Below are positions 1-29,254 of a DNA stretch of 29,254 nt, piece after piece. The stretch is taken from assembly GCA_022571175.1 (NCBI GenBank), contig JACZYI010000001.1, positions 1 through 29,254 of the forward strand. The letters run 5' to 3'. This DNA is from Pseudomonadota bacterium. Lineage in GTDB: Bacteria; Pseudomonadota; Alphaproteobacteria; Sphingomonadales; SMXR01. Each line of letters opens with the position of its first letter. Position 1 is the stretch's first letter. The position numbers and the translations under genes were made by a program. The notes beneath the pieces were generated by a model. The model saw nothing but the letters and a program-made list of their open reading frames with translations, was not told the origin of the DNA and made no database searches.

Positions 1-378
1 CTCCTCACTCAAGAACCTTTGCAATTTTTGCGGATATTCGGCTTTTGGTATTGCAGTGCAAGTCTCCCAATGAGCTATCGTGCCCTCATCTATATTGAGC
101 ATTTTTGCCAAACGTTTTCGCGAAAATCCAAGAGTACGTCCACGATGAGCAATTTTTTCTCCCAATCTCTTTGGTGGTGGTAACGGATCGTAGTCGAGGA
201 ACTCAATAATCCGGGGTAGGTAGTGAACCTGTGGAAGTGTTTTATTTTTTTCCCAGTTGCCGAGCGTCCAATCACAGACGCTAAATCTTTTCGCCACATC
301 TTTTTGGAAAAGGCCAAGCTCATACCGCCTTTTGAGGATGTGTTCTCCAATAGTTCGTGGTGATTTCGGATAAGGCAT
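1..378 (-). CDS. Tandem XRE/Cro-C1 helix-turn-helix protein; runs off the left edge of the window; frame extends upstream to ATG 426
   Basis: Not in the ORF track because it has no stop inside the window. Hand translation from ATG 378 (GAGAG just upstream): MPYPKSPRTIGEHILKRRYELGLFQKDVAKRFSVCDWTLGNWEKNKTLPQVHYLPRIIEFLDYDPLPPPKRLGEKIAHRGRTLGFSRKRLAKMLNIDEGTIAHWETCTAIPKAEYPQKLQRFLSEE. Two XRE-type HTH repeats (GEHI.KRR.ELGL.QK.VA...NWE and GEKI..R...LG.S.K.LA.ML.IDE.TI..WE). Confidence 0.85.
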   Translation of the reverse strand, partial: MPYPKSPRTIGEHILKRRYELGLFQKDVAKRFSVCDWTLGNWEKNKTLPQVHYLPRIIEFLDYDPLPPPKRLGEKIAHRGRTLGFSRKRLAKMLNIDEGTIAHWETCTAIPKAEYPQKLQRFLSEE

Positions 379-425
379 TGATCTCTCAACAGAAAGTCGA
401 AAATGACAGGAAGGCAATGCCACCA
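1..425. mobile_element. Terminal segment (att junction) of a probable integrative element inserted in comM/yifB
   Basis: ComM similarity starts abruptly at about 414-428. Upstream DNA in the comM frame has a stop and encodes an unrelated HTH protein on the other strand. Hand count of GC: 186/420 (44%) for 1-420 versus 164/300 (55%) for 421-720. comM is an established integration target. No recombinase lies in the window. Confidence 0.7.
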
Positions 426-917
426 TGTCGCTGTGGCTATCTGGATGATCCGGCAATGGCGTGCAGCCGTGCACCAAAATGCGCCACTGAATATCAATCC
501 AAGATATCCGGCCCCTTGTTTGACCGGATTGACATTCACATTGATGTGCCGGCGGTCAAGGCGGGCGATTTGACCTTGCCACCCCCGGCTGAAGGTAGTG
601 CTGAGGTTGCGGCACGGGTACAAAAAACCAGACAGATTCAACTGGACCGCTATCGAGACCTGGAGTCTCCAGAGATCATCCGCACCAATGCCCAAATTGA
701 TGGCAAGCTGCTGGAAAAGGTTGCAGCACCGAGCACAGAAGGGAAGGCCTTAATGGAGGAGGCGGTGGAAAAAATGCACCTCACCGCCAGGGGCTATCAT
801 CGAGTACTCAGGGTTGCCCGAACGCTGGCAGATATGGAAAGGCAGGAAAAAATTGCCCGACATCACTTGGCAGAAGCCTTGAGCTATAGAAGAATAGCGC
901 CCCAAATGTTGGGATAA
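417..917 (+). pseudogene. comM: 3' fragment of YifB/ComM Mg-chelatase-family AAA+ ATPase; lacks the N-terminal and Walker A/B regions
   Basis: PCRCGYLDDP...C...YQSKISGPLFDRIDIHIDVP and LTARGYHRVLRVARTLAD...HLAEALSYR are ComM C-terminal signatures. The usual AAMNPC reads KAMPPC and nothing upstream matches. Confidence 0.9.
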
Positions 918-977
918 TACGGTAAAATCTCTGCTCGCCTCTTTTATTCCACAAACCAAACCTTAAGATGCTTGGTC

Positions 978-2351
978 ATGGACCAACACCGTCACACCAT
1001 GCGTGAAACGCTATTATTGTTTCTGCAACCGAAGCAGCTTGTGGTCTTTTTTATGGGCATGGCTCAGGGAGCCCCTAACGCGCTCATCTCTGGCACCTTG
1101 ATGTTCTGGTTATCAGAAGTCGGGCGCAGTAATTCGGAAGTCGGGCTCTTTGGTTTTGCGATCGCCGCTTATGCTCTGAAGCCTCTGTGGGCGCCCTTTC
1201 TGGATCAGTTTAATATTCCCTTTCTGGCACGTTGGCTTGGTTCCAGGCGGGCCTGGCTTGTGGTTTTGCAGTTGCTGTTAATAGCGTCCATCACCGGCCT
1301 CGGGCTGACCGACCCGGAAAATAACCTGATGGCAACGGCTATTTTTGCTGCCACTATCGGCTTTCTTTCAGCGAGCCAGGACATTCTGACCGATGCCTTT
1401 CGCATCGAAATTCTTACAGATGATGAGCAAGGCGCAGGCGCAGCCATGGTGCAGTTTGGCTGGCGGGTTGGTGCCCTCATGACCGGGGCAGGCACATTGC
1501 TAATGGCAGATCAATATGGCTATGCCTTTGCCTTCACCATTTCAGCATTTTTCATTCTGCCTGGACTTGTTGCTGTCCTGATCTGGGGCGAGCCGGAACA
1601 TATTGAAACGGTTGAGGCACGCCACATTCGCGAAGAATCCGAAGCTTTTATCAAGGCCCAAGGGCTCACGGGCAGGCGAGAGTTGATCTTTGCGAAACTG
1701 AACACCACGATCATCTCACCTTTCCGCGAGTTTATGACTCGGCCCGGCTGGTGGCTCATTTTGCTTTTCATACCGCTCTTTAAGTTGGGCGATGCGGTTG
1801 GGCTCAACCAGTTCAGCCCCTTTCTGGTTGATCTTGGATATACGGCAACAGAATCGGCGCTTGCCAACAAAGTTGCGGGCTTGCCGCCCCTGCTGCTCGG
1901 CGTTGCTGTTGGTGGTACAATTTATTATTCTCTCGGCACCTTTCGAGCATTAGTGGTGGCAGGCGTAATGATGATGGTCACCAATCTGGCATTTGTCTGG
2001 CTGGCAGGCGTAGGGCATTCCACACCCGGACTGATGGTAACCGTCGGGGTCGAGAACTTTGCCAGTGGTGTGGGTGGAACCGCGGTGGTGGCTTATCTCT
2101 CTTCACTCTGCAATCGAAGTTTTACAGCCACCCAGTATGCGCTGCTTGCCGGATTTTCATTATTACCGCGGGGAATCTTCGCCAGCTTTGCCGGGTTTAT
2201 TTCCGAACAGGTGAGTTGGGAGATGTTCTGGGTTTACTCAACCCTCCTGGCCATCCCAGGCCTATTGCTACTATTCGCCATGCGACGAATGGTCTTTGAC
2301 GAAGACGGCAATCCACTGCGCAAAAAGGCGAGTCCAGCGGCTCCTAGCTAG
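978..2351 (+). CDS. ampG: AmpG-family muropeptide MFS transporter
   Basis: G.AQG.P..L, YALKPLWAP.LD, G.RRAWL, SASQDI..DAFRIE, NRSFTATQYALL motifs; many TM segments. Start could be 972, 978 or 999. Confidence 0.9.
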   Translation: MDQHRHTMRETLLLFLQPKQLVVFFMGMAQGAPNALISGTLMFWLSEVGRSNSEVGLFGFAIAAYALKPLWAPFLDQFNIPFLARWLGSRRAWLVVLQLLLIASITGLGLTDPENNLMATAIFAATIGFLSASQDILTDAFRIEILTDDEQGAGAAMVQFGWRVGALMTGAGTLLMADQYGYAFAFTISAFFILPGLVAVLIWGEPEHIETVEARHIREESEAFIKAQGLTGRRELIFAKLNTTIISPFREFMTRPGWWLILLFIPLFKLGDAVGLNQFSPFLVDLGYTATESALANKVAGLPPLLLGVAVGGTIYYSLGTFRALVVAGVMMMVTNLAFVWLAGVGHSTPGLMVTVGVENFASGVGGTAVVAYLSSLCNRSFTATQYALLAGFSLLPRGIFASFAGFISEQVSWEMFWVYSTLLAIPGLLLLFAMRRMVFDEDGNPLRKKASPAAPS

Positions 2352-2361
2352 CAACCAACCT

Positions 2362-4656
2362 TCAAATCCCCGGCCTTCCATGCTCTTCTGTCTCGATACT
2401 ACCCATGGCAGCGAGGCCGGCCATATTGAGAATATCTGTGGCTGAAGCACTCATGCGGACTATTTGCACCGAGTTTTTAAGTCCCCATAATATGGGCCCT
2501 ATAATCTTGCCTCCGCCCAATTCGGCGAGAAGTTTAAATGAGATGTTGGCGGCGTGGAGGCTAGGCATAATAAGGATATTGGCGGGACCAGACAGGCGAC
2601 AATGTGGGTAGAGTTTTTGCATAAGTTCACTGTTCAAGGCAACGTCAGCAGCCATTTCGCCGTCATATTCAAAATCCACATTTCTCTGGTCCAAAATCTT
2701 GACGGCTTCCCGCATTCTGACCGTCCTTTCTTTCATAGGATTTCCAAAGTTTGAAAATGAAAGAAACGCCACACGTGGTGTATGCCCGAGACGCCTTGCG
2801 GCATCTGCTGCTTGAACCGCAATATCAGCCAGTTCTTCCGCACTTGGTAATTCACTGATGGTGGTGTCGGCGATAAACACGGTCCTGGTACGGGTTACCA
2901 TTAACGACATGCCAAAGGCACGAGATCCCTCTTTTGGACCAATCACAAGAAGCACATTTTTTAGGGCTTGCCAGTAGTGCCGCGTGATGCCCGTGACCAG
3001 CGCATCTGCGTATCCAAAAGCAACCATGCAGGCGCCGAACACATTGCGGTCGCGGTTCACAAGCCGCTTTATGTCTCGATAGAGAAATCCTTTTCGGTTC
3101 AATCGCGCATAGAGATATTCTGAAAATTCCTCATTCCAGCTTGCATTTCGTGCATTGTGAATTTCCAAACCTTCCATATTGTCGACGCCCATCTCCCGCA
3201 GTTTTTGATGAACCACTTTTTCCTGACCAACAAGAATAGCTGTCCCGTACCCACCATTACGATAATCTATAGCCGCTCGCAGCATCCGGTCTTGCTCGGC
3301 CTCGGCGAAGACAACGCGCTTCGGGTTTCTTCGAAGTTCCTCAAACATTTCCGCCAGAGTAGCCACCGTTGGGTTAAGGCGCGCACTCAGGCTCGTGATA
3401 TATTCAGGGAAATGTGCGATCGGGCGGCTAGCGACACCCGAATCCATAGCTGCCTGGGCTACGCGAGGAGGTATGCGCGAAATAAGACGGGGATCAAACG
3501 GCGATGGAATTATATATTCTGGCCCATATTGGGCCCGTTGGCCGCCATAGGCGTTGGCCACTTCGTCCGGGACATCTTCGCGTGCCAGTTTGGCCAAGGC
3601 TTTGGCTGCAGCGATTTTCATCTCTTCGTTAATGGTGGTGGCACGCACATCCAATGCGCCCCGAAAAATATAGGGAAAACCCAAAACATTATTGACCTGA
3701 TTTGGATAGTCCGACCGTCCCGTGGCCATTATGGCATCCTTGCGCACTTCAAATACGGCCTCGGGGGAGATTTCAGGATCAGGATTAGCCATAGCGAAAA
3801 TGATTGGGTTTTTGGCCATGGATTTGACCATATCTTTGCTCACAGCGTCTTTGGCGGACAGACCCAGAAAGGCATCGGCCCCCTTCATGGCCTGTTCCAG
3901 GGTTCTCAGCTTTGTGGATACTGCATAGGCGGATTTCCACTGATCCATGCCTTTTTTACGGCCCTCATAAATAACGCCGTCGAGGTCGCACATAATGATA
4001 TTATCAGCAGACAATCCCATTGCTTTCAGGAGATTAACACAAGCGATGCATGCCGCTCCCGCGCCATTTGCCACAAGCTTGACTGTTTTGATGTCCCGCC
4101 TGGTCAAATCGAGAGCATTTATAAACCCTGCAGCGACAATGATTGCTGTTCCATGCTGGTCGTCATGAAAGACTGGAATATTCATTTCTTCCCGGAGACG
4201 CTTCTCGATGATAAAACATTCGGGTGCTTTGATGTCTTCCAGATTGATGCCACCAAAACTTGCCCCAAGCAGACGGACACAATTTACGAACGCGTCAACA
4301 TCTTCTGTATCAACCTCGAGATCGATAGCATCTACATCGGCAAATCTTTTGAAAAGAACCGCCTTTCCTTCCATCACCGGTTTTGAAGCAAGAGCCCCAA
4401 GGTTTCCAAGGCCCAGGATCGCCGTGCCGTTGGTGATGACGGCAATCAAATTTCCCTTGGCTGTATAGTCATAAGCGCAAGCTGCATCCTTAGCGATGGC
4501 CAATACGGGTGCCGCCACGCCAGGTGAATAGGCCAGGGATAAATCTCTCTGGGTCGCCATGGGCTTGGAGGGGACGATTTCAATTTTCCCTGGTCGCCCG
4601 GAGGAATGGAAAAGCAGCGCTTCGCGATCACTGAATTTTATAGGTTTGTGAGCCAT
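2362..4656 (-). CDS. maeB: NADP-dependent malic enzyme with C-terminal phosphotransacetylase-like domain
   Basis: [72 protein letters not shown]; PTA-like domain with FEYDGEM. Start placed at MAHKP. Confidence 0.95.
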
Positions 4657-4790
4657 GTCCTGACACCCTGTTTGCTGCAATATGGATTAAAACAGCAAAT
4701 TACTGCTATCAGAGATATGGCGTCGATCTTTCAATTGCATTAAAACCCTATGAAGGGACGGGATTCGGTGGCGAATTTGCCCAAAAAGGT

Positions 4791-7544
4791 ATGACTATCA
4801 GAAGTTTTATGAACAAATCAGCGCTAAATCCTCCTGTCAAAGCCAAAAACCCGACTTTTCCAGCTTCGAGTCGCAAGGGCAACAATGACAAGCCCGTAAC
4901 ACCCATGATGGAGCAATATCTGGAGATAAAACAACAGCATGAGGATTTTTTGCTTTTCTATCGCATGGGGGACTTCTACGAGCTGTTTTTTGAGGATGCT
5001 GTCAAAGCCTCAGAGGCACTGGATATTGCTCTCACCACACGAGGCCAGCATTTGGGAGAAGACATCCCGATGGCCGGCGTACCCGCTCATGCGGCGGATA
5101 TTTATCTTGCACGCCTCATAAAAAGCGGCTTCCGGGTGGCCGTGTGCGATCAGATTGAGGACCCGGCAGAGGCCAGAAAGCGAGGACCAAAAGTGGTGGT
5201 AAAGCGCGAAGTGGTCCGTTTGGTAACACCAGGCACACTCACAGAAGATGCATTGCTGGAGGCTCGATCCAACAATTATCTGGCCGCGGTCGCGAAGGCA
5301 TCGGGTGAGTTTTCGGTGGCCTTTGCAGATATGTCCACGGGTGAATTTTGTGTCACAACCATTTCAAAAGAAGACATTAAGGATGAATTGGCATGCATCA
5401 GCCCCCGCGAAATTCTGCTGCCTGAAGATTTATACGATGGTGATGGCATCAAATTTTGCGACGATGGCGCATTCCATCTGACCGCATTGCCAAAAACTTC
5501 ATTTGATAGTCTTCGGGGCGAAGAGCGCATGAAGGCTGCTTTCAAAGTCAAATCACTAAAGATTTACGGGAGCTTTTCACGCGCTGATATCAGCGCGCTC
5601 GGAGCCATACTGGATTATCTCGCCACAACCCAGAAAGGGGATATTCCCAGACTCAAACCACCCAGGAAAAAAAATCCTTCAAACCACATGTTGATTGATG
5701 CTGCGGCCCAACACAGTCTGGAACTCACCCGCACCTTGCGAGGTGAAAGACGCGGAAGTCTTTTGGCGCTGATCGACAAGACCATCACGGCTGGGGCTGG
5801 CCGCTTACTGGCCGGACGGTTGGTTGTTCCTCTGACTGACACCATAGAAATCAAGCGCAGACTGGATGCGGTTGACAGTTTTTTTGAGGCCAACGGGTTT
5901 CGAAAAAAGGTGCGGGATGCCTTGCGTTCGGCCCCTGACCTGGAGCGAGCTTTGGCGCGGCTAGGCAGCGACCGGGGCGGACCCCGGGATCTGGCCGCGG
6001 TTCGTGACGCGATGGGAGCCGCAGAGGTTTTACAGAAGATATGTCTCTCCCGATCACAAGATTCAATTCCTTTTCCTGACGCATTAGAACGGATCGTTAA
6101 AGCGCTTGGCCACGAAAGTGATATTCAAAAACAATTGGCTTCAGCCATTATTGCCGAGCCACCGCTCCTCACCCGCGACGGTGGTTTCGTGGCTTCAAAT
6201 TACAATGCAGAACTGGATGAGTTTCGTATGCTGCGTGACGAAAGCCGCCGGTTAATAGTGGAGCTGGAGGGCAAATACCGGTCAGAGACGGGAATTCAAA
6301 GTCTCAAAATCAAACATAACAAAGTTCTGGGCTACCACATAGACATCACGACTCGACATGCCGACAAGCTGATGCAGCCACCGTATCAGGAATATTTTAT
6401 TCATCGCCAGACCCTTGCTAGCTCGGTTCGTTTTTCCTCAATTATTTTATCGGAACTGGCTGGAAAAATATCCGAAGCAGCTGATAAAGCAGTGCTTTTG
6501 GAGCACCAGATATTCCAGGAATTGACGACAACCATATTGTCTGCGTGGGAAGACATAATGGAAACTGCCGGGGGATTGGCGGAGATTGATTTTTCGAGCG
6601 CTCTGGCACATCTGGCCGCTGAGAAGCAGTGGGTCCGCCCGAGAATTGACAATAGTCTCGCCTTCAAAATAGATCTGGGCCGCCATCCGGTGGTTGAGGC
6701 GGCGACTGAATTGAATAAACCCGGTTCTTTTGTCGCAAACAACTGCGATCTGGAAGATGCTGGCCGATTATGGCTGGTGACGGGGCCAAATATGGCGGGC
6801 AAGAGTACATTTCTGCGCCAAAACGCACTCATTGCCATTCTGGCACAAATGGGATCCTTCGTTCCCGCGAACCATGCTCACATTGGTGTTATAGACAGGC
6901 TGTTCAGCCGTGTAGGCGCCTCTGATGATTTGGCGGAAGGCCGCTCCACTTTCATGGTCGAAATGGTGGAGGCCGCTGCTATCCTTAATCTGGCCACTGA
7001 CCGGTCTCTTGTTATATTGGATGAAATCGGCAGAGGGACCGCTACCTTTGACGGACTTTCTATCGCTTGGGCCACGGTCGAGCATTTGCATGAAATCAAT
7101 AAATGTCGAACCCTCTTTGCCACCCATTTCCACGAGTTGACGGTGCTTAAATCAAAACTTGAAGAGCTCGCGCTCTATACCATGCGCGTAAAAGAGTGGA
7201 AGGGGGATCTGGTTTTTTTGCACGAGGTTACCAAAGGATCCGCTGACAAATCATATGGTATTCAGGTGGCCAAACTTGCCGGCGTTCCTCAAACCGTCAT
7301 CGACCGTGCAAAACAGGTTTTAACGTCGCTCGAAAATAGCAGCCATAAAAAGAGTGTGGTGGAACTTGTTGATGATTTGCCCCTGTTTCAGGAGGCCGCT
7401 GCAAACGAAAGTATGGGCTCTGCAGGCCCCACAGAAGCTGAAAAAATACTGTCTGATGCAAATCCCGACAGCCTTTCGCCAAAGGATGCCCTCGAATTGC
7501 TGTATCGGTTGAAGGCTGCCGCAACAAGTGATGACAAGCCTTAA
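4791..7544 (+). CDS. mutS: DNA mismatch repair protein MutS
   Basis: [23 protein letters not shown], Walker [35 protein letters not shown]. Start may be 4809. Confidence 0.97.
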
Positions 7545-7574
7545 CCCAGCATAGCGCCCCTGCAAGGATCATTT

Positions 7575-10364
7575 ATGTACGGCGATGTAGACCATAAAAG
7601 AAAAATAATTAATCGAAAGCAGTTGGCGCTGCAACTCGAGAATGAGCTTGACGGCAAGTCGGGCGAAGCGTGTAAAGTAATCCTTCTTTCGTGTCTTAAA
7701 AAAGCGCTCAAAACAGGCACACAAGTGGTGCAAAATCGATTGGAGTCAGGCTTAATCGACGGCCTGACCGCGGCACAGGCCCTAAGCTACCTCATGGATC
7801 AACTGATCCGTACTCTTTACGATGCCACAACAATGCATGTTTTCCCGCTCGGAAATCCCACTGAAGCCGAACGGCTGGCACTGGTCGCAACGGGTGGATT
7901 TGGCCGAGCAACTTTGGCACCCCATTCTGATATCGACCTGCTTTTCCTCCATCCCTATAAACCAACAGCATGGGCGGAGAGCGTGGTGGAATATATGCTC
8001 TATATTTTATGGGATATGGGGCTGAAGGTGGGTCATGCAACGCGGTCAGCGGATGATTGTATTCGCGTATCGGCAAAAGACCTGAGTGTCAAAACATCGT
8101 TGCTTGATGCGCGCTACATATGGGGAGACCAAAGCCTTTATACGAAACTGACCGCACGCTTTCATAAGAAATTGGTGGCGGGTCGCGGCACTGAATTTGT
8201 TGAAGCAAAGCTGGCGGAACGGAACCAGCGTCATTTACGCATGGGCGATTCCCGATATGTGGTTGAACCAAATATCAAGGAAGGCAAAGGAGGCCTTCGC
8301 GACCTCCACACTCTTTTCTGGATTGGCCGGTTTCTGTTCGGTGTAAAGGAAATCAGTGGCCTGTATGAGCAAGGTTTTTTGACGCGGGACGAATTGCGCC
8401 GTTTTGTAAAATCTGAAAGATTTTTGTGGACCGTGCGCTGTTATCTTCATTTTTTAACCGGAAGGGCTGAAGAGCGCATTACATTTGATGTCCAGAAGGA
8501 GCTGGCAGAGAGACTGAGATATCATGACCATCCAGGTCTTTCAGGTGTCGAACGCTTTATGAAGCATTATTTTCTGGTGGCGAAGCAGGTTGGAGATTTG
8601 ACCCGTGTTTTTTGTGCCAGCCTTGAGGCGCGCCAATACAAAAAAAGGCTGCTCCGCTTTTCCCGGTTTGCGCCCAAGCGAAAGGTTGATGATTTCAGAC
8701 TGGATGGAGACCGGTTGACGCTCTTGCATGAAGATGATTTTGAGACGGATCCGGTAAAACTGATCAGGATTTTCTGGGTTGCAGAAAAACACGGTTACGA
8801 CATTCACCCCGATGTCCTGCGTCTTATCATTCGGAGCCTGTCCCGGATTGATAACGCCTTGCGGACAAATTCGGACGCCAATCGGTTGTTTCTGGAAGTG
8901 TTGACGTCACCCAAGACACCTGAAATCGCCCTGCGTAGAATGAATGAGTCGGGAGTGCTTGGACGGTTCATTCCGGATTTCGGGCGCATTGTCGCTCAGA
9001 TGCAGCACGATATGTATCACCATTATACGGTAGACGAACATTCAATTCGGGCGATTGGTCTTTTGTCTCGCATTGAGAAGAATGAACTGGTTGATGAGCA
9101 CCCGCTCGTGAGCAAAATAATTGAGAGTGTTTCGTCCAGGCGTGCACTCTATGTTTCCGTTTTTCTGCACGATATTGCCAAAGGCCGGGGTGGTGATCAC
9201 TCCCGTATTGGAGCTGATATTGCCCGTCGATTATGCCCCCGGCTTGGCATGACGCCATCAGAGACTGATTTGACAGCATGGCTGGTTCGATATCATCTGT
9301 TGATGAGCCATTTTGCTTTCAAGCGTGATCTGTCGGATTCACAAACCATTGAGGATTTTGCCAAAATAGTCAAAAGCCACGAAAGACTTAAGCTCCTGAT
9401 TTCATTAACAGTTGTTGATATTCGTGCGGTGGGTCCAGGCATTTGGAATGGCTGGAAGGGGCAGCTCTTGAGGGAGCTCTATCAGGCAGCGGAACAACGA
9501 TTAATGGCTGGGCATATGGCGGTCGGTTGGAAAGAGCGCGTATTGGAGAGCCAGGAAAAACTTAAAAGCCGTCTCCAGGAAATGCCTCCTCACGAAGTCG
9601 AAAAGCTTTTGGCGATCATGCCGAGCGCCTACTGGATTGCCGAGAATACTGAGCTGCAGGAAGATAACGCACGGCTGATCCTGGCTGTCCAGAAATCCGG
9701 AAAATCTTACGGTGCGGCAATCAATAGTGATCCAGAGCATTCCATTACCAGGGTCTCCATATTCGCTGAAGATATGCCGGGTCTTTTTGCCAAACTATCG
9801 GGCGTTCTTGCGCTGGCGGGAGCAAATATTCTTGATGCCAAGATTTTCACCACAAGTGATGGCTTTGCGCTCGATAATTTTTCCATTCAGGAACGGGATG
9901 GATCTGCTTTTGATGATCAGAAAAAACTGGCCAGATTAAACAGATTATTAAAGGACGCATTTGAACGGAAGATTGATATTGACCTTTTGTTGGCCCGAAA
10001 ACCGATGATTCCCTCCCGCCGAGATATTTTTACGGTGGAGCCCTTGATCATTTTTGACAATAAGGCCAGCTCGCGCCACACGGTGCTCGAAATCAGTGCA
10101 CGTGATCGGATCGGTCTGCTTCACGATCTGACCAAGCTGCTTTACGAAGAGCATATCTCGATCTTCAGTGCGCATGTGGCAACTTATGGTGAGCGGGCGG
10201 TTGACGTCTTTTATATCCATGATGCTGAGGGCAAGAAGATTACCAGCAAGAGAAAGTTACAGTCCCTAGATAACAAACTTGCAAAAGTTGCCTCGACCGG
10301 TCCCGTTTATTTAACAAAAGAGACCCAAAAATCGCTCAATGAGAGCCCCACCAGCAGAAAATGA
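7575..10364 (+). CDS. glnD: [Protein-PII] uridylyltransferase / uridylyl-removing enzyme
   Basis: NT domain GGFGR..LAPHSDIDLLF, EPNIKEGKGGLRDL, HD domain (HHYTVDEH, LHDIAKG), two C-terminal ACT domains (DMPGLFAK, DRIGLLHD). Confidence 0.96.
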   Translation: MYGDVDHKRKIINRKQLALQLENELDGKSGEACKVILLSCLKKALKTGTQVVQNRLESGLIDGLTAAQALSYLMDQLIRTLYDATTMHVFPLGNPTEAERLALVATGGFGRATLAPHSDIDLLFLHPYKPTAWAESVVEYMLYILWDMGLKVGHATRSADDCIRVSAKDLSVKTSLLDARYIWGDQSLYTKLTARFHKKLVAGRGTEFVEAKLAERNQRHLRMGDSRYVVEPNIKEGKGGLRDLHTLFWIGRFLFGVKEISGLYEQGFLTRDELRRFVKSERFLWTVRCYLHFLTGRAEERITFDVQKELAERLRYHDHPGLSGVERFMKHYFLVAKQVGDLTRVFCASLEARQYKKRLLRFSRFAPKRKVDDFRLDGDRLTLLHEDDFETDPVKLIRIFWVAEKHGYDIHPDVLRLIIRSLSRIDNALRTNSDANRLFLEVLTSPKTPEIALRRMNESGVLGRFIPDFGRIVAQMQHDMYHHYTVDEHSIRAIGLLSRIEKNELVDEHPLVSKIIESVSSRRALYVSVFLHDIAKGRGGDHSRIGADIARRLCPRLGMTPSETDLTAWLVRYHLLMSHFAFKRDLSDSQTIEDFAKIVKSHERLKLLISLTVVDIRAVGPGIWNGWKGQLLRELYQAAEQRLMAGHMAVGWKERVLESQEKLKSRLQEMPPHEVEKLLAIMPSAYWIAENTELQEDNARLILAVQKSGKSYGAAINSDPEHSITRVSIFAEDMPGLFAKLSGVLALAGANILDAKIFTTSDGFALDNFSIQERDGSAFDDQKKLARLNRLLKDAFERKIDIDLLLARKPMIPSRRDIFTVEPLIIFDNKASSRHTVLEISARDRIGLLHDLTKLLYEEHISIFSAHVATYGERAVDVFYIHDAEGKKITSKRKLQSLDNKLAKVASTGPVYLTKETQKSLNESPTSRK

Positions 10365-10433
10365 AAAGGGATGGTGGGGTCAATATATTTCGTATTTGGT
10401 AGAATATTTGATGTCCGTTAGGATTGTTTGCCT

Positions 10434-11996
10434 ATGGCCCTGATAAAATCCATTTCTGTTGTGAGCGGCCTGACCCTTGTCAGTCGGTTTTTTGGTTTTT
10501 TTCGAGACGTTTTGTTGGCCCGATTTTTAGGGGTGAGCCTAGCTGCAGATTGTTTTTTTGTGGCCTTCAAACTTCCTAATTTTTTTCGGAGACTGTTTGC
10601 GGAAGGCGCGTTCAGCGCGGCTTTTGTTCCAATATTTTGCGGAATTTTAGGCCCGGGAGATTCAGATATACAAAAAGCGGCGGCCCGCGGATTTGCTGAA
10701 GCTACTTTGGCGCTGTTACTGCCCTTTTTGTTGATTTTCACGGCTTTGATGCAGACCTTTATGCCCTGGACTTTAATTGTGATAGCCCCGGGCTTTATCG
10801 ATGAGCCGGGAAAATATGACCTGGCGGTTGAATTTACGCGCGCCACATTTCCCTACCTCATGCTGATCTCGCTGGTTTCCCTTCTGTCTGGTGTGCTCAG
10901 TGGGCTTAATAGATTTTCCGCCGCTGCCGCTGCACCGGTTTTGCTGAACCTGACCTTAATTCTGTCACTCATTTTCTTTCATGAGACGCAAATAATGACA
11001 GGTCGTGCATTGTCCCGGGCTGTTACCATCGCTGGTGTGATTCAGCTCTTCTGGCTCATAATCGCGGTTAGCCGGTCTGGCATGCCTCTGCGATTATCCT
11101 GGCCCCGTATTACGCCCCAGATGAAAGAGCTTTTTCGCGTGATGTTACCCGCCATTGTGGGTGCTGGAGCCATTCAGATAAATTTGGTTATTGATATTAT
11201 TCTCGCGTCTTTTCTACCCGAGGGTTCTTTATCCTACCTCTTTTATGCGGACCGTCTCAATCAGTTACCCATTGGCGTCATAGGGGTTGCTGTCGGAACG
11301 GTTTTATTGCCTACCCTTTCGAGGATGCTGGCGGGTGGTGAATTAGGTAAAGCAAATAATGCCCAGAATCGAGCGGTGGAAACGGCACTGCTTTTAACCC
11401 TGCCCGCGGCTCTGGCGCTGATTATAATTCCCATGCCCCTCATAAGCGTTTTGTTTGAACGCGGCGCTTTCACGGCTGCAGCGACCAACAATACGGCCAT
11501 GGCTTTAATGGCCTATGCTGCAGGATTGCCGGCCTACGTGCTCATCAAGGTTCTTGTGCCTGGATTTTATGCGAGGAAAGACACTCTAACACCGATGAAA
11601 ATCGGTATAGCCACGGTTGTTATCAATACCGTCCTTAATATCATTTTGATGATCCCGCTGCAGCATGTGGGACTGGCGCTGGCCACGGCAATTTCAGCTT
11701 GGGTAAATGCGGGCCTTCTGTTCTTCTATCTATGGCGCCGCGGTCATTTCCAGCTCGATTCACGTCTAAAGCAGAGGATCTTGCGGATTGTCATCTCAAG
11801 CGCTTTTATGGGCGCGCTGCTGGCCTGGGGGGCAGGTTTTGCTGACCCGTGGTTCAAGGGAGATCTGGTGACAAAGATTGCGGCAATCCTTTTCTTGGTT
11901 TTGGGCGGCATAATAAGCTACGGTCTTGCCGCGATCATAACTGGCGCAGTTAAGGGCTCGGAGGTGGCGGGTGTGATGAAGCGTGAGCGGAAATAA
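10434..11996 (+). CDS. murJ: Lipid II flippase MurJ (MviN)
   Basis: SRFFGFFRDV, AFKLPNFFRRLFAEGAFSAAFVP, YADRLNQLPIGVIG; multi-pass TM protein. Confidence 0.96.
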   Translation: MALIKSISVVSGLTLVSRFFGFFRDVLLARFLGVSLAADCFFVAFKLPNFFRRLFAEGAFSAAFVPIFCGILGPGDSDIQKAAARGFAEATLALLLPFLLIFTALMQTFMPWTLIVIAPGFIDEPGKYDLAVEFTRATFPYLMLISLVSLLSGVLSGLNRFSAAAAAPVLLNLTLILSLIFFHETQIMTGRALSRAVTIAGVIQLFWLIIAVSRSGMPLRLSWPRITPQMKELFRVMLPAIVGAGAIQINLVIDIILASFLPEGSLSYLFYADRLNQLPIGVIGVAVGTVLLPTLSRMLAGGELGKANNAQNRAVETALLLTLPAALALIIIPMPLISVLFERGAFTAAATNNTAMALMAYAAGLPAYVLIKVLVPGFYARKDTLTPMKIGIATVVINTVLNIILMIPLQHVGLALATAISAWVNAGLLFFYLWRRGHFQLDSRLKQRILRIVISSAFMGALLAWGAGFADPWFKGDLVTKIAAILFLVLGGIISYGLAAIITGAVKGSEVAGVMKRERK

Positions 11997-12026
11997 TCGG
12001 CAGCAGGTTTTGTGGGGATGCATAGT

Positions 12027-13049
12027 ATGAAAAACTCTGGAAATACGGGCAAAGTACGTGTGTTTTCCGGTGCTCAGCCGTCAGGTGATATGCATCTTGG
12101 AAATTACCTCGGGGCTTTCAAGAATTGGGCGCGCCTTCAGGCGGATCATGAGTGTATTTTCTGTGTTGTTGATCTGCATGCCATTACGCTTTTTCAGGAT
12201 CCCAAAATTCTGGCCAGTCAAACCAGGGAGGCCGCTGCAGCCTATATAGCTGCCGGGGTTGATCCCGATCGCTGCATTCTTTTCAATCAAAGCCGGGTCT
12301 CTGGGCATGCTGAGCTGGCCTGGATATTTAACTGTGTAGCCCGGGTTGGTTGGCTTGGCCGCATGACTCAGTTCAAGGATAAAGCAGGAAAAAATCGCGA
12401 AAAGGCGAGTGTCGGACTCTATATTTATCCAACTCTGATGGCTGCCGATATTCTCCTTTATAAAGCCAGTCGGGTTCCTGTGGGAGCGGACCAGAAACAA
12501 CATCTCGAACTGACCCGTGATATTGCTCAAAAGTTTAACAATGATTTTGGTGTGGATTTCTTTCCGCTTGTTGACCCGGTCATTACGGGCGAGGCCACCC
12601 GTGTCATGTCTCTTCGTGATGGCAACAAGAAAATGAGCAAATCAGACCCATCAGAAATGTCACGAATAAATTTAACTGATGATGTGGATGTCATTGCCAG
12701 AAAAATTCAGAAAGCCCGAACGGACTCCGGCGAGATACCCGATAATGTTGAGGGCTTGAAGGATCGCCCCGAAGCGGCAAATCTCATTGCTATTTATGCT
12801 GCCCTCTCTGATCAAACCCGCGCCCAGGTCTGTGAGGACTTTGGAGGTCGGGGATTCTCGAATTTCAAGGCGGCCTTGACTGAATTGGCGGTTACTGTTT
12901 TGGGTCCCATAACTAGCGAAATGAAGCGACTGAAAGATGACCCGGCCTATATGGACAGCATCCTGGATGCTGGCGCCATAAAAGCACGGGAGTTGTCCGA
13001 GCCTGTGTTGAGGGAAGTTCGTCAGATTGTGGGTTTTCTGGGCGTCTAG
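12027..13049 (+). CDS. trpS: Tryptophan--tRNA ligase
   Basis: [12 protein letters not shown]-like [32 protein letters not shown]. Start could be 12012, 12018 or 12027. Confidence 0.97.
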
Positions 13050-13133
13050 GACAGGGCATCGCATCAAGCTGTTCATTGTGTATTCATGTGCAATTGGCTA
13101 GGTTGACTCTCGTTACATTCGGAGAGAAGCGTC

Positions 13134-13853
13134 ATGTTTTCAATACAGTCGGTCGTATGCAAGGTGTTTTGGGCTTGTTTGTTAAGCGTGAGCCTTGCTG
13201 CCTGCACCAGCGGTATTCGCTCCGAAGTGGTCAGTTTCCATAAGTTGCCATTGCCGGCTGGCGAGCGCATTGCCATTGTTCCCCTAGATGACGAAATGAC
13301 TGCAGGTCCGGAATTTGAGCATTATGCGAATCTGGTTGGTGCCAAGCTTAGCGCTTTGGGATATACCCCGGTGGGGTCTGGTAATGCTGATCTAATTGTT
13401 AAAATCTCCTATCAGATTTCCGAGGGACGGGACAAGATTCGCGAATTACTGGGCGGGCGTATGGGCCTGACCTACCATTATCCTTATTCTCCGGCATTTG
13501 GTCTTGGCTATTCATTCCACCCGTTTTCGTATTATTTCGGGCATGGTTATGGTTTCGGGCATGGTTATGGTTTCGGGCATGGTTATGGGTACGGATACGG
13601 ATACGGATATGGACTTCGTGCGGGATATAGCGACTATTATTCCTACACCATTTATACTCGGTCGCTCGAAATGAAAATCGAATCGACTGAGGGCGAAATT
13701 ATCTATGAAGGTCGGACTGTAAGCGAAGGGCTTAAAAAGAATTTACCAGAAATCATGCCTTATCTGATTGAAGCCATGTTTACAAATTTCCCCGGCGAGA
13801 GCGGCGTGACCCGGACGGTGCGAGTGGAAATCGCCAATGGAAAAAGTTATTAA
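13134..13853 (+). CDS. DUF4136-like lipoprotein with a Gly/Tyr/His-rich low-complexity loop
   Basis: Lipobox LAAC at residues 21-24; Y.RSLEMKI...GE.IYEGRTVSEG...MPYLIEAMFTNFPGESG C-terminus typical of DUF4136 proteins. Confidence 0.7.
   Translation: MFSIQSVVCKVFWACLLSVSLAACTSGIRSEVVSFHKLPLPAGERIAIVPLDDEMTAGPEFEHYANLVGAKLSALGYTPVGSGNADLIVKISYQISEGRDKIRELLGGRMGLTYHYPYSPAFGLGYSFHPFSYYFGHGYGFGHGYGFGHGYGYGYGYGYGLRAGYSDYYSYTIYTRSLEMKIESTEGEIIYEGRTVSEGLKKNLPEIMPYLIEAMFTNFPGESGVTRTVRVEIANGKSY
13535..13613 (+). repeat. Three perfect 18-bp tandem copies (TTTCGGGCATGGTTATGG) followed by TACGGA-type hexamer repeats
   Basis: Copies at 13535-13552, 13553-13570 and 13571-13588; TACGGA x3 plus TATGGA at 13590-13613. 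Encodes (FGHGYG)3 then YG repeats. Confidence 0.95.
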
Positions 13854-13916
13854 TCCTTGATTGTCTCACCCTTTGCTCCAATCTGAATCCCAAGTGCAAC
13901 TGGATGGCGGTATTTT

Positions 13917-14915
13917 ATGTGGAAACGTCTATTTGGCGGTGTTTGGCGAGCAGCCAGATGGATTCGAGATCGATGGGAGAGCATCTACTTACGGATTCCT
14001 CCCCGTGGACGAAAATTCGTCGGATTGGCCATGCTGGGACTGCTGGTGCTTTATTATCCGGTTGGAATGGTGCTCACCCACCGTATTGACGACAATCCAG
14101 ATTTTCGTCCTGATCAACTGATCGAAATTCCAGGCGGCAGTCATGCGGTCGCCGTGATGGCTGGGTTAATTGAACGGGAAGTGATGGAGCATGAATGGGT
14201 GGCGAATGATCCCTTTTTTAAGCCCGCTGCCCTACTCGACAACATGCCCAACTTCCAACAGGGGATGTTATCGGCCTTTGCCCGGTTTGCGATAGAATTG
14301 CGCGATCAGATCGGACGCACGCGTGGCTCAAGCACCACTGATCCGGATTTGGATCTGGCTGCCGGATTGCTTCCTTATCCGGGGGATATCTGGATTTTTG
14401 ATTTTGCAACGTCATTACTGCCAACGGCATCTTCCGAGCGGCAGTATATACGCGCTCGGGCTGCCCTTCTGGCATATAATGGGCGTCTGGCTTCAGGAGA
14501 GGCAGTGTTTGAACGCCGAGCAGATAACCTTTTGGCAACACTTGATCGCATTGCCCTTGATATTGGTGCCTCTTCTGCGGCGCTGGATGCTCATGTCAGA
14601 GAACATGCTTCTGACTGGTTTGATTTTGAGGCCGACGATCTCTTCTACACCGTAAAGGGTCAGATTTATGCCTATTACATGATTCTGAAAGCGCTCAAGG
14701 AAGACTATCTGACTATCATTCAAAACCGCGAAATTTTGTCTTCATATGATCAAATGCTTGCCAGCATGCGGTCTCTAGCTCTTTTGGACCCTTTGGTGGT
14801 TACGAACAATAGTCCCGATGGACAAATCATACCCAATCATTTGCTGGCACAGGGGTTCTACCTCTTAAGGGCACGCACACAGCTTAGAGAAATTACCAAT
14901 ATCCTCCAGAAATAG
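13917..14915 (+). CDS. DUF2333 family protein with N-terminal membrane anchor
   Basis: WVANDPFF, LDNMPNFQQG, RDQIGRTRGSS..DPDL, FERRADNL..TLDRI, DDLFY.VKGQ.YAY, NH...QGFYLLRA motifs. Confidence 0.8.
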   Translation: MWKRLFGGVWRAARWIRDRWESIYLRIPPRGRKFVGLAMLGLLVLYYPVGMVLTHRIDDNPDFRPDQLIEIPGGSHAVAVMAGLIEREVMEHEWVANDPFFKPAALLDNMPNFQQGMLSAFARFAIELRDQIGRTRGSSTTDPDLDLAAGLLPYPGDIWIFDFATSLLPTASSERQYIRARAALLAYNGRLASGEAVFERRADNLLATLDRIALDIGASSAALDAHVREHASDWFDFEADDLFYTVKGQIYAYYMILKALKEDYLTIIQNREILSSYDQMLASMRSLALLDPLVVTNNSPDGQIIPNHLLAQGFYLLRARTQLREITNILQK

Positions 14916-14994
14916 ATCATTTTGATTGATTTCTTTTCCCTTGAATAATCTTCCCCACTTGCGCTTTTGAATTTCTGTTGCCAAGCTTCATATT

Positions 14995-15516
14995 ATGACT
15001 GAAGCCACAGCAAACAAAAACAGTGATAAAGCTCCCTTTCGCCCGCTCGCAAGCCGTCGAAGGCGTTTTGTTGTTGTTGTGGATGATTCGCCTGAATGTC
15101 ATGTGGCAATTCGTTTTGCCTCTGGTCGAGCCGCCCACGTGGATGGGGGAGGGCTTGTTCTTTTCCATGTAATTCCGCCCGCTGAATTTCAGCACTGGAT
15201 GGCGGTAGAAGATCGCATGCGGGAAGAATCACTTGAGGAAGCCGAATTGCTTATGAAGGATGTGGCCGACACTGTTTACAATTACTGCGGTGTGCACCCC
15301 GAAGTGGTAATTCGTCAGGGCCAGCCCAAAGAGGAATTGCAAAATTTTATTGAACAAGAAAAGGATTTGTTTGCCCTCTTTCTTGGCGCGGATACCGAAG
15401 GCGAACCTGGCCCGCTGGTTTCCTATTTTTCCGGCCCGCTGGTCGGATCGCTTCGCTGCCCGGTTGTTATTGTGCCGGGATGTCTTGAAGATGATCAGAT
15501 TGATGAGATGGTTTAA
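14995..15516 (+). CDS. Universal stress protein (alphaproteobacterial type)
   Basis: RRFVVVVDDSPEC..A.RFA, FQHWMAVE..MREE, LFLGA...GEPGPLVS, PVVIVPG.L.D.QID. Confidence 0.9.
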   Translation: MTEATANKNSDKAPFRPLASRRRRFVVVVDDSPECHVAIRFASGRAAHVDGGGLVLFHVIPPAEFQHWMAVEDRMREESLEEAELLMKDVADTVYNYCGVHPEVVIRQGQPKEELQNFIEQEKDLFALFLGADTEGEPGPLVSYFSGPLVGSLRCPVVIVPGCLEDDQIDEMV

Positions 15517-15540
15517 CGAATTTTCAAGCTCAGCAAACTA

Positions 15541-15569
15541 TTGACAACATCGGCTTTTAGCCTCATATG
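15541..15569 (+). promoter_or_regulatory. Putative sigma70/sigma32-type promoter for the nfu gene
   Basis: TTGACA (15541-46), 17-nt spacer, CATATG (15564-69). The -10 context CCTCATAT resembles the RpoH CCCCATNT motif. AAGAGG RBS follows. Confidence 0.55.
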
Positions 15570-15591
15570 CAAATCAAGAGGAAAATAGTCC

Positions 15592-16137
15592 ATGTTTATA
15601 GAAACCGAACATACGCCCAATCCATCAACGCTAAAATTTATGCCCGATCAAACCGTACTGGAATCGGGCGGAATACATTTTGATGGCCAGCAATCGGCCA
15701 GAAATTGTCCCCTGGCTTTGGTGGTTTTTGAGGTGGAGGGCGTTTCGAAAGTATTCCTGGGTCAGGATTTTATTTCGGTTACTATCGATAACAATGACTG
15801 GGTTGAAATGAAGCCTCAAATCCTGGGTGCAATAATGAACCATTATGCCTCGGGCCAACCGGTGATAAATGATTCTGACGAATCTGCAGAAATTTCGAAT
15901 GGAAATGACAGCGAGATTGTAAGTCAAATAAAGGCCATATTGAACGAGAAAGTAAAACCCGCGGTTGCCAGAGATGGTGGTGACGTGGTCTTTGAAGATT
16001 TCAAAGAGGGGATTCTTTATTTGAGTCTAAAGGGAGCCTGCATGGGCTGCCCATCCTCTATCATCACCCTGCAGCATGGTATAAAAAATCTCATGCATTA
16101 TTACGTGCCCGAAGTAAAAGACGTGCAGCAGGTCTAG
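15592..16137 (+). CDS. NifU/Nfu-family Fe-S cluster carrier (Nfu_N + NifU_C)
   Basis: MFIETEHTPNP.TLKF.P, VKPAVARDGGD, GACMGCPSS (CxxC), TLQHGIKNL. Confidence 0.93.
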   Translation: MFIETEHTPNPSTLKFMPDQTVLESGGIHFDGQQSARNCPLALVVFEVEGVSKVFLGQDFISVTIDNNDWVEMKPQILGAIMNHYASGQPVINDSDESAEISNGNDSEIVSQIKAILNEKVKPAVARDGGDVVFEDFKEGILYLSLKGACMGCPSSIITLQHGIKNLMHYYVPEVKDVQQV

Positions 16138-16155
16138 ATCACACCTGAAACCCGC

Positions 16156-17193
16156 TTAGGGCACATAAAAGAACCATCCCCACCAATACCAGCGACCATC
16201 GCCTGCGGGCAAAGTGCAGTTGATTCGATTGCGACCACGCGGGAAGGGCGTTTGAAGTTCAATGCGAAAAATACCATTTTCTAACTTCCTTATCTCAGCA
16301 GGCTCAGTTTGGTGGGAGGGATAACAAGCGATCAACTCCATATCAGGCAAGGGTTTTTCAATCATGAATTCAATTCCAGAAGTGAAATCAGCTTTTGAGA
16401 TAACCGTGTCTGCGGGAGAAATCCGGTCCAGGGGCCAGGCGCGTGCGTCTATAATATCTCTAAATCGCGATGATTCTCCATACCGCTCATTGATCGCAAA
16501 GCGTGGCAGACTATAGGGATCGGACTCCGGGCCTATGGCGCCAGAATATTGAGCAAACGCAAGATCAAAGCCCAAATTTTGTATCAGACCAGAAAGTACT
16601 CGGTCATACTCGCCGTATGGATAGGCAAAATATTTTGGCACAAATCCGAGCTCTGCCTCAAATCTGGCACTGGCGCGTAAGATATCATCCTGGGCCTCAT
16701 CCAAGCCTTCATCAATCATATGTATATGACCTGCACCATGATGCCCGATTTCGACTCCATCAGCTACAAGTACCCGAATTTCGTTCCAGGTCAGATATCC
16801 GGTGAGATTTTGATCAATGGCATCGGTTGCCACGAACAAAATCAGGGGAATGCCTGCTCTTTTCAATCTGGGCCAGGCCTCCGTTAACACTGAGTAGTAG
16901 GCATCATCTATGGTCACGATTGTTGATTTATCTGCCAGTACTGTGCGTCCGGCCAGAAAATCATTCAAATCCCTGGCGGAAACAGGAGAAATATTTTCCG
17001 CCTTGATTAAGTCCAGATGAGCTTCAAATTGTTCCAACCGGACATTGGTCGACGGTATATTCTTTTCCCCAAAACGATGATAGATCAAGGCAGTTACTGA
17101 AGGCGTTCCGGAATTCTCCTGAGCGAAGCTATTCGGAAAATACGTCAAAAGAATCAACCCAGAGAGGATCATTATTCTTTGGAAATTACTCAT
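16156..17193 (-). CDS. Exported polysaccharide deacetylase (CE4/NodB-like)
   Basis: Signal-peptide-like N-terminus; YHRFGE, TIDDAY, GHHGAGH, FAYPYGEY, LPRF; C-terminal RINCTLP..DGRWYWWG. Start could be 17193, 17199 or 17214. Confidence 0.85.
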   Translation of the reverse strand: MSNFQRIMILSGLILLTYFPNSFAQENSGTPSVTALIYHRFGEKNIPSTNVRLEQFEAHLDLIKAENISPVSARDLNDFLAGRTVLADKSTIVTIDDAYYSVLTEAWPRLKRAGIPLILFVATDAIDQNLTGYLTWNEIRVLVADGVEIGHHGAGHIHMIDEGLDEAQDDILRASARFEAELGFVPKYFAYPYGEYDRVLSGLIQNLGFDLAFAQYSGAIGPESDPYSLPRFAINERYGESSRFRDIIDARAWPLDRISPADTVISKADFTSGIEFMIEKPLPDMELIACYPSHQTEPAEIRKLENGIFRIELQTPFPRGRNRINCTLPAGDGRWYWWGWFFYVP

Positions 17194-17324
17194 AATCATT
17201 TTTTTTCGACACATCTTTCGATTTAAGCTCTTCTTAGCTAGTCTGGCACTATAGCTTTTTTATTGATTGATGCGAAAGGGTCTGGTCAGGTCATCATCTG
17301 CAATCCGAGAGGAAGGAAACCGAG

Positions 17325-17918
17325 ATGTCACATATTGTAAATGATGAAGCTCTGGACGAGCTTTTTCGGGAGGCGCGGTCTCACAACAGCTGGCAGGACA
17401 AGCCGGTATCAGATGTGACCCTTCAAGCGCTCTATGATCTTTTACGATGGGGGCCTACGAGTGCAAATTGCTCACCTGCCCGCTTTTATTTCCTCAAATC
17501 AATGGAAGCCAAGAAAAAATTGAAACCGCATTTGATGGGGGGAAATGTGGAAAAAACCATGACTGCCCCCGTTTGCGTTATTGTTGCCATTGACAGCAGG
17601 TTTTATGAGCATATTCCAGCGCTATTCCCTCATAACCCTGAGATGCAAGCGGCATTTTCCGAAAATGAACCGTTGGCAGAGGAAACAGCCATGCGCAATG
17701 GATCTTTGCAAGGGGCTTATCTGATTTTAGCAGCGCGTGCACTTGGCTTGGACTGCGCCCCCATGTCTGGTTTTGATGCAGAAGGCGTTAATGCGGCATT
17801 TTTCCCTGAGGGCCGTGTTAAGTCCAATTTTTTGTGCGCACTGGGATATGGTGATCCAGCGGGCCTCCATCCAAGAGGACCTCGATTGAGCTTTGATGAC
17901 GCCTGTAAAATTTTCTGA
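17325..17918 (+). CDS. Malonic semialdehyde reductase / RutE-like nitroreductase
   Basis: [71 protein letters not shown]. Confidence 0.9.
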
Positions 17919-17938
17919 TCGGTGGCGCCGGAAAAAAG

Positions 17939-18637
17939 ATGATCACACTTGCCTTCGATACATCCCTGGATAAATGTTCGGTCGCCGTCGGCGATGATGA
18001 CAAGCTATTGGCAAGCTCTGAGGTGAATGTTTCCAGGGGGCATGCTGAACTGCTGATGCCGATGATCCAAAAAACCATGGCAGAGGCAAATGTCGCCATG
18101 AATGAGATTGACCGCAGTGCGGTTGTTGTGGGACCGGGAACCTTTGCCGGGGTCAGAGTATCGGTAGCGGCCGCCAATAGCCTGGCCTTGGCCTTGGGTT
18201 GTTCAGTGATTGGAATTTCAACACTCGAAGCGCTTGTCGCTAAAGCAATTCAGGACCGGGTTGTTGAGAATCCGGGTAAAAAATTTACAGTGTTTTTGAG
18301 TGTGGGCAGGGCAAATATATTCTGCCAATCCTTTCAGACCGGAACGAGTGAATTGGCTAAACCACTTGACAGTGCCAGGCGAATTGAGAGGAGCGAACTA
18401 TCTGCACTCCTGGATCCCCCGGATCTACTGTCCGTTCTCTGGTCGGGCCTTGAGACATCAGATTTGATAACAGGACATATGCGCAGTTTTTTCGTTGAAT
18501 ATAATGCCGAAACCCTCCTCTTCTGGTCCAAAAATTTGAAAATGGCTAAAGCACAATGTCGAATTGAACCTGTGTATTTGCGTCCCCCTGATGCTAAAAT
18601 TGGGAAAAGGAGCTTTTCCCCCGCTAATCTGGCTTGA
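17939..18637 (+). CDS. tsaB: tRNA threonylcarbamoyladenosine biosynthesis protein TsaB (divergent)
   Basis: LAFDTS...CSVA, GHAELLMPMI, GPGTFAGVRV, GISTLEAL, PVYLRPPDAK; typical position in this cluster. Confidence 0.88.
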   Translation: MITLAFDTSLDKCSVAVGDDDKLLASSEVNVSRGHAELLMPMIQKTMAEANVAMNEIDRSAVVVGPGTFAGVRVSVAAANSLALALGCSVIGISTLEALVAKAIQDRVVENPGKKFTVFLSVGRANIFCQSFQTGTSELAKPLDSARRIERSELSALLDPPDLLSVLWSGLETSDLITGHMRSFFVEYNAETLLFWSKNLKMAKAQCRIEPVYLRPPDAKIGKRSFSPANLA

Positions 18638-18683
18638 AGCAAAGGGATGGCAGCGCCTGATTTTATACTATCTTGAGAGGGTT

Positions 18684-18914
18684 ATGAAGCCATTCAAAGC
18701 CAGGGATATTGAGTTCTTGATGGTGGATATGGCCTCGTCTCATGTGACCAATAATCAAATGCCCGTTAAAGAGGTGCCCAATGTTTTTTCAAGATTAAAT
18801 TCGCTATTTTCTACCCAAACCTCCAGCCCGTCCAGCATATGGCCACTAACGGCAGATATGGGCAATCGGACTGTGCCTATACCGGGGAAAATTCCTGAAT
18901 ACCGGTTATTATAA
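18684..18914 (+). pseudogene. Truncated MucR/Ros-like protein or remnant: N-terminal domain only, no zinc finger
   Basis: GAGAGG RBS then ATG 18684. LMVDMASSHVTNNQMPVKEVPNVFSRLNSLFS aligns by eye with the MucR pattern LT.DIV.AHVSNN.VP..ELP.LI..V..AL. TVPIPGKIPEY resembles AVPI.KS.TPDY. Stop comes before the C-x-x-(C/D) finger. Confidence 0.65.
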
Positions 18915-19043
18915 AATGCTGCGACTGCTCTGGTTTGATAGACTGTATTGATTTATAAGTGATTCAAATAGTGCATGGGGTGAAGTCGGTTATGCACACA
19001 ATGGTTGGTGCTGATACCATCACCCCTTGCTAAGAGGCGGAAC

Positions 19044-19472
19044 ATGAAAAAACCGACACTGGATATTGTATCCATTTGCATGGAAAAGGGTATGCGCATG
19101 ACTGACCAACGGCGCGTCATTGCCCGCGTATTATCTGGTGCTGTGGATCACCCGGATGTGGAAGAGGTCTACCATCGGTCAACCGCAATCGATTCGAACA
19201 TTAGCATTGCCACCGTATACCGAACGGTTCGCCTGTTTGAAGAGGCCGGCATCCTAGAGCGCCATGATTTCAGGGATGGCCGATCACGCTATGAGCCTGT
19301 TTCTGACGACCACCACGATCATTTGATTGATGTGGAAACGGGGGCTGTACTCGAATTTCAAAATGAAGAGATTGATCGGCTTCAAGAAAAAATAGCGCGC
19401 GAAATGGGGTACAAGCTTGTGGATCATCGCATGGAATTATATGGTACGCGACGGGAAAAAACGAAGGACTAG
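19044..19472 (+). CDS. Fur-family transcriptional regulator
   Basis: GMRMTDQRRVIARVL..A.DHPDVEEVY, ISIATVYRTVRLFEEAGILERHDFRDGRSRYE, HHDHLID, LVDHRMELYG. AGAGG RBS before ATG 19044. Confidence 0.93.
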   Translation: MKKPTLDIVSICMEKGMRMTDQRRVIARVLSGAVDHPDVEEVYHRSTAIDSNISIATVYRTVRLFEEAGILERHDFRDGRSRYEPVSDDHHDHLIDVETGAVLEFQNEEIDRLQEKIAREMGYKLVDHRMELYGTRREKTKD

Positions 19473-19546
19473 GCTCTTTTCATCCACATCGGGGCAGGAA
19501 TGCGGGGCGCAGCTTGGCATTCTGGACATGTGGGCGGCTCTTAATC

Positions 19547-19575
19547 TTGACAAGTGAATGTGCCCTGCTAGGGTC
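19547..19575 (+). promoter_or_regulatory. Putative sigma70 promoter for the miaB-phoH-ybeY-corC-lnt operon
   Basis: TTGACA at 19547-52 and GCTAGGGT at 19567-74, similar to the alphaproteobacterial TTGAC...GCTA pattern; about 35 nt before the miaB ATG. Confidence 0.5.
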
Positions 19576-19609
19576 CCGCCTCCTTAAACCTCATAAGCTT
19601 TGGACGAGT

Positions 19610-21052
19610 ATGGGAAAACGTTTTTACATAAAATCCTATGGCTGTCAGATGAATGTGTATGATTCTGAACGCATGTCAGAACTCATGTGCAAATCCGGTT
19701 ATAAACCCGTTGGCGAAGTGACCGAGGCAGAAATTATCATTCTGAACACATGCCACATCCGGGAAAAAGCTGCTGAGAAGGTCTATTCTGATATTGGTCG
19801 TATTCGTGCGCAATCCAAATCCGGATCGGCTATCCAGACCAGCCCGCTCATTGCCATAGTGGGGTGTGTGGCTCAGGCGGAGGGGGAGGAAATTATCAGG
19901 CGGGCGCCTGCGGTCGAAATTGTTATGGGCCCTCAATCATATCAGAACTTGCCTGCCGCAATTCATGAGGTGGAAGAAGCCAGGCGTGCGGGCAACAAGG
20001 GCAAGGTGATAATAACGGACTTCCCCACGAAATCGAAATTTGAACAACTCCCGGGTCGGCGATCAGGGGTGCAGCCAAGCGCGTTTCTGACTATTCAGGA
20101 GGGCTGTGACAAATTTTGCAGTTTTTGTGTGGTACCGTATACGCGAGGTGCTGAATTCTCCCGACCGGTGGAGGATATTTTGTTCGAGGCCAGGAATTTG
20201 GTTTCCAATGGTGCGCAAGAAATTACGCTTTTGGGTCAAAATGTGAATGCTTTTCACGGTCTTGATGTTGAAGGTCAAAAATCGGATTTGGCTACACTCA
20301 TAAAACATATTGCAGATATTGAAGGACTTTCGAGGGTTCGCTACACCACCTCGCACCCAAAGGATATGACCGAAGCTCTGATCGAGGCTCACCGCACAAT
20401 TCCCGAATGCATGCCTTATTTGCATCTGCCTGTACAATCCGGATCAGACCGTATTCTGGAGGCCATGAACCGTCAGCATACACGTTCAGATTATATAAAA
20501 ATAGTGAAACGGTTGAGGGCGGCGCGACCAGATATAGCGCTTTCCAGTGATTTTATAGTCGGTTTTCCGGGTGAAACCGATGATGATTTTGAGCAGACTC
20601 TTGATTTGGTCCGTGAAGTTTCTTTTGCTCAGGCCTACAGTTTCAAATACAGCCCTCGACCGGGGACCCCCTCAGCGGAAAAGAAAGAACAAATTTCGGA
20701 GAGCGTAAAGTCCGAGCGGCTGGCCAGACTTCAGACCCTGCTGAAAGAAGATCAAATGAAGTTTAATCAGACAATGATTGGCAGAGTTCTACCGGTTTTG
20801 TTTGAAAGAGAGGGACGTGAGGTTGGGCAACTAGTGGGCCGAAGCCCTTATATGCAGGCTGTGCACGCGGAATTGCATCCCGACCGGGAAAGGGGAAGGA
20901 TAGATTATGATAACTCGGCTCTGGACGAAGACCATTGTGAGTCATACAATTCCGGCATAGGCAGACTTTGCGCTGTCAAAATTGTGAAGGCCGGGCCAAA
21001 CAGTCTGGCAGGGGTATTTGAGAGCGAATTGGGAGACAGGTCAGCCGCCTAG
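19610..21052 (+). CDS. miaB: tRNA-2-methylthio-N6-dimethylallyladenosine synthase MiaB
   Basis: IKSYGCQMNVYDS, LNTCHIREKA, radical-SAM QEGCDKFCSFCVVP, HLPVQSGS, DFIVGFPGET, C-terminal TRAM domain. Start placed at ATG 19610 rather than the track's TTG. Confidence 0.96.
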   Translation: MGKRFYIKSYGCQMNVYDSERMSELMCKSGYKPVGEVTEAEIIILNTCHIREKAAEKVYSDIGRIRAQSKSGSAIQTSPLIAIVGCVAQAEGEEIIRRAPAVEIVMGPQSYQNLPAAIHEVEEARRAGNKGKVIITDFPTKSKFEQLPGRRSGVQPSAFLTIQEGCDKFCSFCVVPYTRGAEFSRPVEDILFEARNLVSNGAQEITLLGQNVNAFHGLDVEGQKSDLATLIKHIADIEGLSRVRYTTSHPKDMTEALIEAHRTIPECMPYLHLPVQSGSDRILEAMNRQHTRSDYIKIVKRLRAARPDIALSSDFIVGFPGETDDDFEQTLDLVREVSFAQAYSFKYSPRPGTPSAEKKEQISESVKSERLARLQTLLKEDQMKFNQTMIGRVLPVLFEREGREVGQLVGRSPYMQAVHAELHPDRERGRIDYDNSALDEDHCESYNSGIGRLCAVKIVKAGPNSLAGVFESELGDRSAA

Positions 21053-21066
21053 AAATTGGGACCAAA

Positions 21067-22116
21067 TTGAACCATTCATCTCATTCAAACCAGAAAAACA
21101 GATCTTGTCGTATTGTTATCGAATTTGATAACAATAGAGTTCTCCCCATGCTTTTTGGCCAGCATGATGAGAATTTGGCAGCTGTCGAAAGTGGAATGGA
21201 CGTCTGTATTTCTGGGCGCGGAAATCGGGCAGTGATTGAAGGCGAGGCTGCCGATTGCGAACAGGCAAGATCAGTCCTGCAAAATCTGTATGATCGTCTG
21301 TTGTTGGGTGAGCTGGTATCAACAGCGGATGTACATGGCGTGATCCGAATGGAAAATGGCACAAAAAGAAGCAATGCGGAAAAGGTCTCTATAAAACCAC
21401 CCAGAACAGAATTTGGCCAAATTGAAATCAATACCAAGAGACGGATAATTAAACCAAGAACGCCCACTCAGGCGCGTTATATGGAAAAATTAAGGTCCGA
21501 ACAGCTCATTTGTGGTATTGGCCCTGCTGGCACAGGAAAGACTTATTTGGCAGTTGCAACTGCGGTCTCCAAATTATTGCAAGGTGAAGTGGAGAAGATT
21601 ATTTTGTCGCGACCAGCCGTCGAGGCCGGCGAACAACTGGGCTTTCTGCCGGGCGATTTGCGTGAAAAAGTGGACCCCTATTTAACCCCTATTTATGATG
21701 CTCTCCATGATACCTTGCCGAAAGGTCAAGTGGAAAAGCGCCTGGGAACGGGTCAGATAGAGATTGCTCCATTGGCTTTCATGAGAGGGCGAACTTTATC
21801 AAACGCTTTCATTTTGCTGGATGAGGCCCAGAATACAACGGCCATGCAAATGAAAATGATGCTGACCCGGCTTGGCGAAAACAGCCGAATGGTGATTGCT
21901 GGAGACCCTAGCCAGATTGATTTGCCAGCGGGTGAGCCCTCAGGACTGTTTCATGCGCTGGAAGTGCTGAAAGACTTAGAAGGCATTTCGGTTATTCGTT
22001 TTGGCCCGGAGGACGTGGTGCGCCATCCGCTGGTTGGCCAGATTGTTGAAGCTTATGAAGTCAGCGAAAGCAAGGCCCACGGAAAGAACAAACAACGCTC
22101 TGAAAACAAAAACTAA
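21067..22116 (+). CDS. PhoH-family ATPase (YbeZ-like)
   Basis: GPAGTGKTYLAVA, LSRPAVEAGE.LGFLPGD, IAPLAFMRGRTL, LDEAQN, GDPSQIDLP, VVRHPLV. Confidence 0.95.
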   Translation: MNHSSHSNQKNRSCRIVIEFDNNRVLPMLFGQHDENLAAVESGMDVCISGRGNRAVIEGEAADCEQARSVLQNLYDRLLLGELVSTADVHGVIRMENGTKRSNAEKVSIKPPRTEFGQIEINTKRRIIKPRTPTQARYMEKLRSEQLICGIGPAGTGKTYLAVATAVSKLLQGEVEKIILSRPAVEAGEQLGFLPGDLREKVDPYLTPIYDALHDTLPKGQVEKRLGTGQIEIAPLAFMRGRTLSNAFILLDEAQNTTAMQMKMMLTRLGENSRMVIAGDPSQIDLPAGEPSGLFHALEVLKDLEGISVIRFGPEDVVRHPLVGQIVEAYEVSESKAHGKNKQRSENKN

Positions 22117-22718
22117 TGGCAACAGAAAAAAAAATACCAAGCGAAAAATCAACAACATTCAAAGCCACTTTCATGGACAGGCGCACATCAAATCTTGAGA
22201 TCGATGTTAATACCGTGCACGATGCTTGGAAGCAATCTCTGCCTTACGCAGTGGAAATGATAAAGGAAACTATCCTGGAGCTATTCGCAGATCCGGAGCT
22301 GGCCAGAGAAGGTTCTCCTGCCGGTCAGCAGGAAATTTCGGTGCTGTTGACAGGTGACGATCAGATGGCAGAACTGAATAATGAATTCCGGGGCAAGAGT
22401 GGACCGACCAACGTTTTGTCTTTCTCCAACCATGAAAAGACGGGTTCCTTCCAAAATGCCTCTGGGTCGCATCACTTAGGTGACATTGTACTTGGCTTTG
22501 AAACTCTTTGCCGGGAAGCAGAAGAGCGAAACATTTCGCTTGATCATCACCTCAGGCACTTAACGATTCATGGATTGTTGCACTTGCTGGGTTATGACCA
22601 TTCAACTCCGGAGATGGCCAGGAATATGGAGGCACTGGAAGTGAGAGTTTTGATGGCGTTAGGAGTGAACAACCCATATCAGGACCAGGCAATGGTCAAA
22701 AACAGGATCGGGGGTTAG
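22116..22718 (+). CDS. ybeY: rRNA maturation RNase YbeY
   Basis: LNNEFRGKSGPTNVLSF, LGDIVL, HLTIHGLLHLLGYDH metal-binding motif. Confidence 0.94.
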   Translation: MATEKKIPSEKSTTFKATFMDRRTSNLEIDVNTVHDAWKQSLPYAVEMIKETILELFADPELAREGSPAGQQEISVLLTGDDQMAELNNEFRGKSGPTNVLSFSNHEKTGSFQNASGSHHLGDIVLGFETLCREAEERNISLDHHLRHLTIHGLLHLLGYDHSTPEMARNMEALEVRVLMALGVNNPYQDQAMVKNRIGG

Positions 22719-22723
22719 CGTCT

Positions 22724-23617
22724 ATGGTAAAAAAAGGAAACTCCGGCGATCCAACCAGCATTGGCCAAAAAATCGGTCGGTTTCTGAGGGGCATCAGTTT
22801 TCATCACGGCGGGGACGCCTCGCTGAAAGAAAGCCTTGAAGAAGTCATCGAAGAGCATGATGAGCAACAAACGGGAGGCAAGTTAGGCAATGATGAACGG
22901 TCCATGCTTTTTAACGTACTCAATTATGGGGAACTCCGCCTCGATGACATCATGGTACCCCGGGCTGATATTGTCGCTCTTGAGGACAAGATAACGATTA
23001 AAGGCCTGACGAAAGCGTTTGCTGAGGCCGCACATTCACGATTTCCTATTTACCGAAGAACTCTAGACGAGGTGCTGGGGTTTATCCATGTCAAGGATGT
23101 CATAAAGGCCATAAATGAGCCAAATGGGAAAGAAGCACAGTCCGCGAAATATTTATTACGCCCTGTTTTGTTTGTAGCTCCATCGATGAAGCTCATTGAT
23201 TTATTAGCTAAAATGAAGCTGAAACGCACTCACATGGCGATTGTGGTGGATGAATATGGCGGGACCGATGGCTTGGTCACCATCGAAGACCTGGTCGAGC
23301 AGATTGTAGGCGAAATTGAAGACGAACATGATGTTGAGAGTTCTCCAAAGTTGGTAAAAATCGCGGATAATATCTATGAAGCGGATGCCCGACTTCCGCT
23401 TGAGGAACTTGAAGCAATCCTTAATTGCGATCTTCTTCCTGATGAACGTGATGAAGACATCAATACTTTGGGTGGGCTCGTGATTTCCCTTGAAGGGCGA
23501 GTACCAGCCATTGGCGAAAGAGTATCGCATGTGCAAGGCTTTATATTCGAGATCCTTGATGCGGATGTAAGACGTTTGAAGACTCTCAGAATAATTGTTG
23601 GTGAAAATGGCCAATAA
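22724..23617 (+). CDS. CorC/HlyC-family CBS-domain protein
   Basis: [15 protein letters not shown], paired CBS domains, [32 protein letters not shown], CorC_HlyC C-terminal domain. Confidence 0.93.
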
Positions 23618-25208
23618 AATACCGACGGCATTTAAAATGCAGACCGTATTTAGAGGCATGTGGGGCGCTGGGGGTGTTAGCGAATTCGTCAGAAAACTGA
23701 GGGGTTGGAGATTTGCGCTTCTGAGCATGGTTGCGGGGGCCAGCTATGCCTTCGCCTTTGCACCGTTCAATATTTTTCCGCTTATTTTTGTAGTTTTCCC
23801 CCTGATTTTACTGGCCATCGATCATAGCAAGACGGTGGTCACGGCATTCAGGTTTGGCTGGTTTTTTGGATTTGGCCATTTTCTGGCAGCAAATTATTGG
23901 ATTGGGTTGTCATTTCTGGCCCAGGAGAGCCTTCCGGTGTGGCCCGCTCCTCTGGTGGTAGCAACTCTGGCCGGTATTCTGGCTCTTTATACGGGACTGA
24001 CCTTTGGTCTTGCCCGTATGTTCTGGCCATCCGGGTGGCGACGGATTTTTGTGCTGGCTGTCATCTGGACGATTTTTGAGTGGCTGCGCGGGGTTCTTTT
24101 CACCGGATTTCCATGGAATCAAACCGCCAATATCTGGGCGGGATCAGATGCCATGATTCAGTCCGTTGCCTATATCGGAAGTCATGGCCTTGGTTTCTTT
24201 ACGATACTTATCGGAGCCAGCTTTGTTCTGTTGATTGAGGGTGGAGTCCAAAATCGAATCCGTATTCCAGCGCTGGCATTGGCGGGTTTTTTCCTTTTGT
24301 TTGGTCTTGGCCAAATAAGGCTTCTCATCGCTGAACCCATATTTCATGGTGGCGTAAAAATTCGATTGATTCAGGCTAATATCGCTCAAAAAGATAAGTG
24401 GGCACCTGATAAAAAACTGGAAAATTTCGAGAAATATCTGGAGATGAGCAGGCGTGCATCAGAATATGCAGGGGACATTACGCATGTAATCTGGCCAGAG
24501 ACCGCACTGACCTATCGTCCGGACAATAAGTCTATTGAGAAAGAACTACAGATTCTGGCGGCAGAGGAAAATATTTCTATCATTACTGGTGCGGCAAGAG
24601 TGGACCTGACATCGGATGGATTGCGCGTATTCAACTCTATTTACCAGATGACCCCGGAGGGAGAGCTATCTCCCTTTTACGATAAGTCCCACCTGGTGCC
24701 ATTTGGCGAATATCTGCCCTTCCGGTCATTCTTCAGAAAACTGGGGCTCGATAAAATTGTATCAGGTGACCTTGACTATTCTGCCGGTGCGGGACGAGCT
24801 ACGGTTTTCTTGCCGGGGCTTCCCTCTTTTAGCCCACTCATATGTTACGAGATCATATTTTCTGGTGAGGTGACCGGAACGCCCAGACCGCAATGGATAT
24901 TAAATATTACCAACGATGGCTGGTTCGGGCAGAGTTCAGGCCCCTATCAACATCTTGCCATGGCCAAGTTCAGAGCTGTTGAAGAAGGGTTGCCCGTGGT
25001 CAGGTCTGCAGCAACCGGCATTTCAGCCGTCATTGATTCACATGGACGTATCGTCAAGAAACTGGATTTAGGCATGTCCGGTGTCTTGGACAGCGCGCTT
25101 CCGCGGGAACTGACTGAGAGCACATTTTATTCTCGATTTGGAGGGCGCATATATCTTCTTCTGCTTCTTGCCGGATTAATACTTGGATATGGAAAAAAGA
25201 GGCGTTAA
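23607..25208 (+). CDS. lnt: Apolipoprotein N-acyltransferase
   Basis: FTGFPWN; intact catalytic triad in WPETA (E), YDKSHLVPFGEY (K) and ICYEIIF (C); NITNDGWFG; RAVEEGLPVVRSA.TGIS. Confidence 0.95.
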   Translation: MANKIPTAFKMQTVFRGMWGAGGVSEFVRKLRGWRFALLSMVAGASYAFAFAPFNIFPLIFVVFPLILLAIDHSKTVVTAFRFGWFFGFGHFLAANYWIGLSFLAQESLPVWPAPLVVATLAGILALYTGLTFGLARMFWPSGWRRIFVLAVIWTIFEWLRGVLFTGFPWNQTANIWAGSDAMIQSVAYIGSHGLGFFTILIGASFVLLIEGGVQNRIRIPALALAGFFLLFGLGQIRLLIAEPIFHGGVKIRLIQANIAQKDKWAPDKKLENFEKYLEMSRRASEYAGDITHVIWPETALTYRPDNKSIEKELQILAAEENISIITGAARVDLTSDGLRVFNSIYQMTPEGELSPFYDKSHLVPFGEYLPFRSFFRKLGLDKIVSGDLDYSAGAGRATVFLPGLPSFSPLICYEIIFSGEVTGTPRPQWILNITNDGWFGQSSGPYQHLAMAKFRAVEEGLPVVRSAATGISAVIDSHGRIVKKLDLGMSGVLDSALPRELTESTFYSRFGGRIYLLLLLAGLILGYGKKRR

Positions 25209-25323
25209 AAGGCCTTGCAAGCGTTAATAAAAATTTGAGCATTGTTGGATAAATACGGGGTCGGGGTTATACTGCTCTTGGTAAAAACACAAAGCCCCTT
25301 GATAATAAAGGAGGTCAAACAAA

Positions 25324-25731
25324 GTGATTTCAAAACCGGATCCTATTGACATACATGTGGGCTCGAGAGTCCGTCTACGCCGAACCCTTTTAGGTATGAG
25401 CCAAGAAAAACTGGGTCGTGCCCTTGGATTGACTTTTCAGCAGATACAGAAATATGAAAGAGGAGCAAACAGGATCGGCTCCAGCCGTTTATATAAATTA
25501 TCTCGAATAATGGACGTTCCTGTTTCTTTTTTCTTTGAGGAAATGCCGGATGAAACTGCCTCGCGTGCCAGGGCGTTACGCGAAAAAACTGGTGAAACCT
25601 TTAAAACAGAGCAGCTTTCAAAACGTGAGACGTTGGAGTTGGTAAGAGCTTATTATCGTATCGAAAACCCGAAAGTTCGTAAGAGAATTTTTGAACTGGT
25701 AAAAGCAGTTGGTGGCACCACCCGCAGTTAA
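25324..25731 (+). CDS. Conserved alphaproteobacterial XRE-family HTH regulator (lnt-metK interval)
   Basis: KPDPIDIHVGSRVRLRRTLLGMSQEKLG.ALGLTFQQIQKYERGANRIGSSRL; GGAGG RBS, GTG start. Confidence 0.93.
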   Translation: MISKPDPIDIHVGSRVRLRRTLLGMSQEKLGRALGLTFQQIQKYERGANRIGSSRLYKLSRIMDVPVSFFFEEMPDETASRARALREKTGETFKTEQLSKRETLELVRAYYRIENPKVRKRIFELVKAVGGTTRS

Positions 25732-25772
25732 CAACAGTTGTTTTGCATAAATTGATCTTGTAAATTTATTAG

Positions 25773-25809
25773 GGCGTGGAAGGCGGTGGCTTTCCGCGCC
25801 TGACTTTTG
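25773..25809 (+). terminator. Probable intrinsic terminator after the XRE gene
   Basis: GGCGUGGAAGGC-GGUG-GCUUUCCGCGCC forms a 12-bp stem with two G-U pairs, followed by UGACUUUU. Confidence 0.6.
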
Positions 25810-25944
25810 CCGAGCGCAAGGGTTTAAATAATTTTGGAATTTGGACCATGAAGCTTGATTTATGGTTTTTCACCTTGTTATACGGCTGAGCTTGGGAGAA
25901 ACCATGAAGTCAGGACTGTTTAATTCCAGTGATAGGAAAATATT

Positions 25945-27114
25945 GTGCCACAAGCTGATTATCTATTTACCAGCGAATCTGTTTCCGAAGGCCATCCGGA
26001 TAAGGTAGCTGACAGAATTTCGGACAGTATTGTTGATTTGTACATCGGTCAGGATTCTGAAGCACGTGTGGCCGTCGAAACGTTGGTCACCAAGAATCTT
26101 ATCATGGTTGCGGGAGAAGTCCGTGGCCCGGATACGATTTCGGATGCTGATCTGGAAGAAGCTGCGCGTGGGGCGGTTAAAGACATTGGGTACGAGCAGG
26201 AAGGATTTCACTGGGAAACGGTCGAATTTGTGGCTCACATTAAACCCCAGTCGCCTGATATTGCCATGGGTGTGGATTCCTCCCACAATAAAGATGAAGG
26301 CGCTGGTGACCAGGGGATCATGTTTGGTTATGCCTGCGATGAGACGCAGGTCCTGATGCCAGCGCCTATCCAGTATTCTCATGACATTCTCCGATCTCTG
26401 GCTGAGGCGCGCCATCTTGGCGATGCCCCGGGGCTGGAGCCAGACTCTAAAAGCCAGATCACGCTGAAATATGAAAAGGGACGCCCGGTTGGAGCAACTT
26501 CGGTCGTGGTTTCCAGCCAGCATACTGAGAATTTTACGGGATCAGATTTGCGTGAATATGTCAGGGGTCATGTTGAGAATATTCTACCCGAAGGCTGGAT
26601 GTGCCCGGACGAAGAATTCTACGTAAATCCGACCGGTCAATTTATCGTTGGCGGTCCTGTTGGGGATACCGGCCTGACTGGCAGAAAAATTATTGTGGAT
26701 ACATATGGTGGAGCCGCTCCCCACGGAGGGGGAGCCTTTTCAGGCAAGGACCCCACAAAGGTGGACAGATCAGCAGCTTATATGGCCAGGTATATGGCTA
26801 AAAATGTCGTCGCCTCTGGCGTTGCTTCGCGCTGTACGATCCAACTGTCCTATGCAATCGGTGTCTCCAAGCCCTTATCGTTTTACGTTAATCTTCACAA
26901 TACTGGAAAGGTTGATGAAGCAAAATTGCAGGATCGACTTTGCGAATTGGTGGATTTAAGCCCCCGCGGCATTCGTGAATATTTACAGCTGAATAAACCC
27001 ATTTATGTAGCAACCTCCGCCTACGGACATTTTGGACGAATACCGACTGCAGACGGCGGATTCTCTTGGGAAAAAACGGATCTTGCTGAAACCATCAAAC
27101 GGGAAATGGCCTGA
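25945..27114 (+). CDS. metK: S-adenosylmethionine synthetase
   Basis: [58 protein letters not shown] start. Confidence 0.97.
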
Positions 27115-27130
27115 ACATCGGGCCCGTTCA

Positions 27131-27847
27131 TTGGTCGGTACCGAAAATATATCTCACCTGCAGCAGACCTATGGTCGCCGAATAGGCCGAGCACTAACGT
27201 CCCAACAGAAAAGGTTTCTGAGGGATCAATTGCCCAAAATCCGGATTACTTTGCCTGGAAAAAATGCGCTGCCAATTATACCAACAGAGTTATTTGACGC
27301 GGCCAAATCGGAAATTTGGTTTGAAATTGGATTTGGCAAAGGAGAACATTTGGCTGAAATGGCACGACGCCATCCTGCTGTTGGGTTTATAGGCTGTGAG
27401 TATTTCATCAATGGTGTTGCCGGTCTGGTTGGCAAGATAGAAGAAATGGGAATCGAAAATATCCGAATTTATGATGATGATGCGCGCCAGCTTCTTGAGG
27501 CCCTGGCACCATCAACTCTTGATCGTATTTTTTTACTGCACCCAGACCCCTGGCCCAAGATGAAGCATGTTAAAAGACGCTTTATCAACCAGAAAAACCT
27601 GGATGAACTGGCGCGCGTAATGATACCCGGTGCTATACTCCATGTTACCTCGGATCATGATGCTGCTGTGCACTGGACGCTTGTTCAATTGCTTGCTCGT
27701 AATGATTTTCAATGGATGGCCGAAAATTCGTCCCATTGGAAAACACCGCCCAGATACTGGCCGGTAACACGATATCAGGAAAAAGCACTGAAAGAAGGGC
27801 GCAAAGACAGTTTTCTGCAATTCAAGTTCACCGGCCAGAAGCAATAA
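27131..27847 (+). CDS. trmB: tRNA (guanine-N7)-methyltransferase TrmB
   Basis: YGRR.GR.L, EIGFGKGEHL, GCE..ING, PDPWPK.KH.KRR, TRYQEKALKEGR. Start uncertain: there is no in-frame ATG, and TTG 27131 was chosen. Confidence 0.92.
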   Translation: MVGTENISHLQQTYGRRIGRALTSQQKRFLRDQLPKIRITLPGKNALPIIPTELFDAAKSEIWFEIGFGKGEHLAEMARRHPAVGFIGCEYFINGVAGLVGKIEEMGIENIRIYDDDARQLLEALAPSTLDRIFLLHPDPWPKMKHVKRRFINQKNLDELARVMIPGAILHVTSDHDAAVHWTLVQLLARNDFQWMAENSSHWKTPPRYWPVTRYQEKALKEGRKDSFLQFKFTGQKQ

Positions 27848-27862
27848 TTTCTTTAAAAAGGC

Positions 27863-27891
27863 TTGATTTGCACCGAAAGCCGCACTATTTT
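27863..27891 (+). promoter_or_regulatory. Putative sigma70 promoter for rimP-nusA
   Basis: TTGATT (27863-68), 17-nt spacer, TATTTT (27886-91). Confidence 0.5.
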
Positions 27892-27923
27892 GCGGCACTT
27901 CTTCAAGTATGAATATGGTGACT

Positions 27924-27951
27924 GGGGTGGGCCGCGGCTCACTTTTTTGTT
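27924..27951 (+). terminator. rimP-leader attenuator-like hairpin
   Basis: GGGGUGGGC-CGCG-GCUCACUUU stem followed by UUUGUU, just upstream of rimP; fits the known GGGc...gCCC rimP leader pattern. Confidence 0.7.
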
Positions 27952-27963
27952 GGCAATTGACGA

Positions 27964-28449
27964 GTGATGATATTGAGCGGTTATAAGTTGCAAACCAAAA
28001 CCGAAAAAATTGATGATCTGCTCCGCCCAACCGCAGAGGCGCTTGGGTTCGATTTGGTACAGGTAAAATTTTCAGGTGGCGGCAGAGCAATATTGCAAAT
28101 CCTGGCCGAGCGGCATGAGGGTGGCATGAATGTTGATGACTGTGCCCGGTTAAATCGTGAATTGTCGGTAATCCTGGATGTTGAGGATCTTGTTGAAGGC
28201 GGGTATTCGCTGGAGGTAAGTTCTCCCGGGTTGGACCGACCATTGGTGAAAATTGAAGATTATGATCGTTTCAAGGGAAAAGAGGCCAAAATAGAACTAC
28301 GCGAACCGGTTGCAGGACGTCGTCAGTGGATTGGTCACTTAATGGGAATCAATAATGGCAATGTGCAAATAAATGCCAGTGGTGAAGAAGTCTTGATCCC
28401 GTTTGAAGAAATTGCCAAGGCAAAGCTCATCTATGTAGGTGGGCAGTGA
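27964..28449 (+). CDS. rimP: Ribosome maturation factor RimP
   Basis: LQILAER..G.MNVDDCA.L.RELS..LDVED, YSLEVSSPGLDRPL, I.KAKL. Start uncertain. Confidence 0.95.
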   Translation: MMILSGYKLQTKTEKIDDLLRPTAEALGFDLVQVKFSGGGRAILQILAERHEGGMNVDDCARLNRELSVILDVEDLVEGGYSLEVSSPGLDRPLVKIEDYDRFKGKEAKIELREPVAGRRQWIGHLMGINNGNVQINASGEEVLIPFEEIAKAKLIYVGGQ

Positions 28450-28522
28450 CAAAGAAAAGAGCCATATGGCACCCACACTCCACTGCGGTGGACTCGGGTG
28501 TGAGACCACAGGAGAAAAAAAC

Positions 28523-29254
28523 ATGACCCCGACGGTAGGTGCTAACAGGCTGGAATTGCTTGCCATAGCTGAAGCAGTTGCGCGGGAAAAATCGATCGAG
28601 AAATCCATTGTTATTGAAGCCATGGAGGAAGCGATACAAAAAGCCGCCCGCGCCAGATATGGTGCTGAAAATGACATTCGCGCCCAGATTGATCAGGAGA
28701 GTGGCGATATCCGACTTTTTCGCATGATGGAGGTGGTGGAGGTGATCGAAGACCACACCACGCAAATTCTCATGGAAGACGCCAAGAAGAAGCGGGACAA
28801 CATTGCCATTGGTGAATTTATTGCAGACCCGCTACCCCCAATCGATTTTGGTCGTATAGCCGCTCAAACAGCAAAGCAGGTTATTATACAAAAAATCCGT
28901 GAGGCAGAAAAAGTGTCCGTACTTGAAGAATTTGGCCAACGACAGGGTGATATTGTAAACGGCTCGGTGCAGCGTATTGAGCGAGGCAATATATTTGTTG
29001 ATTTTGGACGCGCAACCGGCCTTTTGCCGTATGATGAACAAATACCCGGAGAGCGATATAAACAGGGGGAGCGTATTCGTGCATACCTATACTCTGTAGA
29101 AGATAGTCCGCGAGGTGTTTTCCTTCGGCTCTCTCGTTCACATCAGAAATTTTTGTCAAAACTCTTCGAAATGGAGACACCGGAGCTTGCTGCAGGTACT
29201 GTCATTATAAAAGAAATTGCACGCGAAGCAGGATCACGTTCAAAAATCGCCGTT
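28523..29254 (+). CDS. nusA: Transcription termination/antitermination factor NusA, 5' part (runs off the window)
   Basis: Not in the ORF track. Hand translation: MTPTVGANRLELLAIAEAVAREKSIEK...DPLPPIDFGRIAAQTAKQVIIQKIREAE...S1 domain...AREAGSRSKIAV. AGGAG RBS. Confidence 0.96.
   Translation, partial: MTPTVGANRLELLAIAEAVAREKSIEKSIVIEAMEEAIQKAARARYGAENDIRAQIDQESGDIRLFRMMEVVEVIEDHTTQILMEDAKKKRDNIAIGEFIADPLPPIDFGRIAAQTAKQVIIQKIREAEKVSVLEEFGQRQGDIVNGSVQRIERGNIFVDFGRATGLLPYDEQIPGERYKQGERIRAYLYSVEDSPRGVFLRLSRSHQKFLSKLFEMETPELAAGTVIIKEIAREAGSRSKIAV

Follow-up and report, generated by a model that had tools for sequence, protein, structure and literature searches.

A tandem helix-turn-helix gene beside a split comM is probably a C-terminal module cut off from a serine recombinase gene that carries attP in its own reading frame

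Serine integrases are prized as simple one-protein tools in which a separate factor sets the direction of recombination, and engineered fusions of a serine integrase with its recombination directionality factor (RDF) alter that direction. The Protein Data Bank holds a chain in which a partner domain is joined to a serine integrase, the SPbeta SprA(YokA)-YotN fusion. The engineered fusions are man-made and have the directionality factor as partner, whereas the partner considered here is a natural tandem helix-turn-helix (HTH) module of the XRE family. Targets enriched among large serine recombinases (LSRs) include Mg chelatases and competence genes (Durrant et al. 2022; PMC10083194, Supplementary Note 1), and the sr1WO prophages are found in the Mg-chelatase gene of Wolbachia, their recombinase and HTH_XRE genes lying at opposite ends (10.1101/2021.11.04.467296; PMC5062602). 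The family described below resembles these LSR elements, including phage WO of the sr1WO type (Cautellavirus), in that it inserts inside a Mg-chelatase-like gene (comM/yifB). The papers on WO and on comM-targeting LSRs, with WO compared by its published description, do not state that attP lies inside the recombinase frame or that the HTH is a detached tail.

Recombination sites inside integrase genes are known from other enzymes. Myxococcus phage Mx8 (IntP/IntX) has attP inside the integrase coding sequence, and integration generates a new 3' end and changed properties (PMC6070905); Mx8 Int is a tyrosine recombinase with a short C-terminal swap, whereas here a serine recombinase would lose a 145-aa tandem DNA-binding module which survives as an ORF. 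The SSV-type 'suicidal' integrases of archaea carry the recombination site in the integrase ORF, and the gene is partitioned on integration (PMC7253208). These too are tyrosine recombinases, and both of their pieces are inactive pseudogenes, while the cut considered here falls in a linker and leaves a body with all canonical LSR domains. In mycobacteriophage BPs and its relatives, attP lies in the 3' part of an HTH repressor gene and the form of the protein is set by the integration state (PMC4557955; PMC3694055); there the tyrosine integrase is separate and a C-terminal degradation tag is removed on integration, whereas here the HTH belongs to the recombinase itself. Unlike the BPs type, the present junction marks the 5' end of the HTH module, with a serine recombinase as the partner ORF. 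LSR targeting of Mg-chelatase/comM is therefore already known, as is an att site within an integrase ORF, the latter only for tyrosine recombinases (Mx8, SSV). For serine recombinases, a search of full-text literature turned up no account of a gene that its own attP interrupts, which is not proof of absence.

The window, meaning the whole stretch of 29,254 nucleotides analysed here, is the entire contig C224 of a 1.9-Mb metagenome-assembled genome (MAG; 270 contigs, 78% complete). The features at its left end are listed in Table 1. On the plus strand, positions 414-917 match Mg_chelatase profile positions 155-205 followed by Mg_chelatase_C (Pfam), which is the 3' third of comM; this part is 68-72% identical in amino acids to the comM 3' parts of genomes of the same family and is followed by the host genes for an MFS transporter, maeB and mutS. 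The GC content is 44% to the left of 426 and 54% to the right. A sequence-only reading of the window had reported a minus-strand frame open from 555 to 1, in which ATG 426-424 falls at the comM breakpoint and is followed by a double XRE-HTH protein, and all of this was confirmed by translation and Pfam. The frame has a stop at 558-556 and reads DSHSDMVALPSCHFRLSVERSMPYPKSPRTIGEH (translation of window 1-600), and the product starting at ATG 426-424 is MVALPSCHFRLSVERSMPYPKSPRTIGEH. Pfam detected two HTH_3 stretches in this protein (E 6e-10, 39.5 bits against a cut-off of 23), placing it with the Cro/C1-type HTH regulators of the XRE family. An AlphaFold2 model (pLDDT 88) showed residues 1-25 as coil, followed by two four-helix HTH units, for each of which the best Foldseek matches were DdrO, P22 c2 and 434 Cro (TM by target 0.7-0.8), with ImmR and SinR also found. 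A complete second tandem-HTH gene (143 aa) lies on contig C123 of the same MAG (L005, 12298-12729) and has 81% nucleotide identity to that of the window. By comparison with this paralogue and with contig extensions, an estimated 3-4 codons of the window gene are lost at the contig end. The dN/dS between the two genes is 0.24, which corresponds to purifying selection.

Table 1. Coordinates of features around the comM junction of the window
Feature	Position	Strand	Evidence
Tandem XRE-HTH ORF, probably the detached C-terminal module of a split LSR gene	1..426	-	Pfam, AlphaFold2, LSR alignment
Putative element-side (P') half-site, extent approximate; also encodes (M)VALPSC	405..425		Motif conservation; inverted-repeat arm
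Crossover dinucleotide of the attR junction	426..427		Flank divergence at 427; attL/attR pairs of four genomes
Displaced comM 3' part, Cys codon to stop codon	426..917	+	Pfam; ORF list
Open antisense-of-comM stretch, probably not coding	427..555	-	Translation; upstream extension not conserved in relatives
Putative host-side (B') half-site inside comM, extent approximate	428..450		Position next to crossover; similarity to attR of L025, L023 and L028

The sequence-only reading had asked whether fusions of a recombinase with this HTH module exist, and they do. Two loci from Patescibacteria (L022, 663 aa; L031, 615 aa) each contain a single ORF with Resolvase and Recombinase domains and an HTH tail (Pfam), and the same architecture was present in 13 of 75 database relatives of the recombinase. 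In tblastn, residues 517-659 of L022 aligned with the window protein at 44.8% identity and with the C123 protein at 50%, over 143-144 aa with the linker and VA(F)LP included; tblastn, Pfam and alignment agree that homology to the C-terminal domain of the unsplit proteins extends along the entire small HTH protein. Residues 1-25 of the window protein correspond to the linker of the unsplit enzymes, an origin which their unstructured state fits. The catalytic domain of the unsplit LSR matches TP901-1 integrase and SPbeta SprA. The unsplit LSR-HTH proteins are 615-689 aa long and read through an inverted-repeat att site: at the boundary between body and tail lies the inverted repeat GGCAACGCG ... 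CGCGTTGCC, with arms of 8-9 bp and a 10-bp spacer, and the crossover is its centre. At least 22 of the same 75 database relatives end in a C-terminal GF[MI]AA, the peptide obtained when comM AAMNP is read in antisense, and more of them finish with the RDS-type tail known from verified comM junctions.

Unsplit genes with an intact internal att site were seen in long, apparently chromosomal contigs (L022 503-2494; L031 8420-10267; L082 1229-2836; L086), and one CPR genome (G068) holds an unsplit gene together with an intact comM. The unsplit-gene contigs L084 and L085 had no terminal overlap that would indicate circularity. The latter, a 10.6-kb contig, encodes between 4486 and 7807 a TraG/TrwB-like coupling protein, a SMODS (CBASS-type) nucleotidyltransferase, a PD-(D/E)XK nuclease and a SymE-like toxin, a cargo typical of a mobilisable defence island. 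In the window's class, 401 genomes were sampled and only one contained the LSR subfamily. The best LSR matches among 50,697 phage records were only 25-31% identical, and the HTH protein had no close phage match either.

Stand-alone homologues of the HTH protein are rare, with 11 found in 5.8 billion proteins, and have the N-terminus (M)VALPxCH in common; a scan of species-representative genomes added 16 HTH loci from many phyla. A comM 3' fragment adjoins the HTH start in 11 of the 24 loci examined (the window, L012, L015 and L023-L030), and homologues thus do recur beside a split comM, a point on which the sequence-only reading had made its proposal depend. All-against-all clustering of ORFs showed that only the HTH and comM are shared among 23 loci, and that the cargo is wholly variable (RHS toxins, type II secretion-like genes, defence genes). 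Eight genomes holding a comM-abutting HTH were searched with a query consisting of the recombinase body only. Four of them (G041, G043, G044 and G047) contained LSR bodies 55-65% identical to L022 which end near residue 493-510 (~500 aa) and abut a comM 5' part; the cut end of the body (L038, L039, L040, L046) meets comM residues 1-349 convergently, at exactly ...AAMNP. These four genomes therefore have the LSR body and comM 5' part at one end of an island and the HTH and comM 3' part at the other. Both junctions lie on one contig in G047, ~35 kb apart, with the comM halves colinear and the body and HTH on the same strand. When the recombinase side of attL was joined in silico to the HTH side of attR, a stop-free frame of 698, 661, 662 or 650 aa resulted, so that the rebuilt attP, on which an excision-dependent fusion hinges, is in frame in all four related genomes. 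The joints (for example ...RPHNL|RVALPFC...) resemble the unsplit ...RPHRRVAFLPF.... In the integrated arrangement the body stops 6-8 codons past the joint in three genomes and ~30 codons past it in G047.

The junction in the window reads ..CCA|TGT CGC TGT GGC, with the break at 426/427. Similarity to the C123 paralogue ends at window base 427, and two further metagenome contigs part from the window at exactly this base. Among the contigs of four marine metagenome runs, a comM junction contig without differences from the window was found in run X1, and the two non-comM flanks that diverge at 427 were the C123 flank and a third (X3). A base-exact break in three contexts argues for site-specific recombination. 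No attP-type contig and no empty site were found among the assembled contigs of the four runs, assemblies being prone to drop rare forms. The C123 and X3 flanks were considered as attP and rejected, there being a stop 21 codons upstream in C123 and no inverted-repeat partner in either flank.

The crossover dinucleotide is TG in the comM sense, where it begins the Cys codon that follows AAMNP, and CA in the recombinase sense. This TG is the common junction position of the window, L025, L026, L029 and the attL loci. The attL and attR of the four genomes share CAGGG here, with only CA shared in G044, and this reduction of the common core identifies the TG of the Cys codon as the exchanged dinucleotide. 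The A of the start codon ATG 426-424 is part of it, and the host codons CCA TGT together with the core CATGG imply that this ATG was created by the junction. Many relatives have AGG, AAG or CCC as the junction codon, which leaves the tail without a start codon at this point, while the motif GCGTTGCC/GGCATTGCC is kept at the P' place in all relatives, even those without the ATG. The MVALP start would thus be a by-product of the core in the window's lineage, and the conserved DNA beneath it the element-side half-site, which may be bound by the recombinase; the first bases of comM beyond the crossover are the candidate B' half-site. An explanation of MVALP as a motif conserved at the protein level only was partly rejected, as the DNA motif persists with AGG, AAG or CCC and forms an arm of the att inverted repeat. 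On the plus strand, AGGAAGG followed by ATG 417-419 (window 408-419) stands in frame with the displaced comM 3' fragment, and L025 has an analogous in-frame ATG inside the element-side half-site.

Taken with the relatives, window 1-426 is probably the C-terminal tandem-HTH module of an LSR gene which had attP in its own reading frame and was cut by integration into comM, and the window's copy is likely to have arisen as did those of the four split genomes. According to this model attP would lie inside the LSR frame, in the linker that joins recombinase body and HTH tail, and integration at the TG of the comM Cys codon following AAMNP would cut both comM and the LSR gene. The body (~500 aa, with all canonical LSR domains) would remain at the far junction and run a few codons into antisense comM, and the HTH tail would be left at attR as a separate small ORF, to which the CATGG core would give an ATG in the window's lineage. 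On excision, comM would be restored and the two parts of the LSR gene would be fused again in frame. The suggestion that the product differs between the integrated and circular states is supported by the relatives: the module would be a separate 145-aa protein or none in the former and the C-terminal domain of an LSR of ~650 aa in the latter. The split-LSR reading also accounts for the break of the contig at this place and for the truncation of comM in the window. Against it stand the unsplit genes in chromosomal contigs, the rarity of the LSR subfamily in the window's class, the failure to find an attP-type contig in the metagenome assemblies, and the genomes, that of the window included, in which the LSR body was not found.

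Because the cut falls in the linker, the integrated recombinase keeps all canonical domains, and two enzyme architectures would result, depending on the state of the element. This change of architecture may have a regulatory role, for example with the full-length enzyme integrating and the truncated one, with or without free HTH, acting differently; the most likely form appears to be one in which the state of the element controls recombination or the expression of its genes. A more specific proposal, which we regard as rather unlikely, is that the covalent state of the enzyme records the state of the DNA and sets the direction of recombination, the circular element having a full-length, integration-competent enzyme and the integrated one a tail-less enzyme, with or without free HTH, that is locked or excision-competent, so that the HTH would replace a directionality factor.

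Other accounts of the small ORF itself fared poorly. It could be a stand-alone XRE-family regulator such as an element repressor, unrelated to the recombinase and starting beside the att site by coincidence, in keeping with the likeness of its HTH units to phage repressor and Cro domains (P22 c2, 434 Cro, DdrO, ImmR, SinR) and with the stand-alone homologues of 143-153 aa given by gene callers. This is very improbable, since the alignment with the C-terminus of unsplit LSRs spans the entire protein and its linker, the halves rejoin in frame in four of four genomes, many relatives have AGG or AAG rather than a start codon at the junction, and neither a sigma-70-like promoter site nor a Shine-Dalgarno sequence was found upstream of ATG 426 on the minus strand. 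Nor does the open frame upstream of 426, to which the sequence-only reading had attached meaning, carry weight, as it is the antisense of comM and its 43 open codons (427-555) are within chance (probability ~0.14). It is equally far-fetched that in the integrated state translation starts within antisense comM, for example at TTG 477, which is in frame in the stretch open from 555, and adds a host-derived N-terminal extension to the HTH protein: such a stretch is expected about once in seven cases, there is no conservation upstream (in the C123 copy the flank differs and has a stop 21 codons up), and homologues start at MVALP or at a TTG within the MVALP segment. Transposons of the Tn7-like type that target comM have TGT...ACA ends, a 5-bp target duplication and tnsABC near the right end. 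A Tn7-like transposon end was rejected for the window, where the end begins with CATGG and not TGT, the 23 loci share no transposition genes but only HTH and comM, and an LSR and comM meet at the junctions without a duplication.

The present state of the window's copy is a separate matter from its origin, on which the split-LSR account and the following one agree. The copy may now be a recombinase-less module, a fossil attR (HTH and comM 3' fragment) at the border of a cargo island. Homologous recombination in the conserved 3' segment of comM, or a related LSR acting in trans, would then account for the movement of such islands; there would be no fusion in cis, and the HTH would be a free regulator or decaying. 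We give this somewhat less than an even chance. Among the relatives that abut comM, half are modules without a recombinase, stacked behind a comM that has been restored. No such LSR was found in four of the eight genomes searched; in three of these the HTH modules are relics of this kind, and in the other (G042) the HTH sits at a contig end with no second comM copy seen. In L026 and L029 an intact 506-aa comM lies ~8 kb away from the fragment with no recombinase between them and no such LSR genome-wide, L027 and L030 have two fragment-and-HTH modules in tandem, and the mosaic comM of L026 bears the signature of one homologous crossover. In the MAG of the window, searches with Pfam (PF01078, PF13541), blastn and tblastn found no LSR body, which agrees with a recombinase-less module, but found no comM 5' part and no intact comM either, and the missing LSR is weak evidence in a 78%-complete bin of 270 contigs in which the contig ends inside the HTH gene. 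Against a recombinase-less module also stands the state of the HTH, which is usually damaged in such loci (frameshifted in L026 and L030, shortened in L029) but intact in the window; with the purifying selection noted above this favours a live element. The chances that the recombinase half of the window's copy still exists are about evenly balanced. The claim that excision fuses the recombinase gene to the double HTH accordingly stands for the family, on the four genomes, and may or may not extend to the window's own copy.

The comM copies of the recombinase-less islands lie at 9510-10020 and 17768-19288 in L026 and at 9575-10046 and 17929-19449 in L029, and in both loci the last ~470 bp of the intact comM repeats the fragment. 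Compared with the closest relative of L026, its intact comM changes from host-like to foreign sequence ~135 nt past the site, and the fragment changes in the opposite order. An element-borne comM 3' copy with a tyrosine integrase, after the model of e14 and icd, was rejected, as Pfam found no integrase in the islands of L026 or L029, the mosaic of L026 is that of a homologous crossover, and the full elements truly split comM.

The flank of the C123 copy is intergenic and lies beside a histidine phosphatase gene, not comM; this flank and the third one, which comes from another metagenome run, may be secondary integration sites or relics. A stretch of ~25 nt (L005 12722-12747, and the contig extensions past window position 1) is identical at 21 of 25 positions to the anticodon-loop/T-arm part of tRNA-Met and overlaps the stop codon of the HTH paralogue. 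ARAGORN found no whole tRNA at this place; the resemblance may be coincidental, or the stretch may be what is left of the att site of a different element. Within the order or family of the window's organism, relatives G010, G014 and G003 have comM split elsewhere (at ~residue 285 in G010, into three pieces in G014), which indicates that other elements also target comM.

For annotation, the split-LSR reading would mean that many 'orphan' tandem-HTH genes beside comM fragments are halves of one gene, with many LSRs of ~500 aa that carry odd tails (GFMAA...) as their counterparts, and that the intact enzyme, which is of interest for genome engineering, is rebuilt only by joining the ends of the island. 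A gene that spans its own attP would yield a different enzyme architecture before and after integration, and this would be a new way of coupling the activity or regulation of a recombinase to its integration state.

Follow-up and report, generated by a model that had tools for sequence, protein, structure and literature searches.

Homologues of the Mg-chelatase/ATP-dependent protease family are the most enriched target of large serine recombinases (LSRs), with 12.4% of the predicted site-specific LSRs targeting Mg-chelatase/ComM homologues, and disruption of competence has been proposed as a strategy (Durrant et al. 2022, PMC10083194). In Acinetobacter, comM is the classic target of the Tn7-like AbaR islands (PMC11472951); comM is not mentioned in PMC8627217. 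Attachment sites placed inside a gene of the element itself have also been described. In Myxococcus phage Mx8, attP lies inside the integrase gene, and the enzyme made from the prophage (IntP/IntX) differs from that of the free phage in its 3′ end, which is new, and in its activity (PMC6070905). The archaeal SSV-type ("suicidal") integrases likewise have attP inside the integrase gene, such that integration splits the enzyme (PMC8371274). As reviewed in PMC9262239 (Broussard 2013), BPs and the cluster G/N/P mycobacteriophages carry attP inside the repressor gene, which provides a switch of state that needs no separate directionality factor.

An LSR island in comM is an element of a known kind. 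The split recombinase gene of the family described here is a new variant, of which the window (the whole stretch of 29,254 nucleotides that was analyzed, which is the entire contig C224) supplies the tail-side junction only. Comparison with the elements of Durrant et al. shows the same recombinase class (in related loci), the same target gene family, and the same proposed interference with competence; the difference is that no LSR is present on the contig of the window. Neither an attP within an LSR reading frame nor a detachable tandem-HTH tail is described in PMC10083194, and no description of an attP inside a serine recombinase reading frame was found in the open literature searched. As in the Mx8 and SSV systems, integration changes or splits the enzyme by way of an attP in the enzyme's own gene. 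However, those enzymes are tyrosine recombinases and in the SSV type the catalytic body is cut, whereas here the serine recombinase retains its full set of canonical domains and is deprived only of an accessory tail, which persists at the opposite end of the element as a gene of its own. The two designs are alike in logic only, as the family enzyme harbors Resolvase and Recombinase (serine) domains and no tyrosine recombinase domain. The BPs-type phages are similar in that integrated and free forms encode different proteins; they differ in that it is the repressor that is cut, with loss of a degradation tag, in having a tyrosine integrase, and in targeting a tRNA gene.

The window comes from a MAG of 270 contigs that is 78% complete, and there is no DNA to the left of its base 1; the public runs that contain this contig carry the label marine sediment metagenome. 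Its plus strand contains the native 3′ part of comM/yifB (426 to 917, stop codon at 915 to 917), which by Pfam comprises the end of the Mg_chelatase AAA+ domain and Mg_chelatase_C. The surrounding open frame, 357 to 917, contains ..NDRKAMPPCRCGYLDD.. and matches positions 155-205 of the 207-position Mg_chelatase profile at its residues 20-70, followed by a complete Mg_chelatase_C. Thus, with only the last quarter of Mg_chelatase present, the first ~350 residues of ComM are missing. The product of 426 to 917 and the ComM of relatives share 60-72% identity in the stretch of residues ~348-511. Intact ComM proteins from relatives of the same family and the same order are 506-528 aa long and contain the motif ..QL[VIL]AAMNPCRCGYLDD.. 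at the junction position, which places the start of comM homology at the Cys codon TGT, 426 to 428. An earlier note on this DNA had claimed that comM is split at its AMNPCxCG motif and that GC content steps from ~44% to ~55% there. Both points are confirmed: ComM homology runs from the CRCG codons onward, and the left side is foreign and of lower GC content (44.3% at 1 to 400 and 54.5% at 401 to 800).

Downstream, an AmpG-like MFS gene (972 to 2351, plus strand) is, by synteny in relatives, the conserved neighbor of comM. Indeed, a full-length AmpG-like homologue directly follows comM on the same strand in 7 of the 11 relatives' loci that were fetched, and two more gave partial matches. This conserved comM-ampG synteny indicates that the right flank is host chromosome and that 426 to 917 is the 3′ end of the host's own comM. 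In one locus from the window's family, L009 (G003:C30), comM matches only from residue ~214 though the locus extends upstream, which may reflect another kind of comM interruption in a close relative.

Head-to-head with the comM 3′ part, on the minus strand, lies a tandem XRE-type HTH gene that corresponds to the detached C-terminal tail module of the LSR (1 to 426, ATG at 426 to 424). Its 3′ end is cut by the end of the contig, leaving it ~1-3 terminal codons short of the 143-aa copy on contig C123 of the same MAG (P0003), to which the tail protein is 73% identical. Pfam detects HTH_3 in two stretches. The gene opens at 426 with M-V-A-L-P-S-C, exactly at the element boundary, and this arm-encoded ALP[FSIC]C motif also marks the LSR/HTH boundary of fused genes described below. 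Free-standing relatives of the tail are rare, forming 15 clusters that are mostly found on ~1-kb contigs, and on three of those contigs a truncated comM stands head-to-head with the tail relative. A crude sigma-70 scan of the host flank gave no promoter for the tail gene, which is uninformative.

The element side of the boundary has a simple layout. An arm, GGCAATGC, at 413 to 420 of the plus strand, which is one base off the family consensus GGCAACGC and forms an inverted repeat of GCGTTGCC, stands 5 nt from the crossover and encodes on the minus strand the Ala-Leu-Pro of the tail's conserved ALPFC start. It is followed by the 5-nt spacer CACCA (421 to 425), identical in the C123 copy, which, read on the minus strand together with the T of the next dinucleotide, supplies the tail gene's ATG. 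The crossover most plausibly falls at this dinucleotide, TG, at 426 to 427, which is the center of attP symmetry and makes up codon positions 1 and 2 of the first Cys in comM CxCG. Contig C123 holds a second copy of window bases 5 to 427 (80% identical), in which the alignment reaches ..GCCACCATG and ends exactly after 427, the flank beyond being non-comM. Logan contigs of runs X2 and X3, from two other studies, also diverge after 427, into two different flanks: the X2 contig reproduces the C123 flank, and that of X3 is a third copy, ~91% identical over 63 to 427, that continues into another flank (AGACACCGTAACGG..). Three distinct right flanks that share a single boundary fix the element end at 427. 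The earlier note had put the crossover near CCACCA (420 to 425), which is right as to locality; the exact place is one base further right. Its reading of GCA ATG on the element side as a mimic of the host Ala-Met codons does not stand, as these letters are part of the conserved arm GGCAAYGC. Host-motif mimicry was rejected in that the arm mostly reads GCA ACG in family members and is also present at attP forms and at non-comM sites.

Several further features of the boundary were seen. An AGGAAGG motif with an ATG at 417 to 419 (window 408 to 419) is in frame with the C-terminal part of ComM and rests on a single T of the arm GGCAATGC. Since the C123 copy and most relatives have C at that T (ACG), a conserved restart signal for ComM is unlikely. 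In the C123 copy (C123:12297-12719, minus strand; locus L002, G000), the tail gene and arm occupy an intergenic non-comM site upstream of a histidine-phosphatase-like gene. The flank there, TG-ATTT-TGCG.., has only the TG-N4-TG-Y-G pattern in common with comM, and the copy is thus probably a pseudo-attB insertion. A short hairpin-like repeat, GTCYGCT..AGCGGAC, occurs at or near contig ends (C123:12761-12794, C250:6987-7020 at the contig end, and C135:2190-2214), and an Rfam search of the C123 end gave no match. An exact scan of genome contigs for the 29-nt element end also found no match, this end being too diverged outside the lineage.

The same layout recurs in a widespread family. In its four attP forms, written in the direction of the recombinase, the site is GGCAACGC-N5-CA-N5-GCGTTGCC and lies inside the LSR reading frame; the attP of L090 has perfect 15-nt inverted-repeat arms centered on CA. 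The arm keeps a constant distance of 5 nt from the crossover in 75 sites, and CA (equal to TG) occupies the central position in 65 of these. The attL sites consist of the left arm, the spacer, and CA followed by NGGATTCAT, the complement of comM ATG-AAT-CCN, and attR sites of the complement of the comM CxC codons followed by CA, the 5-nt spacer, and GCGTTGCC. The corresponding attB is comM ..ATG AAY CCN TGY NNN TGY GG... Four sites have TG in the tail direction (L056, L062, L066, and L067), and in these the insertion into comM has the opposite orientation. In serine integrases such as phiC31 and Bxb1, the central dinucleotide sets orientation. A reversed dinucleotide accompanied by a reversed insertion is thus expected if the dinucleotide determines polarity. 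Here the comM 5′ half comes first and the tail gene after it, both on one strand (..AAYCCN-TG-N5-GCGTTGCY).

At the DNA level, a search of species-representative genomes returned 259 candidate stretches, 223 of which encode a tail relative. These confirmed loci come from Acidobacteriota, Bacteroidota, Verrucomicrobiota, Planctomycetota, Nitrospirota, Chloroflexota, Patescibacteria, and Proteobacteria. We fetched 80 of the 223 and mapped 84 loci in total. By tblastn, a comM fragment that starts from residue ~348 lies directly upstream of the tail gene, on the opposite strand, in 53 of the 84 mapped loci. The breakpoint is the same at the base level, with the reverse complement of the comM CxC codons standing right before CA-N5-GCGTTGCC in 47 of the 61 sites with CA. 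Altogether, a comM junction like that of the window is seen in ~48 loci from many phyla, and the family is patchy in the window's own order (6 of 201 genomes).

The recombinase is found at the other end of these elements. In five of five genomes with the HTH/comM-3′ junction there is an LSR open frame of 500-532 aa that is 56-68% identical to the LSR part of L071, and in all five a comM 5′ piece (residues ~6-355) directly adjoins the 3′ end of the LSR in convergent orientation. No intact comM was found in these five genomes. The arrangement extends to the window's order, in which the LSR abuts the comM 5′ half in G065 and in the complete genome G127. Where both ends are on one contig, the elements measure 24.3, 43.8, 44.0, and 57.9 kb. 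In the window's own MAG, tblastn with the ComM of relatives recovered the 3′ fragment only and tblastn with three LSR bodies recovered nothing, which at 78% completeness implies absence of neither. The serine-recombinase class that the earlier note suspected is thus corroborated by the related genomes, which also hold at the other end both parts that it expected upstream, the comM 5′ half and a recombinase; neither was found on contig C224 or elsewhere in the MAG.

One complete 24.3-kb island, in Leadbetterella sp. DM7 (L125/L126, G032:C8:12.9-37.2 kb), contains a second LSR of 590 aa, NYN, KAP NTPase, and HNH genes, and a conserved trio that includes two TraG/VirD4-like ATPases and recurs in at least seven related elements; the island showed no full conjugation apparatus.

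In other genomes the recombinase and the tail are a single protein. Fused frames of 654-725 aa (stop to stop) occur in L071, L090, and L024, with the HTH module as the last ~140 residues. Pfam shows Resolvase, Recombinase, and two HTH_3 stretches in all three and scored Zn_ribbon_recom in L024 only; L063 is likewise fused, is cut by a contig end, and was not part of the Pfam scan. At least 41 protein clusters in a collection of 5.8 billion proteins have the fused LSR-HTH form, few of them named ("recombinase family protein," "site-specific DNA recombinase," "transcriptional regulator with XRE-family HTH domain"). Full-length comM is present in five of five genomes that hold a fused or attP form. 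A circularity test of the contigs with fused genes in L071 and L090 gave no terminal overlap. When the attL and attR halves were joined in silico, the resulting frame was open across the joint in all five LSR-split genomes (639-669 aa where the length was printed), and the joints QRNF/IPALPFC and QRNH/RVALPFC resemble the natural fusions QHNFIPALPIC and QRNHRVALPCC. At the level of sequence, comparison of the loci establishes the structure of the sites, the two gene configurations, and their perfect association with split and intact comM.

Collectively, these data make it very probable that window positions 1 to 427 are the tail-side (attR-type) end of a widespread integrative element of this LSR family, with comM as attB and attP inside the LSR-HTH frame. 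The window is assigned to the family by its tail gene, its arm, and the geometry of the junction. The proposal in the earlier note that this is the right end of an integrated island in comM finds support in the family comparison as an attR-type junction at the AAMNP/CxCG codons. LSRs bind attP and attB as dimers, bring them into synapsis, cut at the central dinucleotide with 2-nt overhangs, rotate subunits, and religate. In the fused form, attP separates the tandem-HTH tail of ~140 aa from an LSR body that is complete (Resolvase, Recombinase, zinc ribbon, and coiled coil; ~500 aa), and synapsis with attB, cutting at the dinucleotide, rotation, and religation would be expected to follow the general mechanism. 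Integration would break two genes: comM, at the TG of the codon for the first CxCG cysteine, and the recombinase gene, so that at the far end a tail-less LSR converges on the comM 5′ half and at the near end the tail gene comes to stand head-to-head with the comM 3′ half, the arrangement present in the window. Excision would restore comM and the fused LSR-HTH gene together.

The tail-side junction is also found without a recombinase nearby. In many related loci the same junction has no LSR within 10 kb and full-length comM upstream. Modules of this kind, in which full-length comM is succeeded by nothing but cargo, then a tail gene and a displaced 3′ fragment of comM, were seen in L034, L041, L042, L046, L060, L073, and L098, stacked in L083, L084, and L092, and in G127:C1:590-644 kb. 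Candidate origins for them are an attR-by-attB exchange in trans and Campbell-type recombination. In L080, a 61-bp direct repeat of the tail gene 5′ end (L080:9950-10010 and 13644-13704, 88.5% identical) surrounds a 3.6-kb cargo segment, and the second repeat copy adjoins the comM 5′ half, where the LSR would be expected. In staphylococci, composite SCC arrays at rlmH hold ccr-less elements. The present arrays are similar in that serine-recombinase-dependent elements and recombinase-less modules stand in tandem at one att site (G127, L083, L084, and L092) and differ in recombinase subfamily and target, and in that the modules here also carry the 3′ end of the target gene.

Because the same junction occurs with full-length comM upstream or without an LSR, the junction alone proves neither a broken comM nor an autonomous element. 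The window could accordingly derive from a recombinase-less module of a composite array, in which case the left-hand DNA would represent a cassette of cargo with the tail gene at its end, comM would be rebuilt or full-length upstream and not inactivated, and the LSR would act in trans. This account keeps an appreciable probability, though well short of even. Eight loci have full-length or nearly full-length comM 1.6-7.6 kb beyond the tail gene, with only cargo and a duplicated comM 3′ fragment involved; the fragment is 79-99.9% identical to the full copy in seven of them and undetectable at the DNA level in L032. Modules in tandem are present in L083, L084, L092, L034, and L075, and in G127, from the window's order, two LSR-less modules whose arms are identical come after a single LSR element. 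That no LSR was found in the window's own assembly would also fit, but that assembly has gaps, mobile DNA frequently goes unbinned, and no comM 5′ sequence of whatever kind was found in the MAG. The outermost junction of an array, beside the native downstream genes, looks alike whatever lies upstream, so the window by itself does not discriminate between this origin and that of a single LSR element.

We give very little weight to the explanation that an unrelated regulator gene came to lie beside a comM remnant through misassembly, contig chimerism, or a simple deletion. The MAG is fragmented into its 270 contigs and C224 begins just 427 bases before the comM junction, circumstances in which such an error is conceivable. 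However, a 1026-nt Logan contig of run X1, built independently, matches window 168 to 1191 with zero differences and crosses the junction, which indicates that the join is real and excludes an assembly artefact; X1, a marine-sediment run in which 83% of the sampled words were present, is possibly the source sample. In addition, the same base-exact junction of tail gene and comM recurs across phyla in dozens of unrelated genomes, far above chance. The join, which the earlier note had named as a possible misassembly, is thereby upheld. Logan contigs of four runs, with patchy cover, yielded no empty attB and no circular attP of the source organism, the two forms that the note had proposed to look for in reads. 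Searches for neighbors of C224 or C123 by overlap of contig ends gave nothing useful.

Least credible of all is the end of a Tn7-like (AbaR/Tn6022-type) transposon, which would share with the present element the comM target known for AbaR in Acinetobacter (PMC11472951) and an island-like cargo, but AbaR/Tn6022 elements use TniQ-guided transposition, another position in comM, and target duplication, none of which is seen here, while the element end has no TGT..ACA type or other Tn7-type terminus and is half of a perfect inverted-repeat attP centered on a dinucleotide, the LSR is the linked enzyme in five of five complete examples, one annotated related island (which carries LSRs and no Tn7 genes) and the recurrent ORF clusters contain no transposase, and comM can be rebuilt in silico without a target duplication.

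Under the favored reading, in which the window is the tail-side end of an LSR-family element integrated in comM, the fate of the tail invites a functional proposal. Purely as a hypothesis, the enzyme's direction or regulation could change when integration strips it of the tail and leaves the tail behind as an independent gene, often with an ATG of its own that the spacer provides. A more specific version, which we hold tentatively and think rather unlikely, is that the gene cut at its att site serves as a memory of state: the fused LSR-HTH protein would integrate, the tail-less LSR and free HTH protein would excise or repress, and recombinase-less cargo would ride on the tail/att unit. In the free circle, the LSR with its covalent tandem-HTH tail would be competent for, or targeted to, integration at comM, and in the integrated island the free HTH protein might act as a directionality factor or as a repressor of excision.

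The attB, at the CxCG codons of comM, is precise and conserved across phyla, and the attP is symmetric with a mapped dinucleotide, which makes the family useful for the discovery of recombinase tools. The two gene configurations also offer a testable idea, namely that a serine integrase could sense integration without a separate directionality gene, since integration removes its own DNA-binding tail. Finally, comM fragments beside such elements do not always mean a broken competence gene; related loci hold full-length comM beside displaced 3′ fragments.
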